From NCBI RefSeq assembly GCF_002854065.1, contig NZ_CP024152.1: a stretch of 64,000 bases of DNA. The stretch is one strand, 5' to 3'. Origin of the DNA: Escherichia coli. Lineage in GTDB: Bacteria > Pseudomonadota > Gammaproteobacteria > Enterobacterales > Enterobacteriaceae. Of the stretch, positions 1 through 64,000 are shown piece after piece; within the stretch, counting starts at the first letter, position 1, and every line of letters starts with the position of its first letter. Under the pieces are notes generated by a model. It was not told where the DNA came from and searched no databases. It saw only the letters and a list, made by a program, of their open reading frames with translations. Made by a program: the position numbers and the translations under genes.

Positions 1-4
1 TACG

Positions 5-23
5 CCAGGTACCGGATTGGCAC
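5..23 (-). repeat. Shufflon sfx-type 19-bp recombination repeat, last repeat before rci
   Basis: Reverse complement of 5-23 reads GTGCCAATCCGGTACCTGG, matching the conserved GTGCCAATCCGG core of IncI1 shufflon repeats as I recall them; sits immediately upstream of rci. The rest of the shufflon is outside the window. Confidence 0.5.
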
Positions 24-73
24 GCTTGCAGAGAATGATTGTTGGCATTATTTTTTCCTCTTTTGAGGTTAGC

Positions 74-1228
74 ATGCCGTCTCCACGCATCCGTAAAATG
101 TCCCTGTCACGCGCACTGGATAAGTACCTGAAAACAGTTTCTGTTCACAAGAAAGGGCATCAACAGGAGTTTTACCGGAGCAATGTTATCAAGCGATATC
201 CCATTGCCCTTCGGAATATGGACGAAATAACAACCGTTGATATTGCTACATACAGAGACGTTCGTTTAGCAGAAATCAACCCCCGAACGGGTAAAGCCAT
301 TACAGGTAATACTGTACGTCTTGAACTCGCCCTTCTGTCATCTCTGTTCAATATTGCTCGTGTTGAATGGGGAACCTGTCGTACTAACCCGGTTGAACTG
401 GTTCGCAAGCCGAAAGTATCCTCCGGACGAGATCGTCGGCTAACGTCTTCAGAAGAACGTCGCCTTTCTCGCTATTTCCGCGAAAAAAATCTGATGTTGT
501 ATGTCATTTTCCATCTTGCCCTTGAAACAGCCATGCGGCAGGGCGAAATACTGGCCTTACGTTGGGAACACATTGATTTGCGCCACGGTGTGGCTCATTT
601 ACCTGAAACCAAAAACGGTCACTCACGGGATGTTCCTCTGTCCAGACGTGCCCGTAACTTTCTTCAGATGATGCCCGTTAATCTCCACGGCAATGTTTTT
701 GATTACACCGCATCCGGCTTTAAAAATGCCTGGAGAATAGCCACACAACGACTTCGCATCGAGGACCTGCATTTTCACGATCTACGGCATGAAGCAATAA
801 GCCGCTTCTTCGAACTGGGTAGCCTGAATGTAATGGAGATTGCTGCAATATCAGGACATCGTTCCATGAATATGCTGAAACGGTATACTCATCTTCGTGC
901 ATGGCAACTGGTCAGTAAGCTTGATGCCCGCCGGCGGCAGACACAAAAAGTGGCAGCATGGTTTGTGCCGTATCCTGCCCATATCACGACCATCGATGAA
1001 GAAAATGGGCAGAAAGCGCATCGTATTGAGATCGGTGATTTTGATAACCTTCACGTCACTGCCACAACGAAAGAGGAAGCAGTTCACCGCGCCAGTGAGG
1101 TTTTGTTGCGTACACTGGCCATTGCAGCACAGAAAGGCGAACGTGTCCCATCTCCCGGAGCGTTACCTGTTAACGACCCTGACTACATTATGATTTGCCC
1201 TCTGAACCCGGGCAGCACCCCGCTGTAA
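74..1228 (+). CDS. rci: Shufflon-specific tyrosine recombinase Rci (384 aa)
   Basis: ORF 17-1228; ATG at 74 preceded by GAGG. Tyrosine recombinase motifs ([16 protein letters not shown]) plus a ~110-aa C-terminal extension; position next to the sfx repeat. Confidence 0.8.
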
Positions 1229-1378
1229 ACATCATTCAAAACACATACAGAAAGGCGAGTTGCAACAACTCGCCAAACACATTCGATCTGCATGATCGAA
1301 ATTATTCGTTTCACCAGAAAAAACACCGAAGATACAATAACCACATGAGCTGAAAAGACTTTTTCAGTCGGAGGAACA

Positions 1379-2203
1379 ATGAGACTGAATACGACCGGTA
1401 TTGCGGCCCGAATGATGCTCTCGCTGGACAAAAAAGCAATCGGCGAAAAACTCATCAACGGTCGTCAGATAAACCCGACACCTCTGCAGGTCCGTTACCC
1501 ACAAGGGGTAAGAGAAGTTCTGGGGATAATGAGCGAACAATTAGCCATATCCACCGCTGATTTAACCCGAATCCTGCTTGAGGATGCTCTTCATAATATG
1601 TTTATGCCTGCGGATAACACCACAGGAAACATAATAAGCAGAATTGAATACATCATGCTGTCGCATGATATAAATGCGCCATTACTGGCAACATTGCTGT
1701 CGCCATGGAATATCCGCTCCACGGTTATACAGGACCCGGCCAGACTTGCAGACTATCTTTCAGCTGACGCTCTCGAACATCTTGCTGAATGTTTTAATCT
1801 CAATCCGGACTGGCTGAATGGCCATGAAAACTATCCGATAGCGTTGTCCGGTGAATGGCCAGATACTGCTGATAATTTCAGAATGCTTATTAATAATAGC
1901 AGCAACACTGAAGTTATTTTCTGGCATAGTTTCCCCTTCGCAGGAAACACGAAAAGAGAATATTGCGGGGTAATATTGAGACAGGAAAAAGAAATAAATG
2001 GCTCTGTAATATATCCGGCACTATCATTATCACCAACACTTCTGAACGATGAAAAAAGAAAATGGTTAACTGAATATACAACCAGGCAGAATACAACAAT
2101 GTCTTTGCGACGCGTCACGTTGAGACCTGGCCTTGCCGAGAACCTTATTACAGGGCAAATACTACCTGTTAGCTTATTTAATACGTCTTTATTACCCTGG
2201 TAA
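1379..2203 (+). CDS. traE: TraE-like protein (274 aa), first gene of the traE-traK block
   Basis: ORF with GGAGG RBS; size and position match R64 traE; contains an LxxLxExFxxNPDWLxxxENxP motif shared with ORF 28438-29424. Confidence 0.6.
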   Translation: MRLNTTGIAARMMLSLDKKAIGEKLINGRQINPTPLQVRYPQGVREVLGIMSEQLAISTADLTRILLEDALHNMFMPADNTTGNIISRIEYIMLSHDINAPLLATLLSPWNIRSTVIQDPARLADYLSADALEHLAECFNLNPDWLNGHENYPIALSGEWPDTADNFRMLINNSSNTEVIFWHSFPFAGNTKREYCGVILRQEKEINGSVIYPALSLSPTLLNDEKRKWLTEYTTRQNTTMSLRRVTLRPGLAENLITGQILPVSLFNTSLLPW

Positions 2204-2288
2204 ATACCAGATAGTACCAAAGTAAAAAATTACGGCACATCCGTGTCATAGCGTTGTTTTGTCTAAATTCTGATAAACAGGAAATTAA

Positions 2289-3491
2289 ATGATGAAGAAA
2301 AATCATATTACCCGCACCATCATTGCATCTGCTGTATTATTTTCCTTTAACGCTGCAGCAGCGACGTCATATTTTGAAGCGCGTAACGATGCAATGGGTG
2401 GCACCGGGGTAGCATCTTCCCATTATGGTGTGGCACCTCTGGCAAACCCGGCTTTACTGACAAAGCACAACAGCAATGATGATTTCAGCCTTCTTCTGCC
2501 GTCTGTTGGGGCACAAGTTGCTGATCCTAATGATGTATCAAATAAAGCTGATGATGTTAAAGATGACTGGGATTTGTTTGACAGTGCTGTAGATAACCAG
2601 CATGGCGTACAACAGGCAGCGGCAAATCTTAAACATCGTCTGCAGGAATTCCGCAATATCAATGCAGATGCTCAGGTAGGTGTATCAGCTGTAGCAGCCA
2701 TGGCAAATGACACTCTGCCGTTTGCCCTTATGGTCAAGTCTTACGGAACTGTCAGCGTAAACGGAAAAGTAAACGATGCAGACCTGGATTATCTGGACAA
2801 AGTTGCCAATGGAACAATTACCGACGTCGATAAGAATGCCCTGACCTCACGCGCATTCGGGCGTGCAGCTGTAATTACCGACGTCGGAATTTCATTTGCC
2901 AAAGAACTGGAAACGGCCGGACAAAAATGGTCTCTTGGCGTCACACCAAAATATCAGCGTGTGGACCTGTTTAACTACAACGTAACGGTTCGTGATTACG
3001 ACAAAGACGATTTTGACGGTGACAAGTACCACAACACGAAAAACGGATTCAACGCCGATATTGGTGCTTATACAGACCTGAATGACAACTGGACTGTCGG
3101 TCTTGTTGCCCAGAACATCATTCCACGCAGTATTGATACTAAAGTCGTCAATGGCTTTAAAGAAACCTTCAAAGTTCGTCCACAGGCAACCGCCGGTGTA
3201 TCCTGGCATAATGACCTGTTTACCACTGCTCTTGACGTTGATCTGACTCCTGCCAGTGGCTTCACTTCTGACAGCAAACGTCAGTTTGCAAGTGTTGGTG
3301 CTGAATTTAACGCATGGAAATGGGCGCAATTGCGTGCCGGTTATCGTCAGAACATGGCATCAAACTCCGGAAGCGCCTTCACCGCTGGCGTTGGTATCTC
3401 TCCATTTGACGTCGTACATATCGATGTTTCCGGCCTGGTAGGAACTGACCACGATTACGGTGCAATGGCACAACTTCAGTTCACTTTCTGA
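2289..3491 (+). CDS. traF: TraF-like outer-membrane protein (400 aa)
   Basis: N-terminal signal peptide (AAAATSYF cleavage region) and a C-terminal ...QLQFTF ending in Phe, typical of beta-barrel outer-membrane proteins. Confidence 0.6.
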   Translation: MMKKNHITRTIIASAVLFSFNAAAATSYFEARNDAMGGTGVASSHYGVAPLANPALLTKHNSNDDFSLLLPSVGAQVADPNDVSNKADDVKDDWDLFDSAVDNQHGVQQAAANLKHRLQEFRNINADAQVGVSAVAAMANDTLPFALMVKSYGTVSVNGKVNDADLDYLDKVANGTITDVDKNALTSRAFGRAAVITDVGISFAKELETAGQKWSLGVTPKYQRVDLFNYNVTVRDYDKDDFDGDKYHNTKNGFNADIGAYTDLNDNWTVGLVAQNIIPRSIDTKVVNGFKETFKVRPQATAGVSWHNDLFTTALDVDLTPASGFTSDSKRQFASVGAEFNAWKWAQLRAGYRQNMASNSGSAFTAGVGISPFDVVHIDVSGLVGTDHDYGAMAQLQFTF

Positions 3492-3550
3492 TTACTGTCC
3501 CCGCCCCCGGCACTAAACCCGGGGGTATTTTTATATTCATTTTAAATAAC

Positions 3551-4135
3551 ATGATGAAACCACGTTCTTCTTATTCAAAGACAGCATTCATTCTTTTATT
3601 TTCTGTTTTCCTGGTAGCTGCAGTGACAAAAGCAAAAAGCTCGCTTCCCGATATCACCCTAGAACAGGCAAAAGAAATTAATGCTGATAACACCGTTATT
3701 TTCCTTTTCCGCCATGGAGAACGTTGCGACCGTTCAGATATGCCATGCTATTCGGATAAAAGCGGAATCACTATTACCGGTACAGAGAAAGCACAGCAGG
3801 AAGGTATTAAGTTCGCAACAATCTTCAGTGAATATGATATTTACTCCAGCAATGCGGTAAGAACCATACAAACTGCAAAATTCTTCTCCGGTAAAGACCC
3901 CGTCGTTATGGACAGTTTATCAGACTGCAATAATGATCTTTATAAGACGCTTGAATCAATCGCAAGAGAATCTCATAAAAGGAACATAGTAATAATGACA
4001 CATAATCATTGTTTATCATTTCTGGCCAGAGATAGGCTCGGCAAGAAATTCAAACCGGCGTACCTTGATGCCCTGATCATGCATTACGATGGTACCCGGC
4101 TCATACTTGACGGAAAATACAACAAAGAGGCATAG
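3551..4135 (+). CDS. traG: TraG-like exported protein with histidine-phosphatase-type motifs (194 aa)
   Basis: Signal/TM segment, then FRHGER and later MTHNHC motifs resembling the RHG catalytic core of the histidine phosphatase fold. Confidence 0.55.
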   Translation: MMKPRSSYSKTAFILLFSVFLVAAVTKAKSSLPDITLEQAKEINADNTVIFLFRHGERCDRSDMPCYSDKSGITITGTEKAQQEGIKFATIFSEYDIYSSNAVRTIQTAKFFSGKDPVVMDSLSDCNNDLYKTLESIARESHKRNIVIMTHNHCLSFLARDRLGKKFKPAYLDALIMHYDGTRLILDGKYNKEA

Positions 4136-4529
4136 AGGATATTTGAATTTACATAAATTCTGATATACTCAGTAAGATACAAGAGTGTACGGGCACATGT
4201 GCCTGTCTGAATTGCAGGTCATCCGGACGAGGGCCGGGAACTGTTTCAGGGACAAGCGCCGGTACGTTCGATTCATAAATCGTCGAGTCATCCATCATGG
4301 ATCGATTCGGCGCGGAGCGTTAAAGATTACGCTCATATTCGTTTTATGTCTGACGACACATCAACCAGCCAGTATCAGGAATAATCACCTTCAGTAAACT
4401 ATGAGGCTATTTACCTGGCCACACTGGCATTTATTTCCGGTAACGCAAGTATAGCCGGAAACAAACATCATCCTGTCTGTACCGGAGCACCGGTATATCC
4501 CATTCTGATTTAACTGCTCAGGAATTATT

Positions 4530-4988
4530 ATGAACCGTATTATACCTGCGGGGTGTCTTGCCGCCCTTTTTCTGGCTGGCTGCAACTCCCCTTCTCAGCA
4601 TACTCCTGTTCCGCGTAACTACGGTGCTGCCTCTGATGTGGCGGTTACCCGGCACACTCAGTACACATTATGGGACAAAGGTGTGTTTTCCGGCCAACTT
4701 CCGGTTTCAACGGGGTCTCATCTTCTGACAGCTAACAGCGATCGCCTTTCCTTTGACTGGGAAGGTGATGCAATTGAATTACTGAACGAACTGGCCAGAG
4801 TCAGGGGGATGCAGTTTAACTACAATGGTGTCCGCCTGCCGTTACCAGTCAACCTTCACGTCCGGGATATGACGTTTTCCAATACGTTGAGACTTATTGA
4901 AGCCCAGACAGCCTGGAGAGCAACAATCCATCAATATCCGGGCTTGTTACAGGTCAGCTTCATGCAGCCGGAGAACCGGAAAAAATGA
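4530..4988 (+). CDS. traH: TraH lipoprotein (DotD-like), 152 aa
   Basis: Lipobox LAGC after a hydrophobic N-terminus; RBS present; gene order matches R64. Confidence 0.65.
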   Translation: MNRIIPAGCLAALFLAGCNSPSQHTPVPRNYGAASDVAVTRHTQYTLWDKGVFSGQLPVSTGSHLLTANSDRLSFDWEGDAIELLNELARVRGMQFNYNGVRLPLPVNLHVRDMTFSNTLRLIEAQTAWRATIHQYPGLLQVSFMQPENRKK

Positions 4989-5803
4989 AAGCACTCACCT
5001 CTCTCATTTTGCCAGTAATACTGCTTACTGGTTGTTCTTCTTCCCCTACCATCTCGCCAGGTGGTGTCAATACGCCACCACCTGACATTAATGCATGGCT
5101 TAAACCACGAAGTGAAAAGCCGGATAGTCTGTCAGAAACACGCTGGAAAATGCTGACCGACGCAGGTAAAACGCTTGGATTTCGTGGTGGCAAGGCTCAG
5201 CGTTCATGGGAGCTGATTCAGGCACTCAACTCCCGGGAAAGCACACTTAATGCCTTATACGATTTCCGGCCACTGATTAGCCCGGAAGGCTGGCTACCAC
5301 CGGTTATTGATGAAGCACAGGACGTAGCTCATATCACGCCAGATCAAATCCGGACCTCTTCCCGGGTCTGGACCATCATTCGCCCTGAACGCTTTGTCAG
5401 CAATCCACCGGGCTGGCGTGACTGGCTTCTCCGGGGGCTTTCAACAACAGCCACTCCGGGTACAGAAGGCAGCGTCGTTCCAGAAGACAGCGTGCAACGA
5501 AAAGTGTGGGAAACCGCATTACGGCAGGGATGGCAGGAAGGAAGACAAAACGCCGACCTGACGCTTGAAGCCAACCAGAAAACCCTCACCCGTGATTACC
5601 GGGGCATGATGCTGTACTCACTTCTCTGGCGTCAGGGCATGATCACCCGTCCGGATGTTTCTGATCAAATGCAAACCGTTACAGGTGACGGGAAAAAACT
5701 GGTCACTGGAGATCGTGTTCGTCGCCTTAAAAATCATGCGGAATTCAATCTTCAGAAATCTCACTGGCGTCCGCTTATAGGCACTGAAGGAGGCTCCCGA
5801 TGA
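4985..5803 (+). CDS. traI: TraI lipoprotein (DotC-like), 272 aa
   Basis: Lipobox LTGC; start overlaps the traH stop (translational coupling). Confidence 0.65.
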   Translation: MKALTSLILPVILLTGCSSSPTISPGGVNTPPPDINAWLKPRSEKPDSLSETRWKMLTDAGKTLGFRGGKAQRSWELIQALNSRESTLNALYDFRPLISPEGWLPPVIDEAQDVAHITPDQIRTSSRVWTIIRPERFVSNPPGWRDWLLRGLSTTATPGTEGSVVPEDSVQRKVWETALRQGWQEGRQNADLTLEANQKTLTRDYRGMMLYSLLWRQGMITRPDVSDQMQTVTGDGKKLVTGDRVRRLKNHAEFNLQKSHWRPLIGTEGGSR

Positions 5804-6948
5804 ATATTCCTGATGAGTTTGGTCTTTTTCCGTTTCAGCGTTTCACTGCAGATGAATTACGGCATTTCTTTGTCTGGTGTGCCGCACATAAAGTCAGTGA
5901 TGTGGATCTGACCGGTGGGTCACCTGTATCTGTCAGTCGCTTTGGCCGACGGGTGCGTTGTTCCAGTGCAACGTTACCAACCACACTCATGTCCTCCCTG
6001 ATTGATGAACTGTTCGGTCGGGAAGTCGTTCCCCGCGTTCTGGCAGGCAATCCGGTTGACAGGACGATACAGATTAACGGGGATGCATCCGGTCGCTATG
6101 GTCTTAAACGCGGAGAACGCATCCGGTTACGCTCCCACCTCATTCAGGGCACATCTGGTGCAGAGGAGAAAGCAGTCTCAATAACCATGCGTGTCATCCC
6201 GACAGAAATACCGGACATTCTCTCCATGAACATTGAACCAGACCTGCTTGAAGCAATGGTCTGCAAAAGCGGTCTGGGATTTGTATGTGGTGAAACCGGG
6301 TCAGGAAAATCAACGCTGTGTTCAGCACTGTACCGTTACATTATGGACAATTTCCCCGACGCCAAAATCGTGACATATGAAGACCCGGTGGAATATATCC
6401 TGGGAAATGAAAACGATCTGCTCCCACCGCATCAGGCAGAAATCGGGCGTGATGTGGTCAGTTTTGCTGCCGGACTGCGTTCTGCTGTACGACGTAATCC
6501 CGAAATTATCGGTGTTGGTGAGATCAGGGATAACGAAACCGCCGACGCAGCGGTACAGGCAGGCAACACCGGGCATTACTGCCTGAGCACCATGCATACG
6601 AAATCTCCTGGTGAAACGCTGGCACGTCTTCTTGGGCTGTTTCCCCCTGTCATCAGGGATTCGATGGCCTGGGCTGTCCTGTCACTGTTGCAGTTCATTC
6701 TGGTTCAGGTTCTGGTCAGAACAAATGACGGTGGTCGTAAAGCCGTCCGGGAATATATCGTCATTAACGATGAGCTTCGCGACAATCTTTCCGGAATGCC
6801 GCATGCAGAGTGGGGGCATCACATTGATGCCATAATCCGGCAGGAGAAGCGCCGTATCCGGGACCAGATTCTGGAAATGTATATCCGGAATGAAGTTGAC
6901 CGAAGAGAAGCGATTCTTTTTATCCCGCCAGGGGAGTTACGGTCATGA
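5800..6948 (+). CDS. traJ: TraJ secretion ATPase (DotB/PilT-like), 382 aa
   Basis: Walker A GETGSGKST and Asp/His boxes typical of PilT/VirB11-family ATPases. Confidence 0.8.
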   Translation: MNIPDEFGLFPFQRFTADELRHFFVWCAAHKVSDVDLTGGSPVSVSRFGRRVRCSSATLPTTLMSSLIDELFGREVVPRVLAGNPVDRTIQINGDASGRYGLKRGERIRLRSHLIQGTSGAEEKAVSITMRVIPTEIPDILSMNIEPDLLEAMVCKSGLGFVCGETGSGKSTLCSALYRYIMDNFPDAKIVTYEDPVEYILGNENDLLPPHQAEIGRDVVSFAAGLRSAVRRNPEIIGVGEIRDNETADAAVQAGNTGHYCLSTMHTKSPGETLARLLGLFPPVIRDSMAWAVLSLLQFILVQVLVRTNDGGRKAVREYIVINDELRDNLSGMPHAEWGHHIDAIIRQEKRRIRDQILEMYIRNEVDRREAILFIPPGELRS

Positions 6949-7235
6949 AAAGAGAAGGTTTCTGGCGATATGCAACACCGCCAGTCAACATCCAGGGCGT
7001 ACCTCTGCCGTTCACCATGATTTATCTGTTTATATGCCCCTTTCCCTCCAAAACAACCTTCTGGATTTGCACCGGCATCATTTTATTTTTCGTCATTCTC
7101 GACCGTTCAGGCTGGACTGTCAGGACGATCTGTACTCGCATTTTCAGCATTCTGAGAGGGGCCATCGCCTCCGGTCGTCCATGGTGGTATCGCCACCATA
7201 CGGAATCACCACGAGACTGGACTGGCCTCGATTAA
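6945..7235 (+). CDS. traK: TraK small inner-membrane protein (IcmT-like), 96 aa
   Basis: Small hydrophobic ORF translationally coupled to traJ; position matches R64 traK. Confidence 0.6.
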   Translation: MKREGFWRYATPPVNIQGVPLPFTMIYLFICPFPSKTTFWICTGIILFFVILDRSGWTVRTICTRIFSILRGAIASGRPWWYRHHTESPRDWTGLD

Positions 7236-7249
7236 ATTCTGGAGTCTTT

Positions 7250-7801
7250 ATGTCAGGTAAAAAAACTATCGTTACTCTGCTCCGGGTATCGCTACTGGCA
7301 TGCCCGTTACTGTTCACGACACCATCGTTTGCAATGATCGACACGCCATCCGTGAAGGTCGGCTTTTCTCCTGAAGGAAGCGCATCCGCTCTGGTGCTTG
7401 ACACAATCAACAGTGCGGAAAGCTCCATCAGGATGATGGCATATTCCTTCACCGACCCGGATGTAATGCATGCGCTGGCAAAAGCGAAAAAACGCGGAGT
7501 GGACGTCCGTATTGTTGTTGATGACAAGGGGAATACGAACCGGGCAAGTCAGGAAGCGATGAAATATATCAACCTGCTGGACATTCCTCTCCGGACTGTA
7601 GATGCCTTCCCCATCCATCACGACAAAGTCATCATTGTTGACGGAAACACGGTTGAAACTGGCTCCTATAACTTCTCTCGTGCTGCTGCACGCAAGAATT
7701 CAGAGAATGTCGTTGTGCTCAAGAATATGCCGGATGTAGCCGCACAATATCTTGAACACTGGCAGGATCGCTGGAATAAGGGTACAGACTGGAGACCCTG
7801 A
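7250..7801 (+). CDS. nuc: Nuc endonuclease, phospholipase D superfamily (183 aa)
   Basis: HxK(x)4D motif (HHDKVIIVDGNTVETGSYNFS), signal peptide, GGAG RBS before the ATG at 7250. Confidence 0.85.
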   Translation: MSGKKTIVTLLRVSLLACPLLFTTPSFAMIDTPSVKVGFSPEGSASALVLDTINSAESSIRMMAYSFTDPDVMHALAKAKKRGVDVRIVVDDKGNTNRASQEAMKYINLLDIPLRTVDAFPIHHDKVIIVDGNTVETGSYNFSRAAARKNSENVVVLKNMPDVAAQYLEHWQDRWNKGTDWRP

Positions 7802-7835
7802 CAAACATTTCTCCCCCGATTTTCTATCCCCCCAG

Positions 7836-7866
7836 CCACCCCCGGCTTTCGGCGGTGGTTTTTTTC
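7836..7866 (+). terminator. Rho-independent terminator after nuc
   Basis: GC-rich hairpin (CCACCCCCG...GGCGGTGG) followed by a T7-8 run. Confidence 0.55.
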
Positions 7867-7890
7867 CGTCTTTTTTCAGGAGAAGCACTC

Positions 7891-10800
7891 ATGCCGTCTG
7901 TATCCCGCTACCGCACCTGGCTTGCCGTGCCTGCAGATGAAATAGAAGATCTCAAAAAAGCACATCCCCCGATGAACGGGCACACGCCCGTCATCTGGGA
8001 CAAGGAGCACAAACTCTGGTTCGCCCGCCCGGGGGCGGACCTGTCCAGGCTGGACCGCTGGCTGCCCCGGCCACAGGACGTCTCCATGAACGGCAGTGAT
8101 CCGGTCACCGAGTTTGCCCAGGTTCTGGAGAATGCCGGACTGGTTCTGAAAGAACTGCCGGTCATGGACGGGAAAATCCACCGTGTCCCGACCGCCGATG
8201 ACAAAAAAGGACAAAAAAGTGGCGCATATCGCGGATTCCTGGACGGCAGACCTGCCGGCTGGTACAGGGATTATCGCAGCGCGGATAATTCGCCGATCAC
8301 CTGGACCTTCTCCGGCGGAGAACAGACAGATCCCCGCGCAAGACTCCACCTGAAAGCGCATTCAATGCAACGCAGGGAGGACGCGGAGCGGGAACTGAAA
8401 GCACAGTACAACCGACAGGCCGCGTATGCCCGCCGCTATATCAACAAATGGCCGCAGGCCACAGCACATGAATACCTGACCCGGAAAGGCATTCAGGCTG
8501 CACCGGGGGTGCGGGTAAACAACAAAAATGAACTGGTTATTCCCTTCAGTAACCGTAACGGCGCGATACGCTCTTACCAGCGTATTCCGGTCACCGGGGG
8601 GAAAGATGCCCGCATCCTGATAGATTCGGAGAAAACCGGTAACTGGTTTGCGCTGGGCACACCGCGCAACGGTCAGCCGGTACTGTTTGCCGAGGGCTAT
8701 GCCACTGCGGCCTCCCTGCACGAAGCCACGGGCCTTCCGGTACTGATGACGGTGGATGGAGGCAACATGATTGCCGTTGCCGAAAATGCCCGGCAAAAGT
8801 GGACGCAAAGCCCCTTTATCTTCTGTGCCGACAACGATCATGCAATCCGGGTTAACAAAGGTATCGTCAGTGCAACAAAAGCCGCAGAACTGACAGGAGG
8901 ATCGGTCATCTTTCCTGCGTTCACCGATGCCGAAAAAGCGCAGGGGCTGACCGATTTCAATGACCTGGACGCAAGCCGGGGACGGGCCGCTTTTCAGCAT
9001 GTCATCAACGCCCAGTTAGAACACATCGGGGTTTCCACCCCCAACAGTAACACCCCGGAAATGCGCGAGGCACTGGTGATAGGCAACCTCGTTTTTACAC
9101 CGGTCCACACTGAGGAAAAAACCATGACTCCGACAGAATATCCTGAAACATCACCCGATACAGGGCACAGCCATGACCAGGGACCTTCTCTGCCGTCCGC
9201 CACGCAGCAGGAACAACCAGCTGCTTCCAGCAGTAACATTGCTGATGAAACACAGTCATTTACCAGTCACGCCACTGAAAATAACGGCAAAGATGAGCGG
9301 CACGCTGATAACGTTCAGGCGCAAACGGAAAGCTCTGTAGTTCAGGACTCCCCTGCAGAATCACTGGCGTCCCCGGAAAGTACAACGGCGTCTGCCCCTG
9401 ATGAACCCGCTCATCCGGCGGAACCTCCGGAAAAAGTTGTCTCGGTGGCCACAGATAAAGACTGGCGTGAATTTGAAGCTGAACTGTCACAACCGGAAAA
9501 AAACGAGTCACAACAGGAATCCGGCACTTCACCTGAAATACCGGCCCCTGCTGCCACCACCGCATCCCCTGAAGACAGTCCCTCATCTGAAACCATGAAT
9601 GAATCAGCCGAGCCATCACCTTCCCCTGATGCAGTCAAAGAGGAAATGACCGCGATGACGGAGCCTGATGACAAACAAAGCACCGGAATATCCCCGGATA
9701 CTCCCCGGGAAGAGGCGGTCAACCATGTAACTGAAGACATTCCCCTTCAGCCAGAGCCGTTCCTTCCTGAGTCAGATGGTCCCGAAGAATACGAAAACTA
9801 CAGCGCATATCAGGAGCTGATGAACAATGAAAATCCTGAGCATCTGCAGGAAAACAGTGATATGCCGTCGCAACCGGACACAGGCCACGTTCAGGCTGAT
9901 GAGTCAGAACTTCAGGCCACAACAGATACAGTAGAACCGGCTGTCCGGGATGACCCCACTCCACAGCAACCTGTTCAGAGCACATCATCTTCTGATAATA
10001 CTTCATCGTTTCTCGACAAAGCGCGTGGCTTTTTTACGCGTAAAAAAACGGATTCACAGGCGCATGAGAACAGTGATCCCACACCCTCACCGGAAACCAC
10101 GACGACCACACCGGCACCTGACAGTATTGTCTACGCCCCGGAACGCCCTGATGCACCGATATCGCTCAATCTGGACGAAATCATTAAATCGCTGGAAGGT
10201 GAAGAACGAGCAGACAGAACCGTCCTGTACAAACTGGATGGCAAACCTGCCTTCATTGACCGGGTAAACCGGCTGGAAATGGTCAACGGTGCCAGCAATG
10301 ACGATCGCAGTGTTCTGGCTGCACTTGCTGTGGCCACTGATTTTTATGGTGGTGTCATTGAGCTGACGGGCAGTGATGCCTTTAAGCAAAAAGCGATGCA
10401 GTTGATCATCGAGCACAACATCAAAGTGCGCATGAAATTCCCGGATCAGCGAGCGGCGCTCGAAAAATTACGCAAGGAAATGGCTGTCGGTAAGGATACT
10501 GTTGTCACCCATAAGCCAACACCGGAACTTAACCGGAATACCCCTGAACAACCAGCAGTCCCAGACCCTGTTCAGGAAAAAGAAGCCACACAATCCCCGG
10601 CGTCCCCAGTAGCCCCTGAAGCATCAACCGTCAGCACCGTCCCTGCATCATCACCGGCTGAACCTGGCAAAACGGCAGATGCGGCACAAGGTGAAGAACC
10701 ACCAGGAAAACTTCGCCCGGGAGAGAGCGTGACTGCCGTACTGCACAATTTTGGTCGTGCTGAATATGCACCCGGCAAAGGAGAGAGTTTCTTTGTTGAG

Positions 10801-11658
10801 CTTAAAAACCGCAGTGGCAGCAAACTCTACTGGGGGGAACAACTGGAAAGTCTGGTCAAAAACCATCAGAAAGGTGACGTGGTGACACTGACACTTCAGA
10901 ACCGCGAACAATTCATCCTCCCGGGAGAGCAAAAAGCACGTTTCCGGAATAAGTGGTCCATGGAGTCAGTTACCAACGGGATCTCGGTATCACATGATAA
11001 TCCGGATAAAGGTCAGCGTATTCAGGCGATTCCGGTCGAAACCTTTATGAAAGTGGCTGCGCAAATCAGCCAGGGGTGGCCCGAAGAGATGAAAGCGTTA
11101 CGTATGCCAGAAAACGTCGGCTCACATCTGTTTATCGGTGAAGACCGACATCCGGTCTCCGCGCCACAGAACGCAAATCAGGTAACAGAAATAACCAGCG
11201 CAGCCCCTGACAAGCTGACACCTGTTCTGGGATCAGTGGATAAGGATACGCGTGAACTCAACCTGCTACTTGTCCAGAGTGCCGATGAACATCTGCAGGG
11301 TGTGGTCCGGCTGAACGGCACATTGTATCCGGCACTGGCCACCCCATCAGCCGACAACAGTCAGCTGGTTATCAATGCGCTGACCGACAAAGGTTTACGC
11401 TTTGCAGGTTATGGTGAAGCGGTAAACCACGATGCTGACAGCACGAATCGCCCTGCACCGGAGCTTATGCAGTTTCATCTGAAAACCCGGGAAGAACCGC
11501 TTTTTGCTGCTGTCTACACGCCGGAAAAACAACCTGATGCGTTGTACCGGAACCTGGGCTTCGAGCAGTCATGGCAGCAGTGGTCCAACAGCCAAAAGCC
11601 GGAGGACAGGCAGGAAAAAACTCTGCATCAGGATCTCTCCCACAGCCCCGGCCGATGA
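7891..11658 (+). CDS. sogL: Sog DNA primase, long form (1255 aa)
   Basis: 1255-codon ORF from the ATG at 7891 (GGAG RBS); N-terminal primase-like domain; long acidic Pro/Ser/Thr/Glu-rich linker; size and position match IncI1 sog. Confidence 0.8.
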   Translation: MPSVSRYRTWLAVPADEIEDLKKAHPPMNGHTPVIWDKEHKLWFARPGADLSRLDRWLPRPQDVSMNGSDPVTEFAQVLENAGLVLKELPVMDGKIHRVPTADDKKGQKSGAYRGFLDGRPAGWYRDYRSADNSPITWTFSGGEQTDPRARLHLKAHSMQRREDAERELKAQYNRQAAYARRYINKWPQATAHEYLTRKGIQAAPGVRVNNKNELVIPFSNRNGAIRSYQRIPVTGGKDARILIDSEKTGNWFALGTPRNGQPVLFAEGYATAASLHEATGLPVLMTVDGGNMIAVAENARQKWTQSPFIFCADNDHAIRVNKGIVSATKAAELTGGSVIFPAFTDAEKAQGLTDFNDLDASRGRAAFQHVINAQLEHIGVSTPNSNTPEMREALVIGNLVFTPVHTEEKTMTPTEYPETSPDTGHSHDQGPSLPSATQQEQPAASSSNIADETQSFTSHATENNGKDERHADNVQAQTESSVVQDSPAESLASPESTTASAPDEPAHPAEPPEKVVSVATDKDWREFEAELSQPEKNESQQESGTSPEIPAPAATTASPEDSPSSETMNESAEPSPSPDAVKEEMTAMTEPDDKQSTGISPDTPREEAVNHVTEDIPLQPEPFLPESDGPEEYENYSAYQELMNNENPEHLQENSDMPSQPDTGHVQADESELQATTDTVEPAVRDDPTPQQPVQSTSSSDNTSSFLDKARGFFTRKKTDSQAHENSDPTPSPETTTTTPAPDSIVYAPERPDAPISLNLDEIIKSLEGEERADRTVLYKLDGKPAFIDRVNRLEMVNGASNDDRSVLAALAVATDFYGGVIELTGSDAFKQKAMQLIIEHNIKVRMKFPDQRAALEKLRKEMAVGKDTVVTHKPTPELNRNTPEQPAVPDPVQEKEATQSPASPVAPEASTVSTVPASSPAEPGKTADAAQGEEPPGKLRPGESVTAVLHNFGRAEYAPGKGESFFVELKNRSGSKLYWGEQLESLVKNHQKGDVVTLTLQNREQFILPGEQKARFRNKWSMESVTNGISVSHDNPDKGQRIQAIPVETFMKVAAQISQGWPEEMKALRMPENVGSHLFIGEDRHPVSAPQNANQVTEITSAAPDKLTPVLGSVDKDTRELNLLLVQSADEHLQGVVRLNGTLYPALATPSADNSQLVINALTDKGLRFAGYGEAVNHDADSTNRPAPELMQFHLKTREEPLFAAVYTPEKQPDALYRNLGFEQSWQQWSNSQKPEDRQEKTLHQDLSHSPGR
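9124..11658 (+). CDS. sogS: Candidate in-frame internal initiation product of sog (SogS-like)
   Basis: In-frame ATG at 9124 preceded by GAGGAAAAAACC. IncI1 sog is known to give two products by in-frame reinitiation; the exact start is not verifiable here. Confidence 0.35.
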   Translation: MTPTEYPETSPDTGHSHDQGPSLPSATQQEQPAASSSNIADETQSFTSHATENNGKDERHADNVQAQTESSVVQDSPAESLASPESTTASAPDEPAHPAEPPEKVVSVATDKDWREFEAELSQPEKNESQQESGTSPEIPAPAATTASPEDSPSSETMNESAEPSPSPDAVKEEMTAMTEPDDKQSTGISPDTPREEAVNHVTEDIPLQPEPFLPESDGPEEYENYSAYQELMNNENPEHLQENSDMPSQPDTGHVQADESELQATTDTVEPAVRDDPTPQQPVQSTSSSDNTSSFLDKARGFFTRKKTDSQAHENSDPTPSPETTTTTPAPDSIVYAPERPDAPISLNLDEIIKSLEGEERADRTVLYKLDGKPAFIDRVNRLEMVNGASNDDRSVLAALAVATDFYGGVIELTGSDAFKQKAMQLIIEHNIKVRMKFPDQRAALEKLRKEMAVGKDTVVTHKPTPELNRNTPEQPAVPDPVQEKEATQSPASPVAPEASTVSTVPASSPAEPGKTADAAQGEEPPGKLRPGESVTAVLHNFGRAEYAPGKGESFFVELKNRSGSKLYWGEQLESLVKNHQKGDVVTLTLQNREQFILPGEQKARFRNKWSMESVTNGISVSHDNPDKGQRIQAIPVETFMKVAAQISQGWPEEMKALRMPENVGSHLFIGEDRHPVSAPQNANQVTEITSAAPDKLTPVLGSVDKDTRELNLLLVQSADEHLQGVVRLNGTLYPALATPSADNSQLVINALTDKGLRFAGYGEAVNHDADSTNRPAPELMQFHLKTREEPLFAAVYTPEKQPDALYRNLGFEQSWQQWSNSQKPEDRQEKTLHQDLSHSPGR

Positions 11659-11675
11659 GCCGGTAAGGAAGCCAT

Positions 11676-12023
11676 ATGAACATGCATAAGTCTCTGGTTG
11701 CCGTGCTCGGCCTTATCCTGATTTCATCCACGGCAAGTGCTGCAACCTGTCGTGCGGGTAGCGCGGCACAGGCCGGTAGTAATACAGGATATGAGCGAGC
11801 ACGTGCAGCTGCGGATGCATGGTCACAACGTGAAAACGATGTTTCCTCATCCCTGCAGTCCTGTCTGTCACGAATCAAAAAAATCAGCATAAACCTCCCC
11901 CAGTTCCCCAGCCTTGACGACATTCTGTCGCAGCTGGAAAACCAGGTCTGCGACGCGGTCGTGGACAAGGTGAATGAAAAGCTGCCGGGGAATATTGATC
12001 CCTGGAAGGACTACAACCTATGA
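11676..12023 (+). CDS. traL: TraL, exported small protein (115 aa)
   Basis: Signal peptide; RBS AAGGAAG; order matches R64. Confidence 0.6.
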   Translation: MNMHKSLVAVLGLILISSTASAATCRAGSAAQAGSNTGYERARAAADAWSQRENDVSSSLQSCLSRIKKISINLPQFPSLDDILSQLENQVCDAVVDKVNEKLPGNIDPWKDYNL

Positions 12024-12712
12024 CCGAAAATACCGAGCCATCCTCGCCATCACATCCGGCACCTGACCCGGAAATACTGAAGAGCACAATCAGGGCTATG
12101 AAGCAGTCAGAACAGCGGGCAAATAATGTCCCTGCGCTGATAAAAGCGCTTTTATGTACGGGCACATGTCTTCTTATCAGTATTACTGGTAACGCCATTC
12201 AGTACTGGCACTCAACGAATGTGGAGCGCGAATATTTCGCTACAGACAATGGTCGTCTGGTCAGGCTGGCACCAACAAGTCAGCCAGCATGGAGTCAGAA
12301 TGATGCAATGGCCTTTGGCAGCCAGGCACTGGCGACCGCATTCAACCTGGATTTTGTGCACTATCGTTCACAGATCTCCTCCCTGTCTCCGCGTTTTTCT
12401 GACGAAGGTTTTGTCGGATATGTGAATGCATTACAGGCATCTAACATTCTGGAGACGATCAAGAAAGAGAAGATGAATCTGACCGCCACGACAGGTGCTG
12501 GCGTTCTGGTACGACAGGGACAAATGTCCGACGGCGTATGGTTCTGGACATTCCAGTATCCTGTCCGTATGCGTCTGGTCGGCCAGACAACCAGCAAGCC
12601 AGAACAGTCTTTTGTTTTCGAAATCACCATCCAGCGTGTTGACCCCAGACTGAAACCATCCGGTATGGAAATCCGGCAGATGATCTCCCGTAACGCCGGA
12701 CCGAACTCCTGA
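12020..12712 (+). CDS. traM: TraM (230 aa)
   Basis: Start overlaps the traL stop; TM segment near the N-terminus. Confidence 0.6.
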   Translation: MTENTEPSSPSHPAPDPEILKSTIRAMKQSEQRANNVPALIKALLCTGTCLLISITGNAIQYWHSTNVEREYFATDNGRLVRLAPTSQPAWSQNDAMAFGSQALATAFNLDFVHYRSQISSLSPRFSDEGFVGYVNALQASNILETIKKEKMNLTATTGAGVLVRQGQMSDGVWFWTFQYPVRMRLVGQTTSKPEQSFVFEITIQRVDPRLKPSGMEIRQMISRNAGPNS

Positions 12713-12722
12713 GATAAGTAAT

Positions 12723-13706
12723 ATGCAATCACGTTATTTACTGAGCACACTGCTCCTGGTGTGCAGCGCCGCCACGTCTGCAGATAACGCAGGATGGCAG
12801 AACGCACGCACACCACAAACGACAAATTCTGCCAGCGATCACGTTCAGAACACCTCCCAAAACACCGGAGGTGTTCCGGCAACACTGGTAAAAGGTGAGC
12901 TGCCTGCCCCCGGGCAGGCCAGCCCGCTGGTACAGGATGCGGCAAGGCTTGATTCTGAGCTCTCCGCCGATGAGATTCGCTCACTACGCAGTCTCATGGC
13001 GGATAACGAGCGGGCCATCAATGCGCCCATCACCAGTGTTGTACCCCGTATCAGCTCTCTGACAGTTAATCTGTCCCCCGGTGCCAGCCTTCCTCTTGTT
13101 CGCACAGCCATGAACAACCTGAGCGTGGTGACATTTACCGATATCAACGGTTCACCATGGCCACAATCCGATCCTCCTTATAACGCGGCACCAAAACTCT
13201 TTGATGTGCAGTACAACGAGAACATGGTGACAATCACACCATTGCGGCCATGGGCATCCGGAAATATTTCTGTCTACCTGAAAGGTCTGTCGGTACCGGT
13301 CATCCTGAACGTAACCAGTGGCGAAACAGATACGCCGTCATCCAGTCAGGAAATGGACAGTCGTCTGGATCTGCGAATACCACGGCAGGGACCAACCAGC
13401 CCAGTTGTCTCCATCCCGACGGATAAGATCGCCCTGCATGATGCAACATTACAGGCATTTCTGGATGGTATTCCTCCCCGGGACCCTTCAGTTAAGAGGC
13501 TGAAATTCACAGGTAATGTCCCGGATACAACGATCTGGCAACACGGCGATGACCTTCTGGTTCGTTCCCGGGCGATGTTGCGCGATGAATTTGAACAGAC
13601 CTTGTCCTCTGCCGACGGAACTCATCTCTGGAAACTTCCCGTCACCCCACTACTGACTTTCTCTGTGAATGGCCAGTCCGTTCACGTGACACCAGAACTG
13701 GAGTAA
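12723..13706 (+). CDS. traN: TraN, exported protein (327 aa)
   Basis: Signal peptide MQSRYLLSTLLLVCSAATSA; order matches R64. Confidence 0.6.
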   Translation: MQSRYLLSTLLLVCSAATSADNAGWQNARTPQTTNSASDHVQNTSQNTGGVPATLVKGELPAPGQASPLVQDAARLDSELSADEIRSLRSLMADNERAINAPITSVVPRISSLTVNLSPGASLPLVRTAMNNLSVVTFTDINGSPWPQSDPPYNAAPKLFDVQYNENMVTITPLRPWASGNISVYLKGLSVPVILNVTSGETDTPSSSQEMDSRLDLRIPRQGPTSPVVSIPTDKIALHDATLQAFLDGIPPRDPSVKRLKFTGNVPDTTIWQHGDDLLVRSRAMLRDEFEQTLSSADGTHLWKLPVTPLLTFSVNGQSVHVTPELE

Positions 13707-13708
13707 TC

Positions 13709-14998
13709 ATGAGTGCTGAACAGGATGCCGGTAAATCCGGAAAGAAACTGGCTGCCCTGCTTGGACTGGGCAGCATCATCTTATTTGGCGGCGGCTATAT
13801 CGCGTTTTCCAAACTATCAGGGAGTAACAGCGATATGCAGTCAGCCGTGAACATTAACAGTGCAGCAAGCGGCGGAACGCGCAGCGTTACCGAAACGCCT
13901 CACTATCGTGAACTGTTAAGAGCGGATAATGAACGAGGGGCCGCAGCTGCAGCCCGCAATAATCAGACGTTCATTGCCAGTCTTCCACAGGGGCTTGATA
14001 TTCCGGACACTCCGGAAAAGCAACAACAGCCTGCAGCAAAACCGGAAAACTATGCTCATCGCCAGGCTTCCGGCACACCACAGGAGGATCGAGCAGCCAG
14101 TGAAAAACGTATGGAGCGGCTGCAAACGCTGATTGTAAGAATAAAAGATCAGCATCCTGCCGGTAGTACACCAACCATAGCAACGACTATGTGGAATAAA
14201 TCTCCGGCAGAAACAACAGGGCAGAATGGTACGCAGCAATTCGCATTACAGAATGCCAGCCTGTCCACGCCTGTAGCAGAAAAAGGGATACAACTGATAC
14301 CTGCTCTGACCCGTATACCGGCATATATTGATACTGCAGTGGATTCTGATAACCCGTCATCCAAGGTTATCGCAACCATTCCCGCTGGCCCCTGGGCAGG
14401 GGCAACGCTGTTCAGTCCGGGAGTCAAACTGGTGGGTAACGGCGTGGAGATCCATTTCGACCGGATGAGCTGGAACGGCATGGACCTTAAGGTCAATGCA
14501 TATGCTCAACGGGAAGACAACCTGATGTCATCCGTGGCCAGCAATGTGAATACACGCTGGTTTAAACATATCATTCTGCCGTCAGTGTTAGGAGGTGTGG
14601 GCAGTATTGGCACACTTTATAAAGATGCCAACACGCAGGTTATTCAGGGTAACTATGGCACGGTTACCGGACGCGTGGGAATGCCCAGTGGTGAAGCTGT
14701 TGCGGGCGTTATTGCCGGTGGTATGGCGGAAAGAGGAAGTCAGATATTAACCCGCCAGGCAGAAAGTGAGCCCTATAAACAGGTAGAAGTGTATCAGCAT
14801 GAAGTCGTATCAATTCTGTTTGTTGACCCGGTAATGACAAACGACGCCAGGTCATCTTCCCTTTCCAGTGGCATTTCCCCTTCAGTTAATCGTACATCAC
14901 AGGCGGAACAACGCTCGCAGGCACGAATGCAGACAGCCATGGAGCAAAGAAAAGCTGTGATGCAACGTCGGTATGATGAACAACCGGAGACACCATAA
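13709..14998 (+). CDS. traO: TraO (DotG/VirB10-like core component), 429 aa
   Basis: N-terminal TM helix, Pro/Gln-rich linker and conserved C-terminal domain; GGAG RBS. Confidence 0.6.
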   Translation: MSAEQDAGKSGKKLAALLGLGSIILFGGGYIAFSKLSGSNSDMQSAVNINSAASGGTRSVTETPHYRELLRADNERGAAAAARNNQTFIASLPQGLDIPDTPEKQQQPAAKPENYAHRQASGTPQEDRAASEKRMERLQTLIVRIKDQHPAGSTPTIATTMWNKSPAETTGQNGTQQFALQNASLSTPVAEKGIQLIPALTRIPAYIDTAVDSDNPSSKVIATIPAGPWAGATLFSPGVKLVGNGVEIHFDRMSWNGMDLKVNAYAQREDNLMSSVASNVNTRWFKHIILPSVLGGVGSIGTLYKDANTQVIQGNYGTVTGRVGMPSGEAVAGVIAGGMAERGSQILTRQAESEPYKQVEVYQHEVVSILFVDPVMTNDARSSSLSSGISPSVNRTSQAEQRSQARMQTAMEQRKAVMQRRYDEQPETP

Positions 14999-15702
14999 TG
15001 AAACCTGAAACAGAAATAGATGAAACCGGCAGCTTCGGTGAACCCGAAGAGAAACCCGCCCCCTTCTGGAAACGTTCCGTCTGGGGGATATCTGTAGCAA
15101 CATGGGGGTTATGTGCAATCGTGTTGCTCGCAGCCATATGGTATCTGTTCCTGAGAGCGCCATCGGAAACAGGCATGCCTCCGTTTAATGATGCGGATGC
15201 TGGCGTACAGACCTGGCAAACCACACAAGAATCATCACCTTCCGTTCAGTCCACTGAGACTATGACTGTCCGGACAGGAGAAGATATGAGCCAGCTTGCC
15301 CGGGATGTAAAAACAGAGCTGGATAACCGCGATGAAAAAATTCAGGCAACACTGAATATGCTTCACGACAGCATTAACAAGCTGGGCGAAGCTATAAAAA
15401 AGGATGAAGAATACGCACAGGAAACACGCCGTCAGCTGGATGATATCCGGAGCCGCCTGAACGGAATAATGACACAGAAAAGCGTCACTGAATCCTCTTC
15501 CACACCGCATCCAGCAAAGAAAAAAACGTCGTCTGTACTTAACGGAATGAAAATCATGTCGATGGAAACTGGTATGGCCTGGATTCGCTGGCAGGGTAGT
15601 ACCTGGGCTGTCAGAGAAGGTCAGACGCTGGGCAATGTGGTGATCCAGCGGATTGATCCGACTACCCGGACCATCATCACCAGTGCAGGGACGTTACGCT
15701 GA
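14998..15702 (+). CDS. traP: TraP (234 aa)
   Basis: TAATG overlap with traO; single TM segment then a coiled-coil region. Confidence 0.6.
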   Translation: MKPETEIDETGSFGEPEEKPAPFWKRSVWGISVATWGLCAIVLLAAIWYLFLRAPSETGMPPFNDADAGVQTWQTTQESSPSVQSTETMTVRTGEDMSQLARDVKTELDNRDEKIQATLNMLHDSINKLGEAIKKDEEYAQETRRQLDDIRSRLNGIMTQKSVTESSSTPHPAKKKTSSVLNGMKIMSMETGMAWIRWQGSTWAVREGQTLGNVVIQRIDPTTRTIITSAGTLR

Positions 15703-16229
15703 TGAACATGGATGCCCTGACCGCCATTGAGAACTTTGCCAGCAGTATTTTCAGTGCCGGAATGGATTTCCTGTTTACCTGGGGAGAATTCATCGGGGTG
15801 ATCAGCATGATTACCCTGTTTGCCCGCGCCCGTTCAGCCGGTCCGGTAAAAATGTCTCCCGGAAAATTTATTGCGGGGATGTTAACCAGCTGCATGCTCG
15901 TATCACTCCCGGCAATGATTAACGCCGGAGGCGTACAAATGGGATTCAGGGCTGACTCATTTGGCCCGATTGCATATGTACAACCTCAGACGTTTGGCGC
16001 TGCTGCTGGCGCAGCAAATGCAGTTCTGTCGCTGGCCAAGCTGGCCGGTGTTGGATTTGTAATGAACGGGATATCCATCTGGCGCAAGGCCGGACTCGAT
16101 GGACATACCGCACTGAGTGCCAGTGAATCCGTCAGTAAGGGAAACGTCAAATTTATTGCCGGCGTCCTGCTGGTCTTTATCGATCGTGTCCTCAATGCCC
16201 TGCTGGCAAGCATTGGAATCGTCTTCTGA
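15702..16229 (+). CDS. traQ: TraQ membrane protein (175 aa)
   Basis: Overlapping start; several hydrophobic segments. Confidence 0.6.
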   Translation: MNMDALTAIENFASSIFSAGMDFLFTWGEFIGVISMITLFARARSAGPVKMSPGKFIAGMLTSCMLVSLPAMINAGGVQMGFRADSFGPIAYVQPQTFGAAAGAANAVLSLAKLAGVGFVMNGISIWRKAGLDGHTALSASESVSKGNVKFIAGVLLVFIDRVLNALLASIGIVF

Positions 16230-16279
16230 TTTTTTTCACCTTCATATAAACCACTGATATATCCATTTAAGGAGAAACT

Positions 16280-16684
16280 ATGTCACGTATTCGTGTCGTA
16301 GCGGCCCGTCTGTACGCCGCATTTATCCACGCACAACTGTTTGTAATGTCATGCCGGAGCAAACTGACTAAGTTCCTGCTGCTCATTCCCATGATGTTGC
16401 TGCCCAAAGCCGTTCTTGCCGATGGAGATCTTGCCGATATGGTTCGCAATGTCGAACAAGGTGCCAAAACAGCACAGTCATCATCACTGACTATTGCGCA
16501 GTTCATCGGCGTAATTCTGTTTCTCGGGGGCCTGATTGGCCTGAAAAAAGTTGGGAAACAAGGGGGGATGGGACTGGCTAGTTGCATTGTATCTATCGTC
16601 ATTGGGGCGGTACTTGTCGCCGGACCTGAAATGATGAGTCGCAGCCAGAAACAGTTGGGGATTTCCTCAATTTCCATTGGCTAA
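16280..16684 (+). CDS. traR: TraR membrane protein (134 aa)
   Basis: AAGGAG RBS; hydrophobic helices. Confidence 0.6.
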   Translation: MSRIRVVAARLYAAFIHAQLFVMSCRSKLTKFLLLIPMMLLPKAVLADGDLADMVRNVEQGAKTAQSSSLTIAQFIGVILFLGGLIGLKKVGKQGGMGLASCIVSIVIGAVLVAGPEMMSRSQKQLGISSISIG

Positions 16685-16747
16685 TCTTGTCCAGGGCACT
16701 GGCATTTATCCGGTGCCCTTCCTGTTCGGCAATACAAGGAGGCACAT

Positions 16748-16936
16748 ATGTCTGCCTGGAGCCCGGAGCACATAACGTTACGACGAACAGAAAACGGCAA
16801 TGTGATTGCCCACGACAGTCGGGACGATCAGGAATTCATTTTTGCAGAATGCTGTTCCGATGAAATCGCAAACATCATTCTGGAAGCCGTGAAACGTTAC
16901 ACCAGTACGGAGCCTGCTCATGCAACACAGCATTAA
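16748..16936 (+). CDS. traS: TraS small protein (62 aa)
   Basis: AAGGAGG RBS 7 nt upstream; position matches R64. Confidence 0.5.
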   Translation: MSAWSPEHITLRRTENGNVIAHDSRDDQEFIFAECCSDEIANIILEAVKRYTSTEPAHATQH

Positions 16937-17720
16937 AAACTTGTGGTTGTATCCCTTTCCAGAAATTGATGTGGTTCATACACAGGAGCCACTGTTACCG
17001 GAACCGGAATTAACAACGCCCGGTCGATGTATCTGCTGCCGGCAAAACGTCAGGCACCGTTTCAGACTGGATGACTCATGGCCACTCAGACAGCTTACCG
17101 ACACAATCAGTGACACACGAGTTCGTCTTAATAAGGCCACAGAACATCTGGTTAAGTTAATCAGGCGTGGTGAACCAGTCGCAACCGGCGAAAAGGAAAA
17201 GTACAACACGGCAGTAAAAGCCGCTGAACGGGCGCTTGAGCAGGCCCGTCTGTCTGCCAGACGTCTTTCACTCCGCCATGTACAGAAAGCTGAAATCACC
17301 AGTACAGAGCCGTTGTCAGAGAAAGAGCAGGAACTGTTTCATGAAGACGGCCCGCCTTACAGCTTATGTGCTTTCTGCCACGCCTGGCATTCACTGAATG
17401 GTTATGCCGCAGCACAGGGCGTTATGGTGTGGCTACCCGACCTTCATCCATCCACAGTCGTGGCCCTTAACCGCCGTTCATTACAGGAAGTTTTCAGTAA
17501 TGATAAGTTCCGGGTCCGGCGGGGACGGGAAGCGCTCTCTGCACTGATGCAAAACAGACTGGCGGTTGAGGATAAATTCCGCAGTTTCCGCCCGGCCGAT
17601 TTCGCTGACGTTTTTCGTCGCTATCCACCTTCCGGTCGTTCGCCCCTGCGTGAAAAAATGAACGGGATTGCCCTGATTCTGACACCAGATTCATTCATCA
17701 AAAAAGAATACGTTGATTGA
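16920..17720 (+). CDS. traT: TraT (266 aa)
   Basis: ORF overlapping the traS end; Cys-rich N-terminal region. Confidence 0.55.
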   Translation: MQHSIKNLWLYPFPEIDVVHTQEPLLPEPELTTPGRCICCRQNVRHRFRLDDSWPLRQLTDTISDTRVRLNKATEHLVKLIRRGEPVATGEKEKYNTAVKAAERALEQARLSARRLSLRHVQKAEITSTEPLSEKEQELFHEDGPPYSLCAFCHAWHSLNGYAAAQGVMVWLPDLHPSTVVALNRRSLQEVFSNDKFRVRRGREALSALMQNRLAVEDKFRSFRPADFADVFRRYPPSGRSPLREKMNGIALILTPDSFIKKEYVD

Positions 17721-17809
17721 TTTTTCTTCATGCCACTCCAGCGCGGGGTGGCATTAAAAAAATCAAACTGCACAAACCTCCCTCCTGTAAGTCCGGAGTT
17801 CCCTCACCT

Positions 17810-20800
17810 ATGAACATAAACCGTTTAATCTTCACTATCGAAGACTGTCTGAACACGCTATCCCGTTTCTCTGTCGCAAGCAGTTTTGTTGAATATTGCG
17901 ATTTACGTACTGTAATTGGTCTGGACAGACAGGATCGTGAACGCCGCCCATGGCTGAATTCGCCCTATATTGCAGCCACAAAGCGTGGAGAATATCTCTC
18001 TGTCTTTGAAGTCAGCGGTGCTTTCAGGGAAATGGATGAAGCATCCGACCAGACTGGCCCAGGTTCACTGGAATCGCTGATCACCAGCATGAGTGACAGC
18101 CTGAATACGGCATATAAAAACAGCGGTCATAAAATCAGCTTCGTTTTTGAGCGTGATCCTGACATGGGGAAAGAAGAAATCGAAGACATGGTCGCCCCAC
18201 AAAAGCGCTCACTGGCTAATACAGGTATCCAGTTACAGGATGTGGTCGATGAGAAAGTCACAACACTGTCCCCATGGCTGGTCCGGGAGCGTTGCTGGCT
18301 GGCGATCTGGAGTGGACCCGACCTTATCAGCAACAGCGATCGCACCGCCCATGATGAGCTTGTCAGAAGACTGGCTGAACGGGTACCGAAAGCACGCTTT
18401 GCCCAGTCCCCCTGGCAGTGGGCCTTATCTGCACTGAAAATCCGCCACGAAGCTTTTCTTGATAATGTGGAACAGGCACTGAGACATTCATCTGATGGCC
18501 TGATTCTCCGGCTACTGGATATACACGAGGTCGGGCGTGAAATACGTCGTCAGACAGAACGGCACAGCACACCGCGTAACTGGCAACCCCACCTGCCTGA
18601 AGATGCCCAGCCAGCGGGATATCGCTGGACTGACGATGAATCCGTACTACATGCTCCTTCATTGCATTTGCAGTTATTCAACACTCAGGTGACCACACAG
18701 GGCAACCTGGTTCAGGCGGGCGGACTCTGGCACGGAATGGTATCGATTACTTTACCTCCGCAAAATCTGCAGACGTTTAACGAACTGGTCCGTGCCGTCC
18801 CCCGCGCAGTCCCCTGGCGCATCAGAATGGATCTGATGCCCGGCGGGATGAAGGCTCTTAATCTGAAGAAAACGCTTCTGACTTACAGCAGCTTCATTTC
18901 TGCCGTTCGTCCAATGTATGAATCCGTTATGACCCTGGCTGCAACGGATGAAAAAGAACCTGTCTGCATAATGACCATCATGGCCTCCACGTGGGGAAAA
19001 ACACGTGAAATATGCACACGAAACCAGGCCATTCTGAAATCGGCCATTGAAGGCTGGGGCGTATGTGGCACCACGACAACATTTGGCGATCCCCGACGCG
19101 CCTGGGTGAATACCATTCTCGCGGCATCCGGAGGCTCCGGCCCGGTTCCCCTGTATCCCCCGTTGTCACATGCCATCTCGCTTTTCCCGCTTAACAGGGC
19201 AGGCTCTGTCTGGCGAGGCAAAGGGAATCTGATGTTACATACAGAAGACGGTTCCGCATTTGAGGTTGGTCTGGCGTCATCCCAACAAAATAAACATACA
19301 GAACTGGCACCAGGCGATCCGGGACTGGGTAAATCAGTTCTGATTAATACGTTGTCGGAAATACAGATATCATCTGCTCAGAAAAACCTGCCCTTCATTG
19401 CCTATATCGATAAGGGATACAGTGCTCAGGGACTGGTTCAGCTTATTCGCGACAGTCTTCCTCCGGAAAGAAAAGACGAAGCTGTCGGTATTATTCTGAG
19501 CAATGATCCGGAATACACCCGTAACCTTTTTGACGTGATGTACGGCGCTAAAAAGCCTATTACGCCGGAAAAGAATTTCATGTCATCTGTGCTGTGTGCT
19601 CTCTGTGTCGATACCGGTACCGGTCAACCCTGTAACCCCGGAGACACCCGACAAATTATCAACCAGCTTATCGAGCTGGCTTTTAAAGAGTACGGTGAAA
19701 ATAATCCGCGACTTTATCGCGCCTCAACGGAAGAACTGGTGGATTCAGCACTGCAGGACTCGGGACTGTATGAAAAACATGATGCAGCCTGGTGGGCCAG
19801 ATCAACCTGGTTCGAAGTCCGGGATATGCTCCACAATGCCGGGTATATCATGGCGGCTCAGCGGGCACATTATCAGGCAATGCCCCAGCTTCCCGAAGTG
19901 TCCTCGATGCTGGGCCATACCAGTCTCAGGGATGTTTTCGGTACTGTTCAGCGTGATGGTTCAAACGAACTTCTGCTGGACTACATCCGCCGCGCTCTCG
20001 AGCAGGGACATAACGACTACCCCATGATATCCGGGTATACCCGGTTTATGATCAACCCGGAAACCCGGGTCATCGCTGTCGATCTGAATAATGTTGCCGG
20101 TGACAAAACGCCTGCAGGCAGGCTTAAAACCGGCATCATGTACCTGCTTGCAGGTCAGATCGCCGGTGGTGACTTCACCCTGCCACAATACAGGGATGAA
20201 GTGTTAAAGCAGCTTCCACGGGAATACCATGAAATCGCTCTTAAACGTATTAACCAACTTGATCAGGAGGTTAAGACAAAAGTTTATGATGAACTGCATA
20301 ACGCCCGGGGCATTGACTTCATCTGGGAAAATCTGGATACCCAGGAGCGTGAGCAACGCAAGTTTGCTATCCGCACGGTTCTGAGTACGCAGTATCTGAG
20401 GGACTACCCGGAAAGCGTTCTTAAGTCAGCAAATACTCTCTGGTTACTGCGCTACAAACCCGAAGATATCCCCGTACTGAGGGATAACTTCAACGTGCCT
20501 GAATTTATGCTGAAACGCTTCCTGAAAATGCCGGAAGGCCCGGCACCAGATGGTAGTGGTGTTCCTGTTCTGGGAGTATTCAGGGTAAAAAGTGGCACGC
20601 TTGCGAGAATACTCAAATTTACCGTCGGTCCACTGGAGCTATGGGCGCTGAACTCATCGCCAAAAGACAGTGCCCTGCGTAAAACACTGACAAATAAGTT
20701 AGGTTCAGTTCGGGCACGTAAGATTCTGGCCGAAAACTTCCCCAGAGGTTCTGCAACGTCATTAATTGAGCACCGGGCGGGCCAACATAACAGTGACAAT

Positions 20801-20854
20801 GTTATTGAAGAACTGGCCTCGGAGCTCATCCGAAAACAGGGATACAATCTCTGA
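17810..20854 (+). CDS. traU: TraU, VirB4/DotO-like ATPase (1014 aa from the ATG at 17810)
   Basis: Walker A GDPGLGKS; the ORF track opens at a TTG at 17717, but the ATG at 17810 gives 1014 aa, the size I recall for R64 TraU. Confidence 0.75.
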   Translation: MNINRLIFTIEDCLNTLSRFSVASSFVEYCDLRTVIGLDRQDRERRPWLNSPYIAATKRGEYLSVFEVSGAFREMDEASDQTGPGSLESLITSMSDSLNTAYKNSGHKISFVFERDPDMGKEEIEDMVAPQKRSLANTGIQLQDVVDEKVTTLSPWLVRERCWLAIWSGPDLISNSDRTAHDELVRRLAERVPKARFAQSPWQWALSALKIRHEAFLDNVEQALRHSSDGLILRLLDIHEVGREIRRQTERHSTPRNWQPHLPEDAQPAGYRWTDDESVLHAPSLHLQLFNTQVTTQGNLVQAGGLWHGMVSITLPPQNLQTFNELVRAVPRAVPWRIRMDLMPGGMKALNLKKTLLTYSSFISAVRPMYESVMTLAATDEKEPVCIMTIMASTWGKTREICTRNQAILKSAIEGWGVCGTTTTFGDPRRAWVNTILAASGGSGPVPLYPPLSHAISLFPLNRAGSVWRGKGNLMLHTEDGSAFEVGLASSQQNKHTELAPGDPGLGKSVLINTLSEIQISSAQKNLPFIAYIDKGYSAQGLVQLIRDSLPPERKDEAVGIILSNDPEYTRNLFDVMYGAKKPITPEKNFMSSVLCALCVDTGTGQPCNPGDTRQIINQLIELAFKEYGENNPRLYRASTEELVDSALQDSGLYEKHDAAWWARSTWFEVRDMLHNAGYIMAAQRAHYQAMPQLPEVSSMLGHTSLRDVFGTVQRDGSNELLLDYIRRALEQGHNDYPMISGYTRFMINPETRVIAVDLNNVAGDKTPAGRLKTGIMYLLAGQIAGGDFTLPQYRDEVLKQLPREYHEIALKRINQLDQEVKTKVYDELHNARGIDFIWENLDTQEREQRKFAIRTVLSTQYLRDYPESVLKSANTLWLLRYKPEDIPVLRDNFNVPEFMLKRFLKMPEGPAPDGSGVPVLGVFRVKSGTLARILKFTVGPLELWALNSSPKDSALRKTLTNKLGSVRARKILAENFPRGSATSLIEHRAGQHNSDNVIEELASELIRKQGYNL

Positions 20855-21468
20855 TGTGTACAATTCATATCACCCCACGCTGCCGGAGACCTGCCAGAGG
20901 GCAGGTATTTCTTAAAAAACTTGAGGTAAAAGGTGACAGTTTCTCATTCACTCTGCCGTCACGTGTCTTCAGGTTACATCCGGCCCCCAATCCCAGAGTG
21001 ATATACGCCTCGGATGCCAGAACACAGGGAAAGGTTACAGGCATGCGGCTGTTGTTGCCGTCCAGCACAGATGAGCTGATAACAACGGCAATATGGCAGG
21101 TTTCTGTCCCGGATGAAGCACCATTCGACGTTCAGCATGTCATCCAGTGGATACTCCCTTCACCGCTGGCTTCGCTGATGTCCGATGATACCTGGTTATG
21201 GCCATCCGTTCCCGGAACGCCGGCACTGAGTGCCGGTGACTGGCCTGTAATGGATACTGACCCTTCCACCTTACGGCGCGTCAGACGTCGTTCTTTCAGC
21301 ATCATCGATAACCGGAACAGGAAAGGTTATATCACCAGGCGATATCAGTGTTTCCCACTGGCCCCACTACCTGAAGACAGAAAATACGACAGCCTTCCTG
21401 ACCTTGTGCTCCACCCCGAGCAGGAGACAATAAAATGCAAAGAAAAACATTACTCGCAGCCCTTATAG
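20854..21468 (+). CDS. traV: TraV (204 aa)
   Basis: ORF coupled to the traU stop; order matches R64. Confidence 0.5.
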   Translation: MCTIHITPRCRRPARGQVFLKKLEVKGDSFSFTLPSRVFRLHPAPNPRVIYASDARTQGKVTGMRLLLPSSTDELITTAIWQVSVPDEAPFDVQHVIQWILPSPLASLMSDDTWLWPSVPGTPALSAGDWPVMDTDPSTLRRVRRRSFSIIDNRNRKGYITRRYQCFPLAPLPEDRKYDSLPDLVLHPEQETIKCKEKHYSQPL

Positions 21469-22637
21469 CTATCCTGAATGGAACGGCATACCAGGCTCAT
21501 GCTTATTCAGTCACCGTCGTCGCCAGCCGTCCCGTTGAACAGCAGGTCGTCCCCAGAATGGAGGCCATCAAAGGTGTGCTGAGTGACATACTGAGTACCC
21601 AGACAGCCACGGGTACCGCTATCAATCAGAACTCTGAAAAGCTGGCAAGTGTCATTGCCCAGAACGGACAGGCGACACGTCAGCAGATGATTTTCAGTAA
21701 TGAAACTCAGCGCCTCGAGGAGGCACGGAAAAGCTTCACCGTGCCAGACTCCATCTGCAGTGAATCCGCATCAGGGATTGCAACAGAAAGCAAAAGTGCC
21801 TCAGCATCCGCAGCCTCAAAACTCAGTAAAGGTGGCGGTGTGAGCAACCGTAGCATCCGCGACCGTCTGGCCAGCGCAGCAAACTCTCCCGTGCGGGAAG
21901 CTTATGATGGCGCGGCCATACACGCCAGTTACTGTACAGAAGCAGAATATGCACGTTTTGGAGGAACCGCCGTTTGTCCTTCTGTGGGCGAAATACCAGG
22001 TGGAGACAGTCAGGTACGCTCGATTTACCACGGCGCAGGTACAGCGGACACACCTGCGGCACTGACATGGGATCAGAAGCAAATAGATGCAGCGACGGCT
22101 TACATGAAAAACACTTCCCGCCCCTCTGCCGGTCGTGCTCTGGGTAAAGGAGAAGTGAATACCCAGAGTGGGCGAACCTACGTCGGACTCCAGAACGAAT
22201 ACAACGGCATCATTGATTCTGCGTCGAATCCCCAACTGACGTTGATTGCTGACAGCACGCCTAATGAAAGCACACGTAAAGCACTGGCTGAAACACTGCA
22301 GTCAGACTCAGCGGCCGCTTACTTCGACCAGGTGGCTTCACCAGAAGCAAAAGCACGGGGATATATGAGTACCCGTGAGTTTGAAGCTTTTGAGGCTGGC
22401 CGGCGCTACGCCAACACAGCATACCTGGTGGATTTACAGGAAATGCAGGGGGATAACCTGCTCCGTGAACTGGTAAGAATCACTGCGCAAATGAACTGGC
22501 AGCTGAACGATCTGAAAGAACAGATCCGCCAGGGTAATGTTATCTCTGGCCAGCAACTGGCTCTGACTGCCCGCCAGTATTATGAAAAACAACTCGGTAG
22601 CCTTGAGAAAACAATCAATCAGGCAAACGCACGTTGA
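21435..22637 (+). CDS. traW: TraW, exported protein (400 aa)
   Basis: Signal peptide MQRKTLLAALIAILNGTAYQAHA. Confidence 0.6.
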   Translation: MQRKTLLAALIAILNGTAYQAHAYSVTVVASRPVEQQVVPRMEAIKGVLSDILSTQTATGTAINQNSEKLASVIAQNGQATRQQMIFSNETQRLEEARKSFTVPDSICSESASGIATESKSASASAASKLSKGGGVSNRSIRDRLASAANSPVREAYDGAAIHASYCTEAEYARFGGTAVCPSVGEIPGGDSQVRSIYHGAGTADTPAALTWDQKQIDAATAYMKNTSRPSAGRALGKGEVNTQSGRTYVGLQNEYNGIIDSASNPQLTLIADSTPNESTRKALAETLQSDSAAAYFDQVASPEAKARGYMSTREFEAFEAGRRYANTAYLVDLQEMQGDNLLRELVRITAQMNWQLNDLKEQIRQGNVISGQQLALTARQYYEKQLGSLEKTINQANAR

Positions 22638-22665
22638 AAGCTGACGTCAGAACAGGACTGAAAAA

Positions 22666-23250
22666 ATGAATAAGTTACCGGAAAATTCAGACCAGACGAA
22701 AAACGTCAAAAAATCACCATCCATAACCCGCATAGCCACCCGGAGGATTATTAACATTTTTGTTCCGCTGATGGAGACTCGCCTGATAACGAATTCTGTA
22801 CAGCATATGCTGGAACAACAAAAACGCAGGCTGGACAGATTTCGTCAGGTAAATAATAAAAAGGCGCAACTCCACCTCACGTGGGAAGAAGCTCTGCAGG
22901 CCAGCCATATGTCAGTAGACGATCTGGATCGTCGTTTCCGCCGGCGCAGAACAGTATGGCGATTCTGTTGCTGGAGTCTGCTGGCCATCGCTTTGTTTCT
23001 CAGTGGTATGCTCTTTGCCGCCTCTTCATTACCTCTTACGACTCTGGTACGCGCCATCAGCACTCTTGTGTTGATACTGTCAGGCGTCGCTCTTTGTGCT
23101 TCCAGAGCACTGATTGTTACATACCGCCTCTGGCAGTTGCATGAACGAAAAGTCAGCGAACCCGAGCAGGGGACTTTCCGTGATTTTCTGAACGACCGCA
23201 ATGGCTGGCGCAATGCCACATTAATTGCCGTAACCAGTAAACAATACTGA
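22666..23250 (+). CDS. traX: TraX membrane protein (194 aa)
   Basis: Two TM helices in the C-terminal half; RBS present. Confidence 0.55.
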   Translation: MNKLPENSDQTKNVKKSPSITRIATRRIINIFVPLMETRLITNSVQHMLEQQKRRLDRFRQVNNKKAQLHLTWEEALQASHMSVDDLDRRFRRRRTVWRFCCWSLLAIALFLSGMLFAASSLPLTTLVRAISTLVLILSGVALCASRALIVTYRLWQLHERKVSEPEQGTFRDFLNDRNGWRNATLIAVTSKQY

Positions 23251-23277
23251 TCACGTCCAGATGCCAGTACCAGTGGC

Positions 23278-25515
23278 ATGTCGCCATCCCCCTTAATTAA
23301 ATCCTGTGTGGCCTTTGCCCATACGCAATTCTATTCCGGAGTTACTGTGAAAATTTTACTTCGCGCACTCTGTGCAGGCCTTGCTATATCCTCACTGCCG
23401 GCAATGGCTTCAGTGACCTATCAGGATATTGTGTCTGCCGCCACCAATCCTGACGATCTGTCCCGCCAGGCGCTGGTCACGATATTCGGTGATGTGGTCA
23501 CCAATCCACTGTCAACCAGCGACCCCACCCTGATCGGAAGCATGTTCTGGGTGTTCAACAATATCATTGCCGTACTTGCTATCGTCTGGTGTATCTTCAT
23601 TAGTATCCGCCATGTTGTGCGTTCGGGGCATCAGGGACAGGTATTCAGCGTCGGGCGCGATATTGTCGGCATACTGAGTTTCGTCGCAGGTTTTCTGATG
23701 ATCGTTCCTACCGGAAATGGCTGGAGTCTCGCTCAGCTCATTATGTTATGGGGCGCATCGATAATGGGGGTTGGGTCCGCCAATGTGATGGTGCAAGTTG
23801 CCGCTGATAATATCGCAAATGGTTATTCAATGACTGTACAGCCAGTTCAGGCATCCACACGAACAGCAGCGCGTGGCATTTTTGAAATGGAACTGTGTAA
23901 GTATGCGGTTAACGCAGGGCTAAATGATTTTAATCAGACGGCCAAATCCTCGACTTCACTGATGACAGAATCAGCTAAAACCGCCAGTGGTAATTACACT
24001 GTCACAGTATCCAATGGCAGCGGTATCTGTGGTACTGCCAGCCTGTCAGTAGAAGGGAACGGAACAACAGATCAGTCGACGATTGGAAAATTCTTTAATC
24101 CCTTCAGTAAAAACGAATACAGCGGTGTTATCTCAGCACAACGTGCAGCCATGGATAATATGATTAGCGACATGGACAACGCTGCCAGTGAGTTTGTGAC
24201 AACATTTCTGGAAAAAAGAAATTCTGGCAACGGAACACTGCCGGATATCGAGACACGAATTCAGAAAGCAGCCGACGAATACGAACGTGCTGTGCAAAAA
24301 TCGCTACCCACTGATAACGGAGAGCAATCCAGAAAAGAGGCTCTTAAATCTTATCTCACAACCTACGGGTGGGTAACGCTTGGCGCGTGGTATCAGACCT
24401 TTGCGACAGCTAACCAACGTCTGGCAGAGCTGGCTGACAGAGCTCCAGCTGTAACCTCAATGTCATCACTGGGAGAAGTTGGTGATACTGACTTATTCAG
24501 TGCAGTCATGAGTGCCTACAAGACTCAATTACAGAACACCACCTATACACCACCTCTGGGCACTGTTACATCAGCCAATGAGCAACGAATGGCCAATGCG
24601 CAAGATCCTAAGTCTGCCTTATCTGAAATGATGAGCTTCTTTGTCTATCGAACCAACTGGATAGCAACAGAGATAAGTGGCACAGGAACAACAAGCGATC
24701 AGGTCAATCCATTGATAAAGATGAAAAATATTGGTGATTATACATTAGGAACAACAGAGATTCTCTGGAGTGGATATACAACAGTTAGAGTTCTCGCGAC
24801 AGTAGGTGATAACTCTATTTTCGGAAAGGTTGCCAATTTATTCTCTGGATTACCTAAAGGATTAGTTGCTCTGCTGGATGCTGCAGCTCCCCCAATATAT
24901 TTCTTGTTGTTCCTGTTGTTTTGTGCGGGTTTTTCCTTATCAATTTACCTACCATTTATACCATTCATTTTCTGGATGACAGGCATTGGGAACTGGATAG
25001 TCAGTGTATTAATAGGATGTACCGCCGGACCTCTGTGGGCTGCAACACATCTCGGAACATCAGAAGACAGAGGAAGTCGGGCAGCCTACGGTTATATATA
25101 CTTAATTGATAGTATGATAAGGCCGCCCATCATGGTCTTTGGTTTTTTCTTTGCTTCTGTTGCCATCATCGCCGTAGGCACAATACTGAATGCATTATTT
25201 GGCGCTGCCCTGGTTAACGTACAGTTCAATTCGCTGACCGGTATTTTCAGTCTTGCTGGTTTCTTGCTGATATACGCCAGAATTTGTACAACCACTGTGG
25301 CTGCCATATTTGCCCTTCAGGCCTACCTACCTGATCATGTTATTAATTTCCTTGGTGGGCGTGAGGGAGCCAACACTCTTGGCAGCATGGCAAATTCTGT
25401 TAAAGAAATATTTATTGGAGGAAGTCGCAATATCCGACATACTCCTGGAATGAAAACAGATCGTCTTAAAAATAATACAAATGGAAGTGACGACAAGGAC
25501 GGAATAAAAGGATAA
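23278..25515 (+). CDS. traY: TraY polytopic inner-membrane protein (DotA-like), 745 aa
   Basis: Large ORF with many TM segments directly upstream of excA; exact start uncertain. Confidence 0.7.
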   Translation: MSPSPLIKSCVAFAHTQFYSGVTVKILLRALCAGLAISSLPAMASVTYQDIVSAATNPDDLSRQALVTIFGDVVTNPLSTSDPTLIGSMFWVFNNIIAVLAIVWCIFISIRHVVRSGHQGQVFSVGRDIVGILSFVAGFLMIVPTGNGWSLAQLIMLWGASIMGVGSANVMVQVAADNIANGYSMTVQPVQASTRTAARGIFEMELCKYAVNAGLNDFNQTAKSSTSLMTESAKTASGNYTVTVSNGSGICGTASLSVEGNGTTDQSTIGKFFNPFSKNEYSGVISAQRAAMDNMISDMDNAASEFVTTFLEKRNSGNGTLPDIETRIQKAADEYERAVQKSLPTDNGEQSRKEALKSYLTTYGWVTLGAWYQTFATANQRLAELADRAPAVTSMSSLGEVGDTDLFSAVMSAYKTQLQNTTYTPPLGTVTSANEQRMANAQDPKSALSEMMSFFVYRTNWIATEISGTGTTSDQVNPLIKMKNIGDYTLGTTEILWSGYTTVRVLATVGDNSIFGKVANLFSGLPKGLVALLDAAAPPIYFLLFLLFCAGFSLSIYLPFIPFIFWMTGIGNWIVSVLIGCTAGPLWAATHLGTSEDRGSRAAYGYIYLIDSMIRPPIMVFGFFFASVAIIAVGTILNALFGAALVNVQFNSLTGIFSLAGFLLIYARICTTTVAAIFALQAYLPDHVINFLGGREGANTLGSMANSVKEIFIGGSRNIRHTPGMKTDRLKNNTNGSDDKDGIKG

Positions 25516-25579
25516 TATAAATATTGCACAACCTCCCCATCGGCATTAAAATAATAGATAGTACGAGGGGAGGCATTGT

Positions 25580-26242
25580 ATGAAAGCTAAAAAAGAGACA
25601 CCTGACAGATTTCCAACTTGGTGGTTGTTATATTATGTATTAAGGAAGGCTTACTTCTTTTTAGGAATACCTTTCTTTTTATTTTGCGCACTGACATCTA
25701 CACTGATGTTATTTAGTTCTCGTTATTATGGTGACAACATTGAAGATTATGTTGTCACTTTTGGTAGTTGGTTCTTATTACTTGCACCAGGTATATGGAT
25801 GTATTCACGTGCAAAAACAAGGAGAGAAAAGATAAGAAAAGTTGTACAAACAATAAAAGAGTCAGGCTTCTACTCTCCAGAGAAGGGGTATGAAGGATTA
25901 TCTTTAACTCAGGGAGCTTATTTTGGTATTGACCTTAAAAATGGCACAATGTTGTATGTCCGTATCTATCCAGGCAACATTATGGATGTTATCGGTTTTG
26001 ACATTCATAATTTCACTCGTACTGTAACAGACGACAAAACACTGGAAATTCATACGAAATACATCAATCTGCCAATGGTTCCTATTCCATCATGGTGTAC
26101 TCATCCAGAAACCGCATCAAACACCATGCACGCTATGGCAAGTCGAGGATATGATTACCCTGTCGACTTTCCTCGTCTGATTCAGGAAAAGCGTAAGGAG
26201 TGGGAGCAGATTGCAGGCGTGCCTGTAGCCGAAGTATTTTAA
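25580..26242 (+). CDS. excA: Entry exclusion protein ExcA (220 aa)
   Basis: 220-aa AT-rich ORF with N-terminal TM segments immediately after traY; RBS GAGGGGAGG. Confidence 0.7.
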
Positions 26243-26261
26243 GATAAGCTCCCCCCATAAC

Positions 26262-26288
26262 AGCCGGTTCAAATGAGCCGGCTTTTGT
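26262..26288 (+). terminator. Rho-independent terminator after excA
   Basis: Hairpin AGCCGG...CCGGCT followed by TTTT. Confidence 0.5.
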
Positions 26289-26313
26289 TCATTACAACAG
26301 ATAACTTATGCCG

Positions 26314-26523
26314 TTACCGATAAATTCGACCAAGTGCTTTAATCGCAGCAATTTTTATTTCCATATCATCACTTTGACTCAATCTCTCTAATTCACGAAT
26401 GATGTTATCCGCCTGGCATCGACCTTCACCTAATGCATAGATCGCAGCAAGCGTAATGTCTTTTGATTTACTCTTCATCATTTCAAACAAGAAAGTATTA
26501 GCTATCGCAGGAGGCATGCTCAT
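26314..26523 (-). CDS. Small hypothetical protein with HEAT-like repeat signature (about 69 aa)
   Basis: Minus-strand ORF with AGGA RBS; repeated AA(I)xALG motifs; AT-rich context. Possibly a gene remnant. Confidence 0.3.
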   Translation of the reverse strand: MSMPPAIANTFLFEMMKSKSKDITLAAIYALGEGRCQADNIIRELERLSQSDDMEIKIAAIKALGRIYR

Positions 26524-26854
26524 AATCAATCCTCTTCATGAAATAAACAATGGCACTCACTTACAAACAGGAGTCCACTATCGCAAGCGACTCAACTTAG
26601 TAATATCTCTCAATTTGAATGAAAAAACCAGATGGCATGTGACAGGGAACCGTCCGCATGATGTCCGTGACCATTTAACCCCATAAACTGATAAAAAATG
26701 AATACCGGTATCTCAATGCGAAGAAATAATCTCCGTAGAATCCCCCATGAGAAAAATATCATATGGGAGAAAATCGCAATTATCACAGCCAGCGCATTCA
26801 TTATTTTCGCTGTCTTCTGGCATTAATTATTTTCAACACAAAAAGGAAAAAACA

Positions 26855-27031
26855 ATGAATCTGGTAGACGCCTTTGTCAAAAAAGTAATATCCGGTCCAT
26901 ATGAAGAATATGGAAAATGGTGGATAGATGTTGAATACATTTCATGGGGTGTTCCCGGGAAAACAAGACTGATGTTTGAGTCAAAGGAGCAGGCACTGGA
27001 AGTTAAAGAAGGGTACAAATTTTTAACGTGA
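26855..27031 (+). CDS. Hypothetical small protein (58 aa)
   Basis: ATG at 26855 preceded by AAAAGGAAAA; followed by a hairpin at 27047-27077. Confidence 0.35.
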   Translation: MNLVDAFVKKVISGPYEEYGKWWIDVEYISWGVPGKTRLMFESKEQALEVKEGYKFLT

Positions 27032-27095
27032 GATCTCTTTTTGTTAAAGGGCAGGAAGCGGTAACTCCCTGCCCTTAGTTACGTTTCCAGGCTTA

Positions 27096-27203
27096 TCAGT
27101 CGACAAGTTCCCGGATCAGTTCCAGAACAGCAATCAGCGCGTTTGCAACGGCAACTACTGCCCTGAGAACGATGATTAACAGATTAATCATCCGCTTCTC
27201 CAT
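27096..27203 (-). CDS. Candidate type I toxin, DinQ/TisB-like hydrophobic peptide (35 aa, or 31 aa from the ATG at 27191)
   Basis: Manual translation of the minus strand gives MEKRMINLLIIVLRAVVAVANALIAVLELIRELVD; GGAG sits 6 nt before the internal ATG; single predicted TM helix with a charged C-terminus; not in the 60-aa ORF track. Confidence 0.4.
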   Translation of the reverse strand: MEKRMINLLIIVLRAVVAVANALIAVLELIRELVD

Positions 27204-27449
27204 CACTGGAGGAAATCACCGTTGCTTACTCTTACATTGCCTGTCACAACGGCACTTTCAGTGTTAGTTGAAAAGAGACTTCCTCCTGCCAGAGCACTGA
27301 ACACAGCACCACCTGTTTGTTCAGCCAGGACTTAAAATCTTGCATCCATAGTCCCGATGGATATCACGGCAGAAGTGTCGCCAGACAGAGCTAACCTGCG
27401 GATTATAAGGATGGTTGCTATCAAATGAACAGCTCGCTATTATAAGAAC

Positions 27450-27537
27450 GTTAGTTGAAAAGAGATTTCCTCCGGTCAGGGCCACCCACTCTGTAACGGA
27501 ACAGTAAAAAAACCGACCTCACCAGTCGGTTTTTTTA
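27450..27537 (+). ncRNA. Candidate antisense sRNA (putative antitoxin) for the 27096-27203 peptide gene
   Basis: Sigma70-like -35 TTGCTA (27415-27420) and -10 TATTAT (27438-27443); intrinsic terminator hairpin plus T7 at 27511-27536. The transcript carries GTTAGTTGAAAAGAGATTTCCTCC, a near-exact copy of 27262-27285, so it would be complementary to the opposite-strand mRNA leader. Confidence 0.3.
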
Positions 27538-27689
27538 CATCTGTTGTTTCTCAAAATCCGCCCAACATGCCCGTCACACCGGGGAAACTCATGCTCTGAA
27601 TCAGAACCAACCATCTCAACTTTGCCGTCTCCTGAAAAAACTGGCACATTCAGTTCGATAACTACCCATAAATACAGAGAGAAAATCCG

Positions 27690-27941
27690 ATGTCAGAAAA
27701 GTGGAGTAAAGAATTCGACTCTTGCTTTCAGGTGGGGAGCATAGAAGAAATTGCAGATGCTCTCGAGAAACGCAGCGGAAGCGAGGAAAATGCGTTAGCC
27801 ATGCTGGCAATGACAGCCTTCACACTCATGACCCGACGTGGTATCTGCGAAATGCAGAACGTGGCCCCCGATGGCAAAGGCATTCGGCTGGAGCTAATCG
27901 GCTTCAGGGAAAATGAAACAATACCGGATACGCTTCATTGA
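27690..27941 (+). CDS. Hypothetical protein (83 aa)
   Basis: ORF with a weak RBS; ends just before the bidirectional terminator at 27981-28003. Confidence 0.35.
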   Translation: MSEKWSKEFDSCFQVGSIEEIADALEKRSGSEENALAMLAMTAFTLMTRRGICEMQNVAPDGKGIRLELIGFRENETIPDTLH

Positions 27942-27980
27942 AGAAGAAAGGGCGCAATGAGGTCAGCCTTCGCAACAAAG

Positions 27981-28003
27981 CGGCGGCAGAAAACCTGCCG
28001 CCG
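27981..28003. terminator. Bidirectional hairpin terminator shared by pndA and the 27690-27941 gene
   Basis: CGGCGGCAG-AAAAC-CTGCCGCCG perfect stem with T-rich flanks on both strands. Confidence 0.55.
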
Positions 28004-28012
28004 TGTTGCCCG

Positions 28013-28165
28013 TTAACGTTTAACTTCGTAGGCTAACGTTGCCACAAGCACTGTGTTTCCCTGCTGGAGCCGGAGTCCGCAAAGCGAATCCCTCACCATC
28101 CAGACAAAACACAGAATCGTCACACAGATGACGATTAACATCATTAAAAACGTTCGCTGTGGCAT
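28013..28165 (-). CDS. pndA: PndA, Hok-family type I toxin (50 aa)
   Basis: Manual translation: MPQRTFLMMLIVICVTILCFVWMVRDSLCGLRLQQGNTVLVATLAYEVKR, with the Hok-family pattern of a TM helix followed by SLC and AYE. Below the ORF-track size cutoff. Confidence 0.8.
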   Translation of the reverse strand: MPQRTFLMMLIVICVTILCFVWMVRDSLCGLRLQQGNTVLVATLAYEVKR

Positions 28166-28223
28166 CATAGCCCCTCCATTGCCTTACGGCGGTTATCGGG
28201 CTACTATAATGTTGTCTAGGCAT
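28020..28223 (-). CDS. pndC: PndC, Mok-like overlapping reading frame enabling pndA translation
   Basis: Overlapping frame (ORF 28020-28358) with an ATG at 28223; hok/mok/sok architecture. Confidence 0.5.
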   Translation of the reverse strand: MPRQHYSSPITAVRQWRGYDATANVFNDVNRHLCDDSVFCLDGEGFALRTPAPAGKHSACGNVSLRS

Positions 28224-28280
28224 TACAGTAGAGCCCTTGGTTGATTGATAAAAAAATCTCCAGGGGCTTTCTGCTGTATA
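28217..28280 (+). ncRNA. pndB: PndB, Sok-like antisense RNA (approximate)
   Basis: Plus-strand -10 TATAAT at 28205-28210; the transcript would be antisense to the pndC start region; imperfect hairpin plus U-rich tail near 28230-28280. Confidence 0.4.
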
Positions 28281-28437
28281 TGGTTTAGTTAACAAAGAGA
28301 GCCAGTGTTCCACTGAGCAAAACCAGTAGCTATTCATGCTTACAATTATCTTCTCCATATCTGAAATAACTCAAACAGCCCAATAGAAACATATTGTTAC
28401 ATCTAAGATCTTGAAAAGACCTCTTTGAGAAATCAAT

Positions 28438-29424
28438 ATGAGATCACGGTATGTTGATAGGATAATATATATGAAGAAACTATTGATTCGATTAATACCT
28501 GATGCAATATATGAGGCTCTGGAAAAGACAGCTCTGCATTCTGAACGCTCCCTGGAAGCACAGGCCAGATATATCCTTAGTTGCTCCGTAGATAATGAAA
28601 AACAATTAACTGGTGGTGAACGCTATCAAAGAGAAATAACCGCGCGTCTTAATCAAGCGTTATCAGAAGCTAATGAGGTCATAACAGCCATTAATCTTGT
28701 TCCCGCAAGAATTGCAGAACAATTAGGCCATCATGACGCCATAGAATCCGAAAATTGGTTCACCGGAAATGCTGTTCCTAGCTTTACAGAGCTTGACGAA
28801 TTAAGCGATATCTTTGGATGCTCTCCAGATTGGTTAAAGTTTGGCGAAAATGTACCTTATCCAAAGAGTTCTAAAGGAAGGATAAACTGGAATCGTGGCG
28901 GAGAAAAAGATATCGATGCACTTTTAGAGCCTGACAACAAAGGTCGTAAAGTCTCATCTATTCATATTTTCAGGGTAAATGAATCTGGCAATATACTAAT
29001 ACTGAGAGAATTTGAAAACAGCATAACTACAGATTTTTTCTCAACAAACCTTTACTTATCAGACAAAGAAAAAATAGGACAGGGCGGATTCCACGACCTG
29101 GTCGATTTCCTTGTAATTTTACAATCCCTTTATTTAAAATATATAAATAGCAATCTGTTAGTGAAAAGCTATAACATTAGCCAATATGTACTGGATTCCT
29201 GTTATAAGAGCGGAGAAAAGCACCCCATAACTATATGTAGTGCAGGTGAGACAAGTACCTGGTGGGAAGACATATGGCATGAAGACATGATAGCTCAATC
29301 GAGGAATAATGAGTCCTACTTCTGGGATGGTGACAAACCTCTTATTGATAGCCTTCATAAAGAACTTCAAAAAAATAACAGATTAAAGCCAAACAGTGAG
29401 TTAGATATGCCACTAATTGGTTAA
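28438..29424 (+). CDS. Low-GC hypothetical protein with N-terminal ribbon-helix-helix-like region, paralogous to TraE (328 aa)
   Basis: About 38% GC; Arc/MetJ-like N-terminus (LIPDAIYEALEKTALHSERSLEAQARYIL); shares the SPDWLKFGENVPYP motif with TraE (NPDWLNGHENYPIA). Confidence 0.5.
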   Translation: MRSRYVDRIIYMKKLLIRLIPDAIYEALEKTALHSERSLEAQARYILSCSVDNEKQLTGGERYQREITARLNQALSEANEVITAINLVPARIAEQLGHHDAIESENWFTGNAVPSFTELDELSDIFGCSPDWLKFGENVPYPKSSKGRINWNRGGEKDIDALLEPDNKGRKVSSIHIFRVNESGNILILREFENSITTDFFSTNLYLSDKEKIGQGGFHDLVDFLVILQSLYLKYINSNLLVKSYNISQYVLDSCYKSGEKHPITICSAGETSTWWEDIWHEDMIAQSRNNESYFWDGDKPLIDSLHKELQKNNRLKPNSELDMPLIG

Positions 29425-29641
29425 ACACCAATTAAAGATTATCTAGCTAAAACAACATCGTACACGCATACTGCAAAGCCCTTGGTGAGTTAATAGAAGA
29501 ATTACTAAGGGCTTATAAAAAATATATACCCCCACATTGGTGACACATTAAAATATTTTTTGTTGATGTGTTACCAGCCTGACCCAAAAACAATTTTTAA
29601 TCTTTCCGTTCGATTTAAATTCCAGAAATGGAGACTTTGTC

Positions 29642-30850
29642 ATGTCTTACAATCGACAGCCTGTCGCAGAAGATCCTATGCAGATATGGGGCGCTGTTGG
29701 TGTCCTTCTTATCCTGCTGCTGTTCGTCATATGGTTATTCTTGCCGGAAGTGGTTTACACCAGCTGCCTGATTCTTCATACCTTATGGGGACTGGTCGAC
29801 TGGGGACCATTTCATAACTATGCAGCACCACGATACAACCTGCTTGCCATGACCGGTAACAACGCCGCCAACATAAGCTATAGCCAGTGGGTTAACGTCA
29901 TGGAACAGACCATAGGTATTCTGTGGATGTACCTCTTACCTGTGACACTCTGGTGTTTGTGGGAATGGTATCAACATCCGGGACAAAGCCGTTTCACCCG
30001 CAGACCAGTAGATATTACCCGACTGCCACACATCTTTGCTTCGTTATCCCCTGCTATCGCCCCTGTACTGGCAGATGGTGATCCGAAAAAACTCTTTCAT
30101 GGTGGTAAACGACCTGAACGGCGGGTTGCTCTCACCCCGGAAGCATTTGTCGAACAGCATACTCTCATCACCAATATGCAGCTCGATGTTGCAGCTGCAA
30201 GACGATGTTTCATGGCCCAGTTGGGTAAACCTTTAACGTCCTGGAAAGACATGGCACCACATGAAAAAGCGCTCTTTGCCATATTTGGCCTTCAGTATTT
30301 CCTGGATGATCGGAAGGCAGCATTAAAGCTCATGGATACACTGAACCTCTCATGCAGAATTAAAAGCAAACGGGACAGCGGGAAATTCTGTACCCCTGTT
30401 TATTCACTGGCCAAATCAGCTTTCCAGAGAGTGATTAAAAGCAACGGAGCACAGCAATGGCTGAAACAACATCGCTACGTCCGCAGTGGGCTGGTCTGGC
30501 TGTATGCACATGACCTGCGGCTTACGCCACCCAACTGGATTTGGCTGAAAGGCGTGGACAGAACGCTGTTTTATGCATTACACCGCGCCAATACCACGAA
30601 AGGATTTATTGAAGGCGCTGGCGTGGTGGCCGTTGCACGTGCAGAGGCCGAAGCCATGCGTTTTGGTCTTCCCTGCCCTGAACCCTGTGTTGATGAAGCG
30701 GTGGAAGGCTTACGGCGGGATATGCTCAGTCTCGGTCTTATCTGGGATGAACCACAACCAGATCGCGACCGGAAACGCCGCATCCTGACCAACTGGTCCC
30801 TCACCGACGACATCCTGCCCCGCACACCTGCTACAGACAACGAATTCTGA
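29642..30850 (+). CDS. trbA: TrbA membrane protein (402 aa)
   Basis: GGAG RBS; N-terminal TM helices; size and position match R64 trbA. Confidence 0.65.
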   Translation: MSYNRQPVAEDPMQIWGAVGVLLILLLFVIWLFLPEVVYTSCLILHTLWGLVDWGPFHNYAAPRYNLLAMTGNNAANISYSQWVNVMEQTIGILWMYLLPVTLWCLWEWYQHPGQSRFTRRPVDITRLPHIFASLSPAIAPVLADGDPKKLFHGGKRPERRVALTPEAFVEQHTLITNMQLDVAAARRCFMAQLGKPLTSWKDMAPHEKALFAIFGLQYFLDDRKAALKLMDTLNLSCRIKSKRDSGKFCTPVYSLAKSAFQRVIKSNGAQQWLKQHRYVRSGLVWLYAHDLRLTPPNWIWLKGVDRTLFYALHRANTTKGFIEGAGVVAVARAEAEAMRFGLPCPEPCVDEAVEGLRRDMLSLGLIWDEPQPDRDRKRRILTNWSLTDDILPRTPATDNEF

Positions 30851-30868
30851 TTATCCGGAGAACTGAAA

Positions 30869-31939
30869 ATGACAATCGAGTACTTTGCAACACGCATTGC
30901 AAAACATATTTCCGTGCAGGCAATCTGGCCGGATGGCAGGACAGAAATTATTGCTGTCCTTCCACGGGATGCCCTGTCAGGGCTGGTAACACGAAATAAT
31001 CAACTGATTCATATAGCCTTTGACGCCATGGGCACCCGTAACAGAGAAACCGTCCTGATTGATAAACAGGAGCATAACGCTGACCAGATACTTACAGCTA
31101 TTGATTCCTGCCTGCGCCTTGAATATCTGATGGAACGCCGCTTCAGCAGAACACCTTTGTTCCGTGGCATAATCGCCAGCGTTGTGCTGTTCGTAATGGC
31201 AACGATTGGCTTCTCTCTGTTCCGCTATGTTGATCGTGTATTCTGGGATGATACAACGCCTGAAGCAGTACAGACAGCAGGTGAGCCACGACTGCTACCC
31301 CCTCACCTGAATCACACTGTGCCATTAAATGAAGGCATTCAACTCCCGGTTCCCCCGAAAAAAGACGTCCAGGTCCCGGAGAAAACAATCACAAGCAAAA
31401 ATCCGGAAGCCGCAGCTGCGCGACATAATCTGGCTACTGTTCTGAAGCGGAACGCCGATCGGGGCATGTTTACCATCAACCTGTCATCCGGTCATGAACG
31501 AACCCTGTTCGCATTTCTCGATCCTGCCTGTCCTAACTGCAGACTTCTGGAGCCGGCCTTAAAACGCCTGGCCAGCGACTTCAATGTCGTTATCTACCCG
31601 GTTTCAGTTATTGGTGGAGAGGAATCCACCGACCGTGTGGCACCACTGCTGTGTGAAAAAGATGCTCAGAAACGTGCTGCCGGCTGGCACCGACTGTATT
31701 CCGCAGATAACGGAATGATGACGCCATCAGAAGAAACAACGCCTGCAGATGAAACATGCCTGAAAGCAGCCAGAGCTGCGATTGATGTTAACAATGTCGC
31801 CTTCCGTAAGTTCGGATTTGCCGGTACCCCATGGGTGCTGTCCGACACCGGCTGGCATCTGCCTACAGGAATTCTGCAGGAAACTGGCACGCTTAATTTA
31901 TTCCTGAAAACCACCGACAGCGAGTCTGGCCATGAGTGA
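30869..31939 (+). CDS. trbB: TrbB, thioredoxin-fold disulfide isomerase-like protein (356 aa)
   Basis: CPNC active-site motif (FLDPACPNCRLLEP) in the C-terminal domain; TM anchor. Confidence 0.7.
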   Translation: MTIEYFATRIAKHISVQAIWPDGRTEIIAVLPRDALSGLVTRNNQLIHIAFDAMGTRNRETVLIDKQEHNADQILTAIDSCLRLEYLMERRFSRTPLFRGIIASVVLFVMATIGFSLFRYVDRVFWDDTTPEAVQTAGEPRLLPPHLNHTVPLNEGIQLPVPPKKDVQVPEKTITSKNPEAAAARHNLATVLKRNADRGMFTINLSSGHERTLFAFLDPACPNCRLLEPALKRLASDFNVVIYPVSVIGGEESTDRVAPLLCEKDAQKRAAGWHRLYSADNGMMTPSEETTPADETCLKAARAAIDVNNVAFRKFGFAGTPWVLSDTGWHLPTGILQETGTLNLFLKTTDSESGHE

Positions 31940-34223
31940 ACATCGCGTTAACCCCGAGCTTTTACACCGTACAGCCTGGGGAAATCCTGTCTGGAATGCA
32001 CTCCAGAGTCTCAATATCTATGGCTTTTGCCTGGTGGCAAGTCTTGTGGCCAGTTTTATCTGGCCACTTGCATTACCGGCATGTCTGTTGTTCACACTGA
32101 TAACAATGCTGGTATTTAGTCTGCAGCGATGGCGCTGCCCTCTTCGTATGCCCATGACGCTGGAATGTGCTGACCCGTCACAGGACAGAATGATTAAAAG
32201 AAGTCTTTTCAGCTTCTGGCCAACCCTGTTCCAGTATGAGGTCATTCTGGAATCACCGGCCAGCGGCATATTCTATGTTGGTTATCAACGCGTCAGGGAT
32301 ATTGGCAGGGAGTTATGGCTGAGTATGGACGATCTGACCCGCCATATAATGTTTTTCGCCACCACCGGTGGCGGTAAAACGGAAACCATCTTTGCCTGGG
32401 CGATTAACCCACTTTGCTGGGCAAGAGGATTCACCCTTGTCGATGGCAAGGCACAGAATGATACGGCAAGAACGATCTGGTATCTGGCCAGACGCTTTGG
32501 ACGTGAAGACGATGTGGAAGTCATTAACTTCATGAACGGAGGAAAATCCCGCAGTGAAATCATTCTGAGTGGTGAAAAAACGCGTCCTCAGTCAAATACC
32601 TGGAATCCCTTCTGTTACAGCACTGAGGCATTCACAGCGGAGACAATGCAGTCAATGCTGCCCCAGAACGTCCAGGGGGGCGAGTGGCAGTCCCGGGCCA
32701 TTGCCATGAATAAGGCACTGGTATTTGGTACTAAATTCTGGTGTGTGCGCGAAGGCAAAACAATGTCGCTGCAGATGCTCCGTGAACATATGACTCTCGA
32801 AGGGATGGCCAAACTTTACTGTCGTGGCCTCGATGATCAGTGGCCGGAAGAAGCTATCGCACCGTTACGTAACTACCTTCAGGACGTTCCCGGTTTCGAC
32901 CTGTCGCTGGTCAGGACACCATCAGCCTGGACGGAAGAACCCAGAAAACAACATGCTTATCTCTCCGGGCAGTTTTCTGAAACTTTCAGCACATTCACGG
33001 AAGCATTCGGGGATATTTTTGCTGAAGATTCCGGTGATATCGATATCCGTGACAGCATTCACAGCGACAGGATTCTGATGGTAATGATCCCCGCTCTGGA
33101 TACATCAGCGCATACAACGTCTGCTCTTGGACGAATGTTTATCACCCAGAAAAGTATGATTCTCGCCCGTGATTTGGGCTACCGCCTCGAAGGAACTGAT
33201 TCCGATGCACTGGAAGTCAAAAAATATAAGGGGCGTTTCCCTTATCTGTGTTTCCTTGATGAAGTGGGGGCATACTATACGGACCGTATTGCTGTGGAAG
33301 CCACTCAGGTGCGTTCACTGGATTTTGCTCTGATTTTGATGGCACAGGACCAGGAACGTATAGAAGGACAGACAACAGCCACGAATACGGCAACACTGAT
33401 GCAGAACACGGGGACAAAATTTGCCGGCAGGATTGTCAGCGAGGGCAGTACGGCCAGAACGCTGAAAAGCGCCGCCGGTGAAGAAGCCAGGGCGAGGATG
33501 AACAACCTGCAGCGTCAGGACGGCATATTTGGTGAATCATGGATTGACAGCCCACAAATCAGCATCCTGATGGAAAGTAAGATAGATGTTCAGGAGTTGA
33601 TTGAACTTCATCCTGGCGAGTTCTTTTCTATTTTCCGGGGAGAAACCGTACCATCAGCATCATTCTTCATCCCTGACGATGAGAAAAGCTGCAGCAGCGA
33701 TCCCGTTGTTATAAACAGGTATATCAGCGTGGATGCGCCACGCCTGGACCGTCTCCGCCGTCTTGTTCCCCGTACTACTCAACGTCGAATACCGTCACCG
33801 GAAAATGTCAGTGCCATCATTGGCGTCCTGACTGCAAAACCCTCCAGAAAAAGACGAAAAATTCGCACAGAGCCGCACACGATCGTGGATACATTCCAGC
33901 AACGCATTGCAGGACGTCAGGCGGCTATGGCAATGCTGGAAGAGTACGACACAGATATCAACGCACGTGAAAGTGCCTTGTGGGAAACAGCGGTGAATAC
34001 GCTTAAAACGACCACACGGGAAGAGCGACGAATTCGCTATATCACGCTGAACAGACCAGAACTACCTGAAACAAAAGAGGAAAATCAGATATCAGTGAGA
34101 GCAGAAAGAGCAGGTATAAACCTGTTAACGCTTCCACAGGACAATAACCACCCGACAGGGCGTCCTGTAAACGGGTTTCATCATAAAAAAAACAACCGTC
34201 CGGACTGGGACGGAATGTACTGA
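31932..34223 (+). CDS. trbC: TrbC, P-loop NTPase, probable coupling-type ATPase (763 aa)
   Basis: N-terminal TM helices; Walker A-like TTGGGKT; start overlaps the trbB stop. Confidence 0.65.
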   Translation: MSEHRVNPELLHRTAWGNPVWNALQSLNIYGFCLVASLVASFIWPLALPACLLFTLITMLVFSLQRWRCPLRMPMTLECADPSQDRMIKRSLFSFWPTLFQYEVILESPASGIFYVGYQRVRDIGRELWLSMDDLTRHIMFFATTGGGKTETIFAWAINPLCWARGFTLVDGKAQNDTARTIWYLARRFGREDDVEVINFMNGGKSRSEIILSGEKTRPQSNTWNPFCYSTEAFTAETMQSMLPQNVQGGEWQSRAIAMNKALVFGTKFWCVREGKTMSLQMLREHMTLEGMAKLYCRGLDDQWPEEAIAPLRNYLQDVPGFDLSLVRTPSAWTEEPRKQHAYLSGQFSETFSTFTEAFGDIFAEDSGDIDIRDSIHSDRILMVMIPALDTSAHTTSALGRMFITQKSMILARDLGYRLEGTDSDALEVKKYKGRFPYLCFLDEVGAYYTDRIAVEATQVRSLDFALILMAQDQERIEGQTTATNTATLMQNTGTKFAGRIVSEGSTARTLKSAAGEEARARMNNLQRQDGIFGESWIDSPQISILMESKIDVQELIELHPGEFFSIFRGETVPSASFFIPDDEKSCSSDPVVINRYISVDAPRLDRLRRLVPRTTQRRIPSPENVSAIIGVLTAKPSRKRRKIRTEPHTIVDTFQQRIAGRQAAMAMLEEYDTDINARESALWETAVNTLKTTTREERRIRYITLNRPELPETKEENQISVRAERAGINLLTLPQDNNHPTGRPVNGFHHKKNNRPDWDGMY

Positions 34224-34228
34224 ACAGT

Positions 34229-34261
34229 GGCCGCGCCGGATTCTGGCGCGGCCTTTTTTTT
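34229..34261 (+). terminator. Rho-independent terminator between convergent trbC and nikB
   Basis: GGCCGCGCC...GGCGCGGCC stem followed by T8. Confidence 0.6.
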
Positions 34262-36959
34262 AACCTGGAGAAGGCGGTTCCCAGCGTTTATCCTGCTCCG
34301 GCGGAGGCAGTGATGCGTCATCGTTGCTGTTCGCCGCGATATAATCGCGGTAGTAGCGTTCACTTCCTTCACGGTGATGATCCACGTCCGGTCGCGTAAT
34401 CCTGTAGTCTTCGTGACCGGTACGGCCTGTCACATTATGCCAGGCAACCATTTCAGCAAAGACCTGGTTAAATTGTTTGTCGTTTCCTTCTGGTTCAAAA
34501 CCCATGCGTGGATCACGCCCGAATAATACCGGTGCAATCAAATCCAGTTTATCTGCCAGCGCATTGCGGTCATGGTGATTACGGAAAACAACCCTGTCAC
34601 CATAATCCGTACAGACAAACTCTCCCGTCCGACGGTCACGGAAACGAACACTCCCGTTCTTCTGCAGACGGGCCTCGAGATCACCGGTATTACCGTATAC
34701 CGGCGTTCCGCCCGGTTCACAAAGCACGACACAGCGGTCTGTCGTCGTTGTGCGTGACCTGTCTTTACGGCGATCGCGATAATCCCAGCCTCTCAACTGC
34801 GATACAGCAGCCCTGTCTCCCTGAGCAGCCTGAATTTCGACCCACTGACGGTAAGAGGGTGGATACCACTTCCCGTCAGCAATAAGTTTCTGTCGCTCAT
34901 CCCTGATGTCTTCTTTCAGCCTGATCAATGCCTGCATTCGCTGAACTTCTGCAATGTGATAATGCAGCTTACGTAATGCCGGATCATCGTACTGCGCACG
35001 AATGTGTGACTTCCGCAGACGGCATGCCTGATGAATTTCCCGACAACGTTCCCCATAACGCAGATCTGGTTTACGCCATTGTTCACGCCATGCCAGATAG
35101 CGGGCACGCAGGTCAGCACGGGCCTCAGCTCTGGCTTCACGTCGCTGCCGGCGCAGCATTGGGTCACGTTTACTGCTGACCCCGTACCTGTCACTGACAG
35201 CCAGCTCCGGGTTATAGCGACTTTCAGGTTGCACCCTGTCAAACAAATCTGCTGGGGCACTCACAAAAGGTCCGGCCTGTGGCTCTGCACGCCCCAGTGT
35301 CAGATCAGGATGAATGCTGCTGGCCTTCACCGGCGTTTGCTCATGATTAAAGGCATCAACGACAACAAGCCCGTGATGTTGTTTCTGTAGCATCAGTCCC
35401 TGTTGTGCAAACAGCTCATGACAACGCTGCCAGGTAAACTCACCCTGTGTGATCATTTCTTCAATCTGAGGGCTACAATGGCTGATGCTGTATCCCCACA
35501 GACTTTCTTTGTCAGAAAACAGTTCGCGTTTGATAGCCCCCTGCGGCCCCGTGCCTGTACGCATACGGTGCCATTCTTTATCGGTCGCAGGACAGCTCTC
35601 CATACGACGACCACGGAAGCGTTCTGTTGGCGTAACCTGGCGGAAAATATCTGTTGGTACAGGCTGCCAGCCACCATCGAGTTGATTCACATTGTCGAGC
35701 GTCAGCAGCGACCATACGCTGTCAGCACGAACGGGAGTCTGGTTATGATCATAACCGTCACAGATAACCAGGTGACCATGCTGAACACGCATCCATAATC
35801 CCGCTTCAGCCAGTGTGCGGTGAATAGCCTGGCAGTTTTCCAGCCGTCCTTCCCGTGCCATTTCCGGCAGACGTTCTCCAAGGTGACGACAGGCATACTG
35901 CTGCAGACTTTCTGTTTCAGCGATTTTTTCCGGGCGAACATCAGCGGCAATGAAGTCCGGATTATAGCGTCCTGGTGCTTCCACCTGGCTGAAAATGTCT
36001 TTTGGTACTGGCGTGTAGTCACCCATTTTTTTCATGAGTTTTTCTGCACACCAGGAGGGACCAAACGAGTCAAGCTGTACACCTTCCCTGTTGCGATCCC
36101 AGCCATCCATCACCAGAAATTTTCCTTCCATCTGAGACAGGTACAGACCATCTTCCGCAAGACGACGATGCAGGGATAACCAGTCATTTACAGGTTCACT
36201 GCGTAAACCAGCGACCGCTGTCTGCGCGACATACTCGCGAAAAGTTTGTTTTTTTCCGCGTGTCCACGCGTTCTGGCGATCACGTTCAACGGCAGTTTTG
36301 CGAACGATACGATTTCCCGGCGCATGGACCCAGCAACCGTTATCCGGAGCAAAACCATGCTTCAGTTCAAGTTCACGGCAGGCACGGCTGAGTTTTTCCT
36401 GACTCCATGAAAGGCAATTCAGATAACCTGTAACCGGATGTACCCGGTTGACCGCAACGTGAACATGCAGGTTATCAGTATCGGTATGTACGGCAGAAAC
36501 ATACTGATGTTCACCCAGCCCGAGGGATTTCAGGGTATGGCGTACACTGTCATAAATCTGTTCCGGACGCGGGCTTTCATGGGCCTGCCAGGAAAGAATG
36601 TAGTGAAAAACAGGATCAGTATTATCTTTCGCATAGTGTGCCTGCTGTGCAATGTACTCCATATCTGCAGCAGCAGTTTCAAGCGATGTACAGTTGTGAA
36701 AACAGGTCACACCGTAAAAGTTAACCCATTCGCAGCCGTCCTTCATGACATCAACCAGCGCCACGAATGACTCATTTCGAAGGCGTGTCGCATAATCAAC
36801 AAGGCGACTGAAACGGCTCCGGTGCGGTTGTTCAGCCTGCGAAGAAGAAGATAAATTCAGTTCCTCATCGGTCATGTCATCCCGGACCGAGACGTAGGAC
36901 ACCAGGTCTTCGAACGAAGACTTGCCGTCCCTTCTCTTTTTCGGAATGACTGCATTCAC
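34260..36959 (-). CDS. nikB: NikB relaxase (899 aa)
   Basis: Relaxase His-triad motif HTDTDNLHVHVAVN; large ORF adjacent to nikA and oriT; GTG start with GAGGA RBS. Confidence 0.85.
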   Translation of the reverse strand: MNAVIPKKRRDGKSSFEDLVSYVSVRDDMTDEELNLSSSSQAEQPHRSRFSRLVDYATRLRNESFVALVDVMKDGCEWVNFYGVTCFHNCTSLETAAADMEYIAQQAHYAKDNTDPVFHYILSWQAHESPRPEQIYDSVRHTLKSLGLGEHQYVSAVHTDTDNLHVHVAVNRVHPVTGYLNCLSWSQEKLSRACRELELKHGFAPDNGCWVHAPGNRIVRKTAVERDRQNAWTRGKKQTFREYVAQTAVAGLRSEPVNDWLSLHRRLAEDGLYLSQMEGKFLVMDGWDRNREGVQLDSFGPSWCAEKLMKKMGDYTPVPKDIFSQVEAPGRYNPDFIAADVRPEKIAETESLQQYACRHLGERLPEMAREGRLENCQAIHRTLAEAGLWMRVQHGHLVICDGYDHNQTPVRADSVWSLLTLDNVNQLDGGWQPVPTDIFRQVTPTERFRGRRMESCPATDKEWHRMRTGTGPQGAIKRELFSDKESLWGYSISHCSPQIEEMITQGEFTWQRCHELFAQQGLMLQKQHHGLVVVDAFNHEQTPVKASSIHPDLTLGRAEPQAGPFVSAPADLFDRVQPESRYNPELAVSDRYGVSSKRDPMLRRQRREARAEARADLRARYLAWREQWRKPDLRYGERCREIHQACRLRKSHIRAQYDDPALRKLHYHIAEVQRMQALIRLKEDIRDERQKLIADGKWYPPSYRQWVEIQAAQGDRAAVSQLRGWDYRDRRKDRSRTTTTDRCVVLCEPGGTPVYGNTGDLEARLQKNGSVRFRDRRTGEFVCTDYGDRVVFRNHHDRNALADKLDLIAPVLFGRDPRMGFEPEGNDKQFNQVFAEMVAWHNVTGRTGHEDYRITRPDVDHHREGSERYYRDYIAANSNDDASLPPPEQDKRWEPPSPG

Positions 36960-36969
36960 CGGAGAATCC

Positions 36970-37302
36970 TCAACCTTCCATTAACTGTTTACGCAATGTA
37001 TTTGTAAGTTCGGTTATGGCAACAAGCACTTCTGCGTATTCCTTGTCACCGGTTCTTTTTCCCTGAACAAACAGATGCTTCTGCATCCTTCCCAGTCTCA
37101 TTAACTCCTTCAGAAAAGCATCATCTGTACGGGAGTTAATTCGCTTATTCAGTGCTGCATTTCGGATGTAAGCAGATACAGTAAGTCCGGAATCTTCAGC
37201 TTTTTTCCTGATGGTTTCATCCTCAACAGGAGAGAATCTGAGTGTCCTGACAACTGTCTTTTGCCGTACCTCACTTTTCTTTCTTACCGCACTATCACTC
37301 AC
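36970..37302 (-). CDS. nikA: NikA, oriT-binding relaxosome accessory protein (110 aa)
   Basis: Small basic ORF immediately upstream of nikB and next to the oriT inverted repeats. Confidence 0.8.
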   Translation of the reverse strand: MSDSAVRKKSEVRQKTVVRTLRFSPVEDETIRKKAEDSGLTVSAYIRNAALNKRINSRTDDAFLKELMRLGRMQKHLFVQGKRTGDKEYAEVLVAITELTNTLRKQLMEG

Positions 37303-37420
37303 TTCAGGCTCCTTACGGGGTGTCGGGGCGAAGCCCTGACCAGATGGTAATTGTAATAGCGTCGCGTGTGACGGTATTACAATTACACATCCTGTCCCGT
37401 TTTTCAGGCCATTATAGCCT
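37303..37420. other. Origin of transfer (oriT) region with inverted repeats
   Basis: Inverted repeat GTCGGGGC...GCCCTGAC (37331-37349) and AATTGTAATA-N16-TATTACAATT (37358-37393), directly upstream of nikA; a nick site is expected at the 3-prime side of the right arm. Confidence 0.6.
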
Positions 37421-37529
37421 GTTATTTTTGTGCATCATAGTCTTATGCAGACGGCAGAAGCAGGGCGCAGCCCTGCCAGGAGTCAGTTTTTGATGATAAA
37501 ATCAGACTTCAACATGAAACGGAGAGAAA

Positions 37530-37871
37530 GTGCCAATGGCTTCTAAAAAATTTTACTCAGATGATGACATCCAGCTGGCAAAAGCTGCCTTATCGGAATT
37601 GCCGGACCTCACCGCTCAACGGAAAACATTGCGTGATTTTCTTGATGCCATTCGTGATGACATCATTGTCCTGGTAAGGACAAAGGGTTATACACTGGCA
37701 GATGTTCGTGACACGCTTAAAAATGCAGGGTATGAAGTAGGAGAGAAGGCACTTCGTGACATTATTCGGGAAGCAGAATCGAAAAAACCATCCCGCCGTT
37801 CTTCCTCTAAAACAGCACCTAAAAAGACAGATTCAGGCAGGAAAGATGGCATCGATATGAACAACAATTGA
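37530..37871 (+). CDS. Hypothetical protein with basic C-terminal tail (113 aa), first gene right of oriT
   Basis: ORF with a perfect palindrome GATGTGACAATGTCACATC immediately after the stop; no recognisable catalytic motif. Confidence 0.45.
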   Translation: MPMASKKFYSDDDIQLAKAALSELPDLTAQRKTLRDFLDAIRDDIIVLVRTKGYTLADVRDTLKNAGYEVGEKALRDIIREAESKKPSRRSSSKTAPKKTDSGRKDGIDMNNN

Positions 37872-37956
37872 TGTGACAATGTCACATCGTGTTCTGAGAT
37901 TATGATGGTTACAGAAAAAAAAGCCCCGGCATAAATACCAGGGCTTTTCTGTTTAA

Positions 37957-38808
37957 TCAGACTCGTGGCGGCAATGCACCAGGATAATGCCGTGCAATAA
38001 TATCATTCAGTTTTTCAACAAGGTCAGGACGCTTAAAGACAATGTGTACGGTCCCTTTCTGGTAGCCACGCACCGTAAAATATTCCCCTTCTAACAGCTT
38101 ACCGACGTTGTCGCCGTTCCCGAGAAATTCACCATACTGCGCCCCGATGCTGCTCCGGAAGTCAGGAACGTTGCGCCCCTCCAGCAGATAAAAAGGACGT
38201 ACCAGGTCATCCAGTGCCTCCCGTCCGCTGCAGTCCAGCGTCACACGCCCGTTACTCCAGCGGTACAGCATGTTTTCAATAATGATTCTCTTGCCCAGAC
38301 GGCAGGGATTATTGGTTCTGTAATCCCATGACAATTTCCGGTAGACATCAATCAGTCCCTGTTCAAACGTCTGCATCTTGCTGGTATTAAGATGGCGGAA
38401 TGTTGCCAGTACATTGTCCAGGGTGATTTCAGGACAGGTGTCGCTCATCAGCTGGCTGTTCCACTCATCACGCTGGCATGAACTCATGAAGGTGTACATG
38501 CCCGTATCTGTCATCAGGCGGTCCCAGATTTTCCGGTCGGCAAGACGGGTGATATTCCTTTTCGCTTCTTCCGGCTTATCCATGCGACGAACGGAATCAG
38601 TCACGCAGTCTTCAAACCCGTAAAGAAAAATATCACCTGACGCATCGAGCAGAATCCTGCGCGCTGTCGCCAGGCATTCCATCGCCTGCATGAATAGTGC
38701 AATACCTTCGTTACGCTGCGCGATGATGCGGTCGATAGCCACAGACGGAATAACATCTGTCGTGCCGGCAGTATTCAGGTCAGCAGTGGGTAAAGTCTGA
38801 TTCATCAC
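37957..38808 (-). CDS. Hypothetical leading-region protein (283 aa)
   Basis: Minus-strand ORF directly downstream (in transcription sense) of structured repeat copy 1; function not recognisable from sequence. Confidence 0.5.
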   Translation of the reverse strand: MMNQTLPTADLNTAGTTDVIPSVAIDRIIAQRNEGIALFMQAMECLATARRILLDASGDIFLYGFEDCVTDSVRRMDKPEEAKRNITRLADRKIWDRLMTDTGMYTFMSSCQRDEWNSQLMSDTCPEITLDNVLATFRHLNTSKMQTFEQGLIDVYRKLSWDYRTNNPCRLGKRIIIENMLYRWSNGRVTLDCSGREALDDLVRPFYLLEGRNVPDFRSSIGAQYGEFLGNGDNVGKLLEGEYFTVRGYQKGTVHIVFKRPDLVEKLNDIIARHYPGALPPRV

Positions 38809-38853
38809 ATTGTCTCCTCATCGTCACGACTGCCGGGTCAGCCAGGTCATTTC

Positions 38854-39180
38854 CCGGAGGAGCGAAGCTCCTTCTGCCGTCCGGGTCTTAGGGTATTTCC
38901 CCGCAGTGGACCTTTCCGACGGGGGACGCTCACCACGTCACGGGGCAGTTGTCCGGGGGCAGACGCAAAAGTTTTTGACGCCAGCGGCAAAAAGTTTTGT
39001 GGCTGGTACATCTCTCCCCTGGACGACTGAAACGGGATGTGGTCGTGTATGTACCCCCGGAAAGTCCGTCTGCGGAGAACAGGCCGCAGTGCGGCGGCAG
39101 ACAGGCAAGAGACAGCTGCGCCATCAGGCGCAGTGGCCTTACACACCGTAAGGTGTGCAGGGAGCGCCGCATCCGGCGCG
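38854..39180. promoter_or_regulatory. Structured repeat family 1, copy 1 (ssi/Frpo-like single-strand promoter candidate)
   Basis: About 330 bp, highly similar to 41711-42207 and 48054-48551; contains internal palindromes (GCGCCATCAGGCGC, ACACACCGT-AGGTGTG). Confidence 0.55.
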
Positions 39181-39281
39181 TCTGAAGAAAAACGACGGCA
39201 CAACAATGGCATGTGGTGGTCACTGGCACACCACTCCCGCACAGGTGAAAACAGAGAAAACCGCACGACATTTACAAACAA

Positions 39282-39378
39282 AAAAAGTGAAATTTCTTCA
39301 CTTTTTTACACTTATTTATCGCGCTGATTTGGCAATTGTGATGATAAAATAAAGTGAAGTTTTTTCACTTTTTCAAAG
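39282..39378. promoter_or_regulatory. Two palindromic operator-like sites flanking the putative promoter of the HTH gene
   Basis: AAAAAGTGAA-ATTTC-TTCACTTTTT (39282-39307) and AAAGTGAA-GTTTTT-TCACTTT (about 39350-39375), sharing the half-site AGTGAA. Confidence 0.45.
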
Positions 39379-39385
39379 GTGTTTT

Positions 39386-39637
39386 ATGACCGGCTGGGAA
39401 CTGCGAATCTGGCGAAAAAGCATGCTATGGTCACGCGAAAAAGCGGCCAGAGAATTTGGCGTGACGCAGAGAACATGGCACGCCTGGGAAAATGCGGAAC
39501 AGGTGGACGTCACCGTCTGGAGGACCACTCAGGCACTTTCAGTCCGTGACCTGCTGCCTCACATGCAGGGGATGCGCAAGGCAGATATCATCAGGCGTCT
39601 GGAAAATGAACTGGGGGAAACGGCAGGGAATGTGTGA
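39386..39637 (+). CDS. Helix-turn-helix (XRE-like) DNA-binding protein (83 aa)
   Basis: HTH signature SREKAAREFGVTQRTWHAWE; AGGTG RBS; palindromic sites upstream. Confidence 0.55.
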   Translation: MTGWELRIWRKSMLWSREKAAREFGVTQRTWHAWENAEQVDVTVWRTTQALSVRDLLPHMQGMRKADIIRRLENELGETAGNV

Positions 39638-39667
39638 GCGTGATTCACAGCCTGGCAGAATGTCAGG

Positions 39668-39838
39668 CTACTGCTCATCAGGAAACAGCTTTTTCAGTTC
39701 TTCACCGGAAAGTCCGGTCGCCTCCTGAATCCGTTCCGGCGTCCAGCCCATATCCCGCAGCCGGCAGGCTATTTCCCGCGCCACTTCAAGAGCACCTTTT
39801 TCAAAACCTTTCTGTATAAGACGTTCTGCAATCGTCAT
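39668..39838 (-). CDS. Standalone small protein homologous to the Rpn C-terminal tail (56 aa; RpnS-like)
   Basis: MTIAERLIQKGFEKGALEVAREIACRLRDMGWTPERIQEATGLSGEELKKLF aligns residue by residue with the last 57 aa of the upstream Rpn protein; separated from rpn by an intrinsic terminator. Confidence 0.5.
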   Translation of the reverse strand: MTIAERLIQKGFEKGALEVAREIACRLRDMGWTPERIQEATGLSGEELKKLFPDEQ

Positions 39839-39862
39839 GCTGTTTGCTCTGCTCCTGCTGAC

Positions 39863-39887
39863 AAAAAAGCCCGGCATTTTGCCGGGC
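39863..39887 (-). terminator. Rho-independent terminator after the rpn-like gene
   Basis: On the minus strand, GCCCGGC-AAAAT-GCCGGGC hairpin followed by T6. Confidence 0.55.
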
Positions 39888-39900
39888 TGTGAGGTTCTCA

Positions 39901-40860
39901 TCAGTGAATGATTTTCTTCAGTTCGTCATCGGAAAGTCCGGTAGCCTGCTTAATCTGCTCCGGCGTCATCCCCATTTTCTGAAGCTGGCACGCAATAGCC
40001 AGGGCTTTTTCAAGCGCACCTTCCATCCTGCCCTCCTGGCGACCTTTTTGCTCAAGACGTTCTGCGATAGTCATCAGTTTATCCTCATGCTGCGGCAGAC
40101 GCTCAGCCAGCGCCCGCATAAATTCCGGTGATACAGAGTCCCCTGCGTTAACGATGTAATGAATCAGAACACGCACCTGCTCGTCTGAAATTTCCACCAT
40201 GACCTGCGGGAGTTTGTCCAGCAGCTCCATCATGTCACGATGGCGGATATGCTTCATCAGCAGCGTCAGTGCGGCCATCCGGCGATGGTTCATGATTTCA
40301 TTGTCATCAACGACAGTGATATCAACCAGCGGAAACGGCTTTGTGTATATTTTAGCCGCAAGTGCCGGATTCTCAAAACAGTCCAGCCAGTTCATGCTGT
40401 ACGGGTACGGGCTGCGCTCACCATGATAGAACAGCACAGGAATCACCAGTGGCAACGTTTTGTGCTGCTCCAGATGTCTCTGCATCGCCGCCACACTGTA
40501 ACGTAACATGCGGAAAGGCATGTACAGATTTTCGGTGCTCTGGTGCTCGATGAGCGTATAAACATAGCCGTCTTCACCCCCGGTGGTTTTCACACTCCAG
40601 AGGATATCGCTGGCGTACTGATGCAGGTCCGGCTCAACAAAGGTGGCGGGTTCCAGCTTCAGCGTGGACAGGTCGCACAACTGCCGGTACTCCGCCGGAA
40701 GATGCAGTTCCAGAAAATCTCTGGCGACGTCGGGATTCGCCAGGAACGACCGGAACGCGGCATCATGCGGCGTGGGCGTCGTGGTGGTTTTCTTCTTACT
40801 CACGGTTCCTCCTGGTGAGATGTCTGAACGTATCCTGCCGCCTGCACAGGCAGACGGCAA
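39901..40860 (-). CDS. Rpn-family (YhgA-like, PD-(D/E)xK) recombination-promoting nuclease (319 aa)
   Basis: Rpn/YhgA-type N-terminal nuclease-domain signature and the characteristic C-terminal tail; internal in-frame ATG at 40074 with a GAGGA SD could produce the C-terminal small protein. Confidence 0.6.
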   Translation of the reverse strand: MPSACAGGRIRSDISPGGTVSKKKTTTTPTPHDAAFRSFLANPDVARDFLELHLPAEYRQLCDLSTLKLEPATFVEPDLHQYASDILWSVKTTGGEDGYVYTLIEHQSTENLYMPFRMLRYSVAAMQRHLEQHKTLPLVIPVLFYHGERSPYPYSMNWLDCFENPALAAKIYTKPFPLVDITVVDDNEIMNHRRMAALTLLMKHIRHRDMMELLDKLPQVMVEISDEQVRVLIHYIVNAGDSVSPEFMRALAERLPQHEDKLMTIAERLEQKGRQEGRMEGALEKALAIACQLQKMGMTPEQIKQATGLSDDELKKIIH

Positions 40861-40867
40861 GGGTTAA

Positions 40868-41134
40868 TCAGTGGCAGACCCGCTCAATTTCAAGCGCGCG
40901 GAGCAGGTGGCCCCATTCGCTGACTTTCATAGCGGGGATACGCACCCGCTTCTGCTCACTGCAGCGTCTGGCGATATGGCCGCTCATCGCCAGGACGTCC
41001 GGGTTAATCTCATCCTGTGCCAGCTCCTGACGTCTGAAGCGGGTATGGCGGTGCAGGGGTTTATTCTCCCGCAGGCACTCTTCACGCAGACGCTTTACAT
41101 ACTCGGCGGTTGCGAAGATAATTGATGGTCTCAC
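40868..41134 (-). CDS. Hypothetical leading-region protein (88 aa)
   Basis: ORF downstream of structured repeat copy 2. Confidence 0.4.
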   Translation of the reverse strand: MRPSIIFATAEYVKRLREECLRENKPLHRHTRFRRQELAQDEINPDVLAMSGHIARRCSEQKRVRIPAMKVSEWGHLLRALEIERVCH

Positions 41135-41225
41135 AAATATTTCTCCTTATGTTGTTGATGACTGCCGCTCTTCCTGGCGGGGAAGTAACGGCGGAGAGAG
41201 GCAGGGTTTATCGCCCTGCCTTTTT

Positions 41226-41660
41226 TCATTTCGGACAGCGACGCAGTGCCAGCGCGAGCGCTTTCATCTTCCAGCCTTCCGGCGTGCGGTACATCACCTT
41301 CCAGTAGCCGTCGATGAACACATAATGGAAGCGCACCTCTTCAGTGCTTTCAGTGGCAATAGCCTCCATGAAAGAACGGTACTCACGCGCCTCACTGTCC
41401 ATCCGGAAACCACTGTCACGTCCGTAATAAGCCGTCACACCGTCCACCGGGTTCTGAAGCGTATGCCCGGCGGGTTTGTCGCAACGGGGACCGAGGCAAC
41501 GGATATCACCGTGTTCAACCAGGGCTTCGGCCTGCTGACCGGTGGCATAGTGGGTATGCAGGATGCGACCGTTCCAGGTCGGCTCACCGTGCAGGTGGCA
41601 GTAAACGGTACGGAACACCCCGTCGCGGCAAAAAACGGAAATCGTGCTGCTGACTGTCAT
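41226..41660 (-). CDS. Hypothetical leading-region protein (144 aa)
   Basis: First ORF downstream of structured repeat copy 2; Cys/His-containing N-terminus. Confidence 0.45.
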   Translation of the reverse strand: MTVSSTISVFCRDGVFRTVYCHLHGEPTWNGRILHTHYATGQQAEALVEHGDIRCLGPRCDKPAGHTLQNPVDGVTAYYGRDSGFRMDSEAREYRSFMEAIATESTEEVRFHYVFIDGYWKVMYRTPEGWKMKALALALRRCPK

Positions 41661-41710
41661 GAAAACGTCTCCTTCTGCTGAATCAGGTCGCCGGGCCGAC
41701 CGGTTGCTCC

Positions 41711-42207
41711 CCGGAGGGGCGAAAGCCCCTTCTGCCGTCCACTTCTTCGGGGTTTCTCCCCGCAGTGGACCTTTCCGATGGGGCGTCCGTCACCACGTCA
41801 CGGGGCAGCTGTCCGGGGGCGGACGCAAAATTTTTTGCCGGGTTTATGGCTAAAAATTTTGTGGACGGTATATCTTCCCCTGGACTGCTGAAACGGGATG
41901 TGGTTACTCCAGCCCCCGGAAAGTCCACAGCGGGAAACAGGCCGCAGGGGTGGCGGCGGAAGGGTTGACTGCGCCATCAGGCGCAGTGGCCTTACACACC
42001 GTCAGGTGTGCAGGGAGCGCCGTTTCCGGCGCGACAGGGGCGGCGCGACCGGAACGGTCGCTGCAAGCCTGGTTTTTCAGACATCGGACCGTAGCGGCAG
42101 CCCGAAACCGCGCCAGCGGGTTCGGCGGAGACTGGCGGGTGCGCCAGCAGCTGCCTGTCGGAGTCGGGCCTGACGACCGGATGCCGCCAGGCAGCCGGGA
42201 GCCGAAG
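41711..42207. promoter_or_regulatory. Structured repeat family 1, copy 2 (ssi/Frpo-like)
   Basis: About 500 bp, near-identical over most of its length to 48054-48551 and over about 330 bp to 38854-39180. Confidence 0.6.
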
Positions 42208-42388
42208 GTGTCCCCGCCTCCGGAAATCAGAACAACAGAAACGACATAACAGAAAAATGCCTCACACCATGACGGGCAGGAAGGGCAGCGCCGCAGGCGC
42301 GGCCCTCCTGCATTTCAGGCAGGCGTAAGCCTGCCAGGGTTTTCCGGCGGCCTGGCAGGCCATACCCCCGCCGGAGCGGGGGAGTAAA

Positions 42389-42889
42389 TCACCGACGGAA
42401 CACATGACCGTCAATAAAGGTGAAGGAGTCCAGGAATAAATCCCGCGCATACGCCTCATAGTCAAAATAGAGCGCCACCGTCTCCGGCACGTCAGCCAGC
42501 AGGCCGGTATCACTGGCGAACTCAACCGCAAAAGCCTCCTCACTGTCAGCCTCGCCCCACCAGGCATCGCGGAAGGTGTCAAAATCCGTCTCACCGGTAT
42601 CCTCCACCCAGAGACGATAAGCCTCTTCGCAGCCTTCATCCCGTGCCTGGCGGAAGCCTTCAACCCAGGCCCAGTTGATATGGCATTCAGAGGCCATATT
42701 CCCCGGGAATCCCTCATAATCCTGAAACATCAGTTCAGGATCGGCTTCATCCTGGTGAAGAGCACGGCAGGCGGCGAAAAAGTCGCGCTCATCATCAAAC
42801 GTGGTCAGGTCAAACCAGCGTCCGGCGATGCTTCCACAGTTGTATTTGTGCCAGGTTCCAACGTATACAGCAGGTGCAACAACAGACAT
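42389..42889 (-). CDS. ardA: Antirestriction protein ArdA (166 aa)
   Basis: Starts [27 protein letters not shown] and has the acidic DNA-mimic composition; GGAGGA RBS. The ORF-track 301-aa reading is an upstream extension through the repeat. Confidence 0.85.
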
Positions 42890-42921
42890 TCCCGAATCCT
42901 CCATAGTCACATGTTCTGCGG

Positions 42922-43248
42922 CACCGGGCGGTGCCGTGCCTCCATAAAAGCCGGGCGATAAGGCGGGGATGCATAGGGCGCAAGGGAAGCCGCAGCCTGA
43001 CGCACACGGCTGGCGGGAGTTGGAGGGTGAGACCGCGAAATCTGAGCGGGTGAACGACCGGAAAATCACGGCAGACGGGAAGGAGGGACCGGGTGACCGC
43101 AGCGGCGAAGCGTACCCTTGCATCCCTGCCAGCCCGGCTAAGATGGAGGCACGGCACAGCCCGCACACGACGCTGAGGCCACAGAGCTGAAAACCCACAA
43201 GGCCATGCCCCGCATGGCCGGGTAAAAGCGGAGCCGCCGGCGACTTCC
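42922..43248. promoter_or_regulatory. Structured repeat family 2, copy A (ssDNA promoter candidate upstream of ardA)
   Basis: Perfect 15-bp inverted repeat GTGCCGTGCCTCCAT (42931-42945) / ATGGAGGCACGGCAC (43143-43157) about 200 bp apart, plus further paired arms; second copy at 49870-50192. Confidence 0.55.
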
Positions 43249-43351
43249 TTATTCCGGCGAGTGCAGAGGACACGCCGCATGACCTCCAGACCACCCCTGA
43301 TATGAAACGATCATGATCGGCGTGTCCCTGCGTAAAATATACATGTCTGGT

Positions 43352-43948
43352 TCACCGGAGAATATCTGTGATATCCACAAGTTTTCTGTCGCACAGCCAG
43401 TCCTGCGCTTCACGCACCACGCTACTGTCGGGTTTCACCGCTTTCAGCGATGATGCCAGTCGCTTGATCAACATAACCAGTTCCCGTGTCTGTATGTCCG
43501 GCATTGTCTCCGGCGGAGCAGAGGGACTCTCATTTCCGACGCCCATCCCATGCGCTTCCAGTGTGGCACGGACAAACCAGGCGGCATCGACCAGTTGCTG
43601 GCGAATCCAGGTCAGATCGGCATTTCTGTCACGGGCTGCCATTCGCTCACCCGACAGCGCCTTGCTGATATGGCTGCGCACCAGATTATCCAGGAGTTCC
43701 TGCGCTTCTTCCGGTGAAAAGCCACCTGGTATCTCTGTGCGCAACAGTCCTTTCCTGTACAGTAGCTGCAGCAGATCAATCTGCGACCGCACTGCAACTA
43801 TCAGTACATAACGGACAATATTCGCACTGGCGGTGGTTTCTGTATCATTCAGCAGTTCCTCCGGATCATTACCACCGGTATTGCAGAGCAACGGCAACAG
43901 AGGTCGCATCCACACGGGAACCTGATATTGTTCGTCTGATTTCATCAT
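43352..43948 (-). CDS. Hypothetical protein (198 aa), coupled to psiA
   Basis: ATGA overlap with the psiA stop at 43945-43948. Confidence 0.45.
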   Translation of the reverse strand: MMKSDEQYQVPVWMRPLLPLLCNTGGNDPEELLNDTETTASANIVRYVLIVAVRSQIDLLQLLYRKGLLRTEIPGGFSPEEAQELLDNLVRSHISKALSGERMAARDRNADLTWIRQQLVDAAWFVRATLEAHGMGVGNESPSAPPETMPDIQTRELVMLIKRLASSLKAVKPDSSVVREAQDWLCDRKLVDITDILR

Positions 43949-44664
43949 ATTGCGTTCTCCAGCTTGTTCGGGATCATCCACTGCTCAAGTGCACGTACCT
44001 GTACCGGTGCACCACGACCGGCCTCACCGGCTTCAAAAATCAGCCGCCAGAGTGGTTCCTCCTGCCAGAAAAACCGGTCAAATGATGACAGTGATGGAAA
44101 ACGCCCGCACCACCCCCAGAAAATCGTTTCCAGATCATGCTCCTCAACAACACCAGACCAGCGGGACAACCAGCTTCCGACCGTGGCGGGAGTATGAAAC
44201 GCAAGGTCAATCTGCGCCTGAGCAAAACATGTCTGGTATTCCAGTTCCCGTCGTTCTGCCTCACGTTCCCGCTGGCGGCTGTATTTCTGCTCTGTCAGCG
44301 TGGTTTTCTGACGACGACGCTCACCTTCACGAAAAGGCACGGACGGGAACAGACGGTGCCCCGCATCGGATGGCAGGGGAAGAACACAGACTTCCCCAAA
44401 ACTTTCAATCAGTTTATCCACGGCAGCCAGCCACAGGAGACGGTTGCCATGAAATTCCTCCTTCGTCAGCGCAGGGGCAAAAAAGCGGAGATCGGTCAGC
44501 GAAATCCGGCGACTGCCATTCAGGCAGCGAAAGAAAGCGGTGGCATAAGGCCATGCTGGAAGTGTGCGTCCCTGACGACGACGTTGTTCTGTGACAGCCA
44601 CCGCCTGCATGGCGGCCTGTTGTTCTGCGCTGAGGGGGATCAGTGCCCGTGAACGTGCGCTCAT
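43945..44664 (-). CDS. psiA: PsiA (239 aa)
   Basis: 239-aa ORF immediately downstream of psiB, overlapping its stop; recognised PsiA sequence. Confidence 0.8.
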
Positions 44665-45098
44665 GCCTGACCTCCTTCTGCCATCAGGATATGGATGATG
44701 TCGTTAACACTGTATCCCTGCGCATCAAGTGTCGCGGCAAGCGCCAGCGTGTGACTGATCGCGACAGGCGTGAAGATATGTTGCACCTGAACGACGGCGA
44801 AAGGCTGTCCACCACCATTCACCAGAACCAGCATCCAGAGCTGAGAGACGTCTCCCGGCGAACATAATGCCAGGTGGAAACGTTCGTGGGCTGGCGTGAA
44901 ACGAACCTGGACGGGGAAAAAGCCCCCGAACTCGCTGCCATACTCTCCGTTCATCATCCAGTTAGCCGGTGCGTCCACTTCACGCATCACCTCGTGAGTG
45001 AGATTACGGCGCATATCGCTTCCCGCAGCACGGATTTCTTCATATTCCTGGGCATTCATGGACTGCAGGGCATTCAGTGTCAGTTCGGTATTCATCAT
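44661..45098 (-). CDS. psiB: PsiB, plasmid SOS inhibition protein (145 aa)
   Basis: Sequence [25 protein letters not shown]...[12 protein letters not shown] is recognisable as PsiB. Confidence 0.85.
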
Positions 45099-45149
45099 CG
45101 TATTTCTCCCTCTGCCGCCCCGTCTCCGGCGGGGCGGTGTGGTTGTTCA

Positions 45150-47114
45150 TCAGGCGGCATCAGCCAGGTTATCGGCGCGTTCAGTGGCATCCGTCTGTGG
45201 ACGTGGTGAACACATCCAGCCAGGCACCCAGCGGTTGTCTTTCATATGGAACTCTGCATGTTCAGCGGCATCGCCTTTCTTCATCTTCTCTGCGTCCCGT
45301 GCGGCACCGGACAGTCCGGCATCATTCAGGGCTGCGATAATCTGCGGCTTTTTCAGGTGTCCGAAGAAGTTTGCTTTCGTCGGCTGCCACCAGTCGCGCA
45401 TGTGAAAACCGATGGCGCTCTCCAGTGAGTCAAGCGGACTGCGTGACGTGCGACCACACTCGCGGGTCTGGACACCGTTAAGGCTGCATGCGGTGCAGAA
45501 ACTGAGCAGGGATAACAGCACCTCCTGACTGAGTGACAGGAACGTCGTCATGTCCCGTGACCATCCCTCCGGTAACAGGGCCGCAAGACGGGCTTTTTCT
45601 GCCATCAGCGCCAGGAATGCGGCACCTTCCTTCCCTGACGGCGCATCGCTGGTCAGCGAATAATGTTTACATTCCAGGCTGATTTGTGCTGGTTTACTGT
45701 ACGCTCCGCTGTCAAACACATTCAGGCAGAGCGTCCATGCCAACAGTGCCAGAGATTTGTCCGGTTGCTGCATCAGTGCTGCCTGGACTGCCAGCGTGCG
45801 TTCGGAAGACATTTTCGTCAGCAGTGGCAGACTGATTTCCTCCACTGACGCTTTTTCCTGCACCTGTTCCGTGCGGTCAGCGTCGTCAGCCGCATCATCC
45901 TCACTGCGTAACTGCACACCACGCTGGACACATACGTTTCCATAACGCCAGGACACCACCACTCCACCTTCGGCACGCATCTCCGGCGTCCACGCTCTGA
46001 CCTTCGCCATGCAGCGCATCAGCTTCATTTCTGCTTCCAGCAGGTCAGATTCCTCACACTGGTTTTCCAGCGCGTCGTAACGTGCCATCAGTTCGTTCAG
46101 ACGTTCTTCTTCCGCCTCGGTCAGCACCGCTTCCGGCTCCGGCAGACAGCGGTATGTTCCGGCATCCTCACGGCACTCACCGACAGGCTCCATGCGTCCG
46201 GCGCACCATTCCCAGCCTTCGGCTTCCCGAAGGAACTCTGCGACAGCCTGGAGTTTTTCCAGCAGGGCGGCATCGAGCGCCACGCAGTCCACATAGCCAC
46301 CCTCGTCGTCGCTGAACAAATCGGTGCGCAGTTCGTCTGGCGAGAAGGCATCAGCCCCCACGAAGCGGAATTTACTGTTCCCCGCCACCGCCACTTCACT
46401 TTCCGTAATCAGATTGCGGATAACCCGCACATCCGGTTTACCGCCCCATCCCGACTGACAGGCAGCTTCAAACACCTGCACCTGACGCGCGGTGTCGTTC
46501 TCCAGCGCCAGCGCCTGACAGTGTTCGGTGGTGATGCGGTCTTCTGCCAGCGCATCGAGGATGACAGGCGCAAGGTCAGCCAGTTTCAGCATTCGCTGAA
46601 CGTGGCGGGGTGAATAGCCCAGCAAATCACCGATTTGTGCAGGTGTTTTGCCTTCCTGCGCCATTGCGCGGAATCCGGCAATCTGTTCAGCAGGGTGCAT
46701 ATCCCGACGATGACCGTTTTCAGTCATTGATGCCGCCGTCGCCAGCTCCTGCGGAATGACCTTCACACGGACAGGCCAGTCAGCCGGAATGATGCCACGC
46801 TCTGCCAGCATGTTGAGTGCAGCCAGTCGGCGACCACCTGCGGCGACACCGTAACGGTCACCAGGCAGGGTATGCACGACCAGATTCTGCAACAGGCCAA
46901 CGCCCTTAATGGACTCCGCCAGTTCGCTGACGGACTCCGCAGAATACGGCACCGTGCGCACATTCAGCGGTGATTTAATCAGCGAGGCCAGCGGCACGCT
47001 CACTTCCTCCGTCTGCGCCAGCAGGGCAGACAGGACAGTTTCCTGCGTTTTTGCAGATTTACGGCTTGCTTTGCGGGTGGTTTCTGGTTCACACTTCGTT
47101 ACAGGCATAATCAT
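45150..47114 (-). CDS. ParB-like nuclease-domain protein (654 aa)
   Basis: N-terminal ParB/Srx-type motifs (GLLQNLVVH, AGGRRLAAL); no adjacent ParA partner. Confidence 0.65.
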   Translation of the reverse strand: MIMPVTKCEPETTRKASRKSAKTQETVLSALLAQTEEVSVPLASLIKSPLNVRTVPYSAESVSELAESIKGVGLLQNLVVHTLPGDRYGVAAGGRRLAALNMLAERGIIPADWPVRVKVIPQELATAASMTENGHRRDMHPAEQIAGFRAMAQEGKTPAQIGDLLGYSPRHVQRMLKLADLAPVILDALAEDRITTEHCQALALENDTARQVQVFEAACQSGWGGKPDVRVIRNLITESEVAVAGNSKFRFVGADAFSPDELRTDLFSDDEGGYVDCVALDAALLEKLQAVAEFLREAEGWEWCAGRMEPVGECREDAGTYRCLPEPEAVLTEAEEERLNELMARYDALENQCEESDLLEAEMKLMRCMAKVRAWTPEMRAEGGVVVSWRYGNVCVQRGVQLRSEDDAADDADRTEQVQEKASVEEISLPLLTKMSSERTLAVQAALMQQPDKSLALLAWTLCLNVFDSGAYSKPAQISLECKHYSLTSDAPSGKEGAAFLALMAEKARLAALLPEGWSRDMTTFLSLSQEVLLSLLSFCTACSLNGVQTRECGRTSRSPLDSLESAIGFHMRDWWQPTKANFFGHLKKPQIIAALNDAGLSGAARDAEKMKKGDAAEHAEFHMKDNRWVPGWMCSPRPQTDATERADNLADAA

Positions 47115-47166
47115 CCCCTTATAATTGCTTATGTCCTGCCGGACGTTCGCGCGTCCGGCACCTCTC

Positions 47167-47400
47167 TTACTTAAGAATCCCGAAATCCCTGATGTACTGG
47201 TTCATCCAGTACCCGGCACAGTCCTCAAAATTCCAGGAGCGCCAGATCAACGTGCCATCCTGACGGACAACCAGGCGAAAATGCGTTCCCTGATCATCCT
47301 CGATAAAGACGTTCTGGTACTGTGCGGCAACGGCTTCCGCCTGTTCGCGGGTAAAGGAGCCGTCCGGCAGTCCCTGAAGTATTCTGAAATATTCGCTCAT
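47167..47400 (-). CDS. Hypothetical small protein (77 aa)
   Basis: ATG at 47400 with GGAG RBS; lies between ssb and the parB-like gene. Confidence 0.4.
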
Positions 47401-47457
47401 CCTCATATCTCCGGTGATGCCCCGCACAGGGCGGGGCGGTTGTCACAGTCAGCCCGA

Positions 47458-47985
47458 TCAGAACGGGATGTCGTCTGAAAACCCGTAATCCTCCCCCTCC
47501 GGCGGTTGCGGCTGAGGCTCTGGCTGCGCGGCCTTACGTCCACGGCCTTTCGTTTTCGCGCCACCTTTTTTCGTCGCGTCAGCACTCTGTGGCTGCCCAT
47601 TCTGCTGAGGCTTCGGTTGCGCCTGAGCGTTCTGCTGTGGTGCACGTCCCAGCATCTGCACGGTGCCCGTGGTCTTAACAAGAATTTCAGTGACGTAACG
47701 GGTGATACCGTTATCTTCCCAGCTACGGGTGCGAAGCTGACCTTCGATGTAGACCTGCGCACCCTTGCGCAGATATTCACCTGCCACTTCCGCGAGCTTG
47801 CCGAACAGCACCACGCGGTGCCATTCCGTCTGCTCCCGCATCTCCCCCGTCTGTTTGTCACGCCAGCTTTCTGATGTGGCCACCTGCAGGTTTGCCACTG
47901 CGCCCCCGTTGGGGATGTAACGGACTTCCGGATCATTGCCCAGACGCCCGACGAGGATGACCTTGTTGATACCACGTGCACTCAT
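47458..47985 (-). CDS. ssb: Plasmid single-stranded DNA-binding protein (175 aa)
   Basis: OB-fold N-terminus ([15 protein letters not shown]), Gly/Pro/Gln-rich linker and acidic C-terminal tail DDIPF. Confidence 0.9.
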
Positions 47986-48053
47986 AAGAACCTCCTGACT
48001 GAAAGATGTGAGATAAACCGGATACCGGCGACGGGACGTTCATGTGCCCCTTC

Positions 48054-48551
48054 AGAGGAGCGAAAGCTCCTCCTGCCGTCCACTTCACAGGGGTTTCTCC
48101 CCGCAGTGGACCTTTCCGATGGGGGCCCGTTTACCGCCTCACGGGACAGCTGTCCGGGGGCGGACGCAAAATTTTTAGCCGGGTTCATGGCTAAAAATTT
48201 TGTGGCCGGTGCATCTCACCCTGGACAGATGGAACGGGAGGGGGTTACGTCTGCCCCCCGGAAAGTCCACAGCGGGAAACAGGCCGCAGGGGTGGCGGCA
48301 GGAGGGAGGACTGCTGCGCCATCAGGCGCAGTTTCCTCACACACCGTCAGGTGTGCAGGGAGCGCAGGTCACGGCGCGACAGGGGCGGCGCGACCGGAAC
48401 GGTCGCTGCAAGCCGGGTTTTCACGCATCGGACCGTAGCGGCAGCCCGAAACCGCGCCAGCGGGTTCGGCGGAGACTGGCGGGTGCGCCAGCAGCTGCCT
48501 GTCGGAGTCGGGCCTGACGACCGGATGCCGCCAGGCAGCCGGGAGCCGAAG
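48054..48551. promoter_or_regulatory. Structured repeat family 1, copy 3 (ssi/Frpo-like), upstream of ssb
   Basis: About 500-bp near-duplicate of 41711-42207, positioned immediately upstream (minus sense) of ssb. Confidence 0.6.
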
Positions 48552-48753
48552 TGGGCGCAATAAAAGACAGCCAGAAACGGTGACAGTGTCACGGAATATC
48601 ACACCTGTTCCCTGCATACAGCCATACACTACCTTCTGACCGGAAAGCCGGGCCGGCAGCGCCGCAGGCGCTGCACCCCGCATTTCCGGCAGGCGTCAGC
48701 CTGCCAGGGGTTTTCGCGCGGGCTGACAGGCGGCCTCCACCGCCTGCCCTGTA

Positions 48754-48945
48754 TCACCTGTTTCTGCTGCCCTGAAGGATATAGTGACCACCGAGGAAAA
48801 CCGCCTGCTGATTCGCCACAAAATCGCAGATTTCATCAACAATCTGCGCAGTGGTGAGCGGTTTCTGCCCCATTTCACGACGCCGCGCATTAATCACGGC
48901 TTTGTAATTGCGCAGAATTTCGCGGGTTTCTGTGCTGATATTCAT
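48754..48945 (-). CDS. Hypothetical small protein (63 aa)
   Basis: ORF coupled to the upstream 140-aa gene. Confidence 0.35.
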   Translation of the reverse strand: MNISTETREILRNYKAVINARRREMGQKPLTTAQIVDEICDFVANQQAVFLGGHYILQGSRNR

Positions 48946-49364
48946 GACATGTGCTCCCCGTCCAGCGCCTGTAACACAACGTCCATTGCTTCGCGTTCTT
49001 CCCTGACGAACGCATCACCGTCGCCCCCGTTCTCACTCCCGACGGCATACAGGCGCTTCATTTCACTGCCTGCCAGCGCCAACACTTTTTCCAGCATCAC
49101 CGCCGGGACTGTCACCTGACGGCTGGCGCGCTTTTCTTCCATCAGTTCACGAACAACGTCGTGAACAACGCTGACATCCGCACCATGCTCAAAGGCATCG
49201 TCCAGCCGCTGCATGACGGTTTCCAGCTCATCGTCTGTCAGACTCCAGTCCTGGGCTATGTGACGCACATCCCCACGGGTCAGCACCACGGCAAAAACGC
49301 ATTCACTGTCCGGCACGTCTGTATCCAGCACTTCGCGGATAATTTCTTTAACAGTACAGTACAT
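48942..49364 (-). CDS. Hypothetical acidic leading-region protein (140 aa), paralog of 51063-51497
   Basis: Shares N-terminal architecture and the RQVTVPA motif with the protein at 51063-51497. Confidence 0.5.
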   Translation of the reverse strand: MYCTVKEIIREVLDTDVPDSECVFAVVLTRGDVRHIAQDWSLTDDELETVMQRLDDAFEHGADVSVVHDVVRELMEEKRASRQVTVPAVMLEKVLALAGSEMKRLYAVGSENGGDGDAFVREEREAMDVVLQALDGEHMS

Positions 49365-49410
49365 GTTCTCGTCTCCTTTACAGGGGCGGCATTGCCGCCC
49401 CGTCCGTTAA

Positions 49411-49836
49411 TCAGTCCAGAGCCGCGTAAATCGCGTTGCATTCGGGGTGAAATTCGATGTGACGCCACAACTGCGCATCGCGCATCCGGTAAAGCTGGGT
49501 CAGTCCTGCATCCCCGCTGTCGTGGTACAGCCACAACTGGCGGTTAATCACAAGGGAGGTCAGGATGATGCCTGCGGCATCAGCACTCACGGTACGGTCA
49601 AACCAGTTTGCACCGTTCACCATGTGGAAACGGTCGCCATCCGGCATCATGTAACCGCCACCGTCCGGCAGGCGGATGAAGTGCCAGAAGCCTCCCTGAT
49701 ATTCCGGCATCATTTTTTGCGCCAGCGCGTACACATACGCCTCGGCATACAGAAAATCGTTGCCAAACAGATACGGCAGAAAGGAGAGACGGTCGCACTC
49801 TTCAACATTCAGAGTGACAGGTTTCGCATATTGCAT
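49411..49836 (-). CDS. KlcA/ArdB-family antirestriction-like protein (141 aa)
   Basis: Family-typical motifs EYQGGFWHF and [10 protein letters not shown]; located directly downstream of a structured repeat, like ardA. Confidence 0.65.
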
Positions 49837-49869
49837 GATGTTTTCCTCCGTTGTTCACATATTCCGCGA

Positions 49870-50192
49870 CACCGGGCGGTGCCGTGCCTCCATAAAAGCC
49901 GGGCGAACAGGCGGGGATGCAGGGGCGCAAGGGAAGCCGCAGCCTGACGCACACGGCTGACGGGAGTTGCAGGGTGAGACCGCGAAATCTGAGCGGGTGA
50001 ACGACCGGAAAATCACGGCAGACGGGAAGGAGGGACCGGGTGACCGCCGCGTTCATTTTACCCTTGCATCCCCGCCAGCCCGGCTAAGATGGAGGCACGG
50101 CACAGCCCGCACACGACACGGCGGCCACATAACTGAAAACCCACAAGGCCATGCCCCGCATGGCCGGGTAAAGCGGAGCCGGCGGCGACTTC
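49870..50192. promoter_or_regulatory. Structured repeat family 2, copy B (ssDNA promoter candidate)
   Basis: Near-duplicate of 42922-43248 including the 15-bp inverted repeat arms. Confidence 0.55.
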
Positions 50193-50247
50193 CTTTGTGC
50201 TCTGTCCGGGACCGGCAGGAAAAAGGCGGGGATTTTCCCCGCCATCA

Positions 50248-51018
50248 TCAGCCCCTGATTTTTGCCAGGGCATCCGCCACGCTACGGATTTCGGCCCGGG
50301 CTTCCCGGACAACTTCCCGCAGAACACAACGGTCAAACCACCGGCGGGGCGGTTCATCCGGTATACGCAGCACATCGCAGGCCAGCCCACTGGACAGGAT
50401 ATGCTCAATACAATCGCTGACCAGATACATTTCCACCGCCGAAAAACGTGCGCCCCGGTTCAGGATGGCATCGAGCACCACGGGCAGGTTTTCGTCATCT
50501 TCATCAAGCCAGCAGGGGTAATCGCTTTCCTTCACGACCAGGCGAAAGCGGCGCGTCTGGCGGGTCAGTAACGTCTGACCGGTTGTGGTCAGCGCCGCCC
50601 GGATACGCCGCGTATCTTCTGCCACCTGGTAACTGACACAGCGTACTGCATCGCGTACCGCATCAAGAACTGCCCTGATTTCGTCCTCTGCCAGCCACTC
50701 ACCGGCATACGGAAAAGACACCTGTGTTCCGTCTGCCGGAAGTACCGGCAGCGACTGCCACTGACTGCCGGACAGTACCAGTTCCGCCCCGGTTCCGGTC
50801 AGTTTCTGAATGGCGGAGGCCAGGTGCGGCGGCAGCACGCCATCGTGGCGGTTAACGAGTAACGTCGCCAGCCGGGGCGCATCCAGCCGCACGTAAATGC
50901 TGATCCAGCCCGGATAGTTCGGATTTCGCTGGTCAACATCCGTCTCTTCCGGCCAGCCCTGCGCCAGCAGCAGGTTACGGGCGTGGCGACAAATCAGTGC
51001 ATTCAGCGTTTCGTTCAT
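50248..51018 (-). CDS. Hypothetical leading-region protein (256 aa)
   Basis: ORF with no recognisable motif; reads toward repeat family 2 copy B. Confidence 0.45.
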
Positions 51019-51062
51019 GATTCATGGTCTCCCTGAATCGCCGCCCGGAGGCGGCGATAACA

Positions 51063-51497
51063 TCAGTCGGTTTCGCGTGTGTTGTTTTTCAGCAGGGCGC
51101 GGGCCTGATTAACCACCGCCTGTCGGCGGGTGACGCATTCCGGGACGGCGAGGTCGTTATCACGGGCGGCCCACTCACGTTTCCACAGTGCCTGTTCAGC
51201 GGTCTGAATCAGGGACGCCAGCAGTTCAGCAGGGACGGTCACCTGGCGGTTTTCTCTCACGTTATTGATGATCTCCATCGCCACGCCGGAAGAAATACCG
51301 GACTCAATCCGCTGGTCTTCCGGGATGTCCTCCAGGCGCGCCAGGACGGTCCTGATTTCATGATCGGACAGGGAAATATCCATTCCGTCAGCGAGGGCCT
51401 GAATCTCTTCAGGGGACCAGACAACCAGCATCAGCGGCGTGTCTCCCTGATACTTTGCTGCCAGCTCCCGGCAGAGTATTTCGCATGTTCCGTACAT
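51063..51497 (-). CDS. Hypothetical acidic leading-region protein (144 aa), paralog of 48942-49364
   Basis: ATG at 51497 with GGGGAG RBS; RQVTVPAELL motif shared with the paralog. Confidence 0.5.
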   Translation of the reverse strand: MYGTCEILCRELAAKYQGDTPLMLVVWSPEEIQALADGMDISLSDHEIRTVLARLEDIPEDQRIESGISSGVAMEIINNVRENRQVTVPAELLASLIQTAEQALWKREWAARDNDLAVPECVTRRQAVVNQARALLKNNTRETD

Positions 51498-51508
51498 ACT
51501 CTCTCCCC

Positions 51509-51730
51509 TCAATCTTTGAAGCAGGAATCCAGTTCCAGAATTTCGGTATATGCCTCCATCAGGAGGCGGTTTGCGCGAAACAACGTCTGACGCACCAGAC
51601 GTTCCGGCAGGGTGTCAGCATTAAAGCTGTACCGCCGCTCCATCTCATTCATGGTTGTACGCAGGTCGCACATGGCATTGGCCACCTCCGCCACTTCGGC
51701 GCGAAGTTTTTCATGTCCGGCATAGTTCAT
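51509..51730 (-). CDS. Hypothetical small protein (73 aa)
   Basis: ORF immediately downstream of the methyltransferase gene. Confidence 0.35.
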   Translation of the reverse strand: MNYAGHEKLRAEVAEVANAMCDLRTTMNEMERRYSFNADTLPERLVRQTLFRANRLLMEAYTEILELDSCFKD

Positions 51731-52414
51731 TTACGCAGCCTCCGGCATAAACCAGTCATCATTCGCGGCCCCCTGCTGCATGGCCCGCTGTACGGCAGCC
51801 AGACGTTGCTGTCCGGCACGGTGATACTGCTCAAGCAGCTCGATACCGATATACCGGCGTCCGGACTGGAGGGCGGCGACGCAGGTTGAGCCGCTGCCTG
51901 CAAACGGGTCCAGCACAATCGCGTTCGGGTGTGTGAAGCTCTCAATCAGCGGTTGCAGGCTGGTAACGGGCTTTTCCGTCGGGTGATGACGGTTGCCCGA
52001 ATATTTCCAGCCCAGCACGTCCGGCAGCGGGTTTTGTGGCAGACGTGGACGGCCTTTTGCCAGGATGTAGGCGCATTCGTGGCGATAGCCCACATATGCG
52101 GCCTTCGATGTGTAGTTTTTGGTAAACACCAGGTGTCCGACCACGCTGAATCCCGCATTTTTCCAGGCGGCCATAAAGCGATCGACGCGGTTCCAGCCGT
52201 AGAAGCTCACCATCAGCGCGTCTTTTTTGAGTACGCGGTACATTTCATTACAGGCCGGTTGCAGCCATTCATCGGTTTTATCGCCGGCGATGGTGCGCCC
52301 GGAACGGTCACGAAAACCGACGAGATATGGCGGGTCAGTTAATATGAAATCAATGGCGTTATCAGGGATACGCGTCATAACATCGATGCAGTTACCAAGG
52401 ACAAAACGGGACAT
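51731..52414 (-). CDS. Orphan DNA methyltransferase, N6-adenine/N4-cytosine beta-class (227 aa)
   Basis: Motif IV DPPY precedes the AdoMet motif I FAGSGST; no adjacent restriction endonuclease. Confidence 0.75.
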   Translation of the reverse strand: MSRFVLGNCIDVMTRIPDNAIDFILTDPPYLVGFRDRSGRTIAGDKTDEWLQPACNEMYRVLKKDALMVSFYGWNRVDRFMAAWKNAGFSVVGHLVFTKNYTSKAAYVGYRHECAYILAKGRPRLPQNPLPDVLGWKYSGNRHHPTEKPVTSLQPLIESFTHPNAIVLDPFAGSGSTCVAALQSGRRYIGIELLEQYHRAGQQRLAAVQRAMQQGAANDDWFMPEAA

Positions 52415-52797
52415 ACGAAACTCCTTCTCTTACAGAGGGCACCGGGAGGGCACCCCTGTGGTGCCCGTTCCCCGCTGCCTGTGGGCTGTTCACCGCGTCC
52501 GGTAACGGGTCAGGCCGACCGTGGAATATCGCAGCCGTCGTCTTTTTGACGGCGAGAATATGCCGCGAAAGCGGCTTGAAGGGCGTTCATCAGAAAAGGG
52601 CGACAGGCTGGCGTACACTGTCATCGACGCCAGCCGGGAGCGGTAAAAGCGCCCGTCCCGTGCCCGCCGGACGCGGGACACTGACCACAGGCAGCGTTTA
52701 TGCCGCGCCGCGTCAGCCGGCGCAGTAAAAAGAGGAGCACGGCGACATCCTTTGTCGGAAAAGAAGCGGGCGGTTTCCCGCCCGTCTCCGTCATACT

Positions 52798-53553
52798 TCA
52801 TCCGCCATAATGCGCCACATTGTCGACTATCCACGCAGGTCCGGTGACTTCCGGCAGCTCATCGTCATCTGTCGGGGAAGACCATTCCAGTTCCCCCCAC
52901 AGCACATCAACAAGCTCTCCGCGCTCATACAACTGCCAGCCACAGAAATCACAGCCCTGTTCGGCGTACCAGTGCTCCAGCGTGCAGCCGAAAAGGCGGC
53001 TTAATTCTGCAACAACGTCGCTCTCCGGCTGACACCACGGCGTGTCGAAATCTACCTGAATGAAGTTTTCCCCCTGACTGCTGATATTCAGGTCATACCC
53101 ACAAGGCCACTTCACGCCATACCGTTCTGTATACCAGTGATATGCAGAAGGAACACCGTTCAGAACACCGCCGTTAAAGCCATTCACTTCAATATCCAGG
53201 CGGGTCGGCAAAACCGTCAGCAGGTCAAACGGCATGGTTTTTTCCGGCAGTACGTTGTCACACAGACGGTTCCACCACACCGATACATCCTCGTTACTCC
53301 AGAAGCCACACCAGTCACCTCTCTTTGCGGTGAAAAGTGCGGTGATGGTATCCCTGACATCGTCCGGTAATCCTTCCCAGCGACGCTGTTCAGTACCGCT
53401 CTGCAGCCAGAGTTCATGCAGCATCAGGCAGTTTTGTTCATCCAGTAGCACACCGTTCTGCAGGTGTGTCAGCCAGCGTGTGAACGCGATATTCTCCGGC
53501 GATACAACACCACGTCCGGCAGCCGTCAGTCCGGGGCACGGTTCAAACTGCAC
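52798..53553 (-). CDS. Hypothetical Trp-rich leading-region protein (251 aa)
   Basis: ORF with GTG start; no recognisable catalytic motif. Confidence 0.4.
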   Translation of the reverse strand: MQFEPCPGLTAAGRGVVSPENIAFTRWLTHLQNGVLLDEQNCLMLHELWLQSGTEQRRWEGLPDDVRDTITALFTAKRGDWCGFWSNEDVSVWWNRLCDNVLPEKTMPFDLLTVLPTRLDIEVNGFNGGVLNGVPSAYHWYTERYGVKWPCGYDLNISSQGENFIQVDFDTPWCQPESDVVAELSRLFGCTLEHWYAEQGCDFCGWQLYERGELVDVLWGELEWSSPTDDDELPEVTGPAWIVDNVAHYGG

Positions 53554-54077
53554 ATCTTCGTGGTCTGCAGAAGTCCGGCACTTCCGGCCAGAAACAGCTG
53601 AATACCTTCATTTGTGGCGCGGCGATAAAACGGTGTGACTGCGCCGCTGGCCAGTCGTTTAATCTCAGCGATCTGTGCCGGTTCACCAGAAAAATACATA
53701 CGATTCGAGCACCAGTTTGGCATGGGAATTCTCCTCTCACATGCGGCCTCCATCAGGCCGTGCCGCACCTGTAACCGGGCGACCGCATACGAATGCAGGT
53801 GCGGCCCCGAAGCCGCAGCGCGTGGAGGAGGAACGACGAAACGTGACCGGGTGAGGAGGCCGGCGACAGCGACACACTTGCATCGGATGCAGCCCGGTTA
53901 ACGTGCCGGCACGGCCTGGGTAACCAGGTATTTTATTCACAGAACCGTGCGCAAAATGCTGTGGATAAGCTGAACACAGCAGTCCACAGCAGGCATACAG
54001 CCACACTCTCAGAGAATTGAGCGCTTTTTAGTCACAATAATGACATTTGACTGTGTGTGGATTCAGTTATTAGAATA

Positions 54078-54093
54078 CTGTATATGCATACAG
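54078..54093 (+). promoter_or_regulatory. LexA (SOS) box at the impCAB promoter
   Basis: CTGTATATGCATACAG matches CTGT-N8-ACAG exactly and sits about 24 nt upstream of the impC start. Confidence 0.75.
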
Positions 54094-54116
54094 CAACAGA
54101 AAAGGGAGATGAGAAC

Positions 54117-54365
54117 ATGATCCGCATTGAAATTCTTTTCGACCGCCAGAGCACAAAAAACCTCAAATCAGGCACACTTCAGGCGCTACAGAATGAAATC
54201 GAACAACGTCTGAAACCACACTACCCGGAAATCTGGCTGCGTATAGACCAGGGCAGCGCCCCGTCTGTATCTGTCACAGGAGCCCGCAACGACAAGGATA
54301 AAGAACGTATCCTGTCTCTGCTGGAAGAAATCTGGCAGGACGACAGCTGGCTGCCTGCAGCATGA
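54117..54365 (+). CDS. impC: ImpC, DinI-like small SOS protein (82 aa)
   Basis: ATG at 54117 with GGGAGATGAG RBS; DinI-like size; first gene of the imp operon. Confidence 0.7.
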   Translation: MIRIEILFDRQSTKNLKSGTLQALQNEIEQRLKPHYPEIWLRIDQGSAPSVSVTGARNDKDKERILSLLEEIWQDDSWLPAA

Positions 54366-54800
54366 GTACCGTTTATCACCGTCCGGCTGACCCTTCAGGC
54401 GATGACAGTTACGTGCGCCCGTTGTTTGCCGATCGTTGCCAGGCCGGTTTTCCTTTCGCCTGCCACTGATTATGCTGAGCAGGAACTGGATCTGAACAGC
54501 TATTGCATCAGCAGACCTGCAGCCACCTTCTTTCTGCGCGCCAGCGGTGAATCGATGAACCAGGCTGGCGTGCAGAATGGTGATCTGCTGGTAGTGGACA
54601 GGGCCGAAAAACCACAACACGGGGACATCGTTATCGCTGAGATCGACGGTGAGTTCACCGTCAAACGACTGCTGTTGCGCCCACGCCCGGCACTGGAGCC
54701 GGTTTCAGACAGCCCGGAGTTCCGCACACTGTATCCGGAAAACATCTGTATTTTTGGTGTTGTCACTCACGTGATACACAGGACGCGGGAGTTACGCTGA
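54362..54800 (+). pseudogene. impA: impA (UmuD-like) interrupted by a +1 frameshift in a T run near 54454-54456
   Basis: The N-terminal 34 codons (MSTVYHRPADPSGDDSYVRPLFADRCQAGFP) are in one frame from the ATGA-coupled start and hit TGA at 54464; the rest (SPATDYAEQ...SGESM...KRL) is in another frame (ORF 54402-54800). The UmuD-type GFPSPA motif is restored by removing one T. Confidence 0.6.
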
Positions 54801-56073
54801 TGTTTGCACTGGCTGATATCAACAGTTTCTACGCCTCATGTGAAAAAGTTTTCCGCCCGGACCTTCGCAACGAACCGGTCATCGTACTCAGCAATAACGA
54901 TGGCTGTGTGATCGCGCGCAGCCCGGAGGCAAAAGCCCTTGGCATCAGAATGGGGCAGCCCTGGTTTCAGGTGAGACAAATGCGCCTGGAGAAGAAAATA
55001 CATGTATTTTCCAGCAATTATGCGCTGTACCACAGCATGAGCCAACGGGTTATGGCTGTTCTGGAGTCGCTTTCTCCCGCAGTTGAGCCCTACTCAATTG
55101 ATGAAATGTTCATTGATTTGCGGGGGGTGAACCGTTGCATCTCTCCGGAGGTTTTGGTCATCAGCTCAGGGAACAGGTAAAGAGCTGGACAGGACTCACC
55201 ATGGGGGTGGGCATTGCGCCTACAAAAACGCTGGCTAAAAGTGCACAGTGGGCAACAAAGCAATGGCCACAGTTTTCCGGTGTGGTCGCGCTGACGGCAG
55301 AAAACCGTAATCGGATCTTGAAGCTACTGGGGCTGCAGCCAGTTGGTGAGGTCTGGGGAGTAGGACGCAGACTGACGGAAAAGCTGAATGCACTGGGTAT
55401 TAACACAGCACTGCAGCTGGCGCAGGCTAACACGGCATTCATCCGGAAAAACTTCAGCGTCATTCTTGAGCGTACGGTACGCGAACTCAACGGCGAGTCC
55501 TGCATATCCCTGGAAGAAGCACCACCGGCAAAACAGCAGATTGTCTGTAGTCGCAGTTTTGGTGAACGAATCACAGACAAAGATGCCATGCACCAGGCTG
55601 TTGTTCAGTATGCAGAGCGGGCCGCAGAGAAACTACGTGGGGAGCTTCAGTATTGCCGGCAGGTGACGACATTTGTACGGACATCCCCCTTTGCAGTAAA
55701 AGAACCCTGTTACAGCAATGCCGCTGTGGAAAAGCTTCCATTGCCCACACAGGACAGCCGGGACATTATTGCCGCCGCATGCAGAGCCTTAAACCATGTC
55801 TGGCGTGAAGGGTACCGCTATATGAAGGCAGGAGTCATGCTGGCTGATTTCACACCATCGGGTATAGCGCAGCCGGGATTATTTGATGAAATCCAGCCCC
55901 GTAAAAACAGTGAAAAGTTAATGAAAACACTCGATGAACTGAACCAGTCGGGAAAAGGGAAAGTGTGGTTTGCGGGGCGAGGAACCGCCCCTGAATGGCA
56001 AATGAAACGGGAAATGTTGAGTCAGTGTTATACAACTAAATGGCGAGATATTCCCCTGGCCAGGCTGGGTTAG
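54800..56073 (+). pseudogene. impB: impB (UmuC-like Y-family polymerase) interrupted by a -1 frameshift in a T run near 55152-55155
   Basis: ORF 54800-55180 (MFALADINSFYASCEKVFRPD...DEMFIDLRGVNRC) and ORF 55135-56073 (FGHQLREQV...) are consecutive parts of a UmuC-like protein in different frames; adding one T to GTTTTG restores continuity. Confidence 0.6.
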
Positions 56074-56074
56074 T

Positions 56075-56491
56075 TCAGTCATCTCCGAACATATTTTCAG
56101 CGTTTCTTCTGGTCTGGTCTTCACCGTCATTTCTCGACAGACTCTGCTCTGTAAGAGGAGTACTGCAATCCACAGACGTATGGAGACCAGATTGTTTTTC
56201 CAGTAATTCAAGCAATTTCTTTTCAACCGAAAAAGCACCTGGTATCACGCTGGAAATCACCTTATTAATATCATCCAGAGTCGTATTTTCTGTCAGTAAC
56301 TCCGATATCAGCAAAGGAAGACGTTTATCTATAGCTGCAAACGCCGCACCAGTAACTAACATCGCGCGCATGAAACGTCCCCGCTCCTTCAGTTTTTCAT
56401 TTGCAATGAGCTCATCTGCTATCTTATCTCCTGTCCGTTCATCCGGGAAAAGTTCAAATGAGCAGCGTCTGGATTTATTTTCATCACTCAT
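56075..56491 (-). CDS. parR: ParR/StbB-like partition adaptor protein (138 aa)
   Basis: Small gene immediately downstream of, and overlapping, the ParM-like gene. Confidence 0.5.
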   Translation of the reverse strand: MSDENKSRRCSFELFPDERTGDKIADELIANEKLKERGRFMRAMLVTGAAFAAIDKRLPLLISELLTENTTLDDINKVISSVIPGAFSVEKKLLELLEKQSGLHTSVDCSTPLTEQSLSRNDGEDQTRRNAENMFGDD

Positions 56492-57464
56492 TAGTCACAC
56501 CACCTTTCATTTTTATCATTCCCATGACTAAATCAAACTGCGGGGATGAGCTCAGATAAAAGCGCTCATCAGGAACCTTAGTCAGGTTCTTCACAGCCTC
56601 GGCCACAATTTCAGCCCCACCACCAACACACATTACATGTGTATAGTCGGTGAAACGGCTGATGACATCATTAACTCGTTTAATAAGCAACTTCTGCCGT
56701 TCATTGATAACATTAATGATAGACTCACGCTGTTCAGCATTATAAATGCGACGGGAAAGGTAGTCAGGTTCATTACGGTGCACAATGATATTGTCAGCCT
56801 GGAATGAGCTCACTCTTGTATTAGCATGTACAGCCATCTGTTCCTTAACCCCGGATGTAATCAGGGACACGCCGATATTTGGATCACACCAGGTTTTTGT
56901 AATCCCTGTCATTTTGCTACGAACATGCGACACATCAAGAGTTGTACCACCGAGATCTACGATCAAAAGGGATTCATCATCCTCAAGCCCCGCAAGAACA
57001 CTGAAACCAGCGGGAATACTTTCAGGAAGAACGGAAACACTGCGAATAACAAATGCATCACTCCCCTGCACCCGTACTTCACGCATCACATTTTTTTTCT
57101 TTCTTTCAATGTTTTGCTTATTTTTCTGATTGTTGGCGTCAAGGTATTCAGAGATCGGCAATGTGACGATGACATCAACAGGCTGCGCTTTCAGGCCGGT
57201 CTGCTGTAGCGCATGCTGAATGGCCACAACATTCACATCACTGTACTGATAGCGTGTTTCAGTCGTTACGACAGCATCAGCACTTAATGGATCAAATGAA
57301 AACTTCTCGCCGTCGATCTCGTAATTAGCCGGGGCAGCATCATCCAGTAAACTAAAAGACCATTCCGGTTTAAAGCTGTTAGGGCTGATTAACGTTTTCA
57401 CGTCACCATCCTCCAACCAGGCAAGTTTAATGTTGGTAGAACCATCATCAATAAAGATTTTCAT
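56484..57464 (-). CDS. parM: ParM/StbA-like actin-type segregation ATPase (326 aa)
   Basis: Actin-fold phosphate motifs (KIFIDDGSTNIKLAW, VDLGGTTLD, CVGGGA); ATG at 57464. Confidence 0.7.
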   Translation of the reverse strand: MKIFIDDGSTNIKLAWLEDGDVKTLISPNSFKPEWSFSLLDDAAPANYEIDGEKFSFDPLSADAVVTTETRYQYSDVNVVAIQHALQQTGLKAQPVDVIVTLPISEYLDANNQKNKQNIERKKKNVMREVRVQGSDAFVIRSVSVLPESIPAGFSVLAGLEDDESLLIVDLGGTTLDVSHVRSKMTGITKTWCDPNIGVSLITSGVKEQMAVHANTRVSSFQADNIIVHRNEPDYLSRRIYNAEQRESIINVINERQKLLIKRVNDVISRFTDYTHVMCVGGGAEIVAEAVKNLTKVPDERFYLSSSPQFDLVMGMIKMKGGVTNE

Positions 57465-57720
57465 AACCAGTCTCCGTTGCTCATAAACAAATAGAAAAAA
57501 CAAACATGCTTCATACATGCAATGTATATTCAATTATAATGAAAAAACGGTCTTTCTGAAAGGACAAATGCAACATAAAAACACGATAAATTGCATGTAC
57601 ATTGTACACACAACTTTAAGACCAGAGGAAATCATAGATACAAAAACATTATGAAGGTTATATGTGATACATAAATGCAATATAAAAACATCGTGGACAT
57701 CATGGTTCAGGTTAGGGGAA
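57465..57720. promoter_or_regulatory. AT-rich centromere/promoter-like region upstream of parM with repeated TGCA-containing motifs
   Basis: Repeated ACATGCAATGTA / AAATGCAACATA / AATTGCATGTACATTGTACA / AAATGCAATATA elements in an AT-rich leader. Confidence 0.35.
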
Positions 57721-57877
57721 AAGGAATGAAATGGTGAAACTGAGAGGAAAGGAAAGCGGTGACGAATCATGTCACCATAAACAGAAAGATGTCTAATGGG
57801 GACTCTTTAGGTACGTGAAGAATCCCCATAACGCATTTAAAAGACACACATCAGATACCTTTAAGGTATCCGATAGT

Positions 57878-58186
57878 TTATTGACCTATTGCACCATCAC
57901 GTTCAAGCTTCTCTCTTATAGCCTCAATAATATATGAGCTAAAATCCAGAGATGTTTTACTGGTCGCTTTAAGTTCCGCATGAGCTTCAAAATACGACAG
58001 CGGTATGGCCTTAAGATTCTTAGCCTTCGTCCTGGCAGCCACGGGACGACCTGAAACTTCCTCTGCACCTTCATTTGGCTGAGACGGGGCTGTTGCTGTT
58101 ACGGCAGAAGAAGAAGTTTGTAATCTGGCAGAATCCACCAGGTTTTTCAGTTTTTCAGCCTGTGCACTAAATTTCGCTTTGCTCAT
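57878..58186 (-). CDS. ParG-like small centromere-binding protein (102 aa)
   Basis: Small ORF directly downstream of parA; flexible N-terminus and C-terminal helices consistent with ParG/RHH partition proteins. Confidence 0.5.
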   Translation of the reverse strand: MSKAKFSAQAEKLKNLVDSARLQTSSSAVTATAPSQPNEGAEEVSGRPVAARTKAKNLKAIPLSYFEAHAELKATSKTSLDFSSYIIEAIREKLERDGAIGQ

Positions 58187-58272
58187 GAGATAACCCAGGA
58201 TGTTTGTTAGATACTTAAAAGATATCCATTAAAAGCCCAAAGGATACTATATGGATACCCAATAGACACACC
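58187..58272. repeat. GATATCC / GGATAC iteron cluster between parA and parG-like genes
   Basis: GATATCC (58221-58227), GGATACT (58242-58248) and GGATACC (58253-58259); related motifs at 57853-57874 and 58973-59077. Confidence 0.4.
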
Positions 58273-58917
58273 TTACTGTTTGTTATTTTCAATCAGATGA
58301 TTGATTTCTTCGATCAGGGCAATAACTTCCTTACCTCCTGCCGAATAGCGCCCATGAACAGACTCTGTGATTCCCATCCCAGTCTCAATGACATCCTCAA
58401 ATTCTGCACGAGCAGAAATGCGGCTCTTCATCAGCTTCAGATGTTTGAACGATGGCAGGATTGCATCAAGCTTAGGGAATTTCTTCTTGTTAGGATTAAC
58501 TTTACAGAGATACAGGTGAGCAGTTATATCGGTCCCCATGATAGAGCTGATTTCGTCCAGTACTCCATCAAAATGCATCAGACCAATACGTTCAGTCAGG
58601 GAGTCTTTTGAAGGAACAATAACGCAGTCTGCAAAGGCAATCGCAGTACGGGTAAGATCTGAGTCAAATCCCCCACAGTCAATAAGTAACGTCTTATCGC
58701 TGTTCTTGTAGGGAGTCATAATTTCGATTAACTCATCCACTGTTTTGGGTACTTTCACGGAAATTTCTTTTCCTTCAGGTCTCAGCCCCAGAATGATAGA
58801 AAGCCCGGTATGAGTATCCAGATCAACTGTATCAGACTTCATTTCACCAACAATGTTTACGGATGAAGTTGTCTTACCCACACCACCTTTGGGATGCGTA
58901 TTAGCAATAACAGGCAT
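58273..58917 (-). CDS. parA: ParA-family Walker-type partition ATPase (214 aa)
   Basis: Deviant Walker A KGGVGKTT; ATG at 58917 with GGAGA RBS. Confidence 0.75.
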   Translation of the reverse strand: MPVIANTHPKGGVGKTTSSVNIVGEMKSDTVDLDTHTGLSIILGLRPEGKEISVKVPKTVDELIEIMTPYKNSDKTLLIDCGGFDSDLTRTAIAFADCVIVPSKDSLTERIGLMHFDGVLDEISSIMGTDITAHLYLCKVNPNKKKFPKLDAILPSFKHLKLMKSRISARAEFEDVIETGMGITESVHGRYSAGGKEVIALIEEINHLIENNKQ

Positions 58918-58959
58918 AGTGTATCTCCAGAATCCACATGTAATACCCATAAAGACCCC

Positions 58960-59096
58960 ATAAGACACCTTTCGGATATCCAAGAGGTACTCAATAGATG
59001 TTTTTTTACTCTATACCGGTCCTGCATGTCAACAGAATATGAAATACCGATAATATATCCATGAGATATCCGAAAGGGATTTAAAAAAGTCAGAGC
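58960..59096. repeat. Iteron cluster upstream of parA (putative centromere/operator)
   Basis: CGGATATCC (58973-58981), ATATATCC (59053-59060) and GAGATATCCGAAAGG (59063-59077). Confidence 0.4.
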
Positions 59097-59876
59097 TTAT
59101 GGAATTCTTTTGAGCATAGACACCGCATCGGACTCAGGCATCGAAAACTGCACCCGGTGCCGTGCAGCCACATCCAGTGCAAACACCTTCGTGTAGACCT
59201 CCGTTGAGCTGATGGACTTATGCCCCATCAGACTCTGCAGGACCTTCAGCGGTATACCGGCATACAGCATATGCATCGCATAGGAATGGCGGAACGTATG
59301 TGGCGTGACCGGGACAGAGAACGTCACACCATCAGCGGCAGCGGCGGCAACCGCCTCCCCAATCCAGGTCCTGACCGTTCTGTCCGTCACTTCCCAGATC
59401 CGCGCTTTCTCTGTCCTGCCTGTTCGTTTATTACGCCGTTCCATGGGGATTTTCAGTGTGGCCACCATCGTCTGCAGCTGGCTGACGTACCAGGCGTCGG
59501 AGAGCGGAACCAGACGGTGAGTCTGCTGACCGGCGGGCATCCTTCCTGCCGTCCTGGCGGCTTTTTCTGTCCGCTGCTTCAGAGTGGCCAGTTGCACAAA
59601 CGGATACGGAGACGTGAGCGAAAAATCCCCCCGCGTCAGCGCCAGTGCTTCATTAATGCGCGCACCGGTGTTCCACAGTGTGGCCAGCAGCATTTTGCGG
59701 CGCAGATCCGGCACGTAATGGAGCAGGGCGCTCACTTCAGGGGCCAGCAGGTATTTTGGCAGTTCATCATGAACCATCGACATCTGGCGGAGTGCCAGCG
59801 CTGCCGGATAATCGATGGCAACAGGAAGCTGAGCGGCATCCCGGGCATGGTGGATCGGTGACGGCAGGTGCTGCAT
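59097..59876 (-). CDS. Tyrosine site-specific recombinase, probable multimer resolvase (259 aa)
   Basis: Catalytic motifs HTFRHSYA and LGHKSISSTEVYT (R...H-x-x-R...Y); ATG at 59876. Confidence 0.75.
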   Translation of the reverse strand: MQHLPSPIHHARDAAQLPVAIDYPAALALRQMSMVHDELPKYLLAPEVSALLHYVPDLRRKMLLATLWNTGARINEALALTRGDFSLTSPYPFVQLATLKQRTEKAARTAGRMPAGQQTHRLVPLSDAWYVSQLQTMVATLKIPMERRNKRTGRTEKARIWEVTDRTVRTWIGEAVAAAAADGVTFSVPVTPHTFRHSYAMHMLYAGIPLKVLQSLMGHKSISSTEVYTKVFALDVAARHRVQFSMPESDAVSMLKRIP

Positions 59877-59877
59877 A

Positions 59878-60291
59878 TCAGTGTTCACTCCACGGGGAAA
59901 CGTCGGGCAGTTTTTCCACAACACGGTACTTTCCCGGATAACGGAGCTGGTTACCGCCACGCGTCCAGACGGTGACAACAAAACCCCCTCCCTGGTTGTT
60001 TTCGGGGAGCAGGCGATCGCACTGCTCACTCAGCATGTGGATCACAAACGGCGCATCGCTGCCGTCTTCAAATACCAGTTCCAGCGCATCGCGGCCATTC
60101 AGCGTTCCCTTACTGATGATGACGTACTCAGCCCCCCGCATCTCCCTGAGTAAATGTTTTGCCGCATCCGGGACAAGCAGCCTGGCTGCGCCGGCATTCC
60201 AGCTGAGGTAGACATATCCGGCCTGCGCCTGTACAGACTGCCAGTAATCCGTTCTGGCGACAGCCTGACCTTCATTCTCAATAAAAAACAT
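59878..60291 (-). CDS. Hypothetical protein coupled to the resolvase gene (137 aa)
   Basis: AAGGAG RBS before the ATG at 60291; its stop overlaps the resolvase start (TGATATG). Confidence 0.45.
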   Translation of the reverse strand: MFFIENEGQAVARTDYWQSVQAQAGYVYLSWNAGAARLLVPDAAKHLLREMRGAEYVIISKGTLNGRDALELVFEDGSDAPFVIHMLSEQCDRLLPENNQGGGFVVTVWTRGGNQLRYPGKYRVVEKLPDVSPWSEH

Positions 60292-60859
60292 GGGTGACTC
60301 CTTTTTTCTTTTCCGGGCAGGGACGGTCATGCGATAACGTCATCCATCATCACTGCCCTTACCGTCACGCCGTCAGATAACATCATGCCGTTATCATCAT
60401 CACCATGATAACAAGCATCCATATAACCACGCCGTTAAATTACCGGAGAGCCGTTTCCGTCAGATCCGACTTTCCGAAATATCACAACTTTCCGGAAGTG
60501 TACCACGCTGAGAAAATCATCATATCGCTGTTTTCCGCCCCTGCGCGGCGCATCACAGGTCAGGGAGATGACACAACATATAGTGTCATCAGCAGCTGAA
60601 TTCAGCACTACATGTTGTGCTGACAGGAGGTGGCGTTATGTGGGGGAAGAGGAAGATCCGTCTCCGCCGGAAACCGGATCTGCGCGACGGGAAACGGGCA
60701 AGTGATATGATAATTGAGCAATACACACAAAATCATATCAGATATGATTTTCATCATTGATGATAAAACCATATATGATATTATCAGAAATCAGGAGCAC
60801 ACAAATCATGCGGGATATTATTTTTACCTGTCAGAACATTATCAGATGGAGCGTGCAGG

Positions 60860-61114
60860 ATGGATGAAGAAAGGGTGTTTTCACTCAGCTATGAGCAACT
60901 AACCCGAATAGCGGAAAAAAATATCCGTGAATGTGGGCTGGACAACCAGAGCGCCAGGTGTATCAGTGAACTGAAGGCCTCAGCTCTGCTGTGGTTGTGG
61001 TATGAACTGGCCATTCATGGTGCGCCACAGAACAATCACGCACAGGCCCGGGAACGCATCGATACCGATTATCAGCGCCTCAAAAAACTCATCTGGTCGG
61101 AGGGTGACAGTTAA
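60860..61114 (+). CDS. Hypothetical protein (84 aa)
   Basis: ORF translationally coupled (TAATG) to the downstream 196-aa gene. Confidence 0.35.
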   Translation: MDEERVFSLSYEQLTRIAEKNIRECGLDNQSARCISELKASALLWLWYELAIHGAPQNNHAQARERIDTDYQRLKKLIWSEGDS

Positions 61115-61704
61115 TGACTCAGAGCCGCCGACCGTCGCCACTGCAGCGGAGAGTGCTGATTGTGCTGGCTGCGCTTGATGAAAAACGGCCGGGCCCCGTG
61201 CTGACGCGGGACCTGGAACGGGTGCTGGAGCGAAGCGGGGAAGCCCCGGTCTACGGGCCAAACCTGCGCGCCTCCTGCCGTCGTCTGGAGGATGCCGGCT
61301 GGCTGCGTACCCTGCGCGCCCCGAACCTGCAGCTGGCAGTGGAGCTGACGGACGCCGGCCGGGCCGTGGCACAGCCTCTGCTGCTGGCAGAACAGGACCG
61401 CCTCCGGGCAGAACAGCGTGCGGCAGAAGTCGTCGTACTGCCGCTGGTCCCGGCAGCAGGTCTGCCCGCAGACGGCACTTCTGCCACTGATCTGGCGGTG
61501 GAGCTGAACGGCATAACGTATCAGGCCTGCCGCGGGGATTTTGTGGTGCGTCTCGACGGCAGCACCTGTCTGCAGTTATGGAATAAAGAAGGCAGGGTGG
61601 TACGCCGGGAGGGCGATCCGCTGGAAGTGGCGCAGTGGCTGCAGGCCTGTCATGACGCAGGAATAGAGGTTCGCGTACAGATAAATGAAAGTGCCGCTCC
61701 GTAA
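61114..61704 (+). CDS. GC-rich hypothetical protein with winged-helix-like N-terminus (196 aa)
   Basis: GGAGGG RBS; N-terminal RRVLIVLAALDEKRPGPVLTRDLERVLERSG resembles a wHTH; about 65% GC versus neighbours. Confidence 0.45.
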   Translation: MTQSRRPSPLQRRVLIVLAALDEKRPGPVLTRDLERVLERSGEAPVYGPNLRASCRRLEDAGWLRTLRAPNLQLAVELTDAGRAVAQPLLLAEQDRLRAEQRAAEVVVLPLVPAAGLPADGTSATDLAVELNGITYQACRGDFVVRLDGSTCLQLWNKEGRVVRREGDPLEVAQWLQACHDAGIEVRVQINESAAP

Positions 61705-61723
61705 GAACACGCCTGTGCACGGT

Positions 61724-62071
61724 TTACACATCATCCCATGGTGGCAGCCGGTTAACTTTCCTGCGCCACCAGTGGAAAGAGGCCATGCACAGTCCGAACA
61801 AAAAACCACCCGTGATACTTATAATAATGGCCTCACCTGCCACCATTCCTGACGGCCCCCAGTAGGTAAACCACATTACACATCCCCAGGAAATGCCCCA
61901 TAAGCCCCCCGTCAGCACCGTGACCTGCCAGAACGGCATAAAGGGTAATGGCGGAAGCCGGATACCCAGCCGCCATAGAATACGCAGAAGAGGAGGGGCA
62001 TAATTGCTCCGCCACATCTTTTTGCTGTCCATCAGGGCAATGGCCCGGGCTTTTTTCTGCTCAAAGGTCAC
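61724..62071 (-). CDS. Hypothetical integral membrane protein (115 aa)
   Basis: Three predicted TM helices, Trp-rich; adjacent to the colicin immunity gene. Confidence 0.4.
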   Translation of the reverse strand: MTFEQKKARAIALMDSKKMWRSNYAPPLLRILWRLGIRLPPLPFMPFWQVTVLTGGLWGISWGCVMWFTYWGPSGMVAGEAIIISITGGFLFGLCMASFHWWRRKVNRLPPWDDV

Positions 62072-62199
62072 AGGAGCACCTCCGTTCCATGATGTAAACG
62101 TGACACAGCTTATTGTTATTGATTATTATTATCATGCTGTGGTTATGTTGTCATGCATCAGTACACTGACAAAAGTGCAAAAGAAAGGAAAACTGGCAG

Positions 62200-62535
62200 A
62201 TGAACAGAAAATATTATTTTAATAATATGTGGTGGGGATGGGTGACGGGGGGATATATGCTGTATATGTCATGGGATTATGAGTTTAAATACAGATTACT
62301 GTTCTGGTGTATTTCTCTCTGCGGAATGGTTTTGTATCCGGTTGCAAAATGGTATATTGAAGATACAGCTCTGAAATTTACCCGGCCTGATTTCTGGAAC
62401 AGCGGTTTTTTTGCTGATACACCTGGAAAAATGGGGTTGCTTGCGGTTTATACGGGTACTGTTTTCATATTATCTCTTCCGTTAAGTATGATATATATTC
62501 TTTCTGTTATTATAAAAAGGCTGTCTGTAAGATAG
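62200..62535 (+). CDS. Colicin Ia/Ib-type immunity protein (111 aa)
   Basis: Starts MNRKYYFNNMWWGW; polytopic membrane protein convergent with the colicin gene; 111 aa fits colicin Ia immunity better than Ib. Confidence 0.7.
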   Translation: MNRKYYFNNMWWGWVTGGYMLYMSWDYEFKYRLLFWCISLCGMVLYPVAKWYIEDTALKFTRPDFWNSGFFADTPGKMGLLAVYTGTVFILSLPLSMIYILSVIIKRLSVR

Positions 62536-62556
62536 ACAGCCTGTCTTATATTTTAT
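62519..62556. terminator. Bidirectional terminator between the immunity and colicin genes
   Basis: GGCTGTCTG-TAAGATA-GACAGCC hairpin with T-rich flanks. Confidence 0.5.
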
Positions 62557-64000
62557 TTAAATACCCCAGAACTTATTCGCTTTTTCCACAAGCGATTCAT
62601 CAATCAGCGCACCGGTGACAGCCATCAGTAAACCATACCCGATAATGCCTAAAGCGCTTCCGGTAAGAATACTGAAGACCAGTGCCACAAGAGCCGTTGC
62701 GGCATTGCCTGCTATGATGGTTTCTGTTTTAACAAAAAGAGGACGCCAGTTCTCTGTCCGGACAGCCTTACCAAACTCAGTGATCCAGTCAGCAAGACTT
62801 GTAAATTTTCCTGCATATCCCAGTCCCCGACTGAATCTGTTCAGATTAGACGATATATCAGACAGCTTCACAGACTCAAGGGCTGCGGCAATCGCTGCAC
62901 GATCTTTTGCATTAATTTTTTTGTTAATGTCAGCCCGGTACTTTTCATACGTTTTTAATGCCTCTTCAACATTACGTATTTTCTTCCCTTTAGCCTGCCC
63001 GGCCATCTCTCTGGCTAACTGCTCAGCTTTTGCACCATATTTTTCTGAAACTGATTTCAGGAACTCTGTTGTGAAATTAATTGCGTCTTTCGTTGCCTTC
63101 AGTTCATCCTGTTTTCTTTTCTCTTCCGCTATCTTCTGATTGATGCCGGAAAGCTGGTTACGGATATTCTCTTTTTCCTTCAACAGGGCATTAAGAGCGT
63201 CATTTGCATGCTTTTGCTCATTTGTTCTGGCACTGAGGTTATTTCTCGCCGAATTTACCGCAGATTCAGCAGAGGTGATTTTATTTCTGGCATCAAGCAA
63301 TCTTTGCCGTAACTTATCCCATTCAGCAACTTCAGCATTATAAATTTTCTTGTCACCTTCCACATCCTCTGTCACCACCGGATTCCGGTCATTCAGAATA
63401 TTGCGTTTATAGTCCAGACCGGAATGGCTCAGAAGATAATTCAGGTTTGCACGGTTATCGATGACTGCGCTGGTTGTGATTTTTATCGTACCGGCAAATC
63501 TCGGATCACCGCTCACAACAATAGAATGATTTGTTGATGAACGCCCCGGGAATTTTTCAGGGGAAACTATCGTTTTGCCGTCAGGCGTGTTTTTCTGTTG
63601 CGTCAGCTGTTGTTCAGCTCTGGTTAATGCATTACGGGCCGTGTTAAGCGATTCCGTCACTGAACTGAGTTTATTCCGGGCCTCTGAAATGGCCCTGTCA
63701 TTCCGTGTCTGCTGCCCGAGCAGACGGGCCTGTTGTGCATCAAGAACGGCAAGGGCTGCCCCGCCATTTTTTTCCAGCTCTGACAACCGGGTGTCCAGAA
63801 TACCTTTTCTGCGCTCGTATTCAGCAAGCATATCAGCGGCCTTCTTGTCTGCGTTCTGCGCATCCTTCTGCCGTTTTTCAGCCTGTTCGATTAACGACCT
63901 GGCCTCCCGGGGAGATATACGAAGAGAATCAGCATCAGCAAACAGCATCCGGCTCTCTGTATGCAGCCGGAGGGCGTCATATCCGGCGATTTCAGTACGG
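62557..64000 (-). CDS. cia: Pore-forming colicin Ia/Ib, C-terminal ~480 aa (5-prime end beyond the window)
   Basis: Ends ...ALVALVFSILTGSALGIIGYGLLMAVTGALIDESLVEKANKFWGI (channel-forming hairpin); the reading frame stays open to the window edge. Ia versus Ib not resolved. Confidence 0.7.
   Translation of the reverse strand, partial: RTEIAGYDALRLHTESRMLFADADSLRISPREARSLIEQAEKRQKDAQNADKKAADMLAEYERRKGILDTRLSELEKNGGAALAVLDAQQARLLGQQTRNDRAISEARNKLSSVTESLNTARNALTRAEQQLTQQKNTPDGKTIVSPEKFPGRSSTNHSIVVSGDPRFAGTIKITTSAVIDNRANLNYLLSHSGLDYKRNILNDRNPVVTEDVEGDKKIYNAEVAEWDKLRQRLLDARNKITSAESAVNSARNNLSARTNEQKHANDALNALLKEKENIRNQLSGINQKIAEEKRKQDELKATKDAINFTTEFLKSVSEKYGAKAEQLAREMAGQAKGKKIRNVEEALKTYEKYRADINKKINAKDRAAIAAALESVKLSDISSNLNRFSRGLGYAGKFTSLADWITEFGKAVRTENWRPLFVKTETIIAGNAATALVALVFSILTGSALGIIGYGLLMAVTGALIDESLVEKANKFWGI

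Follow-up and report, generated by a model that had tools for sequence, protein, structure and literature searches.

The ydfA-ydeA gene pair and its plasmid setting

The stretch of DNA that we analyzed (64 kb; hereafter the window) is an IncI-complex, colicin Ia-type plasmid backbone, and the region described here is 100% identical to an IncI-gamma/K1 plasmid. ParA and ParM systems are already present on the window's plasmid. On the plus strand we found two genes, ydfA (60860–61114, 84 aa) and ydeA (61114–61704, 196 aa), that share a single base (TAATG), and a GGAGG stands about 11 nt before the second ATG; these are exactly the two translationally coupled reading frames reported in a first-pass annotation of this DNA. 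The neighbors of the pair in the window are yedA-resD and ybaA (DUF6404), the next gene, which is convergent. We considered whether ybaA is the 'ibfA' of ColIb-P9 and found that it is not, as that ibfA lies in a 3.5-kb insertion that is absent from the window.

We took the names ydfA and ydeA from one matching record, and the genes are annotated as hypothetical everywhere. They remain so despite how common the module is: the promoter and ydfA are present over 80% or more of their length in at least 2,659 plasmids of PLSDB, which include resistance and virulence plasmids of the IncI, IncK, and IncF groups from E. coli, Salmonella, Shigella, and Klebsiella. Essentially no phage homologues of the module were found. 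Two papers wrongly call the proteins transporters, apparently because a chromosomal gene is also named ydeA.

The GC content of ydeA is 65.3% (top 0.4% among 591-nt windows), which bears out the earlier estimate of about 65%, and that of the region just upstream of the pair (60700–60850) is 29.8% (bottom 0.13% among 150-nt windows). The description of a strongly GC-rich two-gene operon therefore holds for ydeA but not for ydfA, whose GC content of 50.2% equals the window average, and the GC contrast by itself does not show that ydeA was gained apart from ydfA.

The ydfA promoter is embedded in three regularly spaced palindromic sites

The AT-rich cluster upstream of ydfA is the predicted promoter of ydfA-ydeA. 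We predict a sigma-70-type promoter on the plus strand (60757–60784) with a –35 element TTGATG (60757–60762), a 16-nt spacer, and an extended –10 element TG-A-TATTAT (60776–60784), and transcription is predicted to start near 60791. In pUA1135, the start predicted by BProm lies 69 nt before the ydfA ATG, a position equal to that in the window (PMC12111858). The predicted transcript begins with a leader that contains ACATTATCAGATGGAGCGTGCAGG (60835–60859, plus strand), which includes a Shine-Dalgarno GGAG at 60848–60851.

The promoter lies within an array of three sites at regular spacing, each of the form AATCATA-N5-TATGATT, which we call O1, O2, and O3. The nested palindromes that had been noted at 60714–60800 are indeed present: the sequence ATCATATCAGATATGAT at 60732–60748 grows to a perfect 11+1+11 palindrome, AAAATCATATCAGATATGATTTT, and TGATAA (60761–60766) and TTATCA (60781–60786) belong to an imperfect inverted repeat with 23-nt arms. 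The perfect palindrome is O1 (AAAATCATATC-A-GATATGATTTT, 60729–60751), centered about 51 nt upstream of the predicted start. It is the longest perfect palindrome within the 64 kb, and its length was matched in 0.15% of 2000 local dinucleotide shuffles and in 2 of 40 whole-window shuffles. O2 (AACCATATA-T-GATATTATC, 60767–60785) lies over the –10 element with its center near –15, and O3 (AAATCATG-CGGGA-TATTATTT, 60803–60823) lies in the transcribed leader with its center near +22. Both O2 and O3 are degenerate in the window's plasmid, O3 only slightly, and the left arm of O2 is weak there (repeat copy at 68%). At two other loci (L011 and L025), O2 is a full palindrome, AATCATATCTGATATGAT(A/G), 37 bp from O3, and in most other plasmids O3 reads AAATCATACATGATATGATTT. 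Upstream of O1 we found a half-site box, GATATGATAAT (60703–60713, plus strand), which contains TATGATA and, together with the left arm of O1, makes up a perfect inverted repeat of 9 nt; at three loci (L029, L030, and L031) an equivalent TATGATT stands 24 nt ahead of AATCATA.

Neighboring sites are spaced 36–37 bp apart, and the distance from O1 to O3 is exactly 73 bp in all nine loci in which both were detected. When we searched for AATCATA-N5-TATGATT with up to two mismatches, O1 and O3 were the sole matches in 64 kb (0.16 expected). A looser unit, AATCAT-N7-ATGATT with up to one mismatch, was found only at ydfA promoters across 242 kb (the window plus the loci), except for two 1-mismatch matches. 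We also considered a plasmid-wide regulon and rejected it: the 64 kb contain no further copy of the operator unit, and we take the two 1-mismatch matches in other loci as chance.

Site arms are conserved and accompany ydeA homologues

To quantify conservation, we aligned the upstream regions of 15 diverged plasmid loci, all of them distinct. The arms of the sites, –10 element included, score 0.87–0.96 as compared to 0.58–0.79 for the spacers and centers; since the half-site TATGAT is similar to a –10 hexamer, some of this conservation could stem from promoter elements and not from a repressor site. For O1, the arms score 0.95 and 0.91 and the center 0.58, and for O3 the arms score 0.87 and 0.96. 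The extended –10 element and the upstream half-site box both reach 0.95, and the leader is nearly invariant (majority fraction 0.91).

In Klebsiella copies, YdeA is 82% identical in its N-terminal domain and only 48% identical in its C-terminal domain, and the operators are kept. Homologues of ydeA that occur without ydfA and share 56–66% N-terminal identity have two to three exact half-sites in the 200 nt upstream (0.04–0.1 expected), and at one locus (L030) a 19-mer identical to the O1 core precedes the ydeA homologue in surrounding sequence that is otherwise unrelated. An intermediate ydeA homologue (L028) lacks the motif. Among homologues at 16–35% N-terminal identity, inverted repeats of the O1 type are absent, and one stray half-site 7-mer was found at one of four loci. 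Because the most distant YdeA homologues have neither ydfA nor palindromes, a comparison of operator covariation is uninformative. It had been anticipated that a homology search might return a common backbone gene with no link to the palindromes; what it returned is a very common plasmid gene pair, but one that is linked to them.

YdeA is predicted to be a winged-helix protein with a C-terminal domain that lacks known relatives

The AlphaFold2 model of the YdeA monomer (pLDDT 87.9) has the three helices and β-hairpin wing of a winged helix-turn-helix fold. The predicted winged helix (residues 9–78, nt 61138–61347) is followed by a predicted long helix (residues 80–104, nt 61351–61425), a variable Ala/Pro-rich linker (residues 105–126), and a predicted β-rich, acidic C-terminal domain (residues 127–190, nt 61492–61683). 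The N-terminal half is basic (pI 10.5). When we searched with YdeA in Foldseek, MarR-family structures were matched, DNA complexes among them, and the winged-helix-like N-terminus noted earlier for the second gene corresponds to a predicted, MarR-like fold. MarR proteins dimerize through N- and C-terminal helices on either side of the winged helix, and in the YdeA model the helix at residues 9–24 and the long helix could have this role.

At the sequence level, YdeA falls below every curated family threshold in Pfam and NCBIfam, the best matches being AbiEi_4 (E = 0.031) and PaaX (E = 0.08), and it has no MarR-type match in either collection; a distant homologue matches MarR_2 at E = 0.016, with only 15.8 bits as compared to a cut-off of 27. 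Matches of the winged helix to ORC/Cdc6 are generic, and PADLOC returned a stray JetA match on the same region (E = 0.004) and none for YdfA. Residues 105–196 have no Pfam match, and a profile of the C-terminal domain matches nothing among PDB sequences. A long form of YdeA carries an extension that we considered as a fusion with a 164-aa protein encoded downstream in Klebsiella; there is no similarity between them.

YdfA is acidic (pI 5.3) and is predicted to be a three-helix bundle, for which fold searches returned generic or designed helical bundles only. It is a possible modulator of YdeA. Since the C-terminal domain of YdeA and the whole of YdfA are without recognizable relatives, their function would be new information.

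An rfsF-like site marks the left edge of the module

The module begins with an rfsF-like core, AGATCCG-N14-CGGATCT (60654–60681), followed by a GCGCG(A/G)CGGGAAAC box, and the whole element spans 60654–60698. This perfect inverted repeat is present as a single copy in the 64-kb window. An identical repeat lies between pifC and ccdA-resD in plasmid F (0.01 expected), and a copy also adjoins the resD operon in pV408. In ColIb-P9, the repeat begins at nt 15,610 of the record, which is the published rfsF boundary of that plasmid (PMC8004404); the site thus matches rfsF in published position and in adjoining the resD operon in F and IncI plasmids. Alignments with F, ColIb-P9, R64-type, and Klebsiella plasmids lose homology inside the 14-nt spacer, and hybrid spacers are found in the window and at one other locus (L021); both observations are indirect evidence of ResD-dependent strand exchange at the repeat. 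The right arm of the repeat and the GC box that follows it are near-invariant in the 15 aligned loci.

With an rfsF-like ResD site at its start, the cassette falls on that side of the multimer-resolution locus which is open to exchange. In related plasmids, defense cargo (CBASS, PDC-S06, IbfA/HEC-04) is inserted or co-transcribed at this edge, and defense and toxin-antitoxin genes surround the pair in several plasmids. Judged from sequence comparison, the cassette borders a variable defense island that is empty in the window's plasmid, and the pair marks the border of an rfsF-anchored region in which plasmids swap defense systems. The proposal of separate acquisition is thus borne out in that the module is found on the side of the rfsF site that is open to exchange, and in that it is common to IncI, IncK, and IncF plasmids of several genera; it does not apply within the module, where the palindromes, ydfA, and ydeA are co-inherited as one unit.

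Transcripts of ydfA-ydeA have been detected in pS88, where ydfA mRNA fell under iron chelation, a drop that is unexplained. In pUA1135, RT-PCR showed ydfA-ydeA and ibfA on one transcript. In R64-type plasmids, the pair heads an operon that is co-transcribed with ibfA/HEC-04; the window's plasmid has no cargo downstream of the pair.

Predicted role of YdeA at its own promoter

The sequence evidence is consistent with binding of YdeA to palindromic operators at its own promoter. We consider it probable that ydfA-ydeA is an autoregulated transcription-factor cassette, with the palindromes as predicted YdeA binding sites. YdeA dimers would bind O1–O3, probably cooperatively, and bound YdeA would repress its own promoter. 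Repression would also set the level of genes that are read through from the ydfA promoter, which would be the anti-phage gene ibfA (HEC-04) in R64-type plasmids and a cluster with an Hha-family gene in Klebsiella IncF plasmids. In the least supported step, binding may be modulated by YdfA, which is small and acidic, and by the acidic C-terminal domain of YdeA, as a sensor, an oligomerizer, or a partner. Of the two functions suggested in the first-pass annotation, a regulatory one gains support, as the palindromes overlap the promoter and accompany a winged-helix gene, and their arms are conserved whereas their spacers vary. A replication-related one does not, as the module has neither iteron-type direct repeats nor a Rep gene and the ORC/Cdc6 matches are generic. 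The candidate operator, promoter, and probable regulator together offer a concrete and inexpensive way to approach by experiment the pair at the head of the anti-phage operon with ibfA in R64-type plasmids.

A host factor such as Fur might instead bind the palindromes, or they might be stacked AT-rich promoter elements, with YdeA acting elsewhere in either case. The hexamers do resemble GATAAT/TATAAT, promoter-like sites are present on both strands, the neighboring colicin Ia gene is iron-regulated, and iron chelation alters ydfA mRNA in pS88; however, chelation cut this mRNA and did not raise it. The best match to the Fur box (GATAATGATAATCATTATC) in the ydfA promoter is 12/19, a background level that 91 sites in the window equal or exceed, so we rejected a Fur box as the identity of the palindromes. 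Matches of at least 11/14 to the 7-1-7 form are absent from 60700–60850, and the actual Fur-like site (16/19) lies elsewhere, at 62115–62133. Neither a host factor nor promoter elements would readily fit inverted arms of 9–10 nt that are conserved at fixed spacing, with one site downstream of the start, or half-sites that recur before ydeA homologues in unrelated sequence, and we regard this explanation as unlikely. We think it quite unlikely that the sites form a centromere-like or architectural array through which YdeA, as a lone protein in the manner of StbA or pSK1 Par, segregates or positions the plasmid, or assists ResD/rfsF recombination. The even 36–37 bp spacing directly beside the rfsF-like core would suit such an array, as would a YdeA homologue on a 4.3-kb Rep_3 contig, but the sites coincide with a promoter, ParA and ParM systems are already on the plasmid, and there is no NTPase partner. 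In addition, ydfA-ydeA is missing from that side of rfsF in F, so the pair is not needed for ResD/rfsF.

The pair has the layout of a type II toxin-antitoxin system, its genes being small, translationally coupled, and preceded by a palindromic promoter, which raises the question of whether it is a toxin-antitoxin or abortive-infection module, with YdeA as an AbiEi-like antitoxin, YdfA or another partner as the toxin, and the palindromes serving conditional autoregulation. The weak AbiEi_4 match and the defense and toxin-antitoxin genes around the pair in several plasmids point the same way. Against this, neither protein has a significant toxin or antitoxin family match in Pfam, NCBIfam, PADLOC, or PHROGs or a recognized fold of that kind, and no AbiEii nucleotidyltransferase is nearby. 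At one locus (L023) ydfA is intact although ydeA is cut by IS26, homologues of ydeA occur without ydfA, and Tn21-type insertions in ydfA have been reported; these data make such a module very unlikely. We give hardly any credence to O3 and the conserved leader being an RNA element, such as an attenuator or a hairpin that masks the ribosome-binding site. O3 can fold as a 7-bp A-U hairpin with a U-run after it and the leader is highly conserved, but the predicted folding of the leader is no stronger than that of shuffled sequences (z = +1.14), the consensus structure has –2.3 kcal/mol and zero compensatory pairs, a search of Rfam gave no match, and no terminator-like site was found.

A more far-reaching reading, which we regard as rather unlikely, would make YdfA-YdeA a sensor-regulator that gates anti-phage cargo (IbfA/HEC-04) upon infection or plasmid entry. 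On IncI and IncF plasmids, the rfsF site and the rfsF-like site at the ydfA edge would then form a ResD-driven, integron-like platform that takes up and releases defense cassettes (CBASS, PDC-S06, DUF4238/Abi), with the window as its empty, recombined state.

Comparison with known systems

YdeA matches none of the family models of MarR/HxlR/PadR-type repressors (MarR-marO, MepR, QsrR), and those families lack its linker, its β-rich acidic C-terminal domain, and a co-translated small partner such as YdfA. AbiEi of the type IV abiE systems resembles YdeA in size (about 200 aa) and in having an N-terminal winged helix and a C-terminal domain. AbiEi binds paired inverted repeats in its own promoter cooperatively and is negatively autoregulated. 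In contrast, the AbiEi_4 match of YdeA reaches 14.8 bits as compared to a cut-off of 25, and a gene for the AbiEii (DUF1814) toxin does not adjoin the pair in the window or in any fetched locus.

The WYL-type regulators BrxR and CapW also combine a winged helix with a putative C-terminal sensor domain, stand at the head or border of defense genes, and have palindromic operators at their own promoters, as predicted for YdeA. However, a WYL or WCX domain was not detected in YdeA, and its link to defense consists of neighborhood and of co-transcription with ibfA in R64-type plasmids only, not in the window. YdeA resembles DtxR/IdeR in domain order (winged helix, helical segment, flexible Pro-rich linker, small β-domain); profile matches over its N-terminal part are weak and not significant (E 0.05–1), and metal-site residues were not identified.

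PifC of plasmid F is an autorepressor, and the annotation of the F record agrees. It is an unrelated protein of 362 aa with another operator sequence and other domain content, but the layout of PifC-pifO/pifCAB is similar to that of ydfA-ydeA. In both cases the operon reads away from rfsF, opposite the resD operon, with a repressor at its head (a predicted one for ydfA-ydeA), and a phage-exclusion gene comes next: pifA in F and, in R64-type plasmids, ibfA. The start of pifC lies 162 nt from the rfsF repeat of F, and the start of ydfA lies 179 nt from the repeat in the window.

The ydfA–ydeA operon and its plasmid setting

The window is backbone of a conjugative, colicin Ia-type plasmid of the IncI complex. 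The stretch from 60300 to 61800 matches E. coli plasmid pWP2-W18-CRE-03_2 (IncI-gamma/K1 by typing) at 100% identity, and parts of it recur in more than 5,000 PLSDB plasmids. On the minus strand are parM/parR-like genes, yegA, yefA (ParA-like) and resD-yedA; a 529 bp intergenic region separates resD-yedA from ydfA (60860–61114) and ydeA (61114–61704) on the plus strand, which are followed by the convergent gene ybaA (DUF6404) and then by imm and cia. As the first-pass annotation had proposed, ydfA and ydeA are translationally coupled, with a TAATG overlap and a GGAGG upstream of the ydeA ATG. Its description of a GC-rich operon holds for ydeA (65.3% GC, within the highest 0.4% of windows of its length) but not for ydfA, which is only average at 50.2%; the palindrome cluster is AT-rich as it had described (29.8% GC, bottom 0.13%). 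A 246-aa Arg/Pro/Ala-rich ORF antisense to ydeA (60980–61720, minus strand) is not likely to be a gene and is the usual artefact of a gene with 65% GC.

Both genes are known by name only. One record supplies the names, RefSeq calls both products hypothetical, and the literature we searched assigns no function to the plasmid genes. Two papers label them as transporters: an IncK2 GWAS study reads plasmid 'ydeA' as an L-arabinose exporter (PMC12987596), and another lists 'ydeA, ydfA' as an active transporter (PMC8477403). The label is probably a confusion with chromosomal ydeA, an MFS arabinose exporter to which the plasmid genes are unrelated, and the two readings are possibly mis-assignments through this name collision.

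Palindromic sites around the predicted ydfA promoter

The 17-mer picked out in the first-pass annotation lies at 60732–60748 and is part of a perfect 11+1+11 palindrome (60729–60751, here O1), the longest in the 64 kb. A palindrome of this length arose in 0.15% of 2000 local dinucleotide shuffles and in 2 of 40 whole-window shuffles. Counted by centre-and-loop combination, the window has 8 perfect palindromes with 9-nt arms and loops of at most 3 nt (O1 counted twice) versus about 0.9 in shuffles; the six others are at 1254, 10030, 37870, 39868, 49383 and 54994.

Inside the cluster we found a sigma-70-type promoter-like site on the plus strand (60757–60784; TTGATG, a 16-nt spacer and TG-A-TATTAT), with transcription predicted to start near 60791, which is 69 nt ahead of the ydfA ATG. 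In the homologous operon of pUA1135, the BProm-predicted start is at the identical distance, and ydfA, ydeA, ibfA and a proQ-like gene were found on one transcript by RT-PCR (PMC12111858). Transcripts of both ydfA and ydeA were also detected in pS88 (PMC3438092). Three sites of the form AATCATA-N5-TATGATT surround this promoter: O1, a perfect copy, is centred at 60740 (about –51); O2, centred at 60776 (about –15), lies over the –10 hexamer and has a degenerate left arm in this plasmid; and O3, centred at 60813 (about +22), has two mismatches. An extra half-site box, GATATGATAAT, is at 60703–60713. With up to two mismatches the motif occurs twice in the window, both times at the ydfA promoter, where 0.16 occurrences are expected.

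The module that other plasmids have in common with the window starts at about 60654 and takes in the palindromes, ydfA and ydeA. It is found, down to about 72% DNA identity, on IncI, IncK and IncF plasmids of Escherichia, Salmonella, Shigella, Klebsiella and Citrobacter, and the promoter with ydfA is present at 80% coverage or more in at least 2,659 PLSDB plasmids. When 15 distinct upstream regions are aligned, conservation has a footprint-like pattern: the majority fraction is 0.87–0.96 in the operator arms, upstream box and extended –10, as compared to 0.58–0.79 in the operator centres and the spacers between elements. The O1–O3 distance is exactly 73 bp in all nine loci, including the window, in which both sites were detected, and in some plasmids O2 is itself a full palindrome, 37 bp away from O3. 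Across the 242 kb of the window and fetched loci, AATCAT-N7-ATGATT with at most one mismatch occurs only at ydfA promoters, except for two one-mismatch matches.

The most informative comparison is with ydeA homologues that lack a detectable ydfA and whose N-terminal domains are only 56–66% identical. They have two to three exact 7-mer half-sites in the 200 nt upstream, where 0.04–0.1 are expected, and all three such loci share an identical 24-nt TATGATT-to-AATCATA spacing. In one of the three, L030, the O1 core recurs as an identical 19-mer in otherwise unrelated surroundings. Homologues at 16–35% N-terminal identity have no such palindromes. Because half-sites are kept upstream of ydeA homologues that lack ydfA, the motif, by these comparisons, co-travels with the ydeA winged helix and not with ydfA.

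YdeA as a putative autorepressor

YdeA has no family assignment, matching only sub-threshold winged-helix models (AbiEi_4, E = 0.031; PaaX, E = 0.08) and a PHROG of unknown function at 2e-7. The family is narrow, with 221 representatives, many of them fragments, among 1.84 billion clusters; those with a source organism name are from Enterobacterales, and phage homologues are essentially lacking. From a 42-sequence alignment, AlphaFold2 gave a confident model (pLDDT 87.9) with a winged helix (residues 9–78), a long helix (80–104), a poorly conserved Ala/Pro-rich linker that is deleted in some copies, and a compact β-rich domain (127–190). YdfA is acidic and predicted to be a three-helix bundle (pLDDT 88.8); it has no match in Pfam, PADLOC or PHROGs, one far-below-cutoff match in NCBIfam, and only generic or designed bundles as structural neighbours. 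Some plasmids encode a long-form YdeA of 390–430 aa (fetched loci L011, 3948–5201, and L024, 1933–3144; proteins P0123, P0127 and P0131), whose C-terminal extension of about 220 aa is conserved but has no family match; in Citrobacter, DpdC-like (DUF6884) and SNase genes come after the long-form ydeA.

On balance, we favour a model in which YdeA binds O1–O3 and represses its own operon. YdeA dimers would occupy the array and set the level of ydfA-ydeA and of anything downstream on the same transcript. With O2 over the –10 element and O3 at +22, we read the effect on the promoter as repression; YdfA or the YdeA C-terminal domain may serve as partner or sensor. A winged-helix autoregulator would be an ordinary mechanism; what is unusual is that the C-terminal domain and the partner protein are uncharacterised, that the module is very widely distributed, and that it borders an rfsF-anchored defence island.

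Taking the palindromes as Fur boxes fails, as the best match in the ydfA promoter is 12/19, which is background level, and ydfA mRNA went down, not up, under iron chelation. The toxin-antitoxin or AbiE-like reading has no toxin, and it is contradicted by plasmids that retain ydfA beside a truncated ydeA and by stand-alone ydeA homologues. With low probability, the array may be centromere-like or accessory to recombination; however, it coincides with the ydfA promoter, ParA and ParM systems are already present on the plasmid, and F uses its rfsF with neither gene. An RNA element in the ydfA leader is unsupported.

The best Fur-box-like site in the window is elsewhere, in the ybaA/imm intergenic region (62114–62134; 16/19 to consensus, 13/14 in the 7-1-7 model), and overlaps the two strongest promoter-like sites, one per strand. 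In pS88 treated with an iron chelator, ybaA rose about 5-fold, which was not statistically significant (p = 0.197; PMC3438092).

In six Klebsiella IncF loci (L003, L005, L006, L007, L022 and L025), ydfA-ydeA heads a same-strand cluster with a conserved 164-aa protein annotated as 'DNA-binding' without a family match, an Hha-domain protein, small unknown proteins and a DUF1778/GNAT toxin-antitoxin pair. This cluster is possibly a plasmid silencing module that shares the ydfA-ydeA promoter.

The rfsF-like edge of the module

The left boundary of the module is a perfect inverted repeat, AGATCCG-N14-CGGATCT (60654–60681), which is very probably the rfsF core. The repeat also occurs in fetched loci L013 (3052–3079 and 6611–6638), L020 (2923–2950), L027 (4822–4849) and L031 (about 2345–2372). 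Plasmid F has it between pifC and ccdA-resD, and the 225 bp of homology between F and the window (81%) end inside the repeat spacer. As with ydfA-ydeA, the pifC-pifA operon of F reads away from rfsF, and its head gene is annotated as a repressor and is followed by pifA, a phage-exclusion gene.

In ColIb-P9, a perfect copy begins at record nt 15,610, the published place of rfsF and of the switch between Col-type and Delta-type gene sets (PMC8004404). A second, degenerate copy adjoins ydfA, and the two bracket 3.5 kb of cargo. In pV408 (R64-type), about 9.5 kb lie between two sites and include a CBASS cyclase with a 4TM effector, a PDC-S64-like gene, VapBC and PDC-S06; ibfA/HEC-04 is downstream of ydeA. 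The bracketed cargo of these two plasmids is mostly defence (CBASS, PDC-S06, VapBC, DUF4238). In the window and in locus L021, each with a single site, the spacer is a hybrid, the result expected if a crossover took place inside it. Together, the breaks in homology between plasmids inside the spacer, the hybrid spacers and the paired sites bracketing cargo suggest ResD-mediated cassette exchange. The separate acquisition proposed in the first-pass annotation was thus right in spirit, since the module starts at this edge and lies on its exchangeable side, but ydfA, ydeA and the palindromes belong together as a single unit.

In the intergenic region, the half nearer to yedA (60331–60653) contains repeated GATAAC/GCCGTTA-type motifs and two core-like inverted repeats, GATGACAC-N8-GTGTCATC at 60567–60590 and TCAGCACTACA/TGTTGTGCTGA at 60602–60623. 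Both core-like repeats fall within 60438–60653, a segment with 81% conservation to the sequence beside rfsF in F. These repeats are probably ResD-binding or accessory sequences together with the yedA-resD promoter.

What the first reader, a model, noticed from the sequence alone, without database searches (positions are those of the whole stretch)
62200..64000. Colicin Ia/Ib locus cut by the window end
A convergent immunity gene (111 aa, MNRKYYFNNMWWGW) and a pore-forming colicin C-terminus (...EKANKFWGI) share a bidirectional terminator. The colicin N-terminal receptor and translocation domains, and any SOS box, are outside the window. The 111-aa immunity length points to Ia rather than Ib, but I cannot resolve that from memory alone.
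Basis: partly seen in the sequence, partly recalled or inferred. Interest (0 to 1): 0.25.

Follow-up and report, generated by a model that had tools for sequence, protein, structure and literature searches.

The report
Colicin Ia toxin–immunity gene pair
This is the well-known colicin Ia toxin gene, cut at codon 147 by the window end, with its own immunity gene on an ordinary IncI-type conjugative plasmid; it is identical to hundreds of public records.

Summary
A 111-aa ORF (62200-62535, +) converges on an open frame (62557 to beyond 64000, -) that ends ...EKANKFWGI. The two stop codons are 21 bp apart. A strong hairpin (62518-62542) sits between them.

The Ia/Ib question is resolved: it is colicin Ia.
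- The 480 codons in the window are residues 147-626 of 626.
- They are 477/478 identical to the colicin Ia crystal sequence (1CII) and 100% identical to annotated colicin Ia in IncI plasmids.
- Against colicin Ib of ColIb-P9, residues 147-445 are about 97% identical, but the channel domain is only 40% identical.
- The immunity protein is letter-for-letter Swiss-Prot IMMI_ECOLX (colicin-Ia immunity). It is only 25% identical to the 115-aa Ib immunity protein.
- The Ia/Ib-specific DNA is a 936-bp cassette (62167-63102).

Only residues 1-146 (which carry the TonB box) and the LexA/Fur-regulated promoter lie outside.

The whole window is 100% colinear with E. coli plasmid NZ_AP021916.1, which carries the intact gene. 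The locus is already known and of low interest.

The parts
62557..64000 (-). cia, the colicin Ia structural gene, 3' part. Codons 147-626 plus the stop codon (62557-62559). The 5' end (codons 1-146) is cut off by the window end.
   Evidence: Open frame of 480 codons. 477/478 identical to 1CII colicin Ia, E 3.5e-301. 480/480 identical to WP_001582575.1.
63283..63594 (-). Central receptor-binding (R) domain, residues 282-385, which binds the outer-membrane receptor Cir.
   Evidence: Pfam PF11504 Colicin_Ia, E 2.5e-51, at fragment 136-207. 105/105 identical over the aligned residues to the R-domain chain 2hdi_B.
62560..63087 (-). C-terminal channel-forming domain, residues 451-626. It contains the hydrophobic helical hairpin at about residues 582-616 (window 62590-62694).
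   Evidence: Pfam PF01024 colicin pore-forming domain, E 1e-49. Hydropathy peaks. 100% identical to Ia but 71/176 to Ib.
62200..62535 (+). iia/imm, the colicin Ia immunity gene, 111 aa. It encodes a small inner-membrane protein.
   Evidence: Exact match to UniRef/Swiss-Prot IMMI_ECOLX, 'Colicin-Ia immunity protein'. Pfam PF03526, 30.9 bits against a cut-off of 25. 25% identical to Ib immunity.
62518..62542 (.). Shared hairpin between the convergent genes, a likely bidirectional intrinsic terminator. It overlaps the last 5 codons and the stop codon of imm.
   Evidence: Terminator-like on both strands. dG -18.2 and -17.9 kcal/mol, z -5.3 and -7.3. The Ib cassette has an unrelated 9-bp hairpin in the same position.
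62167..63102 (.). Type-specific (Ia versus Ib) cassette: the channel domain from about codon 446, the hairpin, the immunity gene and 33 bp upstream of its ATG.
   Evidence: blastn against ColIb-P9 gives 97.7% identity for 64000-63103, no DNA alignment for 63102-62167, and 91.9% for 62166-60664. GC is 41% against 51% for the window. Alignment A2.
62100..62129 (+). Candidate sigma-70 promoter for imm (GTGACA-18-TATTAT). It lies in the stretch that is identical in Ia and Ib plasmids.
   Evidence: Consensus scan, 10 of 12 matches. Identical in ColIb-P9. This is a consensus match only, and the count of such sites is no higher than in shuffled sequence.

Best explanation
This is the cia-imm module of an IncI-type conjugative plasmid. 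It consists of the colicin Ia structural gene (residues 147-626 lie in the window) and its cognate immunity gene, arranged tail to tail.

Shown here:
- Sequence identity of both proteins to the colicin Ia references.
- An intact reading frame as far as the window edge.
- A complete receptor-binding domain and a complete channel domain.
- A stable hairpin shared by the two 3' ends.
- A 936-bp cassette that alone distinguishes Ia from Ib.

Inferred from established knowledge of colicin Ia:
- The R domain binds the outer-membrane protein Cir.
- The N-terminal T domain, with its TonB box (outside the window), drives TonB-dependent import.
- The C-terminal domain inserts into the inner membrane as a voltage-gated channel and kills the cell by depolarising it.
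- The immunity protein sits in the producer's inner membrane and blocks only the Ia channel domain.
- cia is transcribed from a LexA- and Fur-repressed promoter, which lies just outside the window and is seen in colinear records.
- imm is transcribed from its own promoter on the opposite strand, and both transcripts stop at the shared hairpin.
- There is no lysis gene, as is usual for group B colicins.
For: -: open frame of 480 codons.
- 1CII colicin Ia 477/478 identical (E 3.5e-301); 2HDI R domain identical; the Ib channel (8IOM) scores only E 9e-53.
- PF11504, PF01024 and PF03526 all above their gathering cut-offs.
- against colicin Ib, 134/135, 103/104 and 54/60 identical up to residue 445, then 72/181.
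- immunity Ia versus Ib, 25% identity.
- 480/480 identical to annotated colicin Ia.
- the immunity protein is IMMI_ECOLX.
- the hairpin.
- an analogous hairpin in the unrelated Ib cassette sequence.
- the window is 100% colinear with NZ_AP021916.1, where cia is an intact 626-codon gene flanked by yagA and imm.
- in colinear records the upstream region carries TTGACA, a Fur-box-like AATGATAATCACTATCATC and a LexA-box-like CTGTATATGTATCCAT, 99% conserved between Ia and Ib plasmids.
- PMC4675545: LexA and Fur control of the near-identical Ib promoter.
- PMC2585860: colicin Ia is 626 aa, with the channel in the C-terminal ~177 residues.
Against: - The first 146 codons, the TonB box and the promoter are not in the window. 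Their integrity in this particular molecule is inferred from a 100% colinear public record.
- One residue differs from the 1CII chain (His304 here, Asp in 1CII). 2HDI and colicin Ib also have His, so this looks like a peculiarity of the 1CII entry.
- On the + strand the T-tract after the hairpin is interrupted (GTCTTATATTTTATTT), so termination of imm may be less efficient than termination of cia.
- The imm promoter is only a consensus match.
- No activity, immunity or termination was measured.
Confidence: 0.96

Rival explanations
1. It is the colicin Ib locus (cib-imm) rather than Ia.
For: Residues 147-445 are about 97% identical to colicin Ib of ColIb-P9, and the plasmid backbone is the same type.
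Against: The channel domain is 71/176 identical to Ib but 100% identical to Ia. The immunity protein has 111 aa, is identical to IMMI_ECOLX and is 25% identical to the 115-aa IMMJ_ECOLX. There is no DNA-level alignment across 62167-63102.
Confidence: 0.005
2. It is a decayed or orphan module. The colicin gene would be disrupted just beyond the window end, leaving an immunity gene that only protects its host against other strains' colicin Ia.
For: Such states seem to exist. Of the 961 complete E. coli genomes that hit the cassette, only 396 cover at least 80% of it. An IncF plasmid also shows an Ia-like immunity gene with no annotated colicin beside it.
Against: All 480 codons in the window are open and identical to the functional reference. 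The window is 100% colinear over all 50 kb tested with NZ_AP021916.1, where the gene is an intact 626 codons.
Confidence: 0.03
3. The 62518-62542 palindrome is not a terminator. It could be a chance or recombination-related inverted repeat at the cassette junction.
For: It lies inside the type-specific cassette. The + strand T-tract is imperfect. The scan finds about as many terminator-like sites as in shuffled sequence (4 found against a mean of 2.7).
Against: The stem is perfect, with z-scores of -5.3 and -7.3. A run of five T follows it on the cia strand. The Ib cassette, whose sequence is unrelated, has a 9-bp GC-rich hairpin at exactly the same place between its convergent stop codons.
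Confidence: 0.1

Closest known systems
Colicin Ia (cia; PDB 1CII, 2HDI; Swiss-Prot CEIA_ECOLX) with colicin-Ia immunity protein (IMMI_ECOLX)
   Same: It is identical. 477/478 match 1CII, the R domain is identical to 2HDI over the 105 aligned residues, and the immunity protein matches IMMI_ECOLX exactly. The gene order and convergent orientation are the same as in annotated IncI plasmids.
   Different: Nothing of substance differs. The window simply lacks codons 1-146 and the promoter. His304 replaces the Asp of the 1CII chain.
Colicin Ib locus of ColIb-P9 (NC_002122; cib, IMMJ_ECOLX; channel domain PDB 8IOM)
   Same: The plasmid backbone and promoter region are the same (99% identical). The first ~445 residues are nearly identical, so the Cir/TonB entry route should be the same. 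The convergent layout and the position of the hairpin also match.
   Different: The channel domain is only 40% identical. The immunity protein is 25% identical and has 115 rather than 111 aa. The 936-bp cassette does not align at the DNA level.
Other E1-type pore-forming colicins and pyocin S5 (PDB 2I88, 6THK)
   Same: They share the PF01024 channel fold (E 2.8e-32 to colicin E1, 1.8e-46 to pyocin S5). The immunity protein falls in the colicin E1 immunity family PF03526.
   Different: Their receptor and translocation domains differ. Colicin E1 is a group A colicin that uses the Tol system and has a lysis gene (background knowledge).

Membership tests
Colicin Ia | Near-identity to the reference colicin Ia sequence over the channel domain, which is the part that sets Ia apart from Ib | tested here: met
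   Residues 446-626 are 100% identical to annotated colicin Ia and to 1CII. Against Ib they are 72/181 identical.
Colicin Ia | Central Cir-binding R domain (residues 282-385) | tested here: met
   PF11504, E 2.5e-51. Identical over the 105 aligned residues to the R-domain chain 2hdi_B, deposited as Colicin-Ia.
Colicin Ia | N-terminal translocation domain with a TonB box | not testable with these tools
   Codons 1-146 lie outside the window. In records that are 100% colinear, the N-terminus reads MSDPVRIT...GHEIMAVD.
Colicin Ia | Cognate Ia immunity gene adjacent and convergent | tested here: met
   The ORF at 62200-62535 is exactly IMMI_ECOLX, and the stop codons are 21 bp apart.
Colicin Ia | SOS (LexA) and iron (Fur) regulated promoter | not testable with these tools
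   It is outside the window. The boxes are visible in colinear records and are 99% conserved with the studied Ib promoter (PMC4675545).
Colicin Ia | Killing of cir+ tonB+ cells, blocked by Ia immunity but not by Ib immunity | not testable with these tools
   This needs an overlay or cross-immunity assay.
Colicin Ib | Ib-type channel domain and the 115-aa Ib immunity protein | tested here: not met
   40% and 25% identity respectively.
Colicin E1-type immunity proteins (Pfam PF03526) | Profile match above the gathering score | tested here: met
   30.9 bits against a cut-off of 25, E 2.5e-7.
Colicin E1-type immunity proteins (Pfam PF03526) | Three transmembrane helices | tested here: inconclusive
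   A simple Kyte-Doolittle scan finds two clear segments (about 31-51 and 87-105). The aromatic N-terminal stretch (about 10-28) falls below threshold. The Ib immunity protein shows three.
Group B colicin operon (no lysis gene) | No lysis lipoprotein gene downstream of the colicin gene | tested here: met
   On the colicin strand, the only ORF of 30 aa or more after the cia stop is the DUF6404 gene. The annotation of colinear plasmids lists no lysis gene.
Bidirectional intrinsic terminator | GC-rich stem followed by a T-run on both strands | tested here: met
   One search finds it on both strands. Stability is given. The T-run is clean on the cia strand and interrupted on the imm strand.
Bidirectional intrinsic terminator | Transcripts actually end there | not testable with these tools
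   This needs 3' end mapping.

The most novel reading that the evidence does not exclude
The neighbouring DUF6404 gene (61724-62071) encodes a small membrane protein. It is transcribed divergently from imm across a 128-bp region that Ia and Ib plasmids share. It could be a functional accessory of the colicin module, for example in release of a colicin that has no lysis gene, or in extra self-protection.

The evidence does not exclude this but leans against it. The gene is frameshifted in the colicin Ib type plasmid ColIb-P9. Its ~50%-identical homologs on Klebsiella IncFII plasmids sit after finO with no colicin nearby.
Probability: 0.03. Interest if true: 0.35.

Novelty: already known. Interest (0 to 1): 0.04.

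Why it matters
It matters little beyond correct annotation. Colicin Ia and its immunity protein have been sequenced, crystallised and studied mechanistically for decades, and this copy is identical to the references. It is useful to know that the plasmid gives its host a Cir/TonB-targeted weapon against competing Enterobacteriaceae together with Ia-specific self-protection, because this affects strain competition in the gut. The clean 936-bp boundary of the Ia/Ib cassette is a neat illustration of how colicin types differ by exchange of a channel-plus-immunity module. That principle is already established.

Tried and rejected
- Colicin Ib identity was rejected by direct alignment to ColIb-P9.
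- NCBIfam gave no specific model for any of the five proteins tested, only weak coiled-coil noise such as SMC for the colicin helices.
- The accession AB021078 is not in the collections. The RefSeq copy NC_002122 was used instead.
- One structure-search call had a frame error and was not repeated, because one search had already answered the question.
- The Cascales 2007 colicin review (PMC1847374) is not held. General statements about group A/B operons and immunity mechanisms therefore rest on PMC4675545 and on background knowledge.
- I tested whether DUF6404 resembles the Ib immunity protein, since both are 115 aa. There is no similarity, E 0.2.
- I tested whether DUF6404 travels with colicins. 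It does not do so consistently.
- I did not run structure prediction, large homology searches or metagenome scans. A solved structure of the same protein exists, so they were not needed.

Full report
**Observation**

The region was read directly and its ORFs were listed. A 111-aa ORF starting MNRKYYFNNMWWGW occupies 62200-62535 on the + strand. On the - strand, a frame with its stop codon at 62557-62559 stays open through all 480 codons up to base 63999 and ends ...EKANKFWGI. The ORF listing shows it as 463 aa from an internal ATG, but no stop codon lies between that ATG and the window edge.

The two stop codons are 21 bp apart. A perfect hairpin at 62518-62542 covers the last codons and the stop of the 111-aa gene. 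It scores as terminator-like on both strands. It folds at -18.2 kcal/mol (+ strand) and -17.9 kcal/mol (- strand), with z-scores of -5.3 and -7.3, and none of 200 shuffles folded as well on either strand.

**Identity of the colicin**

The 480-residue fragment matches PDB 1CII (colicin Ia) at 477 of 478 aligned residues, E 3.5e-301. It is identical over the 105 aligned residues to chain B of 2HDI, the colicin Ia R domain. The single difference from 1CII is His304, where the 1CII chain has Asp. 2HDI and colicin Ib both have His at this position.

Pfam places PF11504 (Colicin_Ia, the central receptor-binding domain) at fragment 136-207 and PF01024 (colicin pore-forming domain) at fragment 294-476. 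Both are far above their cut-offs. The fragment is 480/480 identical to residues 147-626 of WP_001582575.1, the 626-aa colicin of Salmonella plasmid pSAN1-1727 and of E. coli plasmid NZ_AP021916.1.

**Ia versus Ib**

I fetched ColIb-P9 (NC_002122) as the colicin Ib reference. Against its 626-aa colicin, identity by segment is as follows:

| Residues | Identical |
|---|---|
| 147-281 | 134/135 |
| 282-385 | 103/104 |
| 386-445 | 54/60 |
| 446-626 | 72/181 |
| 451-626 (channel domain) | 71/176 (40%) |

The 111-aa protein is only 25% identical to the 115-aa ColIb-P9 immunity protein. An exact-sequence look-up shows that the 111-aa protein is UniRef/Swiss-Prot IMMI_ECOLX, "Colicin-Ia immunity protein". 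The 115-aa protein is IMMJ_ECOLX, "Colicin-Ib immunity protein".

**Cassette boundaries**

blastn of the window against ColIb-P9 gives three segments:

| Window coordinates | Identity to ColIb-P9 |
|---|---|
| 64000-63103 | 97.7% |
| 63102-62167 | no DNA alignment |
| 62166-60664 | 91.9% |

The type-specific unit is thus a 936-bp cassette. It runs from about codon 446 of the colicin, through the hairpin and the immunity gene, to 33 bp upstream of the immunity ATG. Its GC content is 41%, against 51% for the whole window.

The stretch upstream of the break is identical in the Ia and Ib plasmids. It contains a promoter-like site, GTGACA-18-TATTAT, at 62100-62129. Both immunity genes would therefore be served by the same upstream region. 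This promoter assignment is only a consensus match.

The Ib cassette is unrelated in sequence, yet it carries its own 9-bp GC-rich hairpin (GCCCTTTCA...TGAAAGGGC) at the same position, overlapping the 3' end of its immunity gene. This supports a functional role as a terminator for both convergent transcripts.

**What is and is not in the window**

That is wrong for the receptor-binding domain, which is central in colicin Ia (residues 282-385) and lies at window 63283-63594. The parts that are outside are:
- codons 1-146, which carry the TonB box; in colinear records the sequence reads ...GHEIMAVD;
- the promoter.

In pSAN1-1727, NZ_AP021916.1 and ColIb-P9 the 222 bp upstream of the ATG are 99% identical. 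They contain TTGACA, a Fur-box-like AATGATAATCACTATCATC just upstream of it, and CTGTATATGTATCCAT, a LexA-box-like sequence, downstream. PMC4675545 reports that the Ib promoter is repressed by both LexA and Fur. Given 99% identity, the same regulation is inferred for Ia.

**Context**

The window is an IncI-type conjugative plasmid backbone. Window 1-25000 and 39001-64000 are both 100% identical and colinear with NZ_AP021916.1, an 87,852-bp E. coli plasmid typed IncI-gamma/K1, MOBP, MPF_I. Its annotation shows, in order, the tra/trb/nik transfer genes, the leading region (ssb, psiB, ardA), umuDC-like genes, parM, a ParA-family gene, an integrase, then the DUF6404 gene, imm and the colicin gene, followed beyond the window by yagA. 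No lysis gene is present. This fits a group B colicin.

The module is very common:
- 2,951 plasmid records match the 2.3-kb query, 297 of them at 99% identity or more.
- 961 of 5,426 complete E. coli genomes match the cassette. Of the 1,028 matching places, 1,015 are on plasmids.

**Mechanism**

Shown here:
- identity to the structurally and functionally characterised colicin Ia and its immunity protein;
- intact R and channel domains;
- the convergent layout with a shared hairpin.

Inferred from established work on colicin Ia (background knowledge; PMC2585860 for the channel domain; PMC4675545 for Cir/TonB-dependent entry of the near-identical Ib and for regulation):
- The R domain docks on Cir.
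- The T domain engages TonB for import.
- The C-terminal ten-helix bundle inserts its hydrophobic hairpin (about residues 582-616) into the inner membrane and opens a voltage-gated channel.
- The immunity protein is a small inner-membrane protein of the colicin E1 immunity family (PF03526). It neutralises only the Ia channel domain, which is why the channel and immunity genes co-vary as one cassette.

**Side question: DUF6404**

The 115-aa gene at 61724-62071 (-) matches PF19942 (E 1e-37). It diverges from imm across 128 bp that carry back-to-back promoter-like sites. I checked whether it belongs to the colicin module.
- It is unrelated to the Ib immunity protein.
- It is frameshifted in ColIb-P9.
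- Its ~50%-identical homologs on about 950 Klebsiella and Serratia IncFII plasmids sit directly after finO with no adjacent colicin.

It looks like a plasmid backbone gene of unknown function rather than a colicin accessory.

**Verdict**

This is a correctly spotted, entirely ordinary and already known locus: colicin Ia plus its immunity gene on an IncI plasmid, truncated only by the window boundary.

Noticed in passing
window 61724-62071 (- strand): DUF6404 family gene (115 aa, at least one clear TM segment), transcribed divergently from imm. It is frameshifted in ColIb-P9. Homologs at ~50% identity sit after finO on about 950 Klebsiella/Serratia IncFII plasmids with no colicin nearby. Function unknown; it appears to be a backbone gene.
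   Followed up: partly
window 60661-60664; L002 12068-15630: This is a variable-region junction. Relative to this window, ColIb-P9 carries about 3.5 kb of extra DNA here (a DUF4238 gene and two hypothetical genes). The flanks are 92-99% identical.
   Followed up: no
window 60700-60830: An AT-rich cluster of palindromic repeats lies in the gene-free gap upstream of the 84-aa and 196-aa hypothetical genes (60860-61704). It comprises three copies of AAATCATATCAGATATGATTTT-like units and overlapping inverted repeats. It could be an operator or a recombination site.
   Followed up: no
window 60860-61114 and 61114-61704 (+ strand): Two overlapping hypothetical genes (84 aa and 196 aa) have no Pfam or NCBIfam match. 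They are conserved next to the colicin module in both Ia and Ib IncI plasmids.
   Followed up: partly
L006 (NZ_CP141101.1 121317-121652), outside the window: An E. coli IncF plasmid carries an Ia-like immunity gene and the DUF6404 gene but no annotated colicin. More than half of the E. coli genomes that hit the cassette cover less than 80% of it. Orphan immunity genes or decayed cia copies may be common. The PLSDB gene table omits pseudogenes, so this was not resolved.
   Followed up: no
window 63526-63528 (codon 304 of cia): His304 here, and also in 2HDI and in colicin Ib, where the 1CII chain has Asp. This is probably a peculiarity of the 1CII entry rather than a natural variant.
   Followed up: partly
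window 59097-60029 (- strand): the ORF listing gives a 310-aa GTG-start ORF for the site-specific integrase, whereas public annotations aa (780 bp). This is only a start-codon ambiguity.
   Followed up: no
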